Below, one piece after another: positions 1-64,000 of a stretch of 64,000 bases of DNA. The DNA is from Bacteroidota bacterium. GTDB taxonomy: Bacteria > Bacteroidota > Bacteroidia > Chitinophagales > LD1. How positions within the stretch are numbered: position 1 is the stretch's first letter; each line of letters begins with the position of its first letter. The stretch lies in contig CANJRM010000002.1 of NCBI GenBank assembly GCA_947476645.1, positions 189 through 64,188 on the forward strand, read 5' to 3'. The position numbers were made by a program, and so were the translations under genes. The notes under the pieces were generated by a model. That model was given only the letters and a program-made list of their open reading frames with translations, searched no databases and had not been told where the DNA came from.

Positions 1-1
1 T

Positions 2-2356
2 CAAACTATGAATCTTTCGGCAGATACTTCTGCGCTCAATATTAAATCAACGGGAGATAAGGTAACTTTCAAAACTCCTAACGTGAATGCGAAGGTTGAT
101 TTCAAAACGCGCATAGGTGATTTTGTTTCGAACCAAAAAAATATTCCTACAGAGTTTTCTTACAACCAATACACCACTGCCATCAACCAGTTCAAATGGT
201 TTATGGACGAAAAAATTCTTGACTTTAAAGCACCACCTCAAGGACCGGGAGAATATTTTATTTCTACTCGACCTGACCAAAAAGGTTTAAAGTTCCTCGG
301 CAAACGCGCTACGTATAGTTTGATTACTTCTATCATTCGCTGCGAAGGAGTTCCTGAAATAAAAGTGGCAGATGCAAGTGTAATTCCCGATAGCGGAGTG
401 GTGATTATTCAGCCTGAAGCAAAAATGGAGCAGTTGCATAACGCAATTATTGTTGCCGATACGATTAAAAAATGGCACAAGATTGAAAAGGCAACGGTTG
501 ATATTTACAGCAAACAGGAGTTGAAAGCTGTAGGCGAATATCACTACAACACCAAAGACGTTAAACAGATAATTAACCTCACCGATATTTCTTGCAAGAA
601 AGATGTTGAAGGTGCGCGCAAGCGCAAACAAGTAGAAATTTGGACCCTGCTTGCAAAAGCAAACATACCCGCCACCCAAAATTTTGTGTTATATCCGAAT
701 GTAAAATTCAATGGCGATGTGGTATTGAAATCACTTAATCAGTATTTGAATTTTAAAGGGTACGCAAAAATTGATTTGACATATTCAAAGGCAACCACTT
801 CCGATTTCTTTATTGCACAGGATGTAAACCCCGATAAATTAGAATTGAAATATGACAGCACCAGAAGCAGCGATGGCAACTTGCTGAGTGCGGGAATTCA
901 TTTGCATCCTGCCGATGATGCGCCTGCTATGTATACTACACTTATGGCACCTAAAGGTGAAGTGAATGACATTACGTTGTTTAAATCGACCGGTATCATT
1001 ACGCAAAGCACAACAGGAGAATATTTGTTCGGCAATGAGAAGAAAATTAAAGACAATGCTACACGCGGAAATGTAATTCGCTATGATGATAAGAAGGGAA
1101 TTGCCAAAGCTGAAGGAAGATTTAACCTGGGAACTAACTTCGGAATTATAAAAACGAAAGCGGCAGGTAATGCCGAAGTAATGCTGGACAGTGCGAAGTA
1201 TAAATTCAATCTCACCTTTGGTATTGATGCAAAGATGGACGATAAAATGCAGGAGAAATTTGAGTTTTATATGGCAGGTGACAATGCCGATGCTAACGAC
1301 ATCAGCTACGAAAACGAGAAACAGAAAAAAGCCATTTACGATTTGTGTGGCGATAAAGAAGATAAAAAGCTGTTACAGGATTTTGATGTAAGCCCTGTGT
1401 TCAACAAACGTCCGAAAGATTTTAATTACAACATGGTGTTCAGCGATGTGAATTTTGTTTACGACCCTGATGATATTTCGCTGCGCAGTGTAGGAAAAAT
1501 TGGTGTGGCGATGCTGGGCAAAAAAGTCATCAACAAAAAGATAGATGGCTATATCGAAATTCAATACAAAGGCGGAGCAGATTTGTTTACCATTTATCTG
1601 CAAACAGGAACGAAGGATTGGTTCTATTTTGAATATCGTCCGGGCACGCTTGGTATTCTGTCATCGTATGATGTCATCAATACCATGATAGGCAGCACTG
1701 ACCCGCAGAAACGAAAAATTAAAGGCGATAAAGACCGCTTCTATCTCTACACTCTCGGCTCATCAATGAACAAAGCAGATTTTTGCGATTATATGAAAGA
1801 CAAAGCAAACGGTATTAATCGTCCGCGCTTTGAACCGAAATTGGATATTCCTATTCCGGGAGATTCTGCTTTACTGAACGATACGCTAAGCACGATTGAT
1901 TTCAAAAAAGACAATCAACCGAACTTAGATTATGAAGAGCAGTTGAAAATGGAAGAACAACAGGAGAAGCAACAACAGCAACAACAGATTGATGAATTGG
2001 AGCAAATGAAAATGAACAACGAAAGTATTTTCAGCGCACCGCCACCGGGAAGGACCGAACCTAAAACTGAAACTCCAAAAGAAGAAATGAAACAAGAAAC
2101 TGTTCCTCTAGAAACTCCGAAGGAAGAACCCAAGATAGAAACTCCTCCTATTCAGGAAGCGCCAAAAGAAGTTCCGAAAGTAGAACCGAAGGTGGAGACT
2201 CCTCCGGTTCAAGAAGTTCCTAAAGAAACTCCAAAGGAAGAACCGAAAGTAGAAACACCTCCTGTGCAGGAAGTACCAAAAGAGGTTTCGAAGGAAGAGC
2301 CTAAAGTTGAAGAACCGAAGCCCGTAACTACACCCCAGGATTCTATTCCGAAATAA
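2..2356 (+). CDS. hypothetical large protein, 5' end probably outside the window; Pro/Glu/Lys-rich repeat C-terminus
   Basis: ORF track gives 8..2356. The frame stays open back to base 2, and the first Met has no signal peptide and no room for a promoter, so this is likely a C-terminal fragment. The C-terminal ~130 residues are low complexity (QQQQQQ, then ETPPVQEVPKExxKEEPKV-type repeats). No family recognised. Confidence 0.6.
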   Translation, partial: QTMNLSADTSALNIKSTGDKVTFKTPNVNAKVDFKTRIGDFVSNQKNIPTEFSYNQYTTAINQFKWFMDEKILDFKAPPQGPGEYFISTRPDQKGLKFLGKRATYSLITSIIRCEGVPEIKVADASVIPDSGVVIIQPEAKMEQLHNAIIVADTIKKWHKIEKATVDIYSKQELKAVGEYHYNTKDVKQIINLTDISCKKDVEGARKRKQVEIWTLLAKANIPATQNFVLYPNVKFNGDVVLKSLNQYLNFKGYAKIDLTYSKATTSDFFIAQDVNPDKLELKYDSTRSSDGNLLSAGIHLHPADDAPAMYTTLMAPKGEVNDITLFKSTGIITQSTTGEYLFGNEKKIKDNATRGNVIRYDDKKGIAKAEGRFNLGTNFGIIKTKAAGNAEVMLDSAKYKFNLTFGIDAKMDDKMQEKFEFYMAGDNADANDISYENEKQKKAIYDLCGDKEDKKLLQDFDVSPVFNKRPKDFNYNMVFSDVNFVYDPDDISLRSVGKIGVAMLGKKVINKKIDGYIEIQYKGGADLFTIYLQTGTKDWFYFEYRPGTLGILSSYDVINTMIGSTDPQKRKIKGDKDRFYLYTLGSSMNKADFCDYMKDKANGINRPRFEPKLDIPIPGDSALLNDTLSTIDFKKDNQPNLDYEEQLKMEEQQEKQQQQQQIDELEQMKMNNESIFSAPPPGRTEPKTETPKEEMKQETVPLETPKEEPKIETPPIQEAPKEVPKVEPKVETPPVQEVPKETPKEEPKVETPPVQEVPKEVSKEEPKVEEPKPVTTPQDSIPK

Positions 2357-2400
2357 AAAGAGAGAGCCGAAGTTTTTAAACTTCGGCTCTCTCTTTTTTG
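2357..2400. terminator. bidirectional intrinsic terminator between convergent genes
   Basis: Perfect inverted repeat AAAGAGAGAGCCGAAGTTT / AAACTTCGGCTCTCTCTTT with an A-run on one side and a T-run on the other. It sits between the stops of 2..2356(+) and 2411..2767(-). Confidence 0.8.
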
Positions 2401-2410
2401 CAATTTAATT

Positions 2411-2767
2411 TTACTGTTTCCGTTTCGCTGCTAAACTTCCTGTTAACGCACCCAAGCCACTCACTAAACCACCAATCAATCCTGTGATCAAATAAAGAGT
2501 AGTAACACTGTCTTTGGTCAATTGCTTTAATAGTTCAGCAATCTTGGTGGCAAGAATATTTTCGTTTGCGCTACTAAGCATATAAGCATATACAACCCAC
2601 AACAAAAACACGGCAACAAATGCCGAAAGAAAAGCAGCAAAGGAATTTTGCTTTACAAAGTATGCTACTGCAAATGCAGCTAAAGCAATCGTCCACCAAG
2701 GAAGAAATAATTGCAATACGCAAGCAGACGCAGTAGTAACCAGAAGAGAGAGGAAGACGTTTTTCAT
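2411..2767 (-). CDS. small integral membrane protein, unknown function
   Basis: 118 aa, almost entirely hydrophobic segments (LLVTTASACVLQLFLPWWTIALAAFAV..., FVAVFLLWVVYAYML..., LYLITGLIGGLVSGLGAL). Compact spacing with the downstream acylase gene. Confidence 0.55.
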   Translation of the reverse strand: MKNVFLSLLVTTASACVLQLFLPWWTIALAAFAVAYFVKQNSFAAFLSAFVAVFLLWVVYAYMLSSANENILATKIAELLKQLTKDSVTTLYLITGLIGGLVSGLGALTGSLAAKRKQ

Positions 2768-2781
2768 AGTATTTTGATTTT

Positions 2782-5229
2782 CTATTTCGGTTTATAAGTT
2801 GAGGTAAACAATTTCTTCGTTCCTAGTTCTTCACCGGTTGCAATAAAATTGGCTTCGAAGTATTCTCCTTTGCTCCATGGTTTTACTCCGTTGTCGTAAA
2901 ACTTACTGCCTGGGTTTCCCGACTGCCCGCCCGGATAAACTATAAACGCTTTCATTGAACCTTCATCAACAATCATTCTCCACGAAGGCCCGTTGCTGTC
3001 ATTAGTAGCATTGATAATTCCGCGATTGCCGCCATTGTAAACATTCAATGAACTGAAAGCATCTAAGCGCGCAAGGTGTTCGACCTTGGTGGCTTTGTAA
3101 GTTCCCCAATCGCCACGATTTGCATTTTGTTTTGCTTCAGCAAAATGTTTTGCAGTTAATGTGTCTTTCATGTTTTCAAAAGCTTGAAGCACTAATTCGT
3201 TGCGGGTTTCTTTTTTGTTGGTCGCAAGATTGTCGTAGAAAACAGATGTGCTGTCGTTCTTCAACAACTGAACGGTGACATAGAAACTCGGTTGCTTCAT
3301 CGGCACTTTAGGGTCTGCCATTTCATCCCACAAAAGCGCGCGCAATTCATTCCACCAAATTTCAAAATACACAGGAGCAATTTCATTCGCATTGTGATAG
3401 AAATCCCATTTGCCAATGGAATCAGCTAGGTTCTGTTCTTCTTTGCTTAAATTCTTTTTATCAAGCAGCGATAACAAAACAGGAACCGCTTCGCTCGCAT
3501 GAACGTTGAAATTATCGCTCTGCATGCGCTTCATGAAATCTGCATCAATATCTTTCCCTTCTGTCAATAATTTATTGATTCTGCGGTTGCGATAGTTTTC
3601 ATAAACACCCACACCCGGATAGTAATAAGGATAAGTGGAATCAGTAGGATGCTGATTGGCGCTGCTTACAAAGCCGCGCTCAGGATTCTTTGATGTCGGG
3701 TTTCCTTCACTCGGAATAAAAGTTTTCCATTCGTCTTTATCGGTAGTGCCATCACTTAAATATTTTCCTTGTTCAGTTGCTTTATCACGAATAGGAAATA
3801 ATCCTTGTTCAACAATTGCTATATCTCCACTGCGCGAAGCGAAAACAAAATTCTGCGCAGGACATGTATAGGTCTTCAACGCATTGATATAGTCATCGTA
3901 ATTTTTCCCTGTGTTGAGTTGATAGAAAGTTTTGAATTCGTTCGAAGGTAAATGAGCCGTCCAGCGCATCGCCAAATTTTTCTTTGAATCAGCAGTTCCG
4001 AAGTTTTCATCAAATACAACGGGACCAAACTTGGTGTAGATAACGGTGTCGTCCACTTCACCTTTTCCACGCACCATATATTTCTCAATTCGTTTTTCTG
4101 CTTTCAACCACTGACCGTTGTATTCATATTCACTACGCGAAGCGTCCTTGAATTTTATTTTATACCAGTCACGTACATCACGCCCGCCATTGGTAACTCC
4201 CCACGAAATAGAATCGTTGAAACCAATAACCACTGCAGGTGAACCCGGAAGTGTTGCTCCATAAACATTCATGTTTGGCGAAACCAAATGCATTTCGTAC
4301 CAAATAGAAGGAAGCGAGAGTTTCAAATGCGGGTCGTTGCACAAAATAGGTTTGCCGCTTTTTGTTTTGCTGCCGCTTACCGCCCAATTGTTAGAGCCGG
4401 TAATTTCATCGGGTTTTTGAATAACGGTTGAATACAAATCGGATGTTCGATGTTCGTTATTTGATGTTGCCTTTGCTTCCGCCTTCGGCCTTCCACCTTC
4501 AAACTTCGTTCCGATAGGAACGATAGGGTCTTCGTCCTTTACAAAATCAGGGTACAGTTTTCGGAATTCTTCGTTTCCATATTTGGCTACAAAGTTTGAG
4601 TTCTCAATATCAAACTCAAAAACAGAAAGCATGTTTGCCATGTTCTTCAACAACAACGCTACTTTAATTGGTGTCCATTCTTCTGGTTTGTAATCGAGCA
4701 GTTTGTATTCAATAGGATAATTTTTCGGAGCGAGGGTGCTGATGTAAGCATTCACCCCTTGGCAATAAGCATCAATCAGCTTTTTGCTTTCAGGGTCTTT
4801 AGAAATATATTCCTGTGCGGCATCAGCGCCATAACCCATTCCTATTCTGCGTTGCATTCGGTCAACATCCAGTGCTTTCTCTCCAACAATTTCACTTATT
4901 CTTCCCGCAGCATTTGCAGTTTGAATTTCCATTTGCCACAAACGGTATTTTGCGGTGATGTATCCCTGCATATAATAAAGGTCTTCATCGTTCTTCGCAA
5001 AAACGTGCGGCACTAAACGCTCATCGAAATACACTTTCACTTCTTCTTTCAATCCCATAAGATTTGCTTCTTCATCTTTCCAGCCATTTATATTTTCGGC
5101 ATTCTGCCAAAAGCCCGTGAATGGATTTAGAAATTTTCCGAACGCAGGTGCTAAACCCATTTTGCTATTCAAAATATAAATAAGCCCAAGAGTGGCAGCG
5201 AGGGAGAGAAGGAGTTTAAAATATTTCAT
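2782..5229 (-). CDS. penicillin acylase family protein (Ntn hydrolase, peptidase S45; beta-lactam or acyl-homoserine-lactone acylase type)
   Basis: 815 aa with an N-terminal signal peptide. The internal nucleophile/autoprocessing context ITGSNNWAVSG followed by CNDPHL is typical of S45 acylases. Confidence 0.85.
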   Translation of the reverse strand: MKYFKLLLSLAATLGLIYILNSKMGLAPAFGKFLNPFTGFWQNAENINGWKDEEANLMGLKEEVKVYFDERLVPHVFAKNDEDLYYMQGYITAKYRLWQMEIQTANAAGRISEIVGEKALDVDRMQRRIGMGYGADAAQEYISKDPESKKLIDAYCQGVNAYISTLAPKNYPIEYKLLDYKPEEWTPIKVALLLKNMANMLSVFEFDIENSNFVAKYGNEEFRKLYPDFVKDEDPIVPIGTKFEGGRPKAEAKATSNNEHRTSDLYSTVIQKPDEITGSNNWAVSGSKTKSGKPILCNDPHLKLSLPSIWYEMHLVSPNMNVYGATLPGSPAVVIGFNDSISWGVTNGGRDVRDWYKIKFKDASRSEYEYNGQWLKAEKRIEKYMVRGKGEVDDTVIYTKFGPVVFDENFGTADSKKNLAMRWTAHLPSNEFKTFYQLNTGKNYDDYINALKTYTCPAQNFVFASRSGDIAIVEQGLFPIRDKATEQGKYLSDGTTDKDEWKTFIPSEGNPTSKNPERGFVSSANQHPTDSTYPYYYPGVGVYENYRNRRINKLLTEGKDIDADFMKRMQSDNFNVHASEAVPVLLSLLDKKNLSKEEQNLADSIGKWDFYHNANEIAPVYFEIWWNELRALLWDEMADPKVPMKQPSFYVTVQLLKNDSTSVFYDNLATNKKETRNELVLQAFENMKDTLTAKHFAEAKQNANRGDWGTYKATKVEHLARLDAFSSLNVYNGGNRGIINATNDSNGPSWRMIVDEGSMKAFIVYPGGQSGNPGSKFYDNGVKPWSKGEYFEANFIATGEELGTKKLFTSTYKPK

Positions 5230-5288
5230 GCAGTAAAATTTGTGGTGGTTATTACTGCCTGCTAATTTATTTATTCATTTAAGAAAGT

Positions 5289-5352
5289 ATGTCACGCTGA
5301 GCTTGTCGAAGCGTTTCCCCAAAACAATCCTTCGACAAGCTCAGGATGACAG
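5289..5352. repeat. REP-like palindromic intergenic element (GTCAYSCTGAGCTTGTCGAAG family), full hairpin copy
   Basis: GTCACGCTGAGCTTGTCGAAGCG ... CCTTCGACAAGCTCAGGATGAC forms a long inverted repeat. Related copies are at 18393-18430, 18983-19006 and 22049-22112. Confidence 0.85.
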
Positions 5353-5464
5353 ATGCTCTGATTAATTCAGAGTTATTTTTTTCATCAGTTTCACATTTAA
5401 CAACCACGCCATTAAACCTTTCTATCTTTATTCCATCTATCAGACTTAACTAAAAACTTACAAC

Positions 5465-6403
5465 ATGAAAAAGAAATTATTCCAACTGCCACTTTTGTTT
5501 GTGGCTTTCGCAGTTCTCGCAATGAGCTCTTGTAAAAAAACCGATGATGCTGATGATAGCATAAGCGCAGAAGATGCCAGCAATGTATCTTCTACTTTAA
5601 ACTCTGCTACCGATGATGCCACCAACGCGGCTTCGGGTATTCAATCGTTTTCGGGAAAAACAGAAGGAGCCATGCAACTTTGCGGAGCAACGGTTGATAC
5701 AACCAACTTACATACTGACGGCTCAGTGCTTATTACCTTTAACGGACAAGATTGCAGCGGAAGAATTTCGCGCACAGGAACAATTACAGCTGCCATAGCT
5801 AATTATACTTCTGGCACTCGTTGGAAAGATGCAGGTGCAGTATTGACTTTAGTTTTTAATGCGGTTACTGTAACCAATTTAAATTCGAATAAAACGGTAG
5901 TATTGAATGGCACGCATGTTCATACCAATGTTTCGGGTGGTTTAGCTTGGAAGGTGATGAATGGCTTAGAAGCAGGCCCGGTTACGCATCATCATGCCGC
6001 ATCTAATTTCTCACTCACATTTGATGATGGAACTTCAAGAGTATGGAGTGTTGATAGAACAAGAACGTTTTCAAATGTTGGAGGTGTACAATCGGTAACT
6101 ATTAGTTCAGACCATACAGAAGGTGGAGTTAGCAATGTAGATGCTTGGGGAACGAATCGTTTGGGAACTGCTTTCACCAATCAAATAACAACACCAATTG
6201 TTGCCAGCACAACTTGCGGAATGAACAAACCTACACAGGGTCATGTAACGCATCATGTAGGCAACCACACGGTGGATGTAGTGCTTGGAGTAAACTCAAA
6301 TGGGTCGGCTTATGATGGAACATGCAGCAATCTTTATGGGTTTAAAGTAACACATACACGTAACGGTCATGAGCGCTCTCGTGTAGTTTCTTATTGGTTT
6401 TAA
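5465..6403 (+). CDS. predicted lipoprotein, unknown function
   Basis: 312 aa. Signal peptide ends in LAMSSC (lipobox-like Cys), followed by a Thr/Ser/Asn/Gly-rich beta-type sequence with His clusters (THHHAAS, VTHHVGNHT). A terminator hairpin follows the stop. Confidence 0.6.
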   Translation: MKKKLFQLPLLFVAFAVLAMSSCKKTDDADDSISAEDASNVSSTLNSATDDATNAASGIQSFSGKTEGAMQLCGATVDTTNLHTDGSVLITFNGQDCSGRISRTGTITAAIANYTSGTRWKDAGAVLTLVFNAVTVTNLNSNKTVVLNGTHVHTNVSGGLAWKVMNGLEAGPVTHHHAASNFSLTFDDGTSRVWSVDRTRTFSNVGGVQSVTISSDHTEGGVSNVDAWGTNRLGTAFTNQITTPIVASTTCGMNKPTQGHVTHHVGNHTVDVVLGVNSNGSAYDGTCSNLYGFKVTHTRNGHERSRVVSYWF

Positions 6404-6423
6404 TCGGTAAAAAATCAGAATAG

Positions 6424-6457
6424 AAAAATCCTGCTCCATTAAGGGCAGGATTTTTTA
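6424..6457 (+). terminator. intrinsic terminator
   Basis: AAAAATCCTGC-TCCATTAAG-GGCAGGATTTTTTATTT: GC-containing stem followed by a T-run, 20 nt after the stop at 6403. Confidence 0.75.
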
Positions 6458-6470
6458 TTTACTTCGATTC

Positions 6471-7097
6471 ATGGCAGAAGAGAAAATGAGTTTTGCAAAA
6501 AGTGTGGTGCTGGTATTTGGATTGGTAGCGGTGTTGTGGATTGTTTTTCTTCTTCAATATTTCGGCATTATCAATACAGATGCTTACGGAAACTGGCCTC
6601 ATCATATTGAAGGTTTGAAAGGAATTATTTTCTCGCCATTTATTCACGGAAGTTTCGAGCATCTCATCTCCAACACGCTTCCGATTTTAGTTTTGCTCAC
6701 TGTTTTATTGAATGCCTATCCTTCAACAGCATTGTATGTGCTGGTGTTTATTCACATTGCCAGCGGAAGTTTGGTTTGGTTCTTAGCTCCCGATAACGGA
6801 GTTCATATAGGCATCAGCGGAATTATTTATGGCATTGCCGGATTTTTAGTTGCCTCGGGTTTGTTTCGTAAGGACAGAACTTCTATAACCATTGCACTTT
6901 TTGTGGCACTCTCTTATGGAAGTATGGTGGTAGGTTTTATTCCCGAAAAAGGAGTGAGCTGGCAATCGCATTTGTATGGAGCAATTAGCGGAGTGCTGAT
7001 TGCTTTTGTGTTTCGCAAAAAAGATTTGCCGCCACCGCACGAATTTGAATTAGAAAAAACAGAAGACGAAAAACATTTTTTTGATACCACTACTTGA
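6471..7097 (+). CDS. rhomboid family intramembrane serine protease
   Basis: 208 aa polytopic membrane protein with FIHGSFEHLISN (HxxxN region), catalytic GISGIIYG (GxSG) and the later SHLYGAISG His motif. Confidence 0.8.
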   Translation: MAEEKMSFAKSVVLVFGLVAVLWIVFLLQYFGIINTDAYGNWPHHIEGLKGIIFSPFIHGSFEHLISNTLPILVLLTVLLNAYPSTALYVLVFIHIASGSLVWFLAPDNGVHIGISGIIYGIAGFLVASGLFRKDRTSITIALFVALSYGSMVVGFIPEKGVSWQSHLYGAISGVLIAFVFRKKDLPPPHEFELEKTEDEKHFFDTTT

Positions 7098-7194
7098 GGT
7101 AGAATATTTTCTCCGCCCATTTTTTTCTCTCAACATTTGTTAAGCGATTTACAAATGACCTTCCGATAAATGATTTTTGCGCGCAGTCTTTAAA

Positions 7195-7596
7195 ATGGGA
7201 AAGAAAACATTTCAATATTTTTTAGTTTTCACAGCAGCAATTTTGTTGTCTCTTTTTTCGTGGCAAAAATCTGCTGCAACCCGTGATAACGCTACGCAGG
7301 GAACATTCCTTCACAATGACATTAGCTCCATTTCTTCGTACTGCGAATTCGCTAAACTTGATTTGCCTTTCGAATCTACACCAACACCTGTTGATTGCGA
7401 AGTTCCAAACGAGAACGAACAGGAAGATGATTTTGATTCTGACTCAAATCTGTTGTCTGAGGAACAAACTCCGTTCAACATCTTCGGTTTAGTTGCTGTA
7501 GAAAATTGGTTTGCACAACCATCTTCATTTATTCAAAACCGTTCCTCGGTTCCTTTGTTCGTACTCTACCATTCCTGGAAGACGTACTTGTCTTAA
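7195..7596 (+). CDS. hypothetical secreted/anchored acidic protein upstream of the efflux operon
   Basis: Start moved to the ATG at 7195 (MGKKTFQYFLVFTAAILLSLFS, a signal/anchor-like segment). Acidic middle region (NENEQEDDFDSDSN). No family recognised. Confidence 0.4.
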   Translation: MGKKTFQYFLVFTAAILLSLFSWQKSAATRDNATQGTFLHNDISSISSYCEFAKLDLPFESTPTPVDCEVPNENEQEDDFDSDSNLLSEEQTPFNIFGLVAVENWFAQPSSFIQNRSSVPLFVLYHSWKTYLS

Positions 7597-7700
7597 CTTT
7601 TTAATTACCCGCTCCCATACGTGGTTTGCGGTTTTGCATTCAATCCTTATTCCGGTGAATGCTTTCCAATTGTCTTTAATCAACTTAAAATAAAACTGTA

Positions 7701-8783
7701 ATGAAGAGGATACTCATTCTCATTAGCTTGTCAACCGTATTGTTCTATGGTTGTAATTCTGAAAAACATGAAAAAGAAGCGAAAGTCAAATTTTTGGTGA
7801 CCAGCCCCATGCAAATGGACACCATGGTTTACAAAGATTATGTGTGTCAGATTCATGCCATTAACCACATTGAACTGAGGTCGCAGGAAAAGGGCTACTT
7901 ACAGAACGTTTATGTTGACGAAGGGCAGTTTGTAAAAAAAGGACAACTAATGTTTCAGATTATGCCCGTGATTTATCAGGCAGAAATGGAAAAAGCAAAA
8001 GCCAATGTAAGTTTTGCTGAGATTGAATATCAGAATACCAAAAGTCTTGCTGACAGCAATATTGTTTCTAATAAGGAACTGGCATTAGCTAAAGCTACAT
8101 TAGATAAGGAAAAGGCAGAATTAGCTCTTGCGCAGGCGCATTTATTATTCACCGAAATACGCGCACCATTCGATGGCATCATGGACCACTTCTATGAGCG
8201 GCTCGGAAGTTTAGTGGATGAGGGAGCATTGCTTACGACACTTTCAGACAACAGCAAAATGTGGGTTTACTTCAACGTACCCGAAGCGGAGTACTTAGAC
8301 TATACCACTCTTGCAAAAAAAGAAGGCAAGCAGAAAGTGCAGTTGCGCATGGCGAACAATGAAATTTTCCAACATGAAGGAACCGTGGAAACTATAGAAG
8401 GCGAGTTTAATAATGAAACAGGAAACATTGCTTTCCGCGCGACCTTCTCTAATCCCGAAAAATTGCTTCGACATGGTGAAACAGGAACCATACTCATGCC
8501 TGCATATCTTAAAGATGCTATTCTGATTCCTCAAAAATCAACCTTCGATATTTTAGATAAAAAGTTTGTGTACGTAGTAGATGGAAAAGGAGTGTTGACT
8601 GCAAAACAAATTACCGTAGGTGTAGAGATGCCGCATTTGTATATAGTTACTTCCGGTCTTAGCCCGAACGATAAAATTCTTTTAGAAGGTTTAGGCAAAG
8701 TGAAAAACAACGAGAAAATAGAAAGTGAGTTTGTGTCTTTTGAAAAGGCGTTAGCCGACTTAAATAATTTACATGCTGAATAA
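7701..8783 (+). CDS. efflux RND transporter periplasmic adaptor subunit (membrane fusion protein)
   Basis: 360 aa. Lipoprotein-type signal (LFYGC), coiled-coil hairpin (AEMEKAKANV...LALAKATLDKEKAELALAQAHL) and a beta-barrel C-terminal part. Sits directly upstream of the RND pump gene. Confidence 0.9.
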   Translation: MKRILILISLSTVLFYGCNSEKHEKEAKVKFLVTSPMQMDTMVYKDYVCQIHAINHIELRSQEKGYLQNVYVDEGQFVKKGQLMFQIMPVIYQAEMEKAKANVSFAEIEYQNTKSLADSNIVSNKELALAKATLDKEKAELALAQAHLLFTEIRAPFDGIMDHFYERLGSLVDEGALLTTLSDNSKMWVYFNVPEAEYLDYTTLAKKEGKQKVQLRMANNEIFQHEGTVETIEGEFNNETGNIAFRATFSNPEKLLRHGETGTILMPAYLKDAILIPQKSTFDILDKKFVYVVDGKGVLTAKQITVGVEMPHLYIVTSGLSPNDKILLEGLGKVKNNEKIESEFVSFEKALADLNNLHAE

Positions 8784-8809
8784 GCAGGAACCAAAAAATA
8801 ACACACACG

Positions 8810-11800
8810 ATGTTTAATAAGTTTATTCAAAGACCGGTTCTTGCTATAGCACTTTCTGTGGGAATAGTTTTCCTCGGTTTGCTCGCCATCAGCACAACAC
8901 CGGTTGCACAGTTTCCGGAAATTGCTCCGCCACGCGTTACAATCTTCATTGAGTTTCCGGGTTCCAATGCCGATGTATTGGTTAAATCTACGCTGGTAAT
9001 TCTCGAAAGAGAAATCAATGGTGTGCAGGGAATGCAATACATGTTGTCGGATGCCACGAGCGCGAGCGAAGCGAGTATTGATATTGTTTTCGAACCGGGC
9101 ACTGACCCTACCATTGCCGCAGCCAGAGTAAAATCGAGGGTTGACCAGGTAATGACCAACCTTCCTCCATTGGTTCAAAAAGAAGGTGTAATCATCAAGC
9201 CTTTGCAACCGAGTATGTTGATGTATTTGAATCTTTACAGCACGAGTAAAAGTGCTGACGAGAAATTTTTATTCAACTACGCCAACACGTACATACTTCC
9301 CGAAATTCAACGTATCAGCGGAATGGGAATGGCGGAAGCCACCGGTAGCCGTGCGTTTGCTATTCGCGTTTGGTTGAATCCTGATAGAATGCGGGCTTAC
9401 AAAATTTCGGCAGAAGATGTTTTGAAATCTATTGATGAACAAAGCGTTTTGGCAAGACCGGGAAGAGTTGGTTTGAGTTCGGGAAAAACGGCACAATCGC
9501 AGGAGTATGTTTTTACTTACAAGGGTTGGTATAACACACCGGAGCAATACAAGGAAATTATTATTCGCGCTACTCCTGATGGCGAAGTGCTTAAACTAAA
9601 AGACGTTGCCGAAATAGAAGTAGGAAGCGAGTTTGTGGACATCTACTCTAACAAAGATGGTTTTCCATCCACCTCCATCGTGTTGAAACAAAATCCGGGT
9701 AGCAATGCCAACAAAGTGATTGCCGATGTAAAAACAAAACTGGAAGAATTAAAAAAAGATTTCCCTCCGGGTATGAATTATGAAATCAACTACGATGTTT
9801 CACAATTCGTAAATGCATCTATTGAAAAAGTGTTGCACACTTTATTGGAAGCCTTCATACTGGTTGCCATTGTGGTATTTATTTTCTTAGGCGATTGGCG
9901 TTCTACGCTCATTCCAATTCTCGCGGTACCGGTATCGTTGATTGGAACATTTGTTTTCATGCAAATGTTTGGCTTAAGTATTAACCTGATAACGTTGTTC
10001 GCTCTTGTATTAGCTATTGGTATTGTGGTCGATAACGCCATTGTGGTGGTGGAAGCGGTACACGTGAAGATGGACGAAGAAAATTTATCGCCATACAAAG
10101 CGGTGCAAAAAGCACTCGGAGAAATAGGCGGTGCCATCATCGCCATCACTTTAGTAATGACAGCGGTGTTTGTTCCTGTTGCATTTATGACCGGACCGGT
10201 GGGAGTTCTTTATCGTCAGTTCTCTATCACCATGGCAGCAGCCATTATTCTTTCCGGAGTTGTAGCACTTACACTTACACCGGTTTTATGCGCCATACTT
10301 TTGAAGAACACACACGGTCAACCAAAAAGAAGAACCCCGATAAATATTTTCATTGACTGGTTCAACAAAAGATTTGAAAAGCTTACCGGAAGATATACCG
10401 GTCTTCTGAAACTGATAGTTGACCGCAGAGTAATTACTTACGGAATGCTCGCCCTATTTGTATTTGGTATTGTAGGCATGAACAAAATTCTTCCTGCCGG
10501 TTTTATTCCTAACGAAGACCAGGGACAGATTTACGCTATCATTCAAACTCCTCCGGGTACTACCTTGGAAAGAACCAATGAGATAGCCAGAAAGTTGCAG
10601 GCTATTGCCAAGAAAGTTGATGGTGTGCAATCGGTAACTGCGTTGGCAGGTTTCGAAATTCTTACAGAAGGTAGAGGCTCGAATGCGGGAACTTGTTTGA
10701 TAAACTTAAAAGATTGGTCGGAGCGCAAACACAATGTGAAGCAGGTGATTGCTGAACTCGAAGAAAAATCAAAAGACCTTGCGGCTAACATCGAATACTT
10801 CGAACCACCTGCTGTGCCGGGCTATGGTTCATCTGATGGTTTCTCGTTGCGCTTGTTAGATAAAAGCAGCGATGTAGATTATCAGGTGTTTGATAAAGTG
10901 AATGCAGATTTTGTAGAGGCGTTGAAAAAGCGGAAAGAGTTGAGCGGCTTGTTTGCGTTTTATTCTGCTAAGTATCCGCAATACGAAATATTGATTGATA
11001 ACGAACTGGCGATGCAAAAAGGAGTTTCTATTGGAGAAGCCATGGAAAATCTGAACATCATGATTGGCAGTACGTATGAGCAAGGGTTCATACGCTTCAA
11101 CAATTACTACAAAGTTTATACGCAAGCCGGTCCCGAATTCAGAAAACAACCATCGGACTTGTTGAAGATGTTTATCAAAAATGATAAAGGCGATATGGTT
11201 CCTTATTCTGCTTTTATGACGATTAAGAAAACACAAGGACCCAATGAAATTTCGCGTTACAATCTTTACACTTCTTCTTTGATTAACGGTGTACCTGCAC
11301 CGGGTTATTCATCGGGTGAAGCAATGAAAGCGATACAAGAAGTTGCCAAAGAATCTTTGCCGCGTGGTTATGATATTGCATGGGAAGGACTTTCATACGA
11401 TGAAGCAAAGAGAGGAAACGAAGCATTGTATATTTTTCTTGTAGTAATCTTCTTCGTGTATCTAATTCTTGCCGCGCAGTATGAAAGTTTTCTACTTCCG
11501 TTTGCAGTGCTTCTTTCTATTCCTCCGGGAATCTTCGGTTCGTTCCTGCTTTTAAAAGCGATGGGATTAGCCAATGATGTTTACGCGCAGGTAGGTCTGA
11601 TTATGCTCACCGGATTACTCGGTAAAAACGCGGTATTGATTGTAGAGTTTGCCGTGCAAAAACACAATCAGGGAGCAACAGTTTTGCAAGCCGCTATCGA
11701 AGGAGCGAGAGTTCGTTTCCGTCCTATCTTAATGACTTCGTTTGCATTTATTGCCGGATTAATTCCGCTGGTAATTGCCACTGGTCCCGGTGCGGTGGGT

Positions 11801-12037
11801 AACCATACCATTGGTGCATCGGCATTGGGAGGAATGTTGTTCGGAACCATCTTCGGAGTAATACTTGTGCCGGGGCTTTACTTCATTTTCGGAAAACTTT
11901 CAGAAGGCAAAAAGCTCATTCATGACGAAGATGCAAACCCGTTGAGCGAAGACTTTATAGAAAGTCAGGAGCAAGTTGCGCTTACCCGAAACATCAGAAA
12001 AATGATACTTAAATTTTTAAAGAGAAAAGAGAAATGA
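8810..12037 (+). CDS. efflux RND transporter permease subunit (HAE1/AcrB-like multidrug type)
   Basis: 1075 aa. N-terminus MFNKFIQRPVLAIALSVGIVFLGLLAI..VAQFPEIAPPRVTI aligns by eye to AcrB-type pumps. Has 12-TM architecture with two large periplasmic loops. Confidence 0.95.
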   Translation: MFNKFIQRPVLAIALSVGIVFLGLLAISTTPVAQFPEIAPPRVTIFIEFPGSNADVLVKSTLVILEREINGVQGMQYMLSDATSASEASIDIVFEPGTDPTIAAARVKSRVDQVMTNLPPLVQKEGVIIKPLQPSMLMYLNLYSTSKSADEKFLFNYANTYILPEIQRISGMGMAEATGSRAFAIRVWLNPDRMRAYKISAEDVLKSIDEQSVLARPGRVGLSSGKTAQSQEYVFTYKGWYNTPEQYKEIIIRATPDGEVLKLKDVAEIEVGSEFVDIYSNKDGFPSTSIVLKQNPGSNANKVIADVKTKLEELKKDFPPGMNYEINYDVSQFVNASIEKVLHTLLEAFILVAIVVFIFLGDWRSTLIPILAVPVSLIGTFVFMQMFGLSINLITLFALVLAIGIVVDNAIVVVEAVHVKMDEENLSPYKAVQKALGEIGGAIIAITLVMTAVFVPVAFMTGPVGVLYRQFSITMAAAIILSGVVALTLTPVLCAILLKNTHGQPKRRTPINIFIDWFNKRFEKLTGRYTGLLKLIVDRRVITYGMLALFVFGIVGMNKILPAGFIPNEDQGQIYAIIQTPPGTTLERTNEIARKLQAIAKKVDGVQSVTALAGFEILTEGRGSNAGTCLINLKDWSERKHNVKQVIAELEEKSKDLAANIEYFEPPAVPGYGSSDGFSLRLLDKSSDVDYQVFDKVNADFVEALKKRKELSGLFAFYSAKYPQYEILIDNELAMQKGVSIGEAMENLNIMIGSTYEQGFIRFNNYYKVYTQAGPEFRKQPSDLLKMFIKNDKGDMVPYSAFMTIKKTQGPNEISRYNLYTSSLINGVPAPGYSSGEAMKAIQEVAKESLPRGYDIAWEGLSYDEAKRGNEALYIFLVVIFFVYLILAAQYESFLLPFAVLLSIPPGIFGSFLLLKAMGLANDVYAQVGLIMLTGLLGKNAVLIVEFAVQKHNQGATVLQAAIEGARVRFRPILMTSFAFIAGLIPLVIATGPGAVGNHTIGASALGGMLFGTIFGVILVPGLYFIFGKLSEGKKLIHDEDANPLSEDFIESQEQVALTRNIRKMILKFLKRKEK

Positions 12038-13458
12038 AGAACACACTAATGATTAAGTACATCGCTGTTGCGCTTATTCTGTTTTCGGCATGGGGCTGCA
12101 AACTTTTTAAAGAACCGATAAGAACCGAAAATAAAACAGTTCCGTCAAGCTATCATGCTTCGTTGGATACTACGAACACCGCGCGTGTTGTGTGGCGCAA
12201 TTATTTTACCGACAAAAATTTAATTGCGCTGATTGATACTGCTTTGGCAAACAATCAGGAGTTAAACATTACGCGTCAGGAAATTGAAATTGCGCGTAAC
12301 GAAGTGAAAGCAAAAAAAGGAGAACAACTTCCTTACGGTGGAATTCAACTCGGTGCAGGTGCTGATAAATCGGGTAAGTACACCTGGAACGGACAGTCGG
12401 AACATGATTGGGAAAAAGCGGAGAGCAAACCAAAATACATTGGTGATTTTATGATTGGCGCGGTGTTCTCATGGGAGCTGGACATTTGGAAAAAACTGCG
12501 CAACGGCAAGAATGCTGCGGTGGCGCGTTACTTAGCCAGTGTAGAAGGCAAGAACTTTATGGTTACGAATTTGATTTCTGAAATTGCGAATTCGTATTAC
12601 GAGTTGATTGCCCTCGATAACCAGTTAGAAATTATCCGCAAGAATATTGACATACAGCAAAGCGCGCTGAACATTGTTAAGCAACAAAAAGATGCCGCAC
12701 GTGTTACACAGTTAGCAGTTAACCGTTTCGAAGCGCAATTGCTCAACACAAAAAATTTGCAGTATGAAATTCAACAACAAATTGTAGAAACCGAAAATAA
12801 ACTCAACTTCTTAACCGGTCGTTTCCCTGCACCAATTACACGTAACGATGCTTCGTTTAATACAACTGTGTTCGATTCGATTTCTTCGGGTGTGCCAAGT
12901 CAGTTGTTAGAAAACCGTCCCGACATTCGCGGGGCAGAACAGGAATTAGTAGCATCTAAGCTGGATATAAAAGTGGCGAAGGCAAATTTCTTTCCAACGT
13001 TTCGTATTTCGGCATCAGCAGGCTTTCAGGCGTTTAATCCTGCTGTGTGGTTTAATCCCACTTCTCTTCTCTACAATGTATTTGCCGATATGATGGCTCC
13101 GTTGATTAACCGCAACGCGATTGTTGCCGCTTATAAAAGTTCGAGGAGTAAGCAAGTGCAGGCTGTGCTTAAATACGAGCAAAGTATTTTAAAAGCATTC
13201 ACCGAAGTGCAGAACGAACTTTCGGGTATTGATAATTACTCGAAGAGTTTTGATACAAAATCTACTGAAGTGGATATACTTAACCAATCAACAACTATTT
13301 CAGAAAACCTCTTTAAATCTGCCAGAGCAGATTATGGTGAGGTATTGCTTACCCAACGGGAAGCACTTGATTCTAAAATGGAGTTGATTGAAATAAAGAA
13401 GAAGCAACTGAATGCTGAAATAAATGTTTACAAGGCATTGGGGGGTGGGTGGAGATAG
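12034..13458 (+). CDS. efflux transporter outer membrane factor lipoprotein (TolC/NodT family)
   Basis: 474 aa, lipobox SAWGC, two TolC-like repeats with long helical segments. ATGA overlap with the pump gene. Confidence 0.9.
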   Translation: MKNTLMIKYIAVALILFSAWGCKLFKEPIRTENKTVPSSYHASLDTTNTARVVWRNYFTDKNLIALIDTALANNQELNITRQEIEIARNEVKAKKGEQLPYGGIQLGAGADKSGKYTWNGQSEHDWEKAESKPKYIGDFMIGAVFSWELDIWKKLRNGKNAAVARYLASVEGKNFMVTNLISEIANSYYELIALDNQLEIIRKNIDIQQSALNIVKQQKDAARVTQLAVNRFEAQLLNTKNLQYEIQQQIVETENKLNFLTGRFPAPITRNDASFNTTVFDSISSGVPSQLLENRPDIRGAEQELVASKLDIKVAKANFFPTFRISASAGFQAFNPAVWFNPTSLLYNVFADMMAPLINRNAIVAAYKSSRSKQVQAVLKYEQSILKAFTEVQNELSGIDNYSKSFDTKSTEVDILNQSTTISENLFKSARADYGEVLLTQREALDSKMELIEIKKKQLNAEINVYKALGGGWR

Positions 13459-13561
13459 GACTCATTTAACGATTTGGTGATTAATAATGAAGCAGTCGGT
13501 GGAAACGCTGGCTGCTTTTATTTTGTTGCAATTGTTAATTTCAAATTGCAACATTTGCACC

Positions 13562-14842
13562 ATGTTCATTAACGTTCCCGAAGTAAAAGTTCCCCGCATA
13601 GTTATTATAGGTTGTGGCTTTGGCGGATTAGAGTTAGCCAAACAACTGCGCAAAGCCGAAGTGCAGATTGTGCTGCTCGACAAAAACAATTACCACACTT
13701 TTCAGCCTTTGTTGTATCAGGTTTCTACTGCGGGGTTGGAAGCCGACTCTATTGCTTACCCTATCCGTAAAATATTTAAAGGGCAAAAGAACTTTCACTT
13801 CCGCATGGGCGAAGTGCAGCAGATTGTTTCAGAAGAAAATAAACTCATCACCAGCATTGGCGAATTGAAATACGATTACTTAGTTATTGCCACCGGTTCT
13901 ACCACCAATTACTTCGGCATAAAAGATTTTGAGCAGAACGCTATGCCCATGAAGAGCGTAACAGAAGCACTCGACCTTCGCAGTTTAATTCTTCAAAATT
14001 TTGAAAAGGCTTTGCTCACTAAAGATTTACATGAACAGGAAGCGCTGATGACTTTTGTGGTGGTAGGTGGCGGACCAACCGGTGTAGAGTTAGCCGGTGC
14101 TTTATGTGAGTTAAAGAAACACGTGTTGCCGAACGATTATCCCGAACTCGATTTTAGAAAAATGCGCGTGATACTGATTGAAAACGGTGGCGAGCTTTTG
14201 CAAGCCATGAACGAAACCAACCGCAAGCGCGCCAGCACTTACTTAGAAGAACTGGGCTGCGAAGTCTGGCTGAATACCGGTGTTGTAAAATATGACGGCA
14301 CAATTGCAGAAACAAAAACAGGAAAACAACTTCGCACTTCAGGTTTAATTTGGGCAGCAGGTATTAAAGCAGTTTTAATTGATGGATTAAACAAAGATTC
14401 GATTAACGCGCGTGAAAGAATTTCTATTGATGAATACTGTAAAGTAAAAGGACACGAAAACATTTTTGCCATTGGCGATGTGGCTTGCATGGTGCAGGAA
14501 AAATATCCGAACGGACATCCGCAAATAGCACCCGTGGCTATTCAGCAGGCGCAATTGGTGGCAAGCAATTTGAAAAAAACTTTCAAGCAATGGACGCTCA
14601 ACAAGTTTAATTACTTCGATAAAGGAACGATGGCAACCGTTGGAAGAAACCGAGCAGTTGTAGAAGTAGGCAACATTACTTTCGGAAGATTATTTGGCTG
14701 GTTAGCTTGGATGGGTTTACACCTGATGTTGCTCGTGGGTTTCCGCAATCGGGTTGTGGTCTTTATTAACTGGGTGTGGAGTTATATCAACTACGATAGA
14801 AACATGCGCCTGATTATTCGTCCGTTCGTGCGCAAAAAATAA
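13562..14842 (+). CDS. ndh: type II NADH dehydrogenase (NAD(P)/FAD-dependent oxidoreductase)
   Basis: Two dinucleotide-binding motifs (IVIIGCGFGGLE near the N-terminus, VVVGGGPTGVELAG mid-protein) plus IFAIGD. Start moved from 13487 to the ATG at 13562, where the Rossmann fold begins. Confidence 0.85.
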   Translation: MFINVPEVKVPRIVIIGCGFGGLELAKQLRKAEVQIVLLDKNNYHTFQPLLYQVSTAGLEADSIAYPIRKIFKGQKNFHFRMGEVQQIVSEENKLITSIGELKYDYLVIATGSTTNYFGIKDFEQNAMPMKSVTEALDLRSLILQNFEKALLTKDLHEQEALMTFVVVGGGPTGVELAGALCELKKHVLPNDYPELDFRKMRVILIENGGELLQAMNETNRKRASTYLEELGCEVWLNTGVVKYDGTIAETKTGKQLRTSGLIWAAGIKAVLIDGLNKDSINARERISIDEYCKVKGHENIFAIGDVACMVQEKYPNGHPQIAPVAIQQAQLVASNLKKTFKQWTLNKFNYFDKGTMATVGRNRAVVEVGNITFGRLFGWLAWMGLHLMLLVGFRNRVVVFINWVWSYINYDRNMRLIIRPFVRKK

Positions 14843-15244
14843 TCAACCCGCAAATTTTGCAGCAAGTAAATAGTAGAGCAACGCGCAACTTCCGGTCAGC
14901 ACAATTCCCCAGATGATGTCAACGATTACTACCACCAAAGGCCAGCTCCTAATGGTTGCCATGTTGGTGAGGTCATAGGTGGCGTAACATAACATACCTA
15001 AAACCGCTCCTTGTATTAATGCAGTTTGCCAGCTATGTTTTTCAAGCGCGGGCAACACCGCGAAATACAAAATGCCGCCTATGTAAATCAAATAGAAGAT
15101 AATAGCTGCCGGCCAGTTTACTTCGGGCGAAAGAATAAAGCCCAGTTTTTCGCGATAAAAATTTTTGGCAACAACTCCCAGCCAAACCATATCAATGGCA
15201 AAGAATATAAATGTAGTAATGGCGTAAGTGATGAGGATTTGCAT
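14843..15244 (-). CDS. DUF2177-like small membrane protein
   Basis: 133 aa with 4 hydrophobic helices. The sequence pattern (FFAIDMVWLG...FYR..L) matches my recollection of the DUF2177 family. Confidence 0.55.
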   Translation of the reverse strand: MQILITYAITTFIFFAIDMVWLGVVAKNFYREKLGFILSPEVNWPAAIIFYLIYIGGILYFAVLPALEKHSWQTALIQGAVLGMLCYATYDLTNMATIRSWPLVVVIVDIIWGIVLTGSCALLYYLLAAKFAG

Positions 15245-15336
15245 ATTGATATTTGTAAGTAAACAAAACGCGTAACAGAAAGTTCGGCATCAAAGCTAAC
15301 TAGTTTATTCAGCCATGAACAATATCAGTTTGCTAT

Positions 15337-15783
15337 TTGTTTTTAAGCAAGTCTAATTCCTATTTTTGCTTCGTGGTTCAAATCAATTTCACTCTTCTTA
15401 AAAAAAGAATTACTCCGCTGTATCAATTGGCGGTGGCGGTAATTATTGGTTGGACGGGTATGCTTATTTGCCGTTTTGTTCAGCATGAACCGGCAGCAGA
15501 ATATTTTGCGGCAATGGTGGCAATCATTCTTTACGTAATCATCAACACCGTAGTGTCATTGGCTTATACCAGTTTTTTGCGTTACACGATGCCTTCGTTT
15601 TATATCTACATTTTACTGATAGCTATTCTGTTTTTTAGTGCCAAGCAAATGTCGGGCATCAGCATTTGGACATTGCACATCTATCGCATGATGGTGGTAT
15701 CGGTGTCCATCTTTTACTTTATGGTAGGAGTAATGGTGCGCATTATCCGCGTTATTTACGATGCTGCTGAAAGCGGTTTCTGA
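15337..15783 (+). CDS. hypothetical integral membrane protein (start uncertain)
   Basis: 148-codon ORF with a TTG start in the track. Four hydrophobic helices. The 3' end overlaps the pyrD 3' end by 28 nt (convergent). First in-frame ATG is at 15460. Confidence 0.4.
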   Translation: MFLSKSNSYFCFVVQINFTLLKKRITPLYQLAVAVIIGWTGMLICRFVQHEPAAEYFAAMVAIILYVIINTVVSLAYTSFLRYTMPSFYIYILLIAILFFSAKQMSGISIWTLHIYRMMVVSVSIFYFMVGVMVRIIRVIYDAAESGF

Positions 15784-16823
15784 ACTAACGCACGATTTAT
15801 ATCGTGAATCAATTGCGGACCCGCATAAATAAATCCTGAGTAGAGTTGAATTAAGTCTGACCCTGCCGAAAACTTATCGAGTGCATCCTGCACATTCATA
15901 ATTCCTCCTACTCCTATAATTTTTACTTCTGATTCTTCAGTCTTCGGACTTCGGACTTCGGACTTCACTCTTGCAATCACTTCTGTAGCTCTCTTCGTCA
16001 ACGGTGCTCCGCTCAAACCGCCTGCTCCGTATTTTTCAATTTCGGAAGGAGAATAACTCAAGCCTTCTCTTGATATAGTTGTGTTGGTGGCAACAATGCC
16101 CTGAATTTTTGTTTGCTGCACCACGGTTACCACATCGGCAATTTGTTCGTTGGTTAAATCGGGAGCAATTTTTAAAAGAATAGGTTTTGGTTTTTGCTGT
16201 GCCTGATTGTAATCCTGCAAAGCATTGAGAATAGCCGTGAGCGAATCTTTATCCTGCAAGGCACGCAAGCCGGGCGTATTGGGCGAACTTACGTTAACTA
16301 CAAAATAATGCGCGTGCTCAAAAAGTTTTTTGAAACAATATTCGTAATCGCGAATAGCGTTTTCGTTACTCGTTACTTTGTTCTTGCCTATGTTGGCTCC
16401 AACTATAATGTTCGTTTTTCTGCGCTTCAGTTTTTCGGCTGCTACTTCTGCTCCTATATTATTAAAGCCCATGCGGTTAATCAGCGCGCCATTTTTTACT
16501 AAGCGAAACAACCTCGGCTTATCATTGCCGGGTTGCGGCTGCGGAGTAACGGTTCCTATTTCCACAAAACCAAAACCCAGCATTCCCATTTCGTCAATCA
16601 CTTCTCCGTTTTTATCGAGCCCTGCTGCAAGTCCAACCGGATTTGGAAAATCGAGCCCCCATAAATTACGATGAAGCGAAGCATGTTCAACTTTATTTCC
16701 TGCAATAAGATTTAGCAGTGCAGGAAATTTTCCTGCCAGTTGCAGATTATGAACCGTGAAATGATGCGCCTCTTCGGGGTCTAACTGAAACAGAAATTTT
16801 TTGGCGAGGGGATACAAATTCAT
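15756..16823 (-). CDS. pyrD: dihydroorotate dehydrogenase (quinone), class 2
   Basis: 355 aa with GLAAGLDKNGE, GFGFVEIGTVTP, NRMGFNN, NVSSPNTPGLR and IIGVGGI motifs. Carries a short in-frame heptad-repeat insertion (see repeat 15940-15966). Confidence 0.95.
   Translation of the reverse strand: MNLYPLAKKFLFQLDPEEAHHFTVHNLQLAGKFPALLNLIAGNKVEHASLHRNLWGLDFPNPVGLAAGLDKNGEVIDEMGMLGFGFVEIGTVTPQPQPGNDKPRLFRLVKNGALINRMGFNNIGAEVAAEKLKRRKTNIIVGANIGKNKVTSNENAIRDYEYCFKKLFEHAHYFVVNVSSPNTPGLRALQDKDSLTAILNALQDYNQAQQKPKPILLKIAPDLTNEQIADVVTVVQQTKIQGIVATNTTISREGLSYSPSEIEKYGAGGLSGAPLTKRATEVIARVKSEVRSPKTEESEVKIIGVGGIMNVQDALDKFSAGSDLIQLYSGFIYAGPQLIHDINRALVQKPLSAAS
15940..15966 (-). repeat. GTCCGAA heptad tandem repeat (3 full copies plus a partial) inside the pyrD coding sequence
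   Basis: Plus strand reads CTTCGGA x3 + CTTC. On the pyrD sense strand it is translated VKSEVRSPKTEE. Same repeat core as at 29649-29688 and 35544-35627. Confidence 0.85.
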
Positions 16824-17173
16824 AGGGGCGAATATATTGGGTAATGCCGAATTCGAATGCTGAAATTATTTGGAGACGGGGCTACGATTTTTTTTGCCAA
16901 ATTAAAAGACTGTTTTATTTTTATAGCGGTATCGGTCATCGGTAGCACTTCCGGGTGGCGCAAAGAACTACCCTCTGGTCGGAGAGTATGACGATACAGC
17001 ACGTTTACGGCTATAACCGGAAGTGGCGTGGTCTAGTTGTACGTAGCCTGTTAAACGCAACTCATGCCCCTTTAGCATAATGAGCATGCTGTATAAAGAC
17101 TGGCGATCCGGAAAGACGGATATTCTCACCTCCTTTAAACTTTCTTTACTTTGAAAAACCAAAATCACTCCTC

Positions 17174-18388
17174 ATGAAAAAACTTTTCACCCTTGCGTTC
17201 ATCATTTCTGCATTCAACATCGTTGCACAAATTCCTCAAAGCTTCAACTACCAGGCGGTAGCGCGCGATGCAGGCGGAGCGGTTCTTGCTGGTCAAAACA
17301 TTTCTATCAAGTTTACCATACTCGATGGTTTCCCCGGTGGAAGCTTGGTGTATATGGAAACGCATTCGGGTGTTGCCGTTAATCAATTCGGATTGTTCAC
17401 CACACAAGTAGGAACAGGAGCGGTGGTGATAGGAACATTCGCCAGTATTAATTGGTCAACCGGTCACAAATATCTGAAAGTAGAATTCGACCCTAACAAC
17501 GGAACTAACTATACCGACATGGGCACCACGCAACTGCTCAGTGTGCCTTTTGCCTTGTATGCAGTAACCAGCAGCAACGGACCAATAGGTGCAACGGGCG
17601 CAACAGGTTCCATCGGGCTTACAGGTTCTACCGGTGCAACTGGCGCCACAGGTGTGCAGGGAGTTCCAGGCAACGGAACGGTGAACGGCACTTTAAATTA
17701 CGTTTCAAAATTTACACCCGACAGCACCACACTCGGCAACTCACAAATTTTTGATGATGGCACTAACACGGGCATAGGCACCGTTACTCCGCATGTGAAG
17801 CTGAGTGTAAACGGAAGCGCGCTCGTAAAAACGCTGAGCACTGCCGATGCCGATTTTGCAGGCGATGTAAACGAGTGCGATAACTGCTACAACAACGTGG
17901 CGTTCACCGACCTCACCACCGCCATGACGGGCATCAGCATTCGCTGTGGCGATTATTTTGAAGGCAGTATAAATATGAACGGCACCAAACTGCCCGACCT
18001 GTTGCAAAACACTGCCGAATGGTATGGTGCCACGGGGCTTACCACCGCGGGCAGCGCCACCAACACACAGGATGTAGGTGCCGATAACATTACCCACTCC
18101 TGCAACTGCCCCGATAATTATGTAGCTACCGGTATTGAAATTTATGCCAGCGACCGTCTTGACGGGCGCATGAAACTGCGTTGCGCGCCTCTTAAAGCGG
18201 GACTGGTAACCACCAATACCGGCATTGGATTGCGAAGCGCTTACAACACGCCTTACGACAACGTTGACAACACCCGCTTTATGGGCATTTGCCCGCTGGG
18301 CATGTATGTAAAGGGCATTTCTATGTATGCTGCCGCCAAATTAGATAACCAGTTGTGCGTTTACTGCACGGGCATTAGGGAGAACTAG
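17174..18388 (+). CDS. secreted collagen-like repeat protein with Cys-rich C-terminal domain
   Basis: 404 aa with a signal peptide (MKKLFTLAFIISAFNIVAQ). Has 11 consecutive G-X-Y triplets (GPIGATGATGSIGLTGSTGATGATGVQGVPGNG). The C-terminus has two similar motifs, CPDNYVATGIEIYASDRLDGRMKLRC and CPLGMYVKGISMYAAAKLDNQLCVYC. Confidence 0.7.
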   Translation: MKKLFTLAFIISAFNIVAQIPQSFNYQAVARDAGGAVLAGQNISIKFTILDGFPGGSLVYMETHSGVAVNQFGLFTTQVGTGAVVIGTFASINWSTGHKYLKVEFDPNNGTNYTDMGTTQLLSVPFALYAVTSSNGPIGATGATGSIGLTGSTGATGATGVQGVPGNGTVNGTLNYVSKFTPDSTTLGNSQIFDDGTNTGIGTVTPHVKLSVNGSALVKTLSTADADFAGDVNECDNCYNNVAFTDLTTAMTGISIRCGDYFEGSINMNGTKLPDLLQNTAEWYGATGLTTAGSATNTQDVGADNITHSCNCPDNYVATGIEIYASDRLDGRMKLRCAPLKAGLVTTNTGIGLRSAYNTPYDNVDNTRFMGICPLGMYVKGISMYAAAKLDNQLCVYCTGIREN

Positions 18389-18392
18389 GCAC

Positions 18393-18560
18393 CATGTCAT
18401 GCTGAGCTTGTCGAAGCATTGTCGAAGGATGGGGTTCCCTCGCAAAGCCTCGGTCGCGCTATCGCTGCAAGTCCTCGCTCGTTCCCTGCCTACCGCCAGG
18501 CAGGCTCGCTGCGGGCTTTCCGATCTATCGCTAACCCGGGCAGCCGTTTTTTGTGTGAAT
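18393..18560. repeat. REP-like element copy fused to GC-rich palindromic sequence
   Basis: GTCATGCTGAGCTTGTCGAAGCATTGTCGAAGG (family of 5289-5352), followed by GC-rich sequence containing the inverted repeat CCTGCCTACCGCCAGGCAGG. No credible coding potential. Confidence 0.7.
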
Positions 18561-18569
18561 GCTTTGTCT

Positions 18570-18870
18570 TAAAAGCGCCCTGCCGACCCTTACTTACATT
18601 CGCCAATCATTTACTTACACACTGCCGCCTCTTAACTTGTACTCGTCAATCGCTTACTTGTACGCTGCTTTTTCTCACAATCGAGCTCCGGCCGCGTTTC
18701 GGTACGCTGCAATTGACTTTCCACATACTGCCGAAGAGTTTTGGTACGCTACTTTTTCTTACAATCGAGCTCCGGCCGCGTTTCCGTACGCTGCAATTGA
18801 CTTCCCTCATGCTGCCGAAGAGTTTTGGTACACTGCAATTGACTTTCCACATGCTGTTTTTTCTCAGTTT
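18570..18870. repeat. nested tandem repeat array (degenerate ~21-bp units, then 42/84-bp units)
   Basis: Units all start with GTACGCT/GTACACT. A = GTACGCTGCTTTTTCTCACAATCGAGCTCCGGCCGCGTTTCG and B = GTACGCTGCAATTGACTTTCCACATACTGCCGAAGAGTTTTG, arranged A-B-A'-B'-B''. They are preceded by degenerate TTACTTACA/TTACTTGTAC ~21-bp units. Confidence 0.85.
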
Positions 18871-18926
18871 AGGCTGCTTTTTCATCAAAATGTCTGTTTT
18901 TAACACTTTTCGCCATCGCAAAAAGT

Positions 18927-18960
18927 AAAAGCCCGATGCTCATAACATCGGGCTTTTTTG
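18927..18960. terminator. strong intrinsic terminator (usable on both strands)
   Basis: AAAAGCCCGATG-CTCATAA-CATCGGGCTTTTTTG: 10-11 bp GC-rich stem, T-run on the plus strand and an A-run upstream (a T-run on the minus strand). Confidence 0.85.
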
Positions 18961-18982
18961 TTTAAGAAAGGTCAAGGCAAAA

Positions 18983-19006
18983 TGTCACCCTGAGCCTGTC
19001 GAAGGG
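18983..19006. repeat. half-copy of the GTCAYSCTGAGCYTGTCGAAG REP-like element
   Basis: GTCACCCTGAGCCTGTCGAAGGG, immediately adjacent to the stop codon of the minus-strand gene at 19007. Confidence 0.7.
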
Positions 19007-20242
19007 TTATTCCCTCAGCAACGTAATCTCCGTCACCTCCGGCAAAATGCCCACTCTGCCCGGGTAAAACAAAAACCCGAAACCGCGGTTCACATACAAA
19101 AACTGTTTGCCTTCGTTATACAAACCTGCCCACTGCTTATAAATATATTGCGAAGGGCTCCAGCGCAGCCATTTGTTTTCTACACCAAACTGCGCACCGT
19201 GCGTGTGTCCGCTGAGTGTCAAATCTGTTTCAGGAAATTCAGTGCGCACGCGTTTATCCCAACTCGAAGGGTCGTGGCTCATCAGAATCTTAAAAGGAAT
19301 TTCTTCGGTGCCTTTATACGCCACATCAAACTTTCCGTATTTGGCAAAGTGCCCACCGCCCCAGTTCTCTACGCCTATAATCGCAATCTTTTCACCGTTG
19401 CGCTCGAGTATTCTGTTTTCGTTGAGCAGCAAATCCCAACCTAAATTTTTGTGTATGCCTTTAAACTGTTCAAAATTCGCGCGCTTCTCGGCTTCGGTAT
19501 CCCACGAAACATAATCGCCATAATCGTGATTGCCCGTAATAGAAATTACACCATGCTTCGCTTTCAGTTTGTTGAACACTTCCATAAACGGCTCCATCTC
19601 ACTCGATACATTGTTCACTAAATCACCGGTGAACAAAATAATATCGGCATTGAGGGCATTTATTTTTTCAATCACTTTTACCAATGGCTCGGTCTTCGTA
19701 AAACTCCCCGAGTGAATATCGCTGAGCTGAATAATCTTAAAACCGTTAAACGCTTCGGGCAGATTCGGATATTTAATCGCGAGTTTTCGAAAACGATAGT
19801 TGTAAGCATTCACCACCACGCCATAAACCAACGTAGCTGCGGGTATAGCGGCAGCAAACAGAGCAAACTTGCTTAGGAATTCGCTGCGCGAAATTCCACC
19901 AGGCACAGCTTCAGATGAAGAAGAAAATTTAGATGCAATGAACTTGAAGAAGCGAACCACATCTTCGGGAAACAGAAATAAAAACACAATCAGTTTGCAA
20001 AGCAGAAGCAAAACAAACACCAGCGCAAAGTAGGTGGCAAATGTTTTAGGCAAATATTTATAGAGCAAAGGACGATACGATGCAAACAGAACAAATAAGG
20101 TCGCTGAAAGTCCCCAGTAAATCCATTTCGCCTGTTTAATATTCTGCGGCTGAAAAGCAGTTCTTACTGCCTGCCATCCGTAATATTCAAACGCACCATA
20201 CACTGAAAACACAATAGAGAAGAAGATAATTGACTGCAACAT
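19007..20242 (-). CDS. membrane-anchored metallophosphoesterase (calcineurin-like, YkuE/YaeI type)
   Basis: 411 aa. N-terminal ~150 aa has 4-5 TM helices, then phosphoesterase motifs LSDIHSG, FTGDLVN, GNHD and SGHTHG. Confidence 0.85.
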   Translation of the reverse strand: MLQSIIFFSIVFSVYGAFEYYGWQAVRTAFQPQNIKQAKWIYWGLSATLFVLFASYRPLLYKYLPKTFATYFALVFVLLLLCKLIVFLFLFPEDVVRFFKFIASKFSSSSEAVPGGISRSEFLSKFALFAAAIPAATLVYGVVVNAYNYRFRKLAIKYPNLPEAFNGFKIIQLSDIHSGSFTKTEPLVKVIEKINALNADIILFTGDLVNNVSSEMEPFMEVFNKLKAKHGVISITGNHDYGDYVSWDTEAEKRANFEQFKGIHKNLGWDLLLNENRILERNGEKIAIIGVENWGGGHFAKYGKFDVAYKGTEEIPFKILMSHDPSSWDKRVRTEFPETDLTLSGHTHGAQFGVENKWLRWSPSQYIYKQWAGLYNEGKQFLYVNRGFGFLFYPGRVGILPEVTEITLLRE

Positions 20243-20312
20243 TTCTTAAATCATTTTAGTGAACACGAATAAGTCGGCAATTTATTTCAATTTCGGAGAT
20301 TCAAATTAGTAG

Positions 20313-22034
20313 ATGAAATACCAAAGCAACACAAAGCAGTCAATAAAAAGGAATTGGAAACAATTACTTCCAGTCATTCTTTGTATTCACTATTCACTAT
20401 TCACTATTCACTATTCACTTGCTCAATCCCTCGTTGCACAAAAGAAAGAATACACCCGTGCCGATAGTTTGCGTGGAGGTTTGCGCCACGAGCGCACCTG
20501 CTACGATGTTACCTTCTATGATTTGAAAGTAAAGATTGATACCGCTACACAGTCTATCTCCGGCACCAACCGAATTGTGTTTAAAGCCATTGATGATTTT
20601 AAAACCATGCAAATTGATTTGTTCGATAACATGAACATTGTTTCGATAAAGCAAAACGGTGAGGCGGTTAAATACCGCAGAGAGTTCAACGCGGTGTTTG
20701 TGGATTTGAATGATTTTATGAAGCGCGGCTTAAATGGCGAAATAGAAGTTCGCTACAGTGGCAAACCAATTATTGCCAAGCGCGCACCCTGGGATGGCGG
20801 CTTCACCTGGACACACGACAAAAACGGCAAACCCTGGATTGCGGTGGCGTGCGAAGGCATGGGGGCAAGTTGCTGGTGGCCCTGCAAAGATTATTTGGGT
20901 GACGAGCCCGACAGCATGAGCATTTGGTGCAATGTGCCCGATGGTTTGCGCTGCATTTTAAACGGCACTGAAATGGAAAGCCGCGAAGAAAAAGATACCA
21001 CTACTTCGTTTCACTGGTTTGTTCACTATCCCATCAACAACTACAACGTTACCCTCAACATTGGTGATTACGTTCAGTTCAGCGATGAATACGTGGCAGA
21101 TGATAATTCAAAACTCGCACTCGATTATTATGTAATGCGCTACAATCTCGACAAAGCGAAGTTGCAGTTCACGCAAGTAAAACCGATGTTGAAGTGCTAC
21201 GAAAAATATCTCGGCAAATATCCTTTCTGGAAAGATGGTTACGCGCTCGTGGAAACTCCTTATCTCGGCATGGAGCATCAGGGCGCTATTGCTTATGGTA
21301 ATAGATATCTCACGGGTTATGCGGGTAACGATTACTCGGGTATGGGTCTCGATTTCGACTATATCATCATTCACGAAAGCGCGCATGAGTGGTGGGGCAA
21401 TAGTGTAAGTTGTAAAGATATTGCCGACATGTGGATTCACGAAAGCTTTGCCACTTACACCGAATCTATTTATGTGGAGTGCATGCTCGGTCACGACACG
21501 GCTATTCAATACATCAACAAAAAGAAGAAACACATTGGCAATGATAAGCCAGTGGTGGGAGTTTACGGAGTAAACGAAGAAGGCGATGGCGATATGTATA
21601 GCAAAGGTGCACTGTTTATTAATACACTTCGCACCATTGTAAATGACGATGAAAAATGGTGGAGCATTATTAAAGGCATGTGCGACACGAGTTTCAAAAT
21701 GAAGAACGTGAGCTATGAAAACGTGGCAATGTATTTCTGCCGCAAAACCGGAAAAGATTTACTGCCTGTTTTCGAACAGTATTTGAAGTTTTCGAAAATT
21801 CCGGTGTTTGAATACAAGTTGAAGAAACTGAAGAAAGGCGAATTTGAATTAAGCTATCGTTGGGCGGTTAATGCAAAAGATTTTAAAATGCCTGTGTTTA
21901 TTTCTACCATCGAAAATCCGAAACAGATGTTGAAGGGAACCAATGAATTTCAAACCACTACCGTCAAACTGAAAAAAGAAACCGACTTTAAAGTGAACGA
22001 AGATCTGGTGTATATTGAAGTGAAGAAAATATAG
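20313..22034 (+). CDS. M1 family metallopeptidase (aminopeptidase N-like)
   Basis: 573 aa with HESAHEWWGN...WIHESFATY (HExxH-x18-E zinc site). Has an unusual signal-peptide region encoded by a heptanucleotide repeat. Confidence 0.85.
   Translation: MKYQSNTKQSIKRNWKQLLPVILCIHYSLFTIHYSLAQSLVAQKKEYTRADSLRGGLRHERTCYDVTFYDLKVKIDTATQSISGTNRIVFKAIDDFKTMQIDLFDNMNIVSIKQNGEAVKYRREFNAVFVDLNDFMKRGLNGEIEVRYSGKPIIAKRAPWDGGFTWTHDKNGKPWIAVACEGMGASCWWPCKDYLGDEPDSMSIWCNVPDGLRCILNGTEMESREEKDTTTSFHWFVHYPINNYNVTLNIGDYVQFSDEYVADDNSKLALDYYVMRYNLDKAKLQFTQVKPMLKCYEKYLGKYPFWKDGYALVETPYLGMEHQGAIAYGNRYLTGYAGNDYSGMGLDFDYIIIHESAHEWWGNSVSCKDIADMWIHESFATYTESIYVECMLGHDTAIQYINKKKKHIGNDKPVVGVYGVNEEGDGDMYSKGALFINTLRTIVNDDEKWWSIIKGMCDTSFKMKNVSYENVAMYFCRKTGKDLLPVFEQYLKFSKIPVFEYKLKKLKKGEFELSYRWAVNAKDFKMPVFISTIENPKQMLKGTNEFQTTTVKLKKETDFKVNEDLVYIEVKKI
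20385..20419 (+). repeat. perfect tandem heptanucleotide repeat (ATTCACT x5) within the 5' coding region
   Basis: Counted directly: 35 nt of ATTCACT x5, translated IHYSLFTIHYSL in the putative signal peptide of the M1 peptidase. Confidence 0.95.
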
Positions 22035-22048
22035 AACCCAAAAGGGAA

Positions 22049-22112
22049 ATGTCATCCTGAGCTTGTCGAAGGATTCTTGGCTTTTACGCTTCGACAAGCT
22101 CAGCGTGACATC
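22049..22112. repeat. REP-like palindromic intergenic element, full hairpin copy
   Basis: ATGTCATCCTGAGCTTGTCGAAGGATTC...ACGCTTCGACAAGCTCAGCGTGACAT, a long inverted repeat just after the M1 peptidase stop. Confidence 0.85.
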
Positions 22113-22136
22113 TCTCTTCAATCAAAAAATAATTCC

Positions 22137-22544
22137 ATGAGCCACAAAATTTCATTGACACATCTTGGCGAAGAAAAATTCGATGCACATCAAAACGGAA
22201 AGACAATCCGTATTGATGGAGCTGAAGAGAGCATTTCGACAGGTGTAAGACCAAAAGCATTGATTCTTTCATCACTCGCTGGCTGCACGGCTATTGATGT
22301 AGTTGACCTGCTCCGCAAAATGCGTGTTGAGTTTTCTGATTTTAAAATTGATGTGGAAGGCGAACTAACAGAAGAGCATCCGAAAACTTATCACACCATT
22401 CACTTGACTTACTTCATTAAATTAAAAGAGGAAGACAAAAGCAAAATGGAGAAAGCGGTCAATCTTTCGCAGGAAAAATATTGCGGTGTTAGTGCTATGA
22501 TTAAAAAGTTTGCCGTCTTAAAAGTGAAGATTGAGTATTTGTAA
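22137..22544 (+). CDS. OsmC family peroxiredoxin-like protein
   Basis: Start moved to the ATG at 22137 because the upstream part of the ORF runs through the REP element. About 135 aa with LAGCTAIDVV and QEKYCGVSAM, the two conserved-Cys contexts of OsmC/Ohr-like proteins. Confidence 0.7.
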   Translation: MSHKISLTHLGEEKFDAHQNGKTIRIDGAEESISTGVRPKALILSSLAGCTAIDVVDLLRKMRVEFSDFKIDVEGELTEEHPKTYHTIHLTYFIKLKEEDKSKMEKAVNLSQEKYCGVSAMIKKFAVLKVKIEYL

Positions 22545-22588
22545 TCGCTTCACTTTTCCCTCTATATTCGCACCACAAAAAATAAACT

Positions 22589-23212
22589 ATGTATACAGGT
22601 CTACTCCACAGCCACAAACTTTTCGTTTTGCTTTTTTTGCTTCACTACGTTGCAAAATTGGTTCTCCTGCTTTTGAACCGCAACGAGCAATTAGCTAAGT
22701 ATTCAAAAATTACTAAGGTTCCTGAAATGATTTTGAGTTTCGGATTTCTCGCTACAGGAATCGGCATGTTGGTTAGCGGAGCGACACTTTCTACTTTGCT
22801 TACAGTAAAAGTAATTTGCGTTCTTGCTTCAATCCCATTGGCAATTATTGGTTTCAAGAAAGGGAATAAAATTCTCGCTTTTGTTGCGGTGTTCCTGATT
22901 GTAATGAGTTACGGCTTAGCCGAAATGAATAAGAAGGCGAAGACAGGTGCTAAGGTAGATACATCTGCAATCGAAGACCCGATTATTGCGGGCAAATTAA
23001 TTTACGCAAACAAGTGCGCGCAATGCCACGGTCAAATAGGCAATGGCGGTGTTAGCGGAGCAAAAGACTTGTCGCTCACAAAACTGACTGATGACGAAAA
23101 GAAACTTCTCATTCGCTCAGGTAAAAACGCAATGCCCGGCTTTAAAGAAGATGTGTTGACCGATGCAGATTTGAATGCAGTGGTTCAATACGTGGCTACG
23201 TTAAAGCAGTAA
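22589..23212 (+). CDS. membrane-anchored c-type cytochrome
   Basis: 207 aa. Four N-terminal hydrophobic helices, then the heme-binding motif CAQCH and a distal NAMPGF Met ligand context. Confidence 0.8.
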   Translation: MYTGLLHSHKLFVLLFLLHYVAKLVLLLLNRNEQLAKYSKITKVPEMILSFGFLATGIGMLVSGATLSTLLTVKVICVLASIPLAIIGFKKGNKILAFVAVFLIVMSYGLAEMNKKAKTGAKVDTSAIEDPIIAGKLIYANKCAQCHGQIGNGGVSGAKDLSLTKLTDDEKKLLIRSGKNAMPGFKEDVLTDADLNAVVQYVATLKQ

Positions 23213-23233
23213 TAAATTAAACACTATTGTTTT

Positions 23234-23270
23234 ATCGGTGTAATCACCTGCCTTTATCTGTGTAATCGAA
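23234..23270 (+). repeat. start-proximal repeat element (ATCGGTGTAATCA...CTTTATCTGTGNAATC family)
   Basis: ATCGGTGTAATCACCTGCCTTTATCTGTGTAATCGAA. About 30 of 37 nt are identical to 38189-38225, and it is related to 52111-52150. Ends 12 nt before the ATG at 23282. Confidence 0.7.
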
Positions 23271-23281
23271 CGTTTACGTAA

Positions 23282-24805
23282 ATGCAACTCAGCAAGAATA
23301 AATTCGATGTAGTCATCATCGGCAGTGGTTTGGGCGGAATGGTGTGCGGCACTATTCTAAGCAAAGAAGGCAAGCGTGTTTGCATTATTGAAAAGAATGA
23401 ACAAATAGGTGGAAGCCTGCAAACATTTAAACGCGAAGGTGTAACCTTCGATACCGGTGTGCATTACATCGGTGGCTTGTCAAAAGAAAATTCGCTCTAC
23501 AAAATTTTTAATTACCTCGGCATCATGCAACGATTAGAAACCGTGCGCATGGATGAAGAAGGATTTGATGTGGTGATGTTTAAGAGTGACGCAGAAGAGT
23601 ACAATTACCTAATGGGCTACGAAAATTTCGAGCGCATTCTTGTCACAAAATTTCCCGAAGAGAAAACTGCGATTGAAACTTATTGCAAGGACATGAAACG
23701 CATTTGCGGTAGTATTCCTCTCTACAATCTTCGCGAAGGAGAATTAGAAGATATGGAGATACTTTCGACAAGCGCAAAAGATTATTTCGAAAAGCTGACC
23801 ACAAATAAAAAACTGCAAAACGTTTTAGCGGGAACTAATTTGCTTTATGCAGGAACAGAAAAAACTCCACTGTATGTTCATGCACTCGTGGTCAATAGTT
23901 ATATCGAAAGTGCCTACAAAATAAAAAACGGTGGCGACCAGATTGTGAAACTGATGGCGCGCATCATCAAAGAAAATGGCGGAGAGATTTTACGCAAGCA
24001 CGAAGTGAAAAGCATTGATGTAGAAAGTGGAAATGCAAAATCTGTAACACTAAGCACAGGAGAAAGGATAGAAGCAGAGCTTTTTATCTCCAACATTCAT
24101 CCGGCAAAAACTTTGGCCATGGCGGAGACGGATGCAATCCGTCCTGCTTATCGCAATCGTATTAATTCATTGGAGAATTCTATTTCGACTTTTGTTTTGT
24201 ATTTGATTTTAAAGCCAAACACTTACCCTTTCCGCAATCGCAATTACTATTATTTCAACGAAGAAAATGTTTGGAATTGCACTGATTACAAACCCGAAAA
24301 TTTTCCGAGTATGTATGCGCTATTCGAAGAAGTTCCCGAAAAGCAAAATGAATTTACAGAAGCAATGACGGTGATGACCTACATGCGATTTGAAGAAGTT
24401 AAAAAATGGAAAGATAGTTTCAACACTACACTTGAAGAGAGCAATCGCAACCAAGAGTATCAGGAATTTAAAAAGCAGAAAGCGGAAAAGCTATTGGATA
24501 CAATTGCCATTAAGTTTCCGAATATTCGAAAGTGCGTTCAATCCTATTATACTTCTTCGCCTCTTTCATACAGAGATTATATGGGAACTGATGACGGCAA
24601 TATGTATGGCATTGTGAAAGACTTCAACGAACCTGTGAAGACAATGATTTCAGTAAAAACAAAAGTGCCTAATCTATTGTTGACAGGGCAGAATATAAAT
24701 TTGCATGGCGTGCTTGGCGTTACCGAAAGTGCTTTGGTAACTTGCGGTGCGATTATTGGTAAAGAATATTTGTTGAATAAAATTTTAGAAGCGAACAAAA
24801 ATTGA
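23282..24805 (+). CDS. NAD(P)/FAD-dependent oxidoreductase, phytoene desaturase (CrtI)-like family
   Basis: 507 aa. N-terminal FAD fold DVVIIGSGLGGMVCGTILSKEGKRVCIIEKNEQIGGS. Length and C-terminal LLLTGQN...G pattern are typical of the CrtI / retinol-saturase-like family. Confidence 0.75.
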   Translation: MQLSKNKFDVVIIGSGLGGMVCGTILSKEGKRVCIIEKNEQIGGSLQTFKREGVTFDTGVHYIGGLSKENSLYKIFNYLGIMQRLETVRMDEEGFDVVMFKSDAEEYNYLMGYENFERILVTKFPEEKTAIETYCKDMKRICGSIPLYNLREGELEDMEILSTSAKDYFEKLTTNKKLQNVLAGTNLLYAGTEKTPLYVHALVVNSYIESAYKIKNGGDQIVKLMARIIKENGGEILRKHEVKSIDVESGNAKSVTLSTGERIEAELFISNIHPAKTLAMAETDAIRPAYRNRINSLENSISTFVLYLILKPNTYPFRNRNYYYFNEENVWNCTDYKPENFPSMYALFEEVPEKQNEFTEAMTVMTYMRFEEVKKWKDSFNTTLEESNRNQEYQEFKKQKAEKLLDTIAIKFPNIRKCVQSYYTSSPLSYRDYMGTDDGNMYGIVKDFNEPVKTMISVKTKVPNLLLTGQNINLHGVLGVTESALVTCGAIIGKEYLLNKILEANKN

Positions 24806-24806
24806 T

Positions 24807-24868
24807 GAACACAAAGCCGCGAAGACACGAAGTTGAATTTCTTTGCGCCTTCGCGCCTTTGTGTTAAC
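24807..24868. repeat. palindromic intergenic hairpin element (AACACAAAG...CTTTGTGTT)
   Basis: GAACACAAAGCCGCGAAG...CTTCGCGCCTTTGTGTTAAC: outer 9-bp and inner 6-bp inverted repeats. Lies between the oxidoreductase stop and the C45 gene start. Confidence 0.75.
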
Positions 24869-24877
24869 CGTATAGAA

Positions 24878-26554
24878 ATGAAAAGAGTTTTAAAATTTCT
24901 AGCTTACACTTTTGGTTTTCTGCTCCTGCTTTTGCTGGTTGGCTACCTGTATATCCAATATGGTTTGGCTCCACGCATTCCCGAAGTGAAAGATAAATCT
25001 GCTTTGAATCTACAGCGCGAAAAAGTTGACAGTAACTTTTATCGAATAGGCAATAACTGGCTGCGCAAAAACGAAAGCGGTTTGTGGGAAGAATATGTAG
25101 AAGGCGAACCTTTCGAGCGTGGAGTAATTACAGGCAAGCTCGAAAAAGAATTATTGTATTCACAGGAAATCGCCTTCGTTGACCAGATTCACAATCTTGT
25201 TCCAAACAATTCTTATCTAAAATTTCTTGGCTGGTTTACTCGTGTATTCAATCGTCATTTGGATGAAAACTTTCCCGAAGAGAATAAATTAGAGATTTAT
25301 GGTGAATCATTTTCTGCTCCGCACGAATTTGATTTTATCAATCCTGCTTACGACAGAATGTTGAACTATCATGCTGCACACGATATCGGCCATGCCTTGC
25401 AAAGTTTGGCTTTGGTTGGTTGTACTTCGTTTGCCGCATGGAATGAGCGCAGTGCAGATTCATCAATGATAATTGGGCGCAATCTTGATTTTTATTTGGG
25501 CGATAAATTTTCCGAAAACAAAATCGTTTACTTCTGTAATCCGAAACAGGGAAGCAAATTTGTGATGATTACCTGGGCAGGTTTTATGGGTTGTGTTTCA
25601 GGTATGAATGAAAAGGGAATCACCGTTACCATCAATGCGGCAAAGAGTGATATTCCGAATGGAGCAACAACTCCTATTTCAATTTTAGCAAGAGAGATTT
25701 TGCAATACGCTAACAATATTGATGAAGCATTTGCCATTGCTAAGAAGAGAAGAACCTTTGTATGCGAAACGTTGATGATTGGTTCTGCGCCTGACCACAA
25801 AACTTCACTCATTGAAAAGAGCATTACCAAAACAATTCTCTTCAACAGCGATACAGATTTTATTTTATGCGCTAATCATTATCAAAGCGACAGTTTCAAA
25901 AACGATAAGAACAACATTGAAAACATTGCAACAAGTGCATCCATGTATCGGTTCCATCGCATAGAAGAATTGATGAACAGGAATGGCAAACTCGATTATA
26001 AAAACGTAGCTTCAATTCTCCGCGACCAACGCGGACAGCAAGACAAAAACATCGGCATTGGAAATGAGAAAGCAATGAACCAATTGATTTCTCATCACGC
26101 TATTATTTTTCAGCCAGAGAAATTACGATTTTGGGTTACAGCAAATCCATATCAGTTAGGTGAATTTGTTTGTTACGATTTGAAAAAAATATTTTCAGAA
26201 GCACCAACGCTGAAAGAGAATCGCGAGTTGAATGAAGCTTCTTTGACCATTCCTGCCGATTCATTTTTGTTATCTGTCGATTGGAAAAACTTTTTGCAAT
26301 GGCGCGAACTTAAACAGGAAATAAAACACGCTACCAACAACAAGGCAGCATTGAGCAACGAAACAAAACCAGTAGCCAACTTCATTCAATTCAATCCTGA
26401 ATTTTGGGAAACATATTTTTGCTTGGGCGAGTATTACAAAGCAACAAGCAATAAGTCTTCTGCCAAAAAATATTTCGATTTAGCACTGACGAAAGAAATT
26501 AACGATACACACGAAGCCGATAAAATGCGGGAAGAAATAAAAGCGTTGCAATGA
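24878..26554 (+). CDS. C45 family autoproteolytic acyltransferase/hydrolase (acyl-CoA:6-APA acyltransferase-like Ntn hydrolase), membrane anchored
   Basis: Start moved to the ATG at 24878 (MKRVLKFLAYTFGFLLLLLLVGYL anchor). Candidate nucleophile context LVGCTSFAAW followed by IIGRNLDF. Helical repeat-like C-terminal end. Family assignment is by motif memory only. Confidence 0.6.
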   Translation: MKRVLKFLAYTFGFLLLLLLVGYLYIQYGLAPRIPEVKDKSALNLQREKVDSNFYRIGNNWLRKNESGLWEEYVEGEPFERGVITGKLEKELLYSQEIAFVDQIHNLVPNNSYLKFLGWFTRVFNRHLDENFPEENKLEIYGESFSAPHEFDFINPAYDRMLNYHAAHDIGHALQSLALVGCTSFAAWNERSADSSMIIGRNLDFYLGDKFSENKIVYFCNPKQGSKFVMITWAGFMGCVSGMNEKGITVTINAAKSDIPNGATTPISILAREILQYANNIDEAFAIAKKRRTFVCETLMIGSAPDHKTSLIEKSITKTILFNSDTDFILCANHYQSDSFKNDKNNIENIATSASMYRFHRIEELMNRNGKLDYKNVASILRDQRGQQDKNIGIGNEKAMNQLISHHAIIFQPEKLRFWVTANPYQLGEFVCYDLKKIFSEAPTLKENRELNEASLTIPADSFLLSVDWKNFLQWRELKQEIKHATNNKAALSNETKPVANFIQFNPEFWETYFCLGEYYKATSNKSSAKKYFDLALTKEINDTHEADKMREEIKALQ

Positions 26555-26922
26555 TATTGGGAACAGGAACAGATATTATAGAAGTTGAACGGGTGCGCAA
26601 GGCAGTTGAAAATATTTCGTTGAAGGAAAAAGCATTTTCAAGACGCGAAATAGAATATTGCGAACTTGATAAATCATGTCAGAGTTTTGCCGCACGCGCA
26701 GCTGGTAAAGAAGCCTTCTTCAAAGCACTTGGTACAGGATGGAGAGACAAAATGAATGTCAATGAAGTTGAAATTCTGAATGATGACCTCGGCAAACCAT
26801 TCATTGAATTAAGCGGAGAAACCTTAAAAGTATTCGAACAGAAAGGCGGAGGACAAATTCATATTTCTCTTTCGCACATTAAAGAAACTGCAGTTGCCTT
26901 TGTAATAATTGAAAGTAAATGA
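26551..26922 (+). CDS. acpS: holo-[acyl-carrier-protein] synthase (4'-phosphopantetheinyl transferase)
   Basis: 123 aa with GTDIIEVERV near the N-terminus, FAARAAGKEAFFKALG, and ISLSH near the C-terminus. ATGA overlaps with both neighbours. Confidence 0.85.
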   Translation: MILGTGTDIIEVERVRKAVENISLKEKAFSRREIEYCELDKSCQSFAARAAGKEAFFKALGTGWRDKMNVNEVEILNDDLGKPFIELSGETLKVFEQKGGGQIHISLSHIKETAVAFVIIESK

Positions 26923-28193
26923 GCACAGAAACACAATCTCTTTCCGCAATAAAATCTTTTCAGGAGCAAAAACTGAAAGAGCAATTAGTTTATCTGAAAG
27001 AGAATTCTCCTTACTACAAACAGCTTTTTGCACAACACAAAATTGAAATCGAAAAAATAAACTCGTTTGAAGATTTAGTTCATCTGCCAACTACAACTAA
27101 AGAAGATTTCAGTAATCACAATTTTGATTTTCTCAGCGTTCCGAAAAATAAAATCATTGATTACTCTACCACTTCCGGCACTACAGGTTCCCCTGTAACC
27201 ATTGCTTTAACTGAAAATGATTTACAACGTTTGGCTTACAACGAAAAGCAATCGTTCATCTGCGCTAATGGAAGGTCAACAGATGTGTATCAACTTATGC
27301 TTACGCTTGATAGACAATTTATGGCGGGCATGGCATACTATCTCGGTATAAGAAAGTTAGGTGCAGCAGCTGTTCGTGTTGGTCCCATCTCTCCGCAAAT
27401 GCAATGGGAAAATATTTCGCGCTTCAAACCAAATGCAATTGTTGCTGTTCCAAGTTTCATTTTAAAGTTGATTGATTATGCGGAAGCAAACAACATTGAC
27501 ATAAACAAATCGGGAATTGAACGCGCTATTTGCATTGGTGAACCAGTTCGCCATGCAGATTTATCTCCGAATACACTTGCCAAAAGAATTCAGGAGAAAT
27601 GGAATCTTAAACTCTTCTCCACTTATGCATCAACCGAAATGCAAACAGCTTTCACCGAATGTGTGCATGGTAAAGGCGGTCATCACAATCCTGAATTACT
27701 GATTGTGGAAATTTTGGACGATGAAGGAGCGCAATTGAAAGTAGGAGAGTTTGGCGAAGTAACTATTACAAGTTTGGGGATTGAAGGAATGCCGTTACTG
27801 CGTTATCGCACAGGAGATATCTGTTGCTATTACGATGAGCCGTGCGCTTGCGGAAGAAATACAATTCGCTTATCTCCTGTGGTGGGCAGAAAAAACCAAA
27901 TGATAAAGTATAAAGGCACAACCATTTTCCCGCCATCTATTTACGATGCGTTGAGTGCAGTTGCCGAAGTGAAAGATTACATTGTAGAAATTACAAAGAA
28001 CGATTTAGACACTGACGAAATACGAATTCATATCGCACTTGCCGGAAGTTTAGATGCGGCAGAACAAAAAATTAAAACTTCTCTTCAGTCAAAACTTCGC
28101 GTAACTCCTTCACTTAATTTTGTTTCTGCACAGCACTTGCAAAGTATGCGCCCCGCTGACGCGCGAAAACCTGCCATGATTATTTTTCGATAA
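26919..28193 (+). CDS. phenylacetate-CoA ligase (PaaK)/coenzyme F390 synthetase-like adenylate-forming enzyme
   Basis: 424 aa. AMP-binding core YSTTSGTTGSPV, later FSTYASTE and YRTGD motifs. Size and layout match the PaaK/F390 synthetase family. Confidence 0.75.
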   Translation: MSTETQSLSAIKSFQEQKLKEQLVYLKENSPYYKQLFAQHKIEIEKINSFEDLVHLPTTTKEDFSNHNFDFLSVPKNKIIDYSTTSGTTGSPVTIALTENDLQRLAYNEKQSFICANGRSTDVYQLMLTLDRQFMAGMAYYLGIRKLGAAAVRVGPISPQMQWENISRFKPNAIVAVPSFILKLIDYAEANNIDINKSGIERAICIGEPVRHADLSPNTLAKRIQEKWNLKLFSTYASTEMQTAFTECVHGKGGHHNPELLIVEILDDEGAQLKVGEFGEVTITSLGIEGMPLLRYRTGDICCYYDEPCACGRNTIRLSPVVGRKNQMIKYKGTTIFPPSIYDALSAVAEVKDYIVEITKNDLDTDEIRIHIALAGSLDAAEQKIKTSLQSKLRVTPSLNFVSAQHLQSMRPADARKPAMIIFR

Positions 28194-28239
28194 GCAAAAT
28201 CCTGTTTTGTGTTTTTTGTTTTTGGAGTAGGTTTGGCAC

Positions 28240-29697
28240 GTGAACAAACAATTCGATTTAGCCCATCCTATTTTTAAAATAATTTCTGAAGCTGCGAGCG
28301 AATTGAGTTTCGAAACCTATGCAGTTGGTGGCTTCGTGCGTGACCAATTGCTCGGCAGAAACTGTAAGGACATAGATTTTGTTTGTGTTGGTAGTGGTAT
28401 TGAACTCGCGCAAAAAGCCACAGAGAAAATTTCAGATAAACCACACGTAAGCTATTTCAAAAATTTCGGCACAGCGCAATTTCGTTGGAACGAATTTGAT
28501 TTTGAATTTGTAGGTGCGCGCAAAGAAAGCTACGACAGAAATTCTCGTAAACCCGTAGTTGAAGACGGAACTTTAGAAGACGACCAAAACCGCAGAGACT
28601 TTACCATTAACGCTATGGCGATTTCACTCAACAAAAATTCTTTTGGTGAATTGGTTGACCCGTTTAATGGAGTAAAAGATTTGGAAGAAAAACTGATTCG
28701 AACTCCGCTCGACCCCGATATTACTTTCAGCGATGATCCATTGCGTATGATGCGCGCTATTCGTTTTGCAACACAATTGGATTTTAAAATTCTGCCCGAA
28801 ACATTTGATGCGATTAAACGAAACAAAGAGCGCATCAAGATAATTTCGCAGGAACGCGTTACGGATGAACTGAACAAAATTATTCTTGCCAAAACTCCGA
28901 GCATCGGTTTTATTCTATTGGAAGAATGCGGTTTGCTCGAAATTATTTTTCCTGAATTTCAGAAACTAAAAGGAGTAGAAAACTACGAAGGCAAGGGACA
29001 CAAAGACAATTTCTATCACACGCTTCAAGTGTTAGACAACATCACTAAAGCGACAAACGATTTATGGTTGCGTTGGGCGGCTGTGTTGCATGATATTGCA
29101 AAGCCGCCAACAAAAAAATTTGTGGAAGGAACGGGCTGGACTTTTCACGGTCATGAAGTTCTCGGCAGCAAATGGGTGCCAAAAATTTTTGGTCGAATGA
29201 AATTACCAATGGGTAACGAGATGAAATTTGTTCGCAAAATGGTTTACCTGCATTTGCGACCAATTGCATTGACCAAAGAAGAAATTACTGATTCCGCTCT
29301 GCGAAGATTATTGTTTGAAGCAGGTGACGATATTGAAAATTTGCTTTCGCTTTGCGAAGCAGATATTACTTCGAAGAACCGCGAGAAAGTAAAACGCTAT
29401 CTCACGAGGTTTGAAGTGGTGCGCGAAAAATTGAAGGAAGTAGAGGAGAAAGATCAAGTGAGAAATTTTCAACCGCCCGTTACAGGCGAGTTAATTATGG
29501 AAACTTTCGGCATTGGTCCCTCGCGCGAAATTGGCGTGATAAAAGAAGAAATCAAGGAAGCAATTCTCGAAGGGAAAATCAGAAACGATTACGAAGAAGC
29601 GTTAAAGATGATGTTGGAGTTGGGAGAAAAACTTGGACTGAAGAAACAGTCGGATGTCCGAAGTCCGAAGTCCGAAGAAAATACAGACAATGCCTAA
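28240..29697 (+). CDS. cca: CCA tRNA nucleotidyltransferase / poly(A) polymerase family protein with HD domain
   Basis: GTG start. YAVGGFVRDQLLGRNCKDIDFV and RRDFTINAMA nucleotidyltransferase motifs, plus a later HD region (AAVLHDIAKP). The C-terminal tail SDVRSPKSEENTDNA is encoded by the heptad element. Confidence 0.85.
   Translation: MNKQFDLAHPIFKIISEAASELSFETYAVGGFVRDQLLGRNCKDIDFVCVGSGIELAQKATEKISDKPHVSYFKNFGTAQFRWNEFDFEFVGARKESYDRNSRKPVVEDGTLEDDQNRRDFTINAMAISLNKNSFGELVDPFNGVKDLEEKLIRTPLDPDITFSDDPLRMMRAIRFATQLDFKILPETFDAIKRNKERIKIISQERVTDELNKIILAKTPSIGFILLEECGLLEIIFPEFQKLKGVENYEGKGHKDNFYHTLQVLDNITKATNDLWLRWAAVLHDIAKPPTKKFVEGTGWTFHGHEVLGSKWVPKIFGRMKLPMGNEMKFVRKMVYLHLRPIALTKEEITDSALRRLLFEAGDDIENLLSLCEADITSKNREKVKRYLTRFEVVREKLKEVEEKDQVRNFQPPVTGELIMETFGIGPSREIGVIKEEIKEAILEGKIRNDYEEALKMMLELGEKLGLKKQSDVRSPKSEENTDNA
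29649..29688 (+). repeat. GTCCGAA heptad element copy at the cca 3' end / miaA 5' junction
   Basis: GTCGGATGTCCGAAGTCCGAAGTCCGAAGAAAATACAGAC. Near-identical core to the reverse complement of 35585-35625. Confidence 0.85.
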
Positions 29698-30604
29698 TCT
29701 GCCGACTTTGCTTGTGGTCTGCGGACCAACTGCCATTGGTAAAACTTCTTTGGCTATTGAAATTGCTAAGCAATACAACGCTGAAATTATCTCTGCTGAC
29801 TCACGACAGTTTTACAAGGAGATGAATATTGGCACAGCAAAACCAACGGAAGAACAGTTGGCGGAAGTGCCTCACCATTTCATCAACAATATTTCCATTC
29901 ATACCAAACATTACAGCGCAGGCAAGTATGAGTTTGAAGTGCTGGAGTTTTTAGAAAAATATTTTCAAGAGAAGAATATTGCGGTTGTGGTGGGCGGTTC
30001 AGGTTTATTTATCAATGCAGTTTGCAGTGGCTTCGATAAATTTGAACGAGAAGATGACAATCAACTTTATGTTACGCGCAAATTTCTCAATGAGAAAAGT
30101 TTAGATTGGTTACAACAAGAAGTTGAACGACTCGACCCTGAATATTTCGAAAAGGTAGACAAAAAAAATCCTGTCCGATTAAAACGTGCACTTGAAATTA
30201 TTTACACCACTGGAAAGAAATACAGCGAACAACGCATAGGCAAGAAAACAGAACGACCTTTCAATATCGTAAAAGTCGGTTTGAGTTTGCCTCGTGAAAT
30301 TCTAAATGAACGAATCAATAATCGTGTAGATGAAATGTTCAAGCAAGGTTTGTTGGAAGAAGTAAAAGAACTCTACATTAACAAGAAGCTACACGCGCTG
30401 GAAACAGTTGGCTATACAGAATTGTTTGATTTTATTGAAGACAAAATTTCTTTCGAAGATGCTGTTGCACTCATCAAACAAAACACCCGCAATTATGCTA
30501 AGCGGCAAATGACCTGGTTCAAAAAGGATGATGGTATTCAATGGTTTCAACCTGAAAAGAAGGAGGAAATCATCTCCTATATTAGGTCGCAATTGAACAA
30601 GTGA
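29690..30604 (+). CDS. miaA: tRNA dimethylallyltransferase
   Basis: Start moved to the ATG at 29690 (MPNLPTLLVVCGPTAIGKTSLAIEIAK, a P-loop). ADSRQFYKEMNIGTAKP motif. Overlaps the cca stop by 8 nt. Confidence 0.9.
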   Translation: MPNLPTLLVVCGPTAIGKTSLAIEIAKQYNAEIISADSRQFYKEMNIGTAKPTEEQLAEVPHHFINNISIHTKHYSAGKYEFEVLEFLEKYFQEKNIAVVVGGSGLFINAVCSGFDKFEREDDNQLYVTRKFLNEKSLDWLQQEVERLDPEYFEKVDKKNPVRLKRALEIIYTTGKKYSEQRIGKKTERPFNIVKVGLSLPREILNERINNRVDEMFKQGLLEEVKELYINKKLHALETVGYTELFDFIEDKISFEDAVALIKQNTRNYAKRQMTWFKKDDGIQWFQPEKKEEIISYIRSQLNK

Positions 30605-31827
30605 AAGTCGCTCTCTCCAAATATTTTTCGATTCCTCGCGTAATCATCAATTTGATGTTGGCTGATGTATTTCTGCAACTCATCAATTCGGCATTTACTA
30701 TGCTTCTGAATTATTTGATGCTTGACCATGGCTTTAAAGATTTTGAGATTGCGAGTATGATTGGCAACAGGTATCTCACTGTATTATTATGTTCAGTGCC
30801 GCTTGCACTATTGGTAAAAGGCAAACGATTAAAACCCTTTATGCTCGTGGGAGCAATTTCATCTCCAATAGTTGCGCTTCTTTTAATTTTTGGAATTCAT
30901 ACGCACAATACAGAACTCATTCGCATTCTAATGTCGCTTTGGGGCATTAGTTTTTCGTTGTTACAAATTTTGGTGATGCCTTATATTTTGCTGAACGGAA
31001 GTAAGGAACATGAAACAGAAAGCATAACCCTGTTTTTTAGTGCTGGAAATTTCACTACAATTTTTGTCGGCATGTTGGGATTTTTTCTTCCGTTTATCAG
31101 CAGTTTCTTTACTACCGAAGTGCTGTTAGTTTTATATTCTTCACTGGGCTTGCTTGGGATTTACTTTGTGCAACAACTTCCTTCCAACGAAAATCTTGGA
31201 ACGCGAATTCCAATCACAAACATTCATTCCGATTATGACTGGTCGGTCATTTTACAAGCTGTTGTTCCTTCTTTTCTAATTGCGCTTGGTGCAGGTTTCA
31301 CTATTCCGGTTATCAATCTTTTCTTTCACGATATACATGGTATGGAAGCTCCTGCCTTTTCTATTATGAATTCTGTTGCATTTACATTAGTGGTTATTAC
31401 CGCACTCGCTATTCCTGAAATAAAAAGAAGATTCGGTTATCAGTTTGCTATTACGTTTATGCAATCGTTGGCTATTATTTTTCTTTTCATTATGGCAACT
31501 ACCGAATGGTATAACCACACGACCATTGGAATTGTAATTGCCGCCATCACTTTTACTTTACGACAACCCTTGATGAATATGGCGGGACCGCTTACGAGTG
31601 AACTCACTTTAAATTATGTAGGCGAACGCAACCGCGAAATGATGTCAGCTATCAATGCAAGTATTTGGAGCGGTTGCTGGTTTGTGAGCTCAAAAATATT
31701 TGCTGTGTTGCGCGAGGCTGATGTGGCTTACTCGAATATTATTTTCATCACTGTAGCACTTTATATTGTTGGCGTGGTGTGGTATTATGGATTGATTAGA
31801 GTGCATGAGAAGAGACTTTCTAATTGA
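30601..31827 (+). CDS. MFS-type transporter
   Basis: 408 aa with ~12 hydrophobic helices in two halves. GTGA overlap with miaA. Substrate unknown. Confidence 0.6.
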   Translation: MKVALSKYFSIPRVIINLMLADVFLQLINSAFTMLLNYLMLDHGFKDFEIASMIGNRYLTVLLCSVPLALLVKGKRLKPFMLVGAISSPIVALLLIFGIHTHNTELIRILMSLWGISFSLLQILVMPYILLNGSKEHETESITLFFSAGNFTTIFVGMLGFFLPFISSFFTTEVLLVLYSSLGLLGIYFVQQLPSNENLGTRIPITNIHSDYDWSVILQAVVPSFLIALGAGFTIPVINLFFHDIHGMEAPAFSIMNSVAFTLVVITALAIPEIKRRFGYQFAITFMQSLAIIFLFIMATTEWYNHTTIGIVIAAITFTLRQPLMNMAGPLTSELTLNYVGERNREMMSAINASIWSGCWFVSSKIFAVLREADVAYSNIIFITVALYIVGVVWYYGLIRVHEKRLSN

Positions 31828-31851
31828 AGCTTATTTTAGTTACTTAGCTTC

Positions 31852-32445
31852 ATGAGCACCACCATCAAATACTATTTAGCCGCTTACAATTTTACCGCCT
31901 TCATTTTTTGGGCATTGTATTTTTTCAGCTTCATCACTTCGGTTTTAGAACTTAATGCGCGCAATTTATTTCTGCTGAATATTGCACAAGGTTTAGCAGT
32001 ATTAGAAATAATTCATGCCTTGCTCAAATGGGTAAAATCTCCTGTTGTTTCCACTTCTGCACAAGTAGCATCGCGCATTTTAGTGTTAGTGCTAATCAAT
32101 ATCTTCTTCAACAATCAAACCTTCTCACACATTACTGTCATAGGTGTTCTAATTGTTTCAGTAGCTTGGAGTGTGACTGAGTTAGTTCGCTATTCGCTCT
32201 ATTTTCTTTCGCTTTTCAACAAACAACCCTCTGCACTTCTTTGGATGCGTTATTCGTTTTTCATTGTGTTATATCCTCTTGGAGTTACGGGGGAGTGGTT
32301 CATTCTAATTACACCACTCATTTCAAGTGGAATTGTTTTGAATGCTTACAACGTTTTCCTCCTAGTAAATGCTTCTGCTTATGCATATTATTTTCCTGTG
32401 CTCTACAAATACATGTGGAGTCAGCGCAAACAAAAACTGGAGTAG
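31852..32445 (+). CDS. PTPLA/HACD-like membrane protein (3-hydroxyacyl-CoA dehydratase-like family)
   Basis: 197 aa with 5-6 TM helices. YLAAYNFTAFIFWALY, LAVLEIIHALLKWVKSPVVSTSAQVASR, TELVRYSLYF and LWMRYSFFIVLYPLGVTGEW match the conserved blocks I remember for the eukaryotic PHS1/HACD (PTPLA, PF04387) family. Confidence 0.6.
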   Translation: MSTTIKYYLAAYNFTAFIFWALYFFSFITSVLELNARNLFLLNIAQGLAVLEIIHALLKWVKSPVVSTSAQVASRILVLVLINIFFNNQTFSHITVIGVLIVSVAWSVTELVRYSLYFLSLFNKQPSALLWMRYSFFIVLYPLGVTGEWFILITPLISSGIVLNAYNVFLLVNASAYAYYFPVLYKYMWSQRKQKLE

Positions 32446-32487
32446 GTTGTACTGCAGTTTTTGTTTTGATTTTCTGATTTCAGAAGT

Positions 32488-34329
32488 TTAATTCTTCACC
32501 ACTCGCTTGCTGTAAACTTTGCCGCCAGCGGTTACACTCATCAGATAAACTCCTCTTGCCAGTGAACTCATGTCGGCTTCGTCATTAAACAAACCGTAGT
32601 CGCTGTGTTTAGTGTTGTGGGTGTAAATAACTTTGCCGCTCATGTCAGTCATTTGAATATTTACATCGGTAGGTTTGTAGATGTAATACTGAATGCGCAC
32701 TTCATTTTCTGCCGGATTAGGATAGCATGAAATCATTACCATATCATCATTCGCCACATTTTTAATTCCTGTAACAACCGGAGCTAAAACGGGATTTGTT
32801 CCGCGTGGACTTAGTGGCCCGCTGCACTGACTCAGGTGATTTGCTCCGTCTAAATCGCACCATGAAGCGGCAACGCTTGATGTGTATGCGCGTGAAGCAA
32901 TAGTGCTCATGTAAAGCCAATCGCCCTGCACTTTTTGGTCAGTTACGTCAAACAGCAAATATCCACGCTTAGAAAGTTCGGCATATTTTATATGCGAAAT
33001 AAGAGCTGTAATAATATTGGCCGGAACGGGGAAAGTGATGAAGCTTCCGCTCGTTACGCTGGTGCAAACAAACTCAACCATTGCAGAACCTGCTCCAGTA
33101 CTCCCATTATATGTTGCATCCGGATTTGGGATATCATTGGCCCAAGACGTATGAATATCTCCGGTAAGAATTGCTACGTTGTCAATATGGTTTGCGGTTA
33201 TGTAACGAATAATTTTATCGCGCTCAGCGGGGTAACCGTCCCACTGGTCTTGATTAAGTGCTACACCAAAAACTTTCAATGGTGCAAACATTACCTGATT
33301 GCCAATCAATTTCCATTTAGCTGTTGAAGCAGAAAGTTGTTGTTTATACCATTCTAATTGCGGAAGTCCTAACATAGTTCTGTTTGTATCAGTAACAGTA
33401 GCACCCGTTGTTCCCGCCTGAATTTGCCTTCCTTCCAAACGCGAATCAAGCATGATTAGGTCAGCCAGATTTCCCATTGGAATTACACGGTGAATAGTGT
33501 CGTAACTATTGTGTGTATCGCGAATGGGCATCCACTCAAAGTATGCTTTGCGCGAATCTTCCTTGCGGTCAACCCAATTACCTTCAACACTGTCTGTGTG
33601 ATTTTGTGCTCCACCGTTCCAACTATCGTTTGCACTTTCGTGGTCATCCCAAACTGTAATGAAAGGATACTGCTGATGCACACTTCTCAAATCGGGGTCG
33701 AGTTTATAGAACGAATGGCGTTGACGGTAATCAGCTAAATTCAATACTTCATGAAATGGCTCCTGTAAACGAGAGGAATCAACACCCGGAGTAAAATCAT
33801 CAGGTCCATATTCATAATAGTAATCGCCTAAGTGAATCACAGCATCCACATCATTCTTGCCGGCAATGTCATTGTAAGCATTGAAGAATCCATCCTGATA
33901 ATTAGAGCAAGCCACTACTGCAAAACGCAAATCAGAAACATTTCCCGATGGTGAAGTTTTAGTTCTGCCAATGATTGAATACGTTCCATTGTTACTAAAC
34001 CGATAGTAATACCAGGTGTTCTGTTGTAAACCTGTAGCATCTACCTTTACCGTAAAATCTTTTGTTGAATCAGTGGTGGTTGTTCCCAAATTTACAATCG
34101 TAGAAAAAGTTGTGTCAGTTGCAATTTGCCAACCAACAGTTTCAACAGCGTTGTCCGAAGTAATTCTTGTCCAAAGTATAACGCGGTCAGTCAACGGGTC
34201 ACCTGACGCAACACCATGATAAAACGGAGCTAGAGCTGGATTTACCTGGGAGCGCGAAGGCGAATTATGGTCTTCGGCAAAAAGAATGGATGTAGAAAAT
34301 AGAAGTAGTAGAAGTAAACTTTTTTTCAT
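32488..34329 (-). CDS. phoD: PhoD-family alkaline phosphatase with T9SS type A C-terminal sorting domain
   Basis: Start moved to Met60 of the ORF (MKKSLLLLLLFSTSILFA signal peptide). FAVVACSNYQDG, IHLGDYYYEY and WDDHE motifs. The C-terminal ~80 aa (CYPNPAENEVRIQY...GVYLMSVTAGGKVYSKRVVKN) is a Por/T9SS tail. Confidence 0.85.
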   Translation of the reverse strand: MKKSLLLLLLFSTSILFAEDHNSPSRSQVNPALAPFYHGVASGDPLTDRVILWTRITSDNAVETVGWQIATDTTFSTIVNLGTTTTDSTKDFTVKVDATGLQQNTWYYYRFSNNGTYSIIGRTKTSPSGNVSDLRFAVVACSNYQDGFFNAYNDIAGKNDVDAVIHLGDYYYEYGPDDFTPGVDSSRLQEPFHEVLNLADYRQRHSFYKLDPDLRSVHQQYPFITVWDDHESANDSWNGGAQNHTDSVEGNWVDRKEDSRKAYFEWMPIRDTHNSYDTIHRVIPMGNLADLIMLDSRLEGRQIQAGTTGATVTDTNRTMLGLPQLEWYKQQLSASTAKWKLIGNQVMFAPLKVFGVALNQDQWDGYPAERDKIIRYITANHIDNVAILTGDIHTSWANDIPNPDATYNGSTGAGSAMVEFVCTSVTSGSFITFPVPANIITALISHIKYAELSKRGYLLFDVTDQKVQGDWLYMSTIASRAYTSSVAASWCDLDGANHLSQCSGPLSPRGTNPVLAPVVTGIKNVANDDMVMISCYPNPAENEVRIQYYIYKPTDVNIQMTDMSGKVIYTHNTKHSDYGLFNDEADMSSLARGVYLMSVTAGGKVYSKRVVKN

Positions 34330-34423
34330 GGTTGAAATATTTTGGACTCGAATGTAAACCGAAAACGCATCTTTTATAAATGAAATTATATTCGCCATAA
34401 TCAATTCATAAATAGATAAAGCC

Positions 34424-35263
34424 ATGCTGATTATTGCCGAAAGCGGTTCCACCAAAACAAACTGGTTAACAGAAAGCAAAGAATTGTTTGAGACCATCGG
34501 TTTCAATCCATTGTTCTTTTCATCGGAAGATATTTACAGCGAAATGCTGAAACAAGAATCGCTTTGCGCGCTTCGCGAAAAAGTGACCAAGGTTTTTTTC
34601 TATGGAGCAAGTTGCTCAAGCGATGAACGCAATAACATTATTGCCGTTGCCATGAAAAAGTTTTTTGAAAATGCTTCTGAAATAAAAGTTGACCACGATT
34701 TAAAAGCTGCAGCACTTGCCACTTATGATGGTCGCTCAAGTGTTGCCTGCATTCTAGGCACAGGGAGTAACTCCTGCTTATACGATGGCAAAGATGTTTA
34801 CGAAGAAGTTCCTGCGCTTGGCTATGTGTTGGGCGATGAAGGCAGTGGAGCTTACTTCGGCAAAAAGTTGTTGGCGAAATTCCTTTATCACGAACTACCC
34901 GAAGCAACAATGAAATTGCTACGCGATGATTATGGATTGGAAAAGGAAAAAATTTTCGATGCCGTTTATAAAAAGCCGCATGCGAATGTCTACCTCGCTT
35001 CGTTTGCAAAAGCATTAACTGATTCAACCGACAAAGAATTTATGGAGCAATTTGCTGCAGAAGGATTCACCGATTTTTTCAGTTACCATGTTTGCTGCTA
35101 TAAGAATTACAAAAAATATCCTGTTCATTTTGTTGGTTCTATTGCCTTTCACTTTAAAAACGAATTGCAGAAAGTGGCTGATAAATTTGGCTGCGAATTG
35201 GGAGTGGTAGATAAGAATCCTGTTTACCGATTGCTGGACTGGCACTTGAAAAACGAGAAATAA
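34424..35263 (+). CDS. BadF/BadG/BcrA/BcrD-type ATPase (N-acetylglucosamine kinase-like)
   Basis: 279 aa with N-terminal LIIAESGSTKTNW, ILGTGSNSC and GYVLGDEGSGAYFG motifs of the ASKHA sugar-kinase-like family. Confidence 0.75.
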   Translation: MLIIAESGSTKTNWLTESKELFETIGFNPLFFSSEDIYSEMLKQESLCALREKVTKVFFYGASCSSDERNNIIAVAMKKFFENASEIKVDHDLKAAALATYDGRSSVACILGTGSNSCLYDGKDVYEEVPALGYVLGDEGSGAYFGKKLLAKFLYHELPEATMKLLRDDYGLEKEKIFDAVYKKPHANVYLASFAKALTDSTDKEFMEQFAAEGFTDFFSYHVCCYKNYKKYPVHFVGSIAFHFKNELQKVADKFGCELGVVDKNPVYRLLDWHLKNEK

Positions 35264-35269
35264 ATTTCT

Positions 35270-35965
35270 CTACAGCGCATTAAACGCAAATCCTTTCAAC
35301 GTAAAATATTCTAAGATTTTAGGAAGTGCGTATTCAACTTTTGGTTTTGCTTTTAAGCTATCGTGCATTACTACAATACTTCCTGGTTCAGCATTTTTAA
35401 AAACATTCTGCAACACTTTTTCTTCTTCCATTTTCAAATCGAAATCAAAACTCAAAACATCCCACATAACGAGTTTGTATTCACGCTTTAGTTTTGAGTA
35501 CTGCGATGGCTTTAATTTTCCGTAAGGTGGGCGAAAGAGAGTTGGATGTCCATTGTCCGATGTCGGATCTAAAACAAAACAGTCTTTTGTATTTGCTTCG
35601 GACTTCGGACTTCGGACATCCGACATTACTGTTCTGCACTTCTCAATATTTTCAAAATAAATTTCGTCCGAAACATTCCATCCGTTCAAATGGTCGTAAG
35701 TGTGATTTCCTATGCTATGCCCTTCATTAATTATTCGTTGAAAAATTTCTGGATTGGCCTCAATGTTTTTTCCAATGCAGAAGAAAGTCGCCTTAGCATT
35801 CCATCTTTTCAATTCATCTAAAACATACGGAGTTATTTCAGCAATTGGTCCATCATCAAAACTGAAGTAAAGAATTTTTTCCTTGGTATTTACCTTCCAT
35901 AAACAGTCGGGATAGACTACACTAAGCAGCGGTGATGTTTTAGTAAATAACAAGGCATCTAACAT
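35270..35965 (-). CDS. polysaccharide deacetylase family protein (NodB homology) carrying an in-frame repeat-element insertion
   Basis: 231 aa with FSFDDGP, ATFFCIG, HSIGNHTYDH and LFRPPYG motifs. About 27 extra residues (SDVRSPKSEANTKDCFVLDPTSDNGHP) lie between the latter two blocks. Confidence 0.85.
   Translation of the reverse strand: MLDALLFTKTSPLLSVVYPDCLWKVNTKEKILYFSFDDGPIAEITPYVLDELKRWNAKATFFCIGKNIEANPEIFQRIINEGHSIGNHTYDHLNGWNVSDEIYFENIEKCRTVMSDVRSPKSEANTKDCFVLDPTSDNGHPTLFRPPYGKLKPSQYSKLKREYKLVMWDVLSFDFDLKMEEEKVLQNVFKNAEPGSIVVMHDSLKAKPKVEYALPKILEYFTLKGFAFNAL
35544..35627 (-). repeat. GTCCGAA heptad palindromic element, longest copy, inside the deacetylase CDS
   Basis: Plus strand reads ...GTCCGATGTCGGATC-(35 nt)-CTTCGGACTTCGGACTTCGGACATCCGACAT. 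Three perfect heptads flanked by imperfect inverted repeats. Confidence 0.8.
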
Positions 35966-36053
35966 TTAGCGAAGAAGCAAAATTGTATTCAACTCGCAAC
36001 TCGTAACCATCAACTTGCAACTATTTATATTTTCGCCACCACACAGAAACATT

Positions 36054-37589
36054 ATGAGCAGAAGAGTAAGAGTTCGATTTGCACCATCACCTACAGGTCC
36101 TTTACATCCGGGAGGAATTCGCACAGCCTTGTATAATTATTTATTGGCGAAACAATTGGGAGGCGATTTTATTTTGCGCGTAGAAGACACTGACCAAAAT
36201 CGTTTTGTTCCGGGTGCTGAAGAATTTATCATCAGTGCGTTGAAGTGGTGCGGCATTGAGCCAAACGAAGGCGTTGGTTTTGGTGATGGACCTCATGCGC
36301 CTTACCGTCAAAGTGAGCGTAAACATTTGTATCGTGAGTATGCCGACAAACTTTTAGCCAGCGGAAATGCGTATTACGCTTTCGATACCGAAGAAGACAT
36401 TGAAAAAATGCGAACTGATTTGCAAGCGCAGGGAAATCCTAGTCCATCTTACAATTCGATTACACGGCAGTATATGAAGAACTCGCTTCATCTTCCACAA
36501 GATGAAGTGGAGAAGCGTTTAGCCAGCGGTGCACCTTATGTGATTCGTTTTAAAATGCCACGCAATGAAGAGGTAAAATTTTATGATGAAATACGCGAGT
36601 GGGTATCGTTCAACACTTCGCAATTAGCCGATGCAGTTTTGCTGAAGAGTGATGGAATGCCTACCTATCACTTAGCCAACGTGAGCGATGATTACATGAT
36701 GCAGATAACGCACGTTATTCGCGGAGAAGAATGGTTGAGCTCTGCGCCATTGCATGTGTTGTTGTATCGCGCGCTCGGTATTGAAGATGTAATGCCGAAG
36801 TTCGCGCACTTGCCTTTGTTGTTGAAGCCTGATGGGAATGGAAAGCTGAGCAAACGCGATGGCGATCGTTTAGGATTTCCTTTTTACGCTATCAATTGGA
36901 AGAGTGTAGAAACCGGAGAAATAAATGAAGGCTACCGCGAAAAGGGATTTTTTCCTGAAGCGTTTATGAATTTTCTGGTGTTGCTTGGATGGAATCCGGG
37001 TGATAACAGAGAGGTGTTGAGCATGGAAGAAATGATTCAGCTTTTCAGTTTAGCTAAAGTCCACAAGGCAGGTGCACGCTACGATTACGAAAAGGCAAAA
37101 TGGTTCAATCATCACTATTTGAAAGCTAAAGGCGATGAAGAATTAGCGAACATTATTAAAGAGCAAATTATTGCCAAGGGTTACGAGTTCAATTTCGATT
37201 ACGCGAAAGAGTTTTGCCGTTTAATGAAAGAGCGCGCTACGTTTACAAACGACTTGCTCGAAATGGGTTATTACTTTTTTGAAGACATAAAAGTTTACGA
37301 TACTGAAACAATTAAAAAGAAATACAGTAAAGAAAATCGTGCGCGTTTCGATTCGGTGATAGAGGTTGTTAATTCTGTTTCCGATTTTAAAACAACCGAA
37401 ATTGAAAAGACGATAAAAGATTTTACCACAGCTAACGCAATTAAGATTGGAGAAATTATGCCTGTGTTGCGTTTGGCATTGGCAGGAACCATGCAGGGAC
37501 CTCCGGTGTTTGACATGATGAATTTGCTGGGAAAAGAAAAATCGGTGGAGCGTTTAAAAAAATCGTTCAATTATTTTGATTCATTATAA
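36054..37589 (+). CDS. gltX: glutamate--tRNA ligase
   Basis: Start at the ATG at 36054 (MSRRVRVRFAPSPTGPLHPGG, HIGH-type motif). KLSKR (KMSKS-type) motif. Length ~511 aa. Confidence 0.95.
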   Translation: MSRRVRVRFAPSPTGPLHPGGIRTALYNYLLAKQLGGDFILRVEDTDQNRFVPGAEEFIISALKWCGIEPNEGVGFGDGPHAPYRQSERKHLYREYADKLLASGNAYYAFDTEEDIEKMRTDLQAQGNPSPSYNSITRQYMKNSLHLPQDEVEKRLASGAPYVIRFKMPRNEEVKFYDEIREWVSFNTSQLADAVLLKSDGMPTYHLANVSDDYMMQITHVIRGEEWLSSAPLHVLLYRALGIEDVMPKFAHLPLLLKPDGNGKLSKRDGDRLGFPFYAINWKSVETGEINEGYREKGFFPEAFMNFLVLLGWNPGDNREVLSMEEMIQLFSLAKVHKAGARYDYEKAKWFNHHYLKAKGDEELANIIKEQIIAKGYEFNFDYAKEFCRLMKERATFTNDLLEMGYYFFEDIKVYDTETIKKKYSKENRARFDSVIEVVNSVSDFKTTEIEKTIKDFTTANAIKIGEIMPVLRLALAGTMQGPPVFDMMNLLGKEKSVERLKKSFNYFDSL

Positions 37590-37702
37590 AATTGGTTTTA
37601 CCTTTCATATTGAAAATAAATTCCACTAAAAATTTCCCAATCCGCTTTACTTCATATTACATTTACCATAAAATCTTTTAACCCTTTTAAAAACTGAAAC
37701 CT

Positions 37703-38098
37703 ATGGCACGCAAAAAAAAGACAGATGAAGAGGATGAAAAGCCACTAAAGAAATCTGCAGCAAAAAAAGTAGTGGATGATGATGACGATGATATCCCCGT
37801 TAAAGCATCAAAGAAAAAATCGACAGATGATGACGAGGATGAAGACGATTTAGAATTGGAAGATGAAGTAGCATCAACTGACGAAGAGCCGGAAGTTGAG
37901 CCATCGGAAGATGACATCGCCAGCATGGAAGGCATGGAAGAGTTTGAAGATATCATTGAAAAAAAATCGTCAGGCAAAGGAAGAAAAGCTACTAAGCAGG
38001 ATGAGTATGACGATGAAGACTTCGAAGATTTTGATGATTTTGGTGAAGATGATGAAGATGACTTCGGCAAGACAAGTCCGTTAGATGACGACTATTAA
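37703..38098 (+). CDS. highly acidic low-complexity (Asp/Glu-rich) hypothetical protein
   Basis: 131 aa. Basic N-terminus (MARKKKTDEE) followed by D/E runs. A hairpin terminator follows on the plus strand, which supports this strand over the Ser-rich antisense ORF. Confidence 0.5.
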   Translation: MARKKKTDEEDEKPLKKSAAKKVVDDDDDDIPVKASKKKSTDDDEDEDDLELEDEVASTDEEPEVEPSEDDIASMEGMEEFEDIIEKKSSGKGRKATKQDEYDDEDFEDFDDFGEDDEDDFGKTSPLDDDY

Positions 38099-38106
38099 AA
38101 AGTAGT

Positions 38107-38158
38107 AAATGGTGAATAGTTAGTGGTAATACAACATAACTGTTCACCATTTTTCTTT
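38107..38158 (+). terminator. hairpin terminator after the acidic-protein gene
   Basis: AAATGGTGAA ... TTCACCATTT (10-bp arms, 26-nt loop) followed by TTCTTTC. Confidence 0.5.
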
Positions 38159-38180
38159 CATGGAAGTTGAAAGATGGTTC

Positions 38181-38229
38181 TTGAATTTAATCGGTGTAAT
38201 CAAATGTCTTTATCTGTGAAATCATTGCG
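38181..38229 (+). repeat. start-proximal repeat element (TTGAATTTAATCGGTGTAATCA...CTTTATCTGTGAAATC)
   Basis: Shares ~30 of 37 nt with 23234-23270 and the TTGAATTTA prefix with 52111-52150. Lies 37 nt upstream of the ATG at 38266. Confidence 0.7.
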
Positions 38230-38265
38230 AAGCATAAAAATCCTTTCCGCTTAATTAAGAAGTAA

Positions 38266-38673
38266 ATGAAAAGACCAATCAGAATTCTTGTGGCTAAAGT
38301 GGGACTTGACGGACACGACCGCGGAGCAAAAGTGATTGCTTCGGCTTTGCGCGATGCGGGCATGGAAGTAATTTATACAGGCTTGCGCCAAACGCCCGAA
38401 ATGGTGGTTACCTCAGCTTTGCAGGAAGATGTAGACGCAATTGGTATTTCTATTTTAAGCGGAGCGCACAATACGGTTTTTCCGAAAGTGCTCGCGCTCA
38501 TGAAACAAAAAGGCATGAATGATGTGTTGCTTACAGGTGGTGGCATTATTCCCGATGATGATATGCAACAGCTTCGCGCCAACGGTTGCGGAGAGCTTTT
38601 CCCTCCCGGCACACCTACTGCGCAAATAGCAGGATACATTCAAAACTGGGTGAAAGAACACCGCAGTTTTTAG
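38266..38673 (+). CDS. cobalamin (B12)-binding domain protein, methylmalonyl-CoA mutase small-subunit-like
   Basis: 135 aa. [19 protein letters not shown] contains the DxHxxG B12-binding signature. SILSGAH and GGGIIP motifs are also present. Confidence 0.85.
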
Positions 38674-38754
38674 CCCCAAAAACTTTTTTTCGAAACAGTG
38701 TAACCTTTTCCGGAACTCTGCCGTAAAAGAAGATACCATAGTGCTTAAGTTTAA

Positions 38755-38790
38755 AAGAGTCGGGGGTCAGGGCCCGGCTCTTTTTATTTT
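38755..38790 (+). terminator. intrinsic terminator
   Basis: AAGAGTCGGG-GGTCAGGG-CCCGGCTCTT: 10-bp stem (one G-U pair) followed by TTTTATTTT. Confidence 0.7.
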
Positions 38791-38852
38791 GTACCTATCC
38801 CACTCCTTCCACAATATTTTCCGCCTTCCGTCATTATACTTTCTTTACAACG

Positions 38853-41800
38853 GTGAATCGTTTCAAGATAGTTACGCGCATATTACTTGCATTGCTCCTT
38901 AGCCAGAGCCAATGGTCAACGGTCAATGCTCAATCTCTTTCAAACATTCGCTTCAAAAATTTTTCTACTAAAAGCGATACGCTACTACTCGACAGCTTGA
39001 GTGTGGTGCCAAATACGATTGCGGTGCGAAGCAGCGGAAATGAAATTTTAGATTCTTCTGCTTACATCATCAAAGCATTTGAATCGAAATTGATTTGGAA
39101 GAAAAAGCCGACTACTGATTCAGTGAAAATATTTTTTCGCGTGTATCCGTTTGCGCTGGCACACGAAACTTATAACAAGAGCTATCAGAAATATTTAGAT
39201 GCCAATTCCAACACCATCGTTCGTCCATTCATTTACAACCCCGATGAAGAAGGAACTAAACTGATTGACTTCGGAAGCCTGGACTACAACGGAAGTTTTG
39301 CTCGAAGCATTGCTTTTGGTAGCAATCAGGATGTGGTGCTCAATTCGCTTTTCAATTTGCAGTTGAGCGGTATGCTCACCAAAGATTTAGAAATTACGGC
39401 TGCCATCACCGATAGTAATATTCCCATTCAACCCGAAGGCAACACGCAACAGATTCAGGAGTTCGACAAAATTTTTATTCAGATACGCAAAGACCAGCAC
39501 AAGATAATTGTGGGCGATTTTGATTTGTATAATCCCGAGAAAGATTATTTCATGAAGTTTTCTAAAAAATATCAGGGCGGAAGTTACAGCGGCTCGTTTG
39601 ATGTAAAAAAAGTGGGCGTGGTAAAAACAGCGGTTGCCGGTGGAATTTCGAAAGGAAAATTTGCGCGCAATACACTCGTGGTAAAAGAAGGCAATCAAGG
39701 ACCTTATAAATTATCAGGGGCAAATGGCGAAACCTACATTGTGATTTTAGCAAACAGCGAAGAGGTATTTATTAATGGAGCTAAAATGGAACGCGGTGCT
39801 AATCGCGATTACATTATTGATTACAACCTTGGCGAAATAACTTTTATGCCGCGCAGAGTAATTTCAAAAGACCTGCGCATTGTGGTGGAGTTTGAATACA
39901 GCGACAGAAATTATTTGCGCTCGGCCGCTTTTGTAAATACCGAATTGCTGACCAAACATGCCGATGTGCATTTTAGTCTTTACAGCGAGCAGGACAGCAA
40001 AAATCAAAGCGTGCAGCAAAGTTTAAATGCCGATAAAAAACTTTTTCTCTCTACTCTTGGTGACAGCGTTCAAAATGCATTTTACAAAGGTTGGGACAGT
40101 GTAACCTATGATGCCAATCGTGTTTTGTATGAAAAAAAGGATACGCTACTCGATTCGCTCTACACTATTTTCATTTACTCTACCGATACCACCAAAGCAA
40201 AATACTCAGTCAACTTCACTTACAAGGGCGATGGAAACGGAAATTATTATCTCTCTTCTTCTACGGCTAACGGAAGGGTCTATCAATGGGTGGCACCATA
40301 CATTGACAGCACCGGAAAAAAATATTTGCAGGGCTCTTATGAGCCCGTAATTTTTCTGGTTACTCCAAAGTATCAGCAGATGTATGAAGTAGGTGCCGAT
40401 TTCAGAATCAATAAATCGAACACGCTCTCTACCTCATTAGCTATGAGCAACACCGACCCGAATATGTTTTCGACTAAGGACAATAATTCGCATCTCGGTT
40501 TTGCAGCACGCGCAAATTATCACGGTGCAGTGGTTACTAAAAACGATTCGGTGCGAAGAAAAAATCAGAGCATCATTTATGATTTAAATTACGAGTTCAT
40601 TCAAAATAAATTCAACACCATTGAACGATTCAGAAACGTTGAATTCAATCGCGACTGGAATTTGACCACACAGGAAAAAAGATACAACGAACATCTCGGC
40701 ACAGCATCAGTCGGTTATTTGTGGAATGGTTTGGGCACTATCAATTATCGTTTCAAAACCTTTATTCAGGATTCTGTTTATCGCGGTTTTGAAAACGGTT
40801 TCAATGGAAATTTTTCGAAGAATGGGTTCAATTTGTCTTTCGCCAACTCCTATTTGAATTCTTCTTCCACTACCAACAAATCAAACTACATACGTCCGAA
40901 AGCAGATTTGTTTTACGCCTCACAAAAGATGAATGGCTGGCGAGTAGGTGTGTTGTATGACCATGAAATAAACATGCTCAAAAACAAAAATGCCGATACA
41001 CTTTCTTCGAATAGTTACTTGTGGCAGAACTATAAAGTCTATGCCAACAATGCCGATTCATCAGTCAACAAATTCGGTATTGAATTTACCATGCGTTATG
41101 AGCATCGCGCTTTAGGCAACAGTTTTGCCAAGGCATTTTATGGCGCACAGTCTATAAATGTAAACGGGCAAATTAATTCACTAAAGAATCAAATACTTAA
41201 TTACAGTTTCACTTATCGTCACGCAAAGAATCTGGATTCACTCAACACAGCGCAGCCCGAACATTTTTATTTGGGAAGAGTAGATTACAGCTTCACTATT
41301 CTTAAAGGAGTTATTCGCTCAACAACTTTGTATGAAATAGGAACGGGTCGCCAGCAGAAAACACAGGTTATTTATATCGCTTCACCTACTAACCAAGGTG
41401 ATTTTATTTATCCGACTGATGGAGATAAAAATCATAACGGAGTAAAAGATATTTCCGAGTTTGTTCTTCGTCCTACCGGTTTCACTTACGACTCTTCTTA
41501 CTTCCGAACTTTTATTGTTACTCCCGAATTTGTTTCTGTCAACACCAATCAATTCAACGAAGTGCTCAATATAAATCCTGCTGCTGTGTGGAAGAACAAA
41601 GGCGGAGTGCGTGGCTTTGTAGCTAGGTTTAGTTTGTTTGGAAGTATCTCCATCACTAAAAAAACCTTTGCCGAGAAGAATAAAAAGGTGGGCGACTACT
41701 TTAATCCCATTCCATTGAAAAAAGAAAACGACCAGTTGGTTTCTACAGCTATAAGCAGTAGGAATTCACTTTTCTTTAATCGTCTTGACCCTAAGTATGG

Positions 41801-42422
41801 ATTTCAATTTGATTTTAATTACGCGCGCAATCGAACGTTGCTTACTTCCGGTTACGAGAATCGGGCGATACAATCGCAAGGAGTTACTATTCGTTGGAAT
41901 GCTTTCAAATCGTTCAACATTCAAAGCACTTATACCAATGGTATGAAATCGAATCAATCTGATTTCTATAGTGACCTTAAATACCGTTTCACTTATAACG
42001 ATGCCAATTTAGATTTGAGTTATCAGTTCAAAACATTTTTGCGAATTGGTTTAAAATACGATTTCAGCATGAAGGTAAATCCTACCGATTTCGTTGGCAA
42101 ACAAACCGCACAACAACACAAACTCACCTTGCAGGGAAGATACAATCGTCAGGGCAAGAATGCTGTGGAAGCAAATCTTTCTTATGCTTCCATAAAATAC
42201 ATCGACAAAAATTTCCCCAATCAGCAATTGGAGTACGCTATGCTCGAAGGCTTGCGAAACGGAAATAATTTAGTTTGGAATTTGAGTTACTCGCAAACCC
42301 TGCTCAACAATATTCAGCTAACGATTAGTTACGATGGTCGCATGACAGGTTTCACCGCAGGCGATAAATCAACCATGAAACCGATTCACACAGGCAGAGC
42401 AGAAATAAGAGCAGTATTTTAG
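38853..42422 (+). CDS. large predicted outer-membrane beta-barrel protein, unknown function
   Basis: 1189 aa, GTG start, signal peptide (LLALLLSQSQWSTVNAQ). Long region of alternating Tyr/Asn/Ser-rich beta-strand-like segments and a C-terminal ...AEIRAVF ending in Phe, as in OM beta-barrels. No family recognised. Confidence 0.6.
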   Translation: MNRFKIVTRILLALLLSQSQWSTVNAQSLSNIRFKNFSTKSDTLLLDSLSVVPNTIAVRSSGNEILDSSAYIIKAFESKLIWKKKPTTDSVKIFFRVYPFALAHETYNKSYQKYLDANSNTIVRPFIYNPDEEGTKLIDFGSLDYNGSFARSIAFGSNQDVVLNSLFNLQLSGMLTKDLEITAAITDSNIPIQPEGNTQQIQEFDKIFIQIRKDQHKIIVGDFDLYNPEKDYFMKFSKKYQGGSYSGSFDVKKVGVVKTAVAGGISKGKFARNTLVVKEGNQGPYKLSGANGETYIVILANSEEVFINGAKMERGANRDYIIDYNLGEITFMPRRVISKDLRIVVEFEYSDRNYLRSAAFVNTELLTKHADVHFSLYSEQDSKNQSVQQSLNADKKLFLSTLGDSVQNAFYKGWDSVTYDANRVLYEKKDTLLDSLYTIFIYSTDTTKAKYSVNFTYKGDGNGNYYLSSSTANGRVYQWVAPYIDSTGKKYLQGSYEPVIFLVTPKYQQMYEVGADFRINKSNTLSTSLAMSNTDPNMFSTKDNNSHLGFAARANYHGAVVTKNDSVRRKNQSIIYDLNYEFIQNKFNTIERFRNVEFNRDWNLTTQEKRYNEHLGTASVGYLWNGLGTINYRFKTFIQDSVYRGFENGFNGNFSKNGFNLSFANSYLNSSSTTNKSNYIRPKADLFYASQKMNGWRVGVLYDHEINMLKNKNADTLSSNSYLWQNYKVYANNADSSVNKFGIEFTMRYEHRALGNSFAKAFYGAQSINVNGQINSLKNQILNYSFTYRHAKNLDSLNTAQPEHFYLGRVDYSFTILKGVIRSTTLYEIGTGRQQKTQVIYIASPTNQGDFIYPTDGDKNHNGVKDISEFVLRPTGFTYDSSYFRTFIVTPEFVSVNTNQFNEVLNINPAAVWKNKGGVRGFVARFSLFGSISITKKTFAEKNKKVGDYFNPIPLKKENDQLVSTAISSRNSLFFNRLDPKYGFQFDFNYARNRTLLTSGYENRAIQSQGVTIRWNAFKSFNIQSTYTNGMKSNQSDFYSDLKYRFTYNDANLDLSYQFKTFLRIGLKYDFSMKVNPTDFVGKQTAQQHKLTLQGRYNRQGKNAVEANLSYASIKYIDKNFPNQQLEYAMLEGLRNGNNLVWNLSYSQTLLNNIQLTISYDGRMTGFTAGDKSTMKPIHTGRAEIRAVF

Positions 42423-42443
42423 TTTAGCAACAAAGTAATTTCT

Positions 42444-44336
42444 ATGAACCAAATCACCTCTTTCGAACAATACAAAAAGGAATATGTGCGCAGCGTTCAG
42501 CAATCTGAAACATTTTGGAGCGAAGTGGCTGAAAGCTTTTTGTGGCGAAAGAAGTGGGACAAGGTTCTTGATTGGAATTTCACGGAGCCAAAAGTAAAAT
42601 GGTTTGATGGGGCTCAATGCAACATCACCGAGAATTGTTTAGACCGCCATTTAGAAACCAGAGGAAATCAAATCGCTATTATTTGGGAGCCAAATAACCC
42701 GAACGAAAATTTCAGAACACTTACTTACCGCGAATTGCATACAGAAATTTGCCGCTTTGCAAACGCGCTTAAAAACTTAGGCGTAAATCGTGGCGACCGT
42801 GTTTGTATTTATCTGCCTATGGTTCCCGAAGCTGCCGTTGCCATGCTTGCTTGTGCACGTATTGGCGCGGTGCATTCAGTAGTGTTTGCCGGTTTTTCTT
42901 CTTCCTCACTTGCCGATAGAATTAACGACAGTGCTTGTAAAATTTTACTTACAGCCGATGCAGTTTACCGCGGTGAAAAGGAAATTGATTTAAAGAAAAT
43001 TGCTGACGATGCTATGTTGCAAACCCCAAGCATTGAAAAATGTATAGTGCTTAATCATCGCAACTCCGCAGTAGAAATGAAAACCGGAAGAGATATTTTT
43101 TGGAACGATGCGCTTGAAAATATTTCAAACGGAAACGAAGCTGAAAGCATGAATGCCGAAGACCCACTTTTTATTCTTTACACTTCGGGCTCCACCGGAA
43201 AACCAAAAGGGGTGTTACATACCACTGCGGGTTACATGGTTTATTCCGCTTACACTTTTTTGAACGTATTTAACTACAAGGAGAAAGAAATTTTTTTCTG
43301 CACCGCTGATGTGGGCTGGGTAACGGGTCACTCCTACATTGTTTACGGTCCGCTGTTGAATGGAGCCACCACAGTTATGTTTGAAGGTGTTCCTACTCAT
43401 CCCGACCACGGAAAATTTTGGGATATAATAGATAAGCACAGTGTAAATATTTTTTACACCGCACCTACTGCCATTCGTTCGCTTCAAACTTATGGTGAAG
43501 AAATTTTCAAGACAAAAAATCTTTCATCGCTGCGCGTGTTGGGCACAGTGGGAGAACCTATCAACGAAGAAGCATGGCATTGGTATCACAAAAATGTGGG
43601 CAAAGAAAATTGCGACATTGTTGACACCTGGTGGCAAACGGAAACTGGTGGAGTACTCATCTCACCAATCGCTAATGTTACTCCGCTTAAACCTGCGTTT
43701 GCAACTTTGCCGCTTCCAGGTGTTCAACCTGTTTTACTCAACGAAAAAGGAGAGGAGATTGAAGGCAATAATGTAGAAGGGAATCTCTGCATCAAATTTC
43801 CTTGGCCAGGAATGGCACGAACGCTTTATGGCGCGCATGAAAGATTTCGTCAAACTTATTTTTCTAACTATCACGGCTATTATTTTACCGGTGATGGTTG
43901 CCGCAGAGACGAAAACGGTTATTATAGAATTACCGGAAGAGTAGATGACGTTATCAATGTTTCGGGACATAGAATTGGAACAGGCGAAGTGGAAGATGCC
44001 ATTGACGTGCATGAACATGTAATTGAAACGGCAGTGGTGGGTTTCCCTCACGATATAAAAGGACAGGGCATTTATGCTTTTGTCATTTGCGGTAAAAAAA
44101 TTGAGAATGAAGAGGCACTTCGAAATGAAATTAAAAAACACGTAACCGAACGCATTGGTGCTTTTGCAAGACCGGATAAAATTCAAATTGTTTCAGGATT
44201 ACCTAAAACACGCAGCGGAAAAATTATGCGCAGAATACTTCGAAAAATTGCAGAAGGAGATACTTCAAATCTTGGTGATACAACTACATTGCTTGACCCG
44301 AGTGTAGTAGAACAAATTAAGGCAGGAGCACTTTAA
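42444..44336 (+). CDS. acs: acetyl-coenzyme A synthetase
   Basis: 630 aa with ILYTSGSTGKPKGV, YFTGDGCRRDENGYYRITGRVDDVINVSGHR and LPKTRSGKIMRRILRKIA, near-canonical Acs motifs. Confidence 0.95.
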   Translation: MNQITSFEQYKKEYVRSVQQSETFWSEVAESFLWRKKWDKVLDWNFTEPKVKWFDGAQCNITENCLDRHLETRGNQIAIIWEPNNPNENFRTLTYRELHTEICRFANALKNLGVNRGDRVCIYLPMVPEAAVAMLACARIGAVHSVVFAGFSSSSLADRINDSACKILLTADAVYRGEKEIDLKKIADDAMLQTPSIEKCIVLNHRNSAVEMKTGRDIFWNDALENISNGNEAESMNAEDPLFILYTSGSTGKPKGVLHTTAGYMVYSAYTFLNVFNYKEKEIFFCTADVGWVTGHSYIVYGPLLNGATTVMFEGVPTHPDHGKFWDIIDKHSVNIFYTAPTAIRSLQTYGEEIFKTKNLSSLRVLGTVGEPINEEAWHWYHKNVGKENCDIVDTWWQTETGGVLISPIANVTPLKPAFATLPLPGVQPVLLNEKGEEIEGNNVEGNLCIKFPWPGMARTLYGAHERFRQTYFSNYHGYYFTGDGCRRDENGYYRITGRVDDVINVSGHRIGTGEVEDAIDVHEHVIETAVVGFPHDIKGQGIYAFVICGKKIENEEALRNEIKKHVTERIGAFARPDKIQIVSGLPKTRSGKIMRRILRKIAEGDTSNLGDTTTLLDPSVVEQIKAGAL

Positions 44337-44342
44337 GTTTTT

Positions 44343-44555
44343 CTAAATAATACTCGCCAGTGCTTTATGAGCACCATCGCAAATCGGCATTTTTTGACTC
44401 ATGCCACAGCGACAGATAGAAACCTTTTCGCGTTTTTCAAGAATAGTTCCGTCTTCTAAAATTATTTCAAAGCTTCCTGTAATAGTCACAGGACCGCGCG
44501 GTTTCAACTGAATGGTCGCAAAATCTTTTTTCTCTTGTTCGGTATATTCTTCCAT
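44343..44555 (-). CDS. CDGSH iron-sulfur domain-containing protein
   Basis: 70 aa. CRCGMSQKMPICDGAH matches the C-x-C-x2-S-x3-P-x-C-D-G-(S/A)-H signature. Confidence 0.8.
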   Translation of the reverse strand: MEEYTEQEKKDFATIQLKPRGPVTITGSFEIILEDGTILEKREKVSICRCGMSQKMPICDGAHKALASII

Positions 44556-44568
44556 GTGGTTGTTCCGC

Positions 44569-47500
44569 TTATTGCAGCATTGTAATTGTTCCTTTATAAT
44601 CTGAATCGCTGTGATTGTTCATCCACACAAATTTTGCGTAGTAGGTATAAACTCCGGGAGGCGAATGCACGCCTTTGTAATTCCCATCCCATTTAAAATC
44701 GAGTTCGTTACTCTGAAAAACTTTTTCACCGATGCGGTTAAACACCGCTACTTCCACTTGCTTTATTCCCCTCAACCTTCCAAACATTTGCCAGAAATCA
44801 TTAACGCCATCACCGTTTGGTGTAAAGGCATTTGGTAAAAACACATCGTAAATGGGAATCACTTTTGCAGTAAAATTAAACGTGCCGATGCACCCCGCAT
44901 CATTCGTAGCTACTACTAAATAATTTTGCGAGTAAACTCCGCTGAAAAGAGGTGCAGTGCAATCGTAACAAGTCAAACCAAATTTCGGACTCCAGTCAAA
45001 ATATACATTGCCGCTTTGGTTTGTAGTTGACGAAAGTTGCAACTCATCTCCCAGTTTTACTTCTGTTGGGTTAGGCGTAATGTCAATCAAAACAGAATCG
45101 GGTTGCGTAACCGTTGCAGAATCTGTAATGGTGCAACCATTAGCATCGGTAACAGTTACCGAATATGTTCCGGCAATTAATCCGGTCAGCAATCCTGTAT
45201 CAGCCATCAAGCCCGTAGAAAATTCAAATGAATACTGCGGCACACCGCCTGCAACAGTTACACTAACTCTTCCATGGGAGTAATGGTAACAAGTGGTTGG
45301 AGTTGGAGTTGCAATATCAGTTAAAACAGGAGGCTCATTCACCATAATTGTTCCTGTGGTTACACAGGCATGTTGGTCAGTTACGCTCACGCTATAATTT
45401 CCGGCAAAAAGATTTTGAAATTGTCCTGATGCCGCATTGAGAATATTTACACCATCGGGAGTTGCAGAAAAATTATAAGGCAATACTCCGCCCGAACCTG
45501 TTGCTGTAATTGTCCCTGTGTTATCACCATTGCAAAGCACATCTGTTTCGGTTGTGGTTAAAACTATGGCAGGCGGCTCGGTAACGTTTGCTGTTTGAAT
45601 CAATGAACAGCCATGCGCATCTGTAACCGTTGCGCTATACAATCCGGCAGGAATACTTGTTACAGTATTCGTTGCAGAAACATTTGGGCTCCATGCGTAA
45701 GAATAAATTGGCGTTCCACCATTCACCGTAATATCTATTGAACCAGTGCTATTGCCATTACACAAAACATCTACATGCGTTTCGGAACTTGTAAGCAAAG
45801 GCGGTTGAGTTAAGCCAAAACTTGCAGTGCCACTGCAACCGTTGTTGTCGGTTACAGTAACCTGATAAGTTCCTATAGGAAGTGATGAAGCAGAACCTGT
45901 CGAAGTGATATTCGGGTTCCAGTTGTAGATGTAAGGAAAAGTTCCGCCTGTTGCATTGGTAGCTACAGTTCCATCATTGCTTTGGAAACAAGTTAAATCA
46001 GTAGCAACAGTATCGAGTGTAAGCGGTTGGTTAGGTTGAGAAATTACAACGTTAGGAACCACGCTGCAACCGTTGGCATCGGCAACAGTAATGGAATAAG
46101 AATTCGGAGTTAATCCGGTTGCAGAATTTGTAGTGCTTACATTAGGATTCCATGTGTAAGTATAATTTGGTGTGCCACCCGAAGTTCCAATAGTGATAGT
46201 GCCGTTATTAAAACCAAAACAACTTACGTTGGTGGAAGAAACATTTATAGTAAGCGGTTGCGAAGGTTGTGTAAGCGTAACCGAAATTGTTTTCTGACAA
46301 TTAGTTTGGTCAATCACTGTAACATTATAAGTATTTGCTGCAAGTGAAGTGGCTACGTTCGACAAACTCACATTCGGATTCCAGTTGTAAGAATAATTTG
46401 GTCCTACTCCACCACTCACGTTTAAAGTTATATCGCCTGTTGCATCACCAAAGCAGGCAATGTTTGTGTGCGTTTGATTGATTACAATATCTGTAGGCTG
46501 TGTAATCGTGAACGCAATTACCTGACTGCATCCGTTTGCATCTAAAACTGTTCCACCATAATTATTCGGAGCAAGCACGGTGAGGTTTGTTACACCCGCA
46601 GGAATCGCAACTCCGAGATAAGTATAAGGCGGTGTTCCTCCGCCTATAGTAATTGCAGCCGTTCCATCATTCGCTCCAAAGCAGGTGACGTTTGTTGAAG
46701 TTACTGTTGCACTCAACGCTGTTGCAGGTTGAGTAATGTTATAAGTTGCAGAAGTGGAACACGAATTCAAATCAGTAATTGTCACGGTGTAATTTCCCGC
46801 GCTCAAACCTGTATTGGTAAAAACAGTTGGTCCATTTGGATTGACTGCCGATGGCACTGAACTCCACAAGGCAGTATATGGTTGTGTTCCTGTAGAAACT
46901 GTTGCTGTTGCATTTCCTGTAGTTGCACCATTGCACGCAACGTTTGTATGTGTTGGTGTAATTACCGGCACAGGATAAATAACCACTTGATGCGTTTGCG
47001 TAGCAGTGCACAAACTCTGGTCGGTGATGGTGAGTAGCACATTGAAAGTTCCAACGATAGGGAAAGTGTGAATTGGATTTTGTGCGTGAACCACCGGAGT
47101 GCCATCACCAAAATCCCAGGCATAATCAACAATATTACTCAAGCCCGAAGTAGCGGTGCTTTGAAAATGAACGGTATCTACTCCGCAAGCAGTGTAATTT
47201 GTTCCTCCCAAAAAGTCGGAAGTGAAGTGCACACAAACCGATTGCGTGTTGAACGCACCACCTGTTGCCCCTGTCCATCCCCAATATACATTCGGGTTTC
47301 CTGCAAAAATTGAATTAGCTAAACCACCGGGAAAAGTATACTGCAAGCGAAAAACGCCATCGAAATAAACAGATAAAGTTTCTGTGGCAGGATTCCATAC
47401 AAAACGAATGGTATGCCATGCACCGTCTTCTACATCGGCAGAACTGCCACTCATTTGAACAGGTCCGACTACTGGGGCAGAGATGTTTCCATTTATATCA

Positions 47501-47901
47501 AGTGCCAAATGATCGGCAGCTATATCTGCTGCGCCCCCGCCATTGTCGTAAGTATCTAATTCAATACCTATTGATTGATTAGGGAAACCCGAGTACCCCA
47601 TGCCACCACCTAATGAAGGTGGAGCAGTATTGTTTGTGTTTTGCAGAACAAAAACAATTCCGTCAGCTCCATCATCATGCGTTCCTAAAAAAACATCGAA
47701 AGTAAAATCGAAAGGATTGGTCAAATTCAATTGATTCAAGTTCCACATAGAGCCTGCCTGACTTCCTACATTATCTGTGAGTTGATAGCACTGGCAACTT
47801 TGCTGAATCGTATTGCCATAGTAATTCCATATTTGTGAATAGGAGCGAACCGCCACTAAACTAAACAGAAAGAAAAGTAATGCCTGTAGATTTTTTTTCA
47901 T
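44569..47901 (-). CDS. giant T9SS type B cargo: L-type lectin-like domain + PKD domain + multiple SprB-type repeats + gliding-motility C-terminal domain
   Basis: 1110 aa with a signal peptide. Lectin-like block (GADGIVFVLQN...IGIELDTYDN...ADHLALDING) and PKD-like WDFGDGT. About 9 repeats of C-x-G-x3-G-x7-GG-x-P-Y-x-Y-x-W type. C-terminus is FLPNAFTPNGDGVNDFW (CHU_C / type B sorting domain). Confidence 0.85.
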   Translation of the reverse strand: MKKNLQALLFFLFSLVAVRSYSQIWNYYGNTIQQSCQCYQLTDNVGSQAGSMWNLNQLNLTNPFDFTFDVFLGTHDDGADGIVFVLQNTNNTAPPSLGGGMGYSGFPNQSIGIELDTYDNGGGAADIAADHLALDINGNISAPVVGPVQMSGSSADVEDGAWHTIRFVWNPATETLSVYFDGVFRLQYTFPGGLANSIFAGNPNVYWGWTGATGGAFNTQSVCVHFTSDFLGGTNYTACGVDTVHFQSTATSGLSNIVDYAWDFGDGTPVVHAQNPIHTFPIVGTFNVLLTITDQSLCTATQTHQVVIYPVPVITPTHTNVACNGATTGNATATVSTGTQPYTALWSSVPSAVNPNGPTVFTNTGLSAGNYTVTITDLNSCSTSATYNITQPATALSATVTSTNVTCFGANDGTAAITIGGGTPPYTYLGVAIPAGVTNLTVLAPNNYGGTVLDANGCSQVIAFTITQPTDIVINQTHTNIACFGDATGDITLNVSGGVGPNYSYNWNPNVSLSNVATSLAANTYNVTVIDQTNCQKTISVTLTQPSQPLTINVSSTNVSCFGFNNGTITIGTSGGTPNYTYTWNPNVSTTNSATGLTPNSYSITVADANGCSVVPNVVISQPNQPLTLDTVATDLTCFQSNDGTVATNATGGTFPYIYNWNPNITSTGSASSLPIGTYQVTVTDNNGCSGTASFGLTQPPLLTSSETHVDVLCNGNSTGSIDITVNGGTPIYSYAWSPNVSATNTVTSIPAGLYSATVTDAHGCSLIQTANVTEPPAIVLTTTETDVLCNGDNTGTITATGSGGVLPYNFSATPDGVNILNAASGQFQNLFAGNYSVSVTDQHACVTTGTIMVNEPPVLTDIATPTPTTCYHYSHGRVSVTVAGGVPQYSFEFSTGLMADTGLLTGLIAGTYSVTVTDANGCTITDSATVTQPDSVLIDITPNPTEVKLGDELQLSSTTNQSGNVYFDWSPKFGLTCYDCTAPLFSGVYSQNYLVVATNDAGCIGTFNFTAKVIPIYDVFLPNAFTPNGDGVNDFWQMFGRLRGIKQVEVAVFNRIGEKVFQSNELDFKWDGNYKGVHSPPGVYTYYAKFVWMNNHSDSDYKGTITMLQ

Positions 47902-47996
47902 TGATAAAACGGGGTCGAAGATACATTTTTGGTGTAAACGAAAATTCCCGCCTTCGAAAGACAGGAATTTTATAAAACAGGTTGTTCAAGCAGAAA

Positions 47997-50264
47997 TTAA
48001 TCGGTGTCTTTTTTCTTTAAACGTTCAACTCCATCATCGCCTTTATTTTTCTTAGAAAATGCACCAAGACGAAGTTTAAAACCTACATTAAACAAGCGTC
48101 CTTCAAGCGGAGCATAGATTTCTGAAAACCGCGGATGAGAATAACCGGGATTGGGATACACAACCGGCCCATACGATGTTTGCCTGATGTTGGCTATGTT
48201 TTCAAAATTGGAAAACAGAATTAAATATTTGAAAGCATACTGAAGGTTCAAGCCAATCTCCCAAATTGATTTGCCAACTCTCCCATCGCTTAGCTTAACG
48301 GGACTGTAGTAATAGACATCAATACCCGCGAAGAAGTTTTTGATTTCATAACCGGCAAGAATAGAAACGATATGTTTTGAAGTTAGCGGAGCAATGCTTC
48401 GCACATTATTTATCTGTCTGTTATTATCGGTGTATGAATAAACCAGCGATGCACCAATGCCGCGATAGCTGATATTGATTCCCGTTTCTACTCCACCGCT
48501 TCTAATAAATCCATTTCCGTTGGTGTAGCTTATGTTAATGGAATCAAGTGTGTGATTAAGCGGGTCAGCAGTTTCTTGTGGAAGTAGTGGACGAAGAATG
48601 TGTGTATAGAAATAAAGTTGATTGATGGTGATGTTCAATCCGTTGAAGTTGGGCAATTTTATTTTCAAATCAACGGTTCCGCCCAGTGATATTTCGGGTT
48701 TTACCGAAGATGCTATGGGTTGCACGTTGATGAATCGTGCCTCTTCACTTTCATCCTGAAAAACAGTTGGCAGTTTATAACCCATTCCGAAATTCAATCG
48801 CGTTGAAAAAACTTCGTTCCATTTTTGACGAAGTGCAAGATGCGGCAGCACATTTACTTTGTAAATATTGTTGTAGTCAATTCGCACGCCACCTTCAATA
48901 GTTGTTTTGTCACCGAAATTGTAAAGGTATTGAACAAACAAACCAACCGTATAAAAATTATAACTGCGTTTTACCAAGGCAGAATCGTTCGCTTCCGTAA
49001 ATCTATCGGTGCGGAAATCAACTCCAACCACCGCATCATGTTTTTTACGCGTGATGTGATAATTAATTTCAGAAGCCGAAGCCAACTGCGTTCCTTTAAA
49101 AAAGTAATAAGGAATTTTCAAATCGCGATTGAAGTAATTGAATGAAGTCTTAGCAGTCAACTTTCCGTTCTTTTCAAAATCGTATTCAAATTTGAAATTG
49201 GAAGAAGCATGAGTAGAAATATTTTTTTCAAAGTAATTGTAATTGCTATCCGCTTCATTGCGCAAATATTTCATAGCTCCACCAAAGCGGTTTTCGTAAG
49301 TATAAGTTCCGCCAATATTCAGTTTTGCGTGTTTCGATAAATCAAAAAATAATTGAGGAGAAATATTGTAGCGATTCAAGCGTGGAGTTTCAGAAAATCC
49401 ATAACCACTCCAGTCTTTTTCTTTTTGATAACGGTAAATACCCGTTAGCGAAAATGCAAACCATTTTATTTTTTGACTGGCATACAAACCACCATCAAAT
49501 GCAAAAGAGCTTTCGCCATTAAACATTACATCGTAAATTGGTTTCTCTGTCGGCTCTTTCGAAATCAAATTGATAACTCCGGCAATAGCATCGCCACCAT
49601 AAAGAGTAGACGAAGGTCCTTTTATAATTTCCACTTGCTTCAAATCGAGTGGGGGAATTTGAGTGATGCCAATTACATTCGAGAAACCACCGAAGAGCGG
49701 AAAGCCATCTTTCAAAACCTGCACATAACGACTGCTTAATCCCTGCAAGCGAATGCTCATAGTTCCCGCAGTTGCAGATGTGCGTTGCACCTGCACGCCC
49801 GGCTGTTCACGCACCACATGCGAAACATCCGATGGTTTGTCGTGTGAGCGCTCTTCTACTTCCGCTTCTGCAACCACTTCCACTCTAGTAGGAAGGTATT
49901 CTGCTTTCTGATAATTGCGCGTGGAAGTAACCACCACTTCATCTATTTCTTCTGCCTGTGTTTGTAGTTTTACTTCGAGAGGAACAGAATTTTTCGCTAG
50001 CGGAAAATTGATTTTAATTCTCTTTTTAAAATATCCGAGAATAGAAAACTCAATCGTCTTTTCTCCGTTTGGAATATTTTCAAGAACAATCATTCCGTTT
50101 GAATCGGCAACTGCAGCAATGGTAGTATCTACCACATGAGCAGTTGCACCCGCAAGCAACTCGGCATCTTCATCTTCACTTTTTACTATAGCACGAAATG
50201 TATTTTGCGCAGATAGATTCTGAAAAAGGAAGGAGAGAAATAATATGGTGAAGAGATTTTTCAA
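47997..50264 (-). CDS. TonB-dependent receptor with N-terminal carboxypeptidase-regulatory-like domain
   Basis: 755 aa with a signal peptide. CarboxypepD_reg-like start (FRAIVKSEDE...GATAHVVDT), plug motifs (VVVTSTR, IEIIKGPSSTLYGGDAIAGVINLISK), then a long beta-barrel. Confidence 0.85.
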   Translation of the reverse strand: MKNLFTILFLSFLFQNLSAQNTFRAIVKSEDEDAELLAGATAHVVDTTIAAVADSNGMIVLENIPNGEKTIEFSILGYFKKRIKINFPLAKNSVPLEVKLQTQAEEIDEVVVTSTRNYQKAEYLPTRVEVVAEAEVEERSHDKPSDVSHVVREQPGVQVQRTSATAGTMSIRLQGLSSRYVQVLKDGFPLFGGFSNVIGITQIPPLDLKQVEIIKGPSSTLYGGDAIAGVINLISKEPTEKPIYDVMFNGESSFAFDGGLYASQKIKWFAFSLTGIYRYQKEKDWSGYGFSETPRLNRYNISPQLFFDLSKHAKLNIGGTYTYENRFGGAMKYLRNEADSNYNYFEKNISTHASSNFKFEYDFEKNGKLTAKTSFNYFNRDLKIPYYFFKGTQLASASEINYHITRKKHDAVVGVDFRTDRFTEANDSALVKRSYNFYTVGLFVQYLYNFGDKTTIEGGVRIDYNNIYKVNVLPHLALRQKWNEVFSTRLNFGMGYKLPTVFQDESEEARFINVQPIASSVKPEISLGGTVDLKIKLPNFNGLNITINQLYFYTHILRPLLPQETADPLNHTLDSINISYTNGNGFIRSGGVETGINISYRGIGASLVYSYTDNNRQINNVRSIAPLTSKHIVSILAGYEIKNFFAGIDVYYYSPVKLSDGRVGKSIWEIGLNLQYAFKYLILFSNFENIANIRQTSYGPVVYPNPGYSHPRFSEIYAPLEGRLFNVGFKLRLGAFSKKNKGDDGVERLKKKDTD

Positions 50265-50289
50265 TGAGGTGGTTATACCGAAAGTATTT

Positions 50290-50322
50290 AAACCTTATAG
50301 GTTTTCAAAACCTATAAGGTTT
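50290..50322. promoter_or_regulatory. perfect 16-bp-arm palindrome in the TonB-dependent receptor upstream region
   Basis: AAACCTTATAGGTTTT-C-AAAACCTATAAGGTTT. Lies between the tsaC stop (50335) and the receptor start (50264). May be an operator or a terminator for tsaC. Confidence 0.45.
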
Positions 50323-50334
50323 TTGAAAAAACTA

Positions 50335-50949
50335 CTACAAAGGAAATTCTCCTGCACCCTCACGAACTAATAAAGGTTCATTACTGGTGTAATCAATTAC
50401 AGTCGAAGCAATGTTACCACCAACACCGCCATCAATTACAATATCAACCATGCTCTCGTATGCTTCATACAATTCATCAGGGTCAGTAATGTATTCGAGA
50501 ATAGTATCGGTGTTTTTTATAGATGCAGAAAGAATGGGTGCCCCAAGCTCATCTACGATTGCACGTGCAATCGTGTTATCCGGCACTCGAATACCAACTG
50601 TCTTTTTATTGTAGCCATAAATTTTTGAGAGGTTGTTATTGCCGTTGAGAATAAACGTATAGGGACCGGGCAAACACTTTTTCATCATTTTATAAACGGG
50701 CGTGGGCACGTTCATTGTGAAGTCAGTGATGTGGCTAAGGTCGTAGCACACAATAGAAAAATTGGCTTTGTTCGATTTAATGTCTTTCAGTTTGCAAACT
50801 TTCTCGTAAGCATCGCGGTGAGTTAAATCGCAGCCGAGCGTATAAACCGTGTCGGTTGGATAAATAATAACTCCTCCTTTTCGCAAACAATTCACCACCT
50901 GAAAAATCAGACGGTCGTCAATGTTATCGGGATTTATTCGAAGCAGCAC
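50335..50949 (-). CDS. tsaC: L-threonylcarbamoyladenylate synthase (TsaC/YrdC/Sua5 family)
   Basis: 204 aa with GGVIIYPTDTVYTLGCD, KANFSIVC and LPGPYTFIL motifs typical of the YrdC domain. Confidence 0.85.
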   Translation of the reverse strand: MLLRINPDNIDDRLIFQVVNCLRKGGVIIYPTDTVYTLGCDLTHRDAYEKVCKLKDIKSNKANFSIVCYDLSHITDFTMNVPTPVYKMMKKCLPGPYTFILNGNNNLSKIYGYNKKTVGIRVPDNTIARAIVDELGAPILSASIKNTDTILEYITDPDELYEAYESMVDIVIDGGVGGNIASTVIDYTSNEPLLVREGAGEFPL

Positions 50950-50952
50950 AAA

Positions 50953-51393
50953 TCAGATTTTTTCTGTTTCATAATTTCTAATTCGTTCTCGCAAACTATC
51001 AGGCATTACTACCGAAGTATTTGTTTTATAATCAAACAACACCATGGTTGAATAACCCGTAGTGGTCAATTCTTCTTTGCCATTCACAAAACTCGTAATC
51101 AAATATTGCGTTTCAAAACTTTTATTTCCCAATCGGCTGGTGCGCACATATACAAAAGTAGGATTTGGAAACACAACGGGCTTCAGATAATCTACATGTG
51201 CATTCGCAAGTATCGCGCCTATTTCGTTCCAGTTCCATTCACACGCTTCATGAAAATAATACACACGCGCCTGCTCAAAGTAAGTGAGGTAAACTGCATT
51301 ATTCACATGGCGCATTTCGTCCATATCGCTCCAGCGAATATCAAGCTTCATTTTAAAACGGAATTTTGCTTTTTCTTCTTCGAGGTTGAGCAT
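50953..51393 (-). CDS. acyl-CoA thioesterase (4HBT/YbgC-like hotdog fold)
   Basis: Start moved to Met31 (ATG complement at 51393). RWSDMDEMRHVNNAVYLTYFEQAR is the typical 4HBT active-site region. Confidence 0.8.
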   Translation of the reverse strand: MLNLEEEKAKFRFKMKLDIRWSDMDEMRHVNNAVYLTYFEQARVYYFHEACEWNWNEIGAILANAHVDYLKPVVFPNPTFVYVRTSRLGNKSFETQYLITSFVNGKEELTTTGYSTMVLFDYKTNTSVVMPDSLRERIRNYETEKI

Positions 51394-51488
51394 GTGTATG
51401 GTAATTATTGTTGTAAAACGGGTGCGAATGTAATCGCAAAATGCTATTGACAAAAGCCGATTATATTCGCTCAACAAAAACAAAAATT

Positions 51489-52100
51489 ATGATAGCACTT
51501 CCACTTTCAATTCTGGCTTTAGCAGCAGGCGTTCATTTACTTATAAAAGTAAAACGCGAATTTATGGGCACTCTTTTTTCTGTGCTTGCCTGGCTCGTTA
51601 TCGGACTTTCGTTGGCAAACATTGGTTTGATTGGCAAAAGAGTCGTTCATCGTTTTTGTGTAAATCATTGCGAAGGCGGGAACACGTGCAAAATGGAAAA
51701 GGAAATCATTATCAAAGATGACGGCATGGGACATTGCACTAAAGATAGTTCATCTACTTGCACCATGGGCGGTTGTAAAATGGAAGGCGACAGTGTAGTG
51801 ATGGAGAAAGAAATGTGCAGCAAGATGATGGGTGCGGAAAAATGCGAAGCTATGTGTAAAGAACGAGGCCGTTGTATTATGAGTAAAGAGGAATGTATGA
51901 GCATGTGTCACGCTGCTGGTAAACCTTGTTGTGCAGAGAAATCTATGGGCGGTTGTCCAATGCATAAGGAAGGATGTAAGGGTGATTGCTCGGGTAAGTG
52001 TGCGGGAAAATGCGAGGAGAAATGCGAATCCGGCAAAAAAGAGTGTTGTTCTAAAGATGGTGAAAGCGAAAAGAAGACATGTTGCAAACACAAGATGTAA
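51489..52100 (+). CDS. membrane-anchored Cys/Met-rich metallothionein-like protein (novel)
   Basis: 203 aa from the ATG at 51489. Two N-terminal hydrophobic helices, then ~147 aa containing 24 Cys (counted), ~15 Met and several His, with CxxxC runs (GDCSGKCAGKCEEKCE), CC pairs and many Lys/Glu. Confidence 0.6.
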   Translation: MIALPLSILALAAGVHLLIKVKREFMGTLFSVLAWLVIGLSLANIGLIGKRVVHRFCVNHCEGGNTCKMEKEIIIKDDGMGHCTKDSSSTCTMGGCKMEGDSVVMEKEMCSKMMGAEKCEAMCKERGRCIMSKEECMSMCHAAGKPCCAEKSMGGCPMHKEGCKGDCSGKCAGKCEEKCESGKKECCSKDGESEKKTCCKHKM

Positions 52101-52110
52101 GAAAATCCAT

Positions 52111-52150
52111 TTGAATTTAGTCCGTGTAAATCTGTGTATCTGTGGCAACA
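52111..52150 (+). repeat. start-proximal repeat element, third copy (TTGAATTTAGTCCGTGTAAATCTGTGTATCTGTGGCAAC)
   Basis: Shares the TTGAATTTA prefix and the GTGTAA(A)TC...ATCTGTG core with 38181-38229 and 23234-23270. Overlaps the GTG start at 52142. Confidence 0.6.
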
Positions 52151-52795
52151 AATGATTTTGAAATCTATCTCCGTCCTACAAAGTTTATTGATAGCGACCA
52201 TCCCAAGGTAATTGAATACGCTCACGCAAAAACTTCTGCCGATAAAACAGATAATCAAAAAGCTGTTGACCTTTATCTCGCTGTGCGCGATGAAATTCTT
52301 TACAATCCCTACAACCTTATTCTAATTCCTGAAGAAATTTCCGCATCCAAAACGTTGGAACGCGGTCAGGGTTATTGTATTGAAAAATCATTGCTGTTAT
52401 GTGCCGCAGCAAGAGTTCATAATATTCCATCTCGATTGGGTTTTTCCATTGTGCAGAATCATCTTTCTACAAAAAAATTTGTGGAGATGCTGCGCACCGA
52501 CAAATTTGTTTTTCATGGCTATAACGAATTTTGGCTCGATGGCAAATGGGTGAAATGCACCCCTGCATTCAACAAGAGTTTATGCGAAAAATTCGGAACC
52601 AACGCACTTGATTTCGATGGCACACACGATTCCATTTTCCAGGAATTTAATGGTGGCAAAAAATACATGAACTACTTACACGAGTACGGACAGTTCGATG
52701 ATTTCCCTTTCGATTTGTTTGTGGCTGAATTAAAAGTTCACTACCCGCATTTGTTTGAAGAAGCAAATGGAAATGCATTCTCTTGGGGACAATAG
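52142..52795 (+). CDS. transglutaminase-like cysteine protease superfamily protein
   Basis: 217 aa, GTG start. GQGYCIEKSLLLCAAARVHNIPSR (catalytic Cys context) with downstream FHGYNEFWLDGKWV (His) and Asp. Confidence 0.7.
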   Translation: MATNDFEIYLRPTKFIDSDHPKVIEYAHAKTSADKTDNQKAVDLYLAVRDEILYNPYNLILIPEEISASKTLERGQGYCIEKSLLLCAAARVHNIPSRLGFSIVQNHLSTKKFVEMLRTDKFVFHGYNEFWLDGKWVKCTPAFNKSLCEKFGTNALDFDGTHDSIFQEFNGGKKYMNYLHEYGQFDDFPFDLFVAELKVHYPHLFEEANGNAFSWGQ

Positions 52796-52797
52796 CT

Positions 52798-53760
52798 TCA
52801 CTCTATTGAAAGATACGGTTGAAGCTTTCTGAAAACACTATCGTTCATCACAGCAATCTTTCTCAGGTCTTCTACAGTTTTAAAATTCCCGTGCTCCTTC
52901 TTGTAAGCCATAAAAATCTTTGCTAAAGAGTAATTGATATAAGGATGCTTGCGTAGCGTCTCAAAATCATCGCTATTAAGTTTTATTTTCTTCAGCGCAA
53001 TTTCATTCACCACAAATTTGTCTTTCAAACTTTGATACGTGCTGTCAGGAAAATTCCAGACTTCCTTTATCTGCACTGCTGAAACAAAACCTCCTAACCG
53101 CTCTCTGTATTTAATAACTCGGCTTGCCAGCGAAGGCCCAATTCCTCTCTGCCTTTCAAACAAAGATGAATCTGCTATATTGATATCCACCACATATTTT
53201 TCTTTCTGCTTTTCAGGATAAACTGTTTTTGAAAATTCCTTCTTAGGAAAATCGTTCGGGTCAATTTTTATATAAGCCGAAAGACGATTGTAATTTTCTT
53301 CGCCCACCACAAAAACACTTTTCAAATCTTCCGGCTTTCGAAATTTATATCCCTTGTCTTTCAACTTCTCAATACTCGCTGCCTGCTTCGCACTAAACCC
53401 AAGTTTTATCCATTCAGCCACTCCGATTTTATTCGGGTCAAATTGGAAGTAGGCAATCTTGCGCTCTTCTTTCTTTTTGAGACTTGAACTTGAATCAAGA
53501 GTTAAATCTCTGCTCACAATAAGAAGGCTGTCTTTCTTAATGCTATCAGCTAACAAAGCAAGTTGCTTCTTTTCGTTGAACTCCTTTATAAAAGCATCAA
53601 CTTCCTTTTGGTAAGGAGAATTATCGGCATGCTGAATAGGTTTGTAATAGAGGTAGGTTGCGGGAACAATAAACACAAGCAACGATGCAAGAACCAGAAA
53701 AATGATTCCCGCTTTTTCTCCCTGTGTAAAGATCAGATATCTTTCAAGCCAACGCCACAT
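52798..53760 (-). CDS. ComEA-like helix-hairpin-helix DNA-binding protein
   Basis: Start moved to Met31 (MWRWLERYL..., followed by a TM anchor). Repeated HhH-type segments (GIGPSLASRVIKYRERLGGF, FETLRKHPYINYSLAKIF). Confidence 0.65.
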   Translation of the reverse strand: MWRWLERYLIFTQGEKAGIIFLVLASLLVFIVPATYLYYKPIQHADNSPYQKEVDAFIKEFNEKKQLALLADSIKKDSLLIVSRDLTLDSSSSLKKKEERKIAYFQFDPNKIGVAEWIKLGFSAKQAASIEKLKDKGYKFRKPEDLKSVFVVGEENYNRLSAYIKIDPNDFPKKEFSKTVYPEKQKEKYVVDINIADSSLFERQRGIGPSLASRVIKYRERLGGFVSAVQIKEVWNFPDSTYQSLKDKFVVNEIALKKIKLNSDDFETLRKHPYINYSLAKIFMAYKKEHGNFKTVEDLRKIAVMNDSVFRKLQPYLSIE

Positions 53761-53821
53761 GCTGCAATTTAAAAAAAGTCTTTGCTGCTTAAAAACTACC
53801 TTATTTTTTACTTTCGATGTA

Positions 53822-55123
53822 ATGTCTGCCAAAGAAATTTTTCTTACCACGTTCTACTTACTGTTTTTCAATCTGCTGATTTATCGGTTCAAGATTTTTC
53901 AATTCAAAAATTTCAAGCCACTCGTTACCCACGTTTTATTCAATCTGAAATTTGTAGTAGGCATTTTTATTTGGTTCATCTACACCTTCTACTACAAGGA
54001 TGTTCAGAACAATGATGTCCATAAGTTTTACAACGATGCTTTAATACTTCGAAATACAGCCAACGAAAACCCGCAGGCATTTTTTCAATTGCTGATTGGA
54101 AAGGAAGATGAATCCACTTTGCTATTCGCTTCTCAAATGAAAAACTGGGAGCGCAATTTTGATGAAGCTCCGGTGAATGAAAACAAAACCATCATTCGCC
54201 TCAATGCGCTGCTGATATTTCTTTCGTTCAAAACTTATTTCGTTCACATTCTGTTTATGTGTTTCATGTCGTTGGTTGGTTTCATTCTTATTACTAATTC
54301 CATTTTCGGTTTTACTGACATCAAAAATTCCCTTCTTGCCATTCCGGTTTTGTTTCTCCCTTCAGTTTTATTCTGGACAAGCGGAGTAATGAAAGAACCC
54401 GTTTTAATTTTAGGGCTTGGCTTGTTTGTCTATAGCATTACACATTGGGGAACGCGTAATTCAATCAGCGCTCTTGCAACAGGTTCATTAATTATTCTCT
54501 TTACTAAGTTTTTCGTTCTCGCTTGCTTGCTTCCCGCAACAATTGCCTATCTCCTATTCCGTAAAAACGAAACACCAAAATTTATTCTGCTCAAATATCT
54601 TTTCATCAATTTGGTTTTGTTGTTGCTTGCTTTCAATGTTCGCAACATAGTTCCCAAAATAAACTTGCAGCAAATGCTCATTAATAAGCAAACACACTCC
54701 GTAAAAGAAGCCGAGTATTTCAAAGCAGGCAGCAGAATTGAAATTCCCGAATTAAAAGACGATGTCGTGAGTATTCTAAAAACTTCCGCTGTCGGAATCT
54801 GGAACACCATCACACGTCCTTATGTCTGGGAAACCAAAAATATGATGATGCTCGCAAGCGCTGTCGAAAATTTTTTCATCATTCCTTTCCTGCTTATGTG
54901 GAATGCTTTTAGAAACAGAAAACACAGCACAAACCTTAACCTCTTCTTATTTCTATTGACAGTCTCTCTTACATACTTCGCTATCGTAGGAATCTGCACA
55001 CCGGCTCTCGGCAATCTCGTTCGCTATAAAACTCCTCTCCTCGTTCTATTCATGTTTGCTTTTATTATCCGAGTTAACTCGAAATACATTCCCGAGAGTT
55101 TGAGTTTCGCATTGCGCAAATAG
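53822..55123 (+). CDS. polytopic integral membrane protein, unknown function
   Basis: Start moved to the ATG at 53822. ~434 aa with ~10 TM helices. Resembles glycosyltransferase-C-type or O-antigen-polymerase-like membrane proteins only in general architecture. Confidence 0.5.
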   Translation: MSAKEIFLTTFYLLFFNLLIYRFKIFQFKNFKPLVTHVLFNLKFVVGIFIWFIYTFYYKDVQNNDVHKFYNDALILRNTANENPQAFFQLLIGKEDESTLLFASQMKNWERNFDEAPVNENKTIIRLNALLIFLSFKTYFVHILFMCFMSLVGFILITNSIFGFTDIKNSLLAIPVLFLPSVLFWTSGVMKEPVLILGLGLFVYSITHWGTRNSISALATGSLIILFTKFFVLACLLPATIAYLLFRKNETPKFILLKYLFINLVLLLLAFNVRNIVPKINLQQMLINKQTHSVKEAEYFKAGSRIEIPELKDDVVSILKTSAVGIWNTITRPYVWETKNMMMLASAVENFFIIPFLLMWNAFRNRKHSTNLNLFLFLLTVSLTYFAIVGICTPALGNLVRYKTPLLVLFMFAFIIRVNSKYIPESLSFALRK

Positions 55124-55213
55124 TAGCCGTTGTCTTTTTTACCATACTTGTGTTTACATTCTTTCTTTTCAAAACTTGAAAGCGCAAAACAATAGCCGCA
55201 CATTAGCTTCATT

Positions 55214-55537
55214 ATGTGGAAAGCCATTCGAAAAAAATATAAAAGTATCCCGGCTATTTTCAAGAACCCGTTCTTTATAGCGGGTATATCTTTTGCCGTA
55301 TGGATGATTTTTTTCGATGAAGACAACGTGGTCAATCAATATCGCCTTCACACTCAACTAAAAGACTTACTCGAAAAAAGATCTTTTTACCTGCAGCAAA
55401 TTGCCTCTACCGACAAAGCGTATTTAGAGTTGACTTCCAATCCGCAGTCGCAGGAAAAATTTGCGCGCGAACATTACTGGATGAAAAAAGATAACGAAGA
55501 TGTTTTTGTTATTGTCGATAACCAATCGAAAAATTAG
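55214..55537 (+). CDS. septum formation initiator family protein (FtsB/DivIC-like)
   Basis: 107 aa. One N-terminal TM helix (FFIAGISFAVWMIFF), then a coiled-coil segment (NQYRLHTQLKDLLEKRSFYLQQI) and the EKFAREHYWMKK tail typical of this family. Confidence 0.65.
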   Translation: MWKAIRKKYKSIPAIFKNPFFIAGISFAVWMIFFDEDNVVNQYRLHTQLKDLLEKRSFYLQQIASTDKAYLELTSNPQSQEKFAREHYWMKKDNEDVFVIVDNQSKN

Positions 55538-55552
55538 AACTTACTTCGCTTC

Positions 55553-56437
55553 ATGATTCTTTCGCTCACTCCCGAAAACTTTTCCGATTACGAACTCATT
55601 GACTGTGGTAATTTTCTGAAACTCGAACGTTTCGGAAACTTCATCACCATTCGTCCCGAGCCGCAGGCAGTATGGGATACAAGCATGGGTATCAGCGAGT
55701 GGGAAAAACGGGCACACGTTCATTTCATCCCTAAATCTTCCTCAAGTGGCGATTGGAAAAAATTAAAACAAATGCCCGACCAGTGGCAGGTGAAATGCGA
55801 AATCGGAAACACCAAAAGCGAAATAAAATTTCGCCTTGGACTCACATCGTTCAAGCACGTAGGCATATTTCCCGAGCAGGCAGTCAACTGGAACTACATT
55901 GCCAACGCAACAAAGAAAATAAAAACACCTTCCCCTAAATTTCTGAATCTCTTTGCTTATACGGGCGGTGCTTCACTCGCTGCCAGAGCTGCAGGTGCCG
56001 ATACTTTGCATCTCGATTCCATTAAACAAGTTGTTACTTGGGCAAAAGAAAATATGGAGTTAAGCAAACTCGATAACATACGTTGGGTGGTGGAAGACGC
56101 GCTCAAATTTGTAAAGCGCGAAGTAAAACGTGGCAACAAATATCACGGCATCATTCTCGACCCGCCCGCTTTTGGTCATGGACCCGATGGCGAAAAATGG
56201 AAACTCGAAGATAACATCAACGAAATGATGAAACTCGTTTTGCAATTGCTGAATCCCGAAGAGCACTTCCTTATTCTCAACGCTTACTCACTCGGTTTCT
56301 CTTCTATGATTTTAGAAAACCTTGTTCGTCAAAAAATCAAACCCGAAAACTTAGAAATAGGAGAGTTGTATCTCGAAGATAATTTCAAAAAGAAACTTCC
56401 GCTGGGTGCTTTTGTGCGCTTTGCAAAAACAAAGTAG
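55553..56437 (+). CDS. class I SAM-dependent (RlmI/RlmK-like) methyltransferase
   Basis: 294 aa. LNLFAYTGGASLAAR (motif I), LDSIKQ and IILDPPAFG (motif IV, DPP). Confidence 0.75.
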   Translation: MILSLTPENFSDYELIDCGNFLKLERFGNFITIRPEPQAVWDTSMGISEWEKRAHVHFIPKSSSSGDWKKLKQMPDQWQVKCEIGNTKSEIKFRLGLTSFKHVGIFPEQAVNWNYIANATKKIKTPSPKFLNLFAYTGGASLAARAAGADTLHLDSIKQVVTWAKENMELSKLDNIRWVVEDALKFVKREVKRGNKYHGIILDPPAFGHGPDGEKWKLEDNINEMMKLVLQLLNPEEHFLILNAYSLGFSSMILENLVRQKIKPENLEIGELYLEDNFKKKLPLGAFVRFAKTK

Positions 56438-56443
56438 GTAGAA

Positions 56444-56926
56444 CTACTCCGCCAGCGCGTCAATCATTTTTCCAATCAATCGGCTGAGCTCCTTCGCCTC
56501 ATCCTGACTCAGATACTTAGTAGGCATATCCGTTTTCTCCTCGTGCTTATCAATCTCCGCCAACACATCCAACCCCTTTTGCGTAATCAAAACATCAACC
56601 GCTCTTCGGTCGCGCTTACTCGCCACCCGCTCCACAAAACCCGCTTTGCGCAATCGCTCCACTATCCGCGAAGCATCACTCATCTTGTCCATCATTCGTT
56701 CGCGAATAAGATTTACGGTAGCTGGCTTCGGATGCTGACCTCGCAAAATACGAAGCGCATTGTATTGCTGCGAAGTAAGCTCATACTTCTTAAAATAATT
56801 TTCGTGAAAATTATTCAGCGCATTAGCGGTGTACAAAACACTGATGATAGCCTTATGCTTCTCATCTCTGAATTTACTTTGCTTAATAAGCGTCTCTATT
56901 GACGGCATTGCAATGTGGGTTTTCAC
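56444..56926 (-). CDS. MarR family transcriptional regulator
   Basis: 160 aa. The winged-helix region LTSQQYNALRIL...DASRIVERLRKAGFVERVASKRDRRAVDVLITQKG is canonical MarR. The start may be the internal Met7. Confidence 0.85.
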   Translation of the reverse strand: MKTHIAMPSIETLIKQSKFRDEKHKAIISVLYTANALNNFHENYFKKYELTSQQYNALRILRGQHPKPATVNLIRERMMDKMSDASRIVERLRKAGFVERVASKRDRRAVDVLITQKGLDVLAEIDKHEEKTDMPTKYLSQDEAKELSRLIGKMIDALAE

Positions 56927-56999
56927 AAAAATAAAAAAGCGGATGTAATATCCCCATGATTCATTTTATTCGCACATAGTTCACTTATAAATCAGTTGC

Positions 57000-57395
57000 G
57001 TGCAAAAAATATTACTAATCACCCCCCCCCTTTCAGGTCTCTTAGCAGTTACTCTTGGCGCATTCGGAGTGCACACTCTAAAAGCGCACATCAACATTGA
57101 ATCATTGTCCATTTGGGAAAAAGGAATCCAATACCAATTTTACCATACCCTGGCTTTGCTCTTTTGCGCACTCTATTTACAACAGAAAAACTCTGTTCCC
57201 GTTCGCAACGCAGCCATCTGTTTCATTATAGGCATAACCTGCTTTTCAGGCTCGCTTTATTTACTTGCCACGCGCGAACTTACCAGCATCTCTGCCTCCT
57301 TCATTGGTCCTGTTACACCTATCGGTGGCTTGTTTTTTCTCATTGGCTGGCTAATTCTGTTAATTCATTTTGTTACCTCCCCGCGATCAAGATAG
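57000..57395 (+). CDS. DUF423 (YgdD/TMEM256-like) membrane protein
   Basis: 131 aa, GTG start. LAVTLGAFGVHTLK and YQFYHTLALL motifs typical of DUF423. A C9 homopolymer lies in codons 8-11. Confidence 0.7.
   Translation: MQKILLITPPLSGLLAVTLGAFGVHTLKAHINIESLSIWEKGIQYQFYHTLALLFCALYLQQKNSVPVRNAAICFIIGITCFSGSLYLLATRELTSISASFIGPVTPIGGLFFLIGWLILLIHFVTSPRSR
57022..57030 (+). repeat. poly-C homopolymer (9 C) in the 5' coding region
   Basis: Counted directly: A-CCCCCCCCC-TTT, encoding T-P-P-L. Confidence 0.95.
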
Positions 57396-57501
57396 CTGCC
57401 AGTTAAACCATTTCTGCGGCTTTGTTGTTTTAGGTTTCGGCTAAGTAGAAATTTACAACGCAGAAACACAACTTAAACCCTAACAATTCTATTTTCGCCA
57501 C

Positions 57502-58317
57502 ATGGCACCCGCGCAAATAAAAAATTCATTCAACAGCATTGGTGAAGTAGAAGCAAGTCTTTCTCCTTCTACTCTGGTTTTGAAAATTTGCGTTACCTCA
57601 AACGCGGTTCGGTATTTTGTTGCCAACCAAACACACGGGCAGGTAATTTTTTTTGGTGATTATACTTTACATCATGTGGCAAACGCCAACGATTTAGCAC
57701 AACGTTTAGAAAAAATTTTTGAAAAAGATGAAATCCTCCAACTCCCGTTTTCAAAAGTGTTGCTTGGTGTAGATGAAAAGTATTCGCTTGTTCCCAATGA
57801 GTTTTCGTTTACTATAAACAAGACCGAACAACTTTCGCAAAGTTGTGGCGATGCGCAACTTGTTTTTGAACTTGCTGCACCGTTGTTGCAAGTGCTTCGT
57901 AAATTGTTTCCTGCTTCCGAAGTGCTACATGTGAACTCCACTTACTTTCAACTGCTTGCAGAATATTTGGTTGACTCTACCGAAAAGCTTTTTGTAAACG
58001 TCAGTCAATCGCATTTAGATATTATCCGTTTCAACGAAGCAAAAGAATTGCAACTGATGAATCGTTACGATTACCAAGCGGCAAACGATTTTATTTATTT
58101 CGTTTTGCTGTGCTGCGAAGATTTAAAAATTGACAGGGAGAAAACGGAGTTGGTGCTGATTGGCGAAGTGGATATTCAAAGTAAGATTTATGATTTGTGT
58201 TATCGTTATTTCCGCCACATCAATTTTATTCAGAAACCTGAAGCCATTCATTTCTCCAAAGCATTCGATGTGTTTCCCAAGCATTTGCATTTTAATCTTT
58301 ACAACTTATCGGCATGA
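57502..58317 (+). CDS. DUF3822-like hypothetical protein
   Basis: 271 aa, ATGA-coupled to rsmD. I recall this Bacteroidetes-specific family in the same synteny (upstream of rsmD-coaD). Assignment is from memory only. Confidence 0.5.
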   Translation: MAPAQIKNSFNSIGEVEASLSPSTLVLKICVTSNAVRYFVANQTHGQVIFFGDYTLHHVANANDLAQRLEKIFEKDEILQLPFSKVLLGVDEKYSLVPNEFSFTINKTEQLSQSCGDAQLVFELAAPLLQVLRKLFPASEVLHVNSTYFQLLAEYLVDSTEKLFVNVSQSHLDIIRFNEAKELQLMNRYDYQAANDFIYFVLLCCEDLKIDREKTELVLIGEVDIQSKIYDLCYRYFRHINFIQKPEAIHFSKAFDVFPKHLHFNLYNLSA

Positions 58318-58865
58318 GAATTATAGGTGGTAAACTAAAGAGCGTGCGTTTTGAGCCGCCTAAAAATATTCCTACTCGTCCCACTACCGATTTTGCGAAG
58401 GAAGGTTTGTTCAATACGCTCAACAACAGTTTTAACTTCGATAACATCAAGGTGCTCGATTTGTTTGGCGGCACTGGAAGCATCAGTTATGAATTTTCTT
58501 CGCGCGGTTGCACCGATATTACAACGGTTGAAATTTTTCCGCGCTGTGCCGACTTCATCAAGCGAACTGTTCAGCAGCATAATTTAAGCGGAATTAAAGT
58601 TTTGAAAATGGATGTTTTCAAATTTATAGAGACCGCGCATCAGAAGTTCGATGTGATTTTTGCAGGTCCACCTTATCCGCTACCAAACTTAGATACCATT
58701 CCCGATTTAGTTTTTCAATATGGTTTAGTGGAAGGAGATGGTTGGTTTATTTTAGAACACAACCCAAATCATAATTTCGAAAAGCATCCACACTTTTTTA
58801 AGTATAAGAATTACGGAACAACAATCTTTTCTGTTTTTACCAACGACCCAAAGAAAGTTGACTGA
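58314..58865 (+). CDS. rsmD: 16S rRNA (guanine966-N2)-methyltransferase
   Basis: 183 aa with MRIIGGKLKS..., TRPTTDFAKEGLFN, LDLFGGTGSISYE and FAGPPY motifs. Confidence 0.9.
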   Translation: MRIIGGKLKSVRFEPPKNIPTRPTTDFAKEGLFNTLNNSFNFDNIKVLDLFGGTGSISYEFSSRGCTDITTVEIFPRCADFIKRTVQQHNLSGIKVLKMDVFKFIETAHQKFDVIFAGPPYPLPNLDTIPDLVFQYGLVEGDGWFILEHNPNHNFEKHPHFFKYKNYGTTIFSVFTNDPKKVD

Positions 58866-58926
58866 TATTTTTTTTGTTTTACAATTCTCTGACAATTGCC
58901 AACAGAAATCCACTTAATTTCGCTCT

Positions 58927-59394
58927 ATGAAAAAGATAGCTGTCTTTCCAGGTTCATTTGACCCCATCACCGTTGGTCATGCAGATATTGTGAAGCGTGC
59001 TCTTCCGTTGTTTGACGAAATAATTATTGCTATCGGAAGCAATTCGCAAAAACAAAGTTTGTATTCGCTTGAGCAGAGAATAAAATGGATAGAACTCGTT
59101 TTTAAAGGAGAGAAGAAAGTGAACGTAGAAAGCTATGAAGGGCTGACCGTAAATTTTTGCGAAAAGAGAAAAGCAAATTATTTACTCAGAGGAATTCGTA
59201 GCGCGGGAGATTTTGAATATGAAAAAACAATTGCGCACTTGAATCACGATATGCTTCCGCAGTTAGAAACCATTCTTATTCTTTCAAGATTGGAGTTTTC
59301 TTCTATTTCGTCAACGATTGTTCGCGAAATTATAAGAGGAAAAGGTAAGGTGAGTAAGTTTGTTCCAAAGGAAATTGCAAAAGACTTTAAGTAA
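58927..59394 (+). CDS. coaD: pantetheine-phosphate adenylyltransferase
   Basis: 155 aa with IAVFPGSFDPITVGHADIV (the T/HxGH motif) and SSTIVREI. Confidence 0.95.
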   Translation: MKKIAVFPGSFDPITVGHADIVKRALPLFDEIIIAIGSNSQKQSLYSLEQRIKWIELVFKGEKKVNVESYEGLTVNFCEKRKANYLLRGIRSAGDFEYEKTIAHLNHDMLPQLETILILSRLEFSSISSTIVREIIRGKGKVSKFVPKEIAKDFK

Positions 59395-59398
59395 GCAG

Positions 59399-60223
59399 AT
59401 GAAGCATTCAATAGTTCTAATTGTTTTTTTACAAATAGTATTTGCTGGTTTTTCGCAAGGGAAAGCGAAAGTAGTTTCCGATACTCTGCAACAGAATTAT
59501 ACCATCATTAATTCGCAAAAGGATTCTGTAAAATTTCGCGATAAAGCTTCTCAAACTCTGCGCGACCTGAGAAACGGTGCGGTGATTGTTCGTTTAAAAA
59601 CAAACGATAAAAGTGTGGCGGCATATCGCAAGGCGGGTAGAAACGACATAGCAGATAAAATTGTGGAAAGCCGAAAAACTCAAAATGAAAAACTCCAATA
59701 CGCTTTCGAGCATGAGTTTAGATTTTGTCGAGTCTATTTCATTTATGCCAATCAAACAGCTAAGGTTTTGGAGGGTAACTACAAAGTGTTTTTGAATAAA
59801 GATTTAGAAGTTGATTCTTCTATCGTTTTCAGCGATACCACTTTTGTGTTCTGCGAATTTGGAAGTGTAGAAGGGTTTTCCGATTTCAGCGATTATGAAA
59901 ACAAAACCGTTGCGGACAGAGGTATAGATCATTTGTATGAAAACGGAGACGCAAAAAAGGTTCCCGAAAATGTTCCTAGTCAAACTTCTACTTCACCGGC
60001 ATCTTATAGTGGTTTGATTTTTCTGGATAAAAATCTGAAACAGTTTTATCGTCCTTTTCCGTACGTGCAAGGTGTTTACCTTGATAATTTTGTCCCTTCT
60101 GTCCGCACACTAAACAATGAAATGGAGCGCGCATATTATCGCTTGGTGTCAAGGCGCGACTTTAACAACAGGTACAAGAAGGAACTAAAAAAGCAACGCG
60201 AACAATTGAAGCAATTGAAATGA
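59399..60223 (+). CDS. hypothetical secreted protein
   Basis: Start at the ATG at 59399 (MKHSIVLIVFLQIVFAGFSQG signal peptide). ATGA overlap with lipB. No family recognised. Confidence 0.5.
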   Translation: MKHSIVLIVFLQIVFAGFSQGKAKVVSDTLQQNYTIINSQKDSVKFRDKASQTLRDLRNGAVIVRLKTNDKSVAAYRKAGRNDIADKIVESRKTQNEKLQYAFEHEFRFCRVYFIYANQTAKVLEGNYKVFLNKDLEVDSSIVFSDTTFVFCEFGSVEGFSDFSDYENKTVADRGIDHLYENGDAKKVPENVPSQTSTSPASYSGLIFLDKNLKQFYRPFPYVQGVYLDNFVPSVRTLNNEMERAYYRLVSRRDFNNRYKKELKKQREQLKQLK

Positions 60224-60912
60224 TTTCTTTTAAAATCATTGACCTCGGTCTCACCAAATATCTCGATGCTCTTTACTTACAAGAGGAGCTATTCCACAAA
60301 AATATTGAAGCCAAACTCAATAACACATCTACAACCAATTCAGTAATTCTGTGTGAGCATGAGCCTGTTTTTACTTTAGGCAAAAGCGGCAAGCGCGAAA
60401 ATATTTTGGTAAGCGATGAAGAAATGAATGCTGATTTTTATCACGTGAATAGGGGAGGAGATGTCACCTTTCACGGTCCTGGACAGTTGGTGGTTTATCC
60501 TATTCTCGATTTAGATTCACTGCGCATTGGTTTAGCACAATACATTTTTCTGCTTGAGGAAACCATTATTGAATCGTTGAAAGAATATGGTTTGAAAGGT
60601 GAGCGAATTGAAAATGCCGCAGGCATTTGGATTAGAAGTTCCACTTTTTTAAAAAGTGGAACTTCTGAAAGAAAAATTGGTGCTATAGGAGTGAAGGCAA
60701 GCCGTAATATTACAATGCACGGCATTGCTGTAAACGTAAATACAGACCTTGCTTACTTCAATAAAATTGTTCCGTGTGGATTGGAAGGCAAGGAAACAAC
60801 TTCACTTCAAAAGGAATTAGGAAAGGAAGTTTCAATGGACGACTACAAAAAAGTATTTGTAACAACTTTCCAAAAAGTGTTTAACACTCGGGCACATTCA
60901 GCGGAATATTAA
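60220..60912 (+). CDS. lipB: lipoyl(octanoyl) transferase
   Basis: 230 aa with [29 protein letters not shown] and [22 protein letters not shown] motifs. Confidence 0.95.
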
Positions 60913-62308
60913 TGGCTAATCCGCCATCGGCAGTTTCCTTGTATTTCGCGCTCATGTCTTTTGCAGTATCCCACATGGTTTTTATCACGGTGTCCAAGGA
61001 AATTTTCATTAAATCCGAATCACTTTGCAAGGCAAGTTGCGAAGCAGTAATAGCTTTAATAGCACCCATAGTGTTTCGTTCAATGCAAGGTATTTGCACC
61101 AATCCTCCAATAGGGTCGCAGGTCATACCTAGGTGATGCTCCATCGCAATTTCAGCGGCTTGTAAAACCTGTGAAGGATTTCCTCCGAGGCATTCAGTCA
61201 AAGCGCCTGCAGCCATCGCACTTGAAACACCAATCTCTGCCTGGCAGCCGCCCATCGCTGCGCTTATCGTAGAACCCTTCTTAAACAAACTTCCAAGTTC
61301 AGCAGCGGTCAGAATAAACTGAACAATGTTTTCATCCTTCGTTCCGTTGCAAAAAAGGTGGTAATACATCAACACAGCCGGCACTACTCCCGCTGCGCCA
61401 TTGGTAGGCGCAGTAACCACACGACTGAAAGAAGCGTTCTCTTCGTTCACTGCAAGAGCAAAACAGCTAATCCAATTCATTGTGTTGGTGAAAGATTTGT
61501 CTGTTGAACGAATTTGTTCCATCCATTCCTGCAAATTATTTTCAGGCAGATTTTTCAAATACTGATTGTTCATCTTCTCCGCTCTGCGCACCACATTCAA
61601 TCCACCCGGTAAAATTCCTGAACGGTGGCAACCGCTATAAATACATTCCTTCATCACCTGCCAGATATTCAGAATTCCGTTCACCGTTTCCTTTTCGCTG
61701 CGCCATGCTTTTTCATTTTCAATAACTAATTGCGAAATACTTAAACCTGCGCGCATACAGTTTTGTAAAAGTTCATCGGCATCGTGCACGTCATACTTCA
61801 ACGAAATATTCTTTTGTGAAGAAGAAGTTTCACCTTCCTTAACCACAAACCCACCACCTACGGAATAATAAATTTCATTTTTGGCTGAACCGTTTCTGAA
61901 CGTTGCGGAAATCTTCATCGCATTCGGATGAAAAGCAAGCGATTCTTTTTTCAGAAGCAATAAATCAGTTTCCGAATTGAAATCAATTTCATGTAAGCCG
62001 CTCAATAAAATTTTGTTTGACTCTTTTATAGCATCTACTTTTTTCTTTAACAATGAAGTGTCGAAAGTCACAGGGTCTTCACCACTCAACCCAAGCATGA
62101 TGGCAATATCGGTTCCGTGACCTTTGCCCGTTTTTGCGAGTGAACCATAGAGTTCAATTTTTACTGCTGAAACTTCTGTCAATTTATTTTCATCCGAAAT
62201 TTCTTTCAGAAATCTTTCAGCCGCGCGCCATGGACCTAGTGTGTGCGAACTGGATGGTCCCACGCCTATTTTAAAAATATCGAAAACGCTGATGGCTTCT
62301 TTTGACAT
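60881..62308 (-). CDS. sdaA: L-serine ammonia-lyase, iron-sulfur-dependent, single chain
   Basis: 475 aa. N-terminus [25 protein letters not shown] and C-terminal [16 protein letters not shown] motifs. The 3' end overlaps the lipB 3' end by 32 nt (convergent). Confidence 0.95.
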
Positions 62309-62420
62309 AACGGGTCGAAAGTAATAATGAAACAGGATAAACTTTTTTACTGTTTAATATCATCTCCACAACCGTATACAATTTTGTCTATTTGCTGTAA
62401 TTAGTTCTCTTTACTACGAC

Positions 62421-63137
62421 ATGGAAATTGCAAGGTTGGAAGGTGCAGGAAAAGTATATAAAAGCGGAGATACCGAAGTGGTGGCTTTGCAACCCACAGA
62501 TTTCAAGGTAAACAAGGGTGAACTCATTCTTATTATCGGTCCTTCCGGTTCGGGTAAAACAACTTTGTTATCGCTTCTTGGTTGCGTAATCTATCCATCG
62601 CACGGAAAGGTTTGGATTAACGGCACATACACCAATCATTTAAGCGATAAAGAAATGGCCAGCGTTCGGTTGAATAATATGGGCTTTGTGTTTCAGAGTT
62701 TTAACCTGATAGCTCCGCTGAATGTGGAAGAGAATGTGATGTTGCCATTAACCTTACAAGGCATATCTAATAAAGACGCTAAGCCGCGAGTGATAAAAGC
62801 CCTCGATTTGCTGGGCATGACGCACCGGTTAAAATCGTTGCCGAAAATGTTATCGGGCGGAGAGCAACAGCGCGTAGCCATTGCCCGTGCTTTGGTATCG
62901 GATCCGCCTATGTTACTTTGCGATGAGCCGACTGCATCGCTGGATGTAAAATCGGTAGGTGTGGTAATGAAGCAGTTGCAGGATTTAGCCAAACAGGACA
63001 AAGGCATAATTGTAGTTACGCACGACCAGCGTTTAGTGCCGTATGCCACGCGCGTGATAGAGGTGCAAAACGGTGCGGCCCTGGAAGTATCGCAGAGCGA
63101 ATATTTAAAGAACCTGACAAACGAAATAAAAACATGA
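62421..63137 (+). CDS. ABC transporter ATP-binding protein (LolD/MacB/DevA-like)
   Basis: 238 aa. Walker A GPSGSGKTT, signature LSGGEQQRVAIARAL, Walker B LLCDEPT. Confidence 0.9.
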   Translation: MEIARLEGAGKVYKSGDTEVVALQPTDFKVNKGELILIIGPSGSGKTTLLSLLGCVIYPSHGKVWINGTYTNHLSDKEMASVRLNNMGFVFQSFNLIAPLNVEENVMLPLTLQGISNKDAKPRVIKALDLLGMTHRLKSLPKMLSGGEQQRVAIARALVSDPPMLLCDEPTASLDVKSVGVVMKQLQDLAKQDKGIIVVTHDQRLVPYATRVIEVQNGAALEVSQSEYLKNLTNEIKT

Positions 63138-64000
63138 AACAGCTATTCGCTATTCTACTGGTGCTTATAGGTTTTAGTGCTTGCAAAACCAAAGAGGATA
63201 AACCCGCGGCTGAACCCGTTAAAACTATAGTTGAACCCGTTCGCATAATTGCCATTGGCAGGGTAGAACCGGAAGTAAAGATTACCGCGATTGGCAGCGA
63301 GGTGAACGGTGTGGTAAAGAAAATTTATGCGTTTGCTGGTGATAGCGTAAGGAAAGGACAACTGCTGGTAGAGTTCGGACACGATTATGAAGATGCCAAG
63401 TTGGTGCAGACCAACTCGAAAGTAGCTACGCAAAATGCCGAGATACAAAACATACAGGCGCAGATTACTTCTGCCAAAATAAAAAGCGAAAACCTGAAGA
63501 CTAAATATGAACGGCTGCAGAAGATATTTGAGCAGGGTGCCGAGACCAAACAAAATGTCGACAATGCCAAGGCCGATTACGACCAGGCTGCTAAAGATAT
63601 TGACCGGTTGAATGCCGCCCTGCAAAGCGCACAGAGCAAGCTGAACGAAATAAGTGCAGATGCTAAGGTTACAGCTATTGATGTAGAGCGTAGAAAAGTA
63701 AAAGCCCCATCGGATGGTGTGGTGCTGAATATGGATTTAACCGAAGGCAGTGCCGCTACTACCGAGAAGCCGCTGTTCGACTTTGCTCCCAACTCTGCAC
63801 TTACCGTTTTGTGCGAGGTAGATGAGCTGTGGGTAAACAAACTTAAGTTAGGGCAAAAGGCCGTTATCCGCACACAGGGCACAGACGATAAGTTGGGCGA
63901 TGGCGAAGTGGTTTATCTGAGCCCATACCTGAAAAAGAAATCGCTGTTTAGCGATGATACCTCGAACATGGAAGATAGACGCGTGCGCGAAGTTAGAATA
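63134..64000 (+). CDS. HlyD/efflux adaptor (membrane fusion) lipoprotein, 3' end outside the window
   Basis: Not in the ORF track because it runs off the edge. The ATG at 63134 overlaps the upstream stop (ATGA). My translation: MKQLFAILLVLIGFSACKT (lipobox)...GRVEPEVKITAIGSEVNGVV..., then a long coiled coil (QNIQAQITSAKIKSENLKTKYERLQ...), then VKAPSDGVVLNM. This is typical adaptor architecture. Confidence 0.8.
   Translation, partial: MKQLFAILLVLIGFSACKTKEDKPAAEPVKTIVEPVRIIAIGRVEPEVKITAIGSEVNGVVKKIYAFAGDSVRKGQLLVEFGHDYEDAKLVQTNSKVATQNAEIQNIQAQITSAKIKSENLKTKYERLQKIFEQGAETKQNVDNAKADYDQAAKDIDRLNAALQSAQSKLNEISADAKVTAIDVERRKVKAPSDGVVLNMDLTEGSAATTEKPLFDFAPNSALTVLCEVDELWVNKLKLGQKAVIRTQGTDDKLGDGEVVYLSPYLKKKSLFSDDTSNMEDRRVREVRI

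Follow-up and report, generated by a model that had tools for sequence, protein, structure and literature searches.

A hairpin-anchored, Cys/Met-rich protein from Chitinophagales belongs to an unannotated Bacteroidota superfamily and may act as a periplasmic soft-metal buffer

Introduction

Little is known of how periplasmic copper and other soft metals are buffered and routed in Bacteroidota, and the available models are mostly proteobacterial (CusF, CopC, PcoE/SilE and Csp1). Bacterial metallothioneins of the SmtA type are soluble cytoplasmic proteins of about 55 aa with a zinc-finger-like fold and no Met richness, while the mercury transporters MerF, MerT and MerE are small inner-membrane proteins of two or three helices that use vicinal Cys pairs. 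Outside the cytoplasm, Csp1 and the gonococcal NGO1701 are exported, Cys-lined stores of Cu(I) (PMC12510493, PMC9484137). SilE is a disordered periplasmic metal sponge in which composition is conserved more than sequence; neither SilE nor PcoE contains Cys, both are soluble, and their genes lie within sil/pco resistance operons on mobile elements (PMC5008109). A general modification system of the phylum also bears on what follows: the Bacteroidota O-glycosylation sequon, D-(S/T)-(A/I/L/V/M/T), is used only outside the cytoplasm and faces the periplasm in membrane proteins (PMC12871550, PMC8550257), and Cys as its third residue has been seen only occasionally at glycosylated sites (PMC12871550).

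Here we analyse a gene in a 64,000-nucleotide stretch of DNA from a Bacteroidota bacterium (hereafter the window). A preliminary description had presented its product as a membrane-anchored, metallothionein-like protein of no recognised family.

A conserved gene and its promoter

The ORF at 51489–52100 is a real, conserved gene under purifying selection (Table 1). Against eight orthologues, substitutions at codon positions 1, 2 and 3 of the plus frame number 297, 219 and 707, and every orthologue keeps this frame open and aligns over its whole length, hairpin, core and C-terminus being conserved. The real start codon is ATG 51489 rather than ATG 51441, since MxALPLS begins all homologues and the −7 box at 51462–51469 lies inside the longer ORF.

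This box, which we take to match the Bacteroidetes −7 promoter consensus TAnnTTTG, is found (TTATATTCGC / TTATCTTTGC) in almost every orthologous locus with the same spacing to the start codon, 19–25 nt upstream of the ATG, and the promoter as a whole resembles the standard housekeeping type. The divergent 4HBT thioesterase gene, whose ATG we place at 51393–51391 from homologue lengths of 145–154 aa, is preceded by a −7-like box of its own, and between the two boxes sits a conserved element, ATTGACAAAAG, that could be a −33 region or an operator. A search for riboswitches and RNA families at the locus returned none.

Table 1. Features of the locus, in window coordinates
Feature	Position	Strand	Evidence
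TACATTCG, −7-like box of the divergent 4HBT thioesterase gene	51425..51432	−	GCGAATGTAA conserved in orthologous loci
Intergenic element ATTGACAAAAG (ATTGCCAAAAA in most orthologues)	51446..51456		Conserved in orthologous upstream regions
TATATTCG, Bacteroidota-type −7 promoter box, 19 nt 5′ of the ATG	51462..51469	+	Conserved in orthologous loci
Coding sequence of the hairpin-anchored Cys/Met-rich protein	51489..52100	+	203 aa plus stop; ORF confirmed
Predicted transmembrane helix 1, residues 2–19, IALPLSILALAAGVHLLI	51492..51545	+	AlphaFold2 helix 3–22
Short basic loop K20-V-K-R-E24	51546..51560	+	KxxK(E/D) conserved across the superfamily
Predicted transmembrane helix 2, residues 25–49, invariant W35	51561..51635	+	AlphaFold2 helix 27–61
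Juxtamembrane linker, residues 50–93, predicted disordered, C61/C67/C83	51636..51767	+	pLDDT <50 for 64–93
Predicted folded core, residues 94–150, with C96, C110, C119, C129, C136, C140, C147	51768..51938	+	AlphaFold2
D101-S102-V103, match to the Bacteroidota O-glycosylation sequon, at the predicted beta-hairpin turn	51789..51797	+	Conservation and enrichment
C-terminal disordered Cys-rich tail, residues 151–203	51939..52097	+	pLDDT <50 for 154–203 except 165–169 and 198
CxxxC run, residues 163–179, CSGKCAGKCEEKC, optional insertion module	51975..52025	+	Columns gapped in 75–99% of homologues
Transglutaminase-core gene, 217 aa, no signal peptide	52142..52795	+	Pfam Transglut_core, E = 5.5e-16

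Protein architecture

The proposed membrane anchor of two N-terminal helices was borne out, the hydrophobic stretches at residues 2–19 and 25–49 coinciding with confident AlphaFold2 helices at 3–22 and 27–61. Helix 1, which contains no Cys, is the most conserved part of both the family and the wider superfamily, and W35 in helix 2 is invariant in 84 sequences. Behind the anchor, our counts reproduced the extreme Cys/Met richness that had been reported: among the 147 residues from 57 to 203 there are 24 Cys, 15 Met and 5 His, together with 24 Lys and 19 Glu. Cys thus makes up 16.3% of the tail against 1.1% in neighbouring genes (7,025 residues; binomial P = 4e-21), Met 10.2% against 1.5% in the same residues (P = 7e-9), and His 3.4%.

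The likeness to a metallothionein held for this composition, but not for the picture of a plain low-complexity thiolate stretch, as residues 94–150 are confidently predicted to form a small folded domain in which a beta-hairpin is followed by two helices, a short strand and a third helix. For residues 101–140 the pLDDT is 87–92 in the full model, and the core-only model has a mean of 81. The three CC pairs (147–148, 186–187 and 198–199) and the single CPMH (156–159) are present as described; CPMH lies in the C-terminal tail together with the CxxxC run and a conserved terminal CC-K-H-K-M. A heme-binding reading was rejected, there being no CxxCH motif.

Conservation of the Cys positions, on which the preliminary description had made its case depend, is high, with 13 Cys columns at least 83% conserved in the alignment of the window's subfamily. 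Those of the linker (C61, C67 and C83) are conserved at 83–90%, those of the core (C96, C110, C119, C129, C136, C140 and C147) at 94–99%, and C156, C198 and C199 at 78–95%. The CxxxC run (C163/167/171/175/179) is indeed there in the window protein, but most of the family lacks it, the run being an insertion in only about 17–25% of homologues; no tandem DNA repeat underlies it.

A new family within a wider superfamily

The window protein founds a Bacteroidota family that has not been described before. Its homologues form 83 clusters (84 sequences with the window protein itself) and were placed in 36 GTDB species loci, all from Chitinophagales or Bacteroidota MAGs, of which the closest came from lake datasets. 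A Pfam hmmscan of the window protein at E <= 10 returned nothing but a noise match to GED, and Pfam and NCBIfam scans of the window protein, the 84 family members and 10 distant relatives gave sub-threshold noise only (GED, DUF202, Dba, MIGRI). Neither the full-length nor the core alignment gave a match below E = 0.17 in sequence-profile searches of the PDB, and Foldseek searches of the PDB with the full and core-only models gave none below E = 6. Cluster look-ups returned 'hypothetical protein' only, and a hairpin-only profile search for named relatives in cultured species gave just five unnamed matches.

The earlier impression that the protein fits no described family therefore stands for the window protein and its 83 homologues, and the lack of any Pfam, NCBIfam, PDB-sequence or Foldseek-PDB match places it outside the SmtA, Csp and SilE families. 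More specifically, the SmtA/BmtA profile (PF02069, Metallothio_Pro) matched neither the window protein at E <= 10 nor the 84 members at E <= 0.01; the Csp copper storage proteins (DUF326-type) gave no Pfam profile match and no PDB fold match, and MerF, MerT and MerE no Pfam match. What remains of the metallothionein comparison is compositional resemblance, without detectable homology to SmtA/BmtA or Csp.

The family in turn forms a branch of a wider Bacteroidota superfamily that lacks annotation. When 1.84 billion representatives were searched with hmmsearch, 294 clusters (at 50% identity) had E < 1e-3, and their members have in common the hairpin, a low-complexity tail rich in Cys, Met, His and Gly, and a D-S/T-(V/T/A/I/L/M) motif. 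The close family and the distant relatives align by hhalign with a probability of 99.8% (E = 1.5e-27, 82 columns), and the window ORF matches the distant-relative profile at 2.9e-16. It has the conserved superfamily hairpin, LLALxAGxxLLxKxxKExLGxxFKxxxWxxI, as well as the Cys/Met/His enrichment of the tail and, at residues 101–103, the motif DSV. Superfamily tails are conserved in composition (G 14%, K 13%, C 12%, M 11%, E 10%, H 5%) and not in sequence, and carry a terminal (K/A)DS(V/T)xxKK motif.

Genomic context

The flanking genes are those named in the preliminary description: the divergent 4HBT thioesterase gene and Sua5/TsaC lie on the upstream side, and a Transglut_core gene follows downstream. 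As also noted there, no metal regulator or P-type ATPase occurs nearby, here across the approximately 25 kb that were annotated (38.8–63.6 kb). Neither mer genes nor sil, pco or cus genes were found near the window gene. The transglutaminase-core gene lies directly downstream on the same strand in approximately 32 of 42 loci, including loci with differing upstream context. With no terminator-like site (intrinsic terminator) between the two genes in the window, they are probably co-transcribed. The divergent upstream 147-aa gene of one subfamily is unrelated to the window's thioesterase.

A survey of gene neighbourhoods, proposed as a way to link the protein to metal homeostasis, did not find such a link: in approximately 50 loci, from close as well as distant relatives, genes for metal homeostasis, metal sensors and efflux pumps were not consistent neighbours. 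SCO1/SenC with DUF420, and CtaA, looked promising as a metal link in single loci, and tblastn traced them to only 2–3 closely related loci. Eight distant relatives occupy varied housekeeping neighbourhoods, with the exception of P0294, which repeats the window's own synteny; distant relatives adjoin ribosomal-protein or lipid-synthesis genes. Such neighbours, together with the housekeeping-type promoter, argue against an inducible resistance role. The transglutaminase-like neighbour also prompted a reading as a RiPP precursor or lasso peptide, which was rejected in view of the conserved membrane hairpin, the folded core and the lack of a cyclase or radical-SAM partner.

Membrane topology

Of the short motifs in the tail, the best conserved is the sequon match at D101-S102-V103. 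G100, D101 and S102 do not vary among 34 aligned sequences, and in the full set of 84 their conservation is 90% or more. In 129 non-redundant superfamily tails, which are homologous so that counts are not independent, D[ST][AILVMT] was observed 108 times as compared with 10.4 +/- 3.2 in composition shuffles. Control motifs were not enriched (E[ST].. 7 vs 15.9, and the equivalents with N 5 vs 6.8, K 14 vs 21.8 and G 18 vs 25.9), nor was D[ST] followed by a non-sequon residue (31 observed vs 28.7 expected). Counted by tail, the sequon occurs in 241 of 303, against 24.5 expected; its position varies between internal and C-terminal, 2–4 copies are present in P0111, P0213 and P0202, and in about 30% of the close family it takes the form DSC, with Cys as the third residue. 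Because this conserved, approximately 10-fold enriched motif is the Bacteroidota O-glycosylation sequon, which is extracytoplasmic only, we infer a periplasmic and probably glycosylated tail.

The loop between the two helices has a mean of 2.4 K+R in 6.6 residues and the N-terminus 0.3, which favours an N-out, C-out arrangement, but the start of the tail is likewise basic. With 2.8 K+R in its first 15 residues it is about as K+R-rich as the loop, so the positive-inside rule alone leaves the topology unfixed. Taking that rule and the sequon argument together, the loop K20–E24 would be cytoplasmic. The tail most likely lies on the periplasmic and not the cytoplasmic side of the membrane, and is probably O-glycosylated at D101-S102-V103.

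Proposed function and alternative explanations

Even Cys totals are not in excess: of the counts in the close family, 32 are even and 49 odd, and those of distant relatives divide equally, 69 to 69. Vicinal CC pairs are over-represented (158 vs 80 expected), as are CPM (17 vs 2.5), MM and HH. The missing even excess and these enriched motifs favour soft-metal binding of the Cu(I) type over disulfides. In the same direction point the tails' constancy of composition but not of sequence, a trait shared with SilE, and the precedent of Csp1 and NGO1701 as exported Cys-lined copper stores. Because no metal genes lie nearby, a metal function remains a hypothesis: judging from composition and motifs, the Cys/Met-rich tail may bind copper-like metals, and in the oxidising periplasm many of its Cys could instead be disulfide-bonded.

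The explanation that we consider best, at a probability of roughly 0.4, is a hairpin-anchored, periplasmic, probably glycosylated soft-metal buffer or chaperone. It would be a small inner-membrane protein held by a hairpin of two N-terminal helices, whose K-V-K-R-E loop would lie in the cytoplasm while both ends of the protein would be outside. The 150-residue tail would extend into the periplasm as a disordered linker, a conserved Cys-bearing folded core (94–150) and a disordered Cys-rich C-terminus, and D101-S102-V103 would probably be O-glycosylated by the general Bacteroidota glycosylation system. Through Cys thiolates, Met thioethers and His, the tail would bind soft metals, Cu(I) foremost, followed by Zn, Cd or Ag, and the protein would serve constitutively as a membrane-tethered metal buffer or chaperone. 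Extending this to a previously unrecognised class of housekeeping, O-glycosylated, inner-membrane-tethered periplasmic metallothionein-like proteins, carried by many Bacteroidota lineages and buffering Cu(I) or passing it on, perhaps along with further soft metals, is a doubtful generalisation that we offer tentatively.

A rather unlikely alternative keeps the tail in the periplasm and dispenses with metal: the protein would be a redox or oxidant buffer, its Cys and Met soaking up HOCl, peroxides and other oxidants as a sacrificial or recyclable sink, or its core would be a disulfide-knotted domain with some function in the envelope. The inferred location of the tail suits it, as does a housekeeping genomic context devoid of metal genes, and six nearly invariant core Cys include i/i+4 pairs on the helices (C119/C123 and C136/C140) with twin-CX3C-like spacing. 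However, a strict twin-CX3C disulfide pair is not conserved, since C123 is found in only about half of the family. The number of Cys is not conserved either: even totals are not in excess overall, nor is an excess clear in the core with its 7 to 11 Cys. The CC pairs, enriched two-fold, form disulfides poorly and are classic ligands of metals. Linked genes for thioredoxin-like proteins, DsbD/CcdA or Msr are lacking, with SelR genes occurring at the single locus L048.

It is improbable that the tail is instead a tethered metallothionein facing the cytoplasm, with both termini inside and a reduced tail sequestering Cu(I), Zn or Cd at the inner membrane face, where the co-transcribed cytoplasmic transglutaminase-like enzyme may process or modify it. 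Should that apparently cytoplasmic partner act on the tail, the tail ought indeed to be cytoplasmic, and the signal-peptide-less gene directly downstream in approximately 32 of 42 loci, without an intervening terminator, speaks for this arrangement. So do the typically cytoplasmic location of Cys-rich metal-thiolate proteins, the Cys counts without even excess and a tail start slightly more basic than the loop. Yet the conserved KxxK(E/D) loop would be forced into the periplasm, the 10-fold enriched extracytoplasmic sequon, for which Asp is specifically required, would be left without explanation, and an abundance of Met and His like that seen here is characteristic of Cu(I)/Ag(I) binders in the periplasm, SilE being one.

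Just as improbable is an envelope scaffold, complex subunit or regulator in which the hairpin and the glycosylated motif are essential and the Cys/Met/His-rich composition is a tolerated low-complexity spacer. In its favour, the superfamily members P0213 and P0202 retain the hairpin and repeated sequons with almost no Cys in the tail, the hairpin is the best conserved part, and distant relatives are stand-alone genes in core-genome contexts. A tolerated spacer is hard to reconcile with Cys, Met and His making up 28% of tails across hundreds of divergent sequences, which requires selection on composition, or with the conserved Cys columns and folded Cys-bearing core of the window's subfamily.

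Finally, that the ORF is spurious and an antisense ORF (51750–52151 or 51908–52258) is the true coding sequence has a negligible chance: long antisense ORFs exist, and the codon-position test does not formally discriminate against the one whose third codon positions are common with the plus frame, but stop-free antisense lengths are erratic among orthologues (44 to 183 aa) and are explained as a by-product of AAR, GAR, GGN, TGY and ATG codons, which seldom give antisense stops, the ORF at 51908–52258 overruns into the well-conserved transglutaminase-like gene, and both the excess of third-position substitutions in an end-to-end open frame and the conserved promoter box belong to the plus strand.

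Implications

A constitutive, membrane-tethered and probably glycosylated family rich in Cys, Met and His would be a different solution to periplasmic metal handling from the proteobacterial models. Should the tentative generalisation to many Bacteroidota lineages be true, no membrane-anchored periplasmic metallothionein system would precede this one, which would act at the outer face of the cytoplasmic membrane and to which the Chitinophagales branch would have added a new small Cys-containing folded domain. If the metal hypothesis is right, the family would provide a new small Cys-bearing fold and a new family of natural high-capacity metal-binding sequences, and the sequon, as the best-conserved element of a disordered tail, would inform the role of O-glycosylation in the phylum. 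Were the metal hypothesis wrong, an unannotated 294-cluster superfamily of sharply defined architecture, for which neither Pfam nor NCBIfam has a model, would still merit family definition.

Relation to known systems

The window protein resembles general O-glycosylation substrates in having a D-(S/T)-(A/I/L/V/M/T) sequon in a soluble region beside a membrane anchor. These substrates are a class of modification targets and not a protein family, and none of the superfamily members was matched to a glycoproteome in the literature. With MerF, MerT and MerE it has in common a CC pair, placed near its C-terminus, whereas its helix 1 lacks a Cys pair and its soluble tail is far longer.

The likeness to SmtA/BmtA consists of very high Cys, some His, CxC/CC/CxxC-type spacing and a presumed thiolate metal cluster. 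The window protein differs in its 203 aa, two-helix anchor, 10% Met, different predicted core fold and probably periplasmic location. Like Csp1 and Csp3 it has many Cys, including CxxxC on helices. In contrast to the Csp four-helix bundle, its predicted structure has a core of a beta-hairpin with three short helices and, besides, disordered segments; it is hairpin-anchored, whereas Csp is soluble and Tat-exported, and its CxxxC run is an optional insertion.

The window family departs from SilE/PcoE in being membrane-tethered, Cys-rich and chromosomal, with no metal genes nearby and no sequence similarity; in the window protein itself a hairpin anchor takes the place of a signal peptide, there are 24 Cys, and no Pfam or PDB sequence match to them exists. 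The resemblance is to metal binders of the periplasm that are largely disordered and keep their composition better than their sequence, and distant superfamily members are Met/His-rich in the same manner as SilE and PcoE.

A Cys-rich gene of no known family

An undescribed membrane-tethered, Cys/Met-rich protein had been proposed, correctly, in the preliminary description, and the 203-aa ORF is present in the window as reported, with two N-terminal hydrophobic helices followed by a 147-residue tail (57-203) in which we counted the claimed 24 Cys and 15 Met, together with 5 His, 24 Lys and 19 Glu. Cys accounts for 16.3% of the tail versus 1.1% of neighbouring window genes (binomial P = 4e-21), and Met for 10.2% versus 1.5% (binomial P = 7e-9). 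Neither the window protein, nor any of the 84 members of its close family, nor the distant relatives matched Pfam or NCBIfam; sequence-profile searches of the PDB gave no match and Foldseek none in the PDB below E = 6, so membership in the SmtA/BmtA metallothioneins, the Csp four-helix-bundle copper stores (no sequence or fold match), SilE/PcoE and the Mer transporters is ruled out. The earlier term "metallothionein-like" stands as a compositional analogy; as a statement of homology it fails, none having been found.

The ORF is a real gene. Searching 5.8 billion proteins returned 83 homologue clusters, none of them carrying a name other than "hypothetical"; genomes scanned at one per GTDB species contributed 36 loci, every one from uncultured Chitinophagales or Bacteroidota MAGs. 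Substitutions between the window gene and eight orthologues number 297/219/707 by codon position of the plus frame. All homologues begin with MxALPLS, and a box (TTATATTCGC / TTATCTTTGC) matching the Bacteroidetes -7 consensus, TAnnTTTG, precedes the ATG by 19-25 nt in almost all loci, which together place the start at 51489 rather than at the upstream ATG. A second, oppositely oriented box belongs to the divergent thioesterase gene; between the two, orthologous loci L007-L045 keep an element at the same position (ATTGCCAAAAA; in the window, ATTGACAAAAG), perhaps a -33 region or an operator used by both genes. The two antisense ORFs named in the preliminary description recur in orthologues at lengths of 44 to 183 aa and were rejected as genes: they are a by-product of the codon set, since codons used here for Lys, Glu, Gly, Cys and Met rarely yield opposite-strand stops, and are a trap for gene callers.

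Features of the window discussed in the text
Feature	Position	Strand	Remarks
1,189-aa ORF	38853-42422	+	No Pfam match at E <= 0.001
Large type IX secretion cargo	44569-47901	-	Legume-lectin, PKD, seven SprB repeats, CHU_C sorting domain
Upstream ATG	51441	+	Rejected as start
Conserved element	51446-51456		Between divergent -7 boxes
Cys-rich gene	51489-52100	+	203 aa
Antisense ORF	51750-52151	-	Rejected as gene
Antisense ORF	51908-52258	-	Rejected as gene
Transglutaminase-core gene	52142-52795	+	217 aa
ComEA-like gene	52798-53850	-	Triple HHH_3
Multi-pass membrane ORF	53702-55123	+	473 aa, no Pfam match

As listed, the multi-pass membrane ORF and the 5' end of the divergent ComEA-like gene have 149 nt in common, and the start codon of one or both probably lies further in.

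Gene neighbourhood

In agreement with the flanks originally named (thioesterase and tsaC upstream, a transglutaminase-like gene downstream, no adjacent metal regulator or P-type ATPase), TonB-dependent receptor, Sua5/TsaC and 4HBT thioesterase genes lie upstream on the minus strand and a Transglut_core gene downstream on the plus strand, with neither metal regulator nor P-type ATPase in the ~25 kb annotated around the gene. Throughout the close family the divergent thioesterase and TsaC genes are conserved, and a transglutaminase-core gene follows directly in ~32 of 42 loci, a pairing that is kept in two different upstream contexts and in which no intervening terminator was found. These neighbours are 72-100% identical across loci versus only 35-87% for the Cys-rich protein, which thus evolves faster. 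The transglutaminase-core protein itself is 72-94% identical, lacks a signal peptide and matches nothing in NCBIfam or the PDB. SCO1, DUF420 and CtaA are confined to two or three closely related loci, and distant relatives mostly stand alone beside housekeeping genes (L21/L27, yceD-rpmF-plsX-fabH, an aminotransferase). Such neighbours, together with the standard promoter, suggest constitutive expression rather than inducible resistance. Many orthologous loci (L011-L032) also carry a YceI-like gene between the TonB-dependent receptor and TsaC genes; a tblastn search of all 64 kb of the window turned up none.

Protein anatomy and a wider superfamily

Alignments of 34 and 84 sequences revealed four conserved parts, the first a very conserved hairpin formed by the two helices (MxALPLSILALAAGVYLLIKVKRE..LAWLVI). 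A variable linker follows, in which C61, C67 and C83 are conserved; after it come a core of strong conservation (CKMEGDSVVMDKAxCEKMMGKEACxxMxKERGRCIMSKEECxKMC) and, at the C-terminus, KKxCCKKK. In the close-family alignment, thirteen Cys columns reach 83% conservation or more, and C123 is present in only half of the family. The tail also contains three CC pairs, one CPMH and a CxxxC run (C163 to C179); the run, highlighted earlier, is no family trait, as its columns are gaps in 75-99% of homologues, indicating an optional insertion. AlphaFold2 predicts helices at residues 3-22 and 27-61 and, with confidence, a small domain at about 94-150 (pLDDT 87-92 for 101-140; core-only model average 81) comprising a beta-hairpin, two helices, a short strand and a third helix, with pLDDT <50 for residues 64-93 and most of 154-203. 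This predicted folded core is new here.

Also new is a wider Bacteroidota superfamily of 294 clusters (E < 1e-3; profile search of 1.84 billion representative proteins), all unannotated. Members beyond the close family are 85-200 aa long and share its hairpin (as LLALxAGxFLLAKTKKExLGxFFKxxSWFxI), a tail of low complexity with abundant Gly, Lys, Cys, Met, Glu and His, and a motif at the terminus (KDSVVIKK, ADSTAKK or KDTVIVKK, for example); hhalign connects them to the close family with 99.8% probability (E = 1.5e-27). The window's subfamily has this motif inside the protein, as GDSVVM, where the core's beta-hairpin turns, and the conserved Cys-helical module after it is an addition.

Glycosylation motif and topology

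D-(S/T)-(V/T/A/I/L/M), here D101-S102-V103, is the sequon of the Bacteroidota general O-glycosylation system, which acts on non-cytoplasmic proteins only and, in membrane proteins, mostly at periplasm-facing sites (PMC12871550; PMC8550257). Across 129 non-redundant tails, D[ST][AILVMT] occurred 108 times versus 10.4 +/- 3.2 in composition-preserving shuffles, counts that are not independent as the tails are related, and no control was enriched (observed/expected: E[ST][AILVMT] 7/15.9, N[ST][AILVMT] 5/6.8, K[ST][AILVMT] 14/21.8, G[ST][AILVMT] 18/25.9, D[ST] plus a non-sequon residue 31/28.7). The sequon is found in 241 of 303 tails versus 24.5 expected, and DS is their most over-represented dipeptide; one reservation is that ~30% of the close family have DSC, Cys being an uncommon third residue (PMC12871550). 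By shifting between internal and terminal positions and multiplying (four copies in superfamily member P0111), the motif behaves like a short functional one. Members P0213 and P0202 retain the hairpin with almost Cys-free tails and sequon-bearing repeats (DSVHIPP three times and DSINHTGG twice, respectively), which suggests an ancestral superfamily core consisting of hairpin and glycosylation motif. Taking together the sequon's behaviour, the lack of charge at the N-terminus and the basic loop conserved in the hairpin (2.4 K+R in 6.6 residues), we infer that the hairpin is N-out, C-out and that the tail is periplasmic and probably O-glycosylated at the sequon; this pointer to a periplasmic tail is likewise new.

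Possible function of the tail

In the tails, vicinal CC occurs 158 times versus 80 expected and CPM 17 versus 2.5, MM and HH are enriched, and composition stays conserved as sequence drifts. Judged from sequence, these are hallmarks of thiolate and thioether metal binders, with the Met richness favouring Cu(I) or Ag(I) over Zn. Periplasmic soft-metal binding by the tail is accordingly our leading, if tentative, reading (probability about 0.4). A redox or disulfide role is unlikely: even total Cys numbers are not preferred in the close family (32 even, 49 odd) or the distant relatives (69 and 69), and the core varies from 7 to 11 Cys, which, with C123 in half of the close family, makes an obligatorily disulfide-bonded domain unlikely. 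Still less probable is a cytoplasmic metallothionein, against which stand the sequon, the basic loop and the uncharged N-terminus; in its favour, the tail start is basic too (2.8 K+R versus 2.4 in the loop), and the transglutaminase-like neighbour looks cytoplasmic and, if acting on the tail, would require it to be cytoplasmic. Equally doubtful is a role unrelated to metals, although the gene neighbourhoods of close family and distant relatives lend a metal role no support. The favoured protein, a membrane-tethered periplasmic buffer or chaperone for soft metals, would have precedents outside the cytoplasm both for metal binding by a disordered Met/His sponge, SilE (PMC5008109), and for exported, Cys-lined copper stores, Csp1 and NGO1701 (PMC12510493; PMC9484137).
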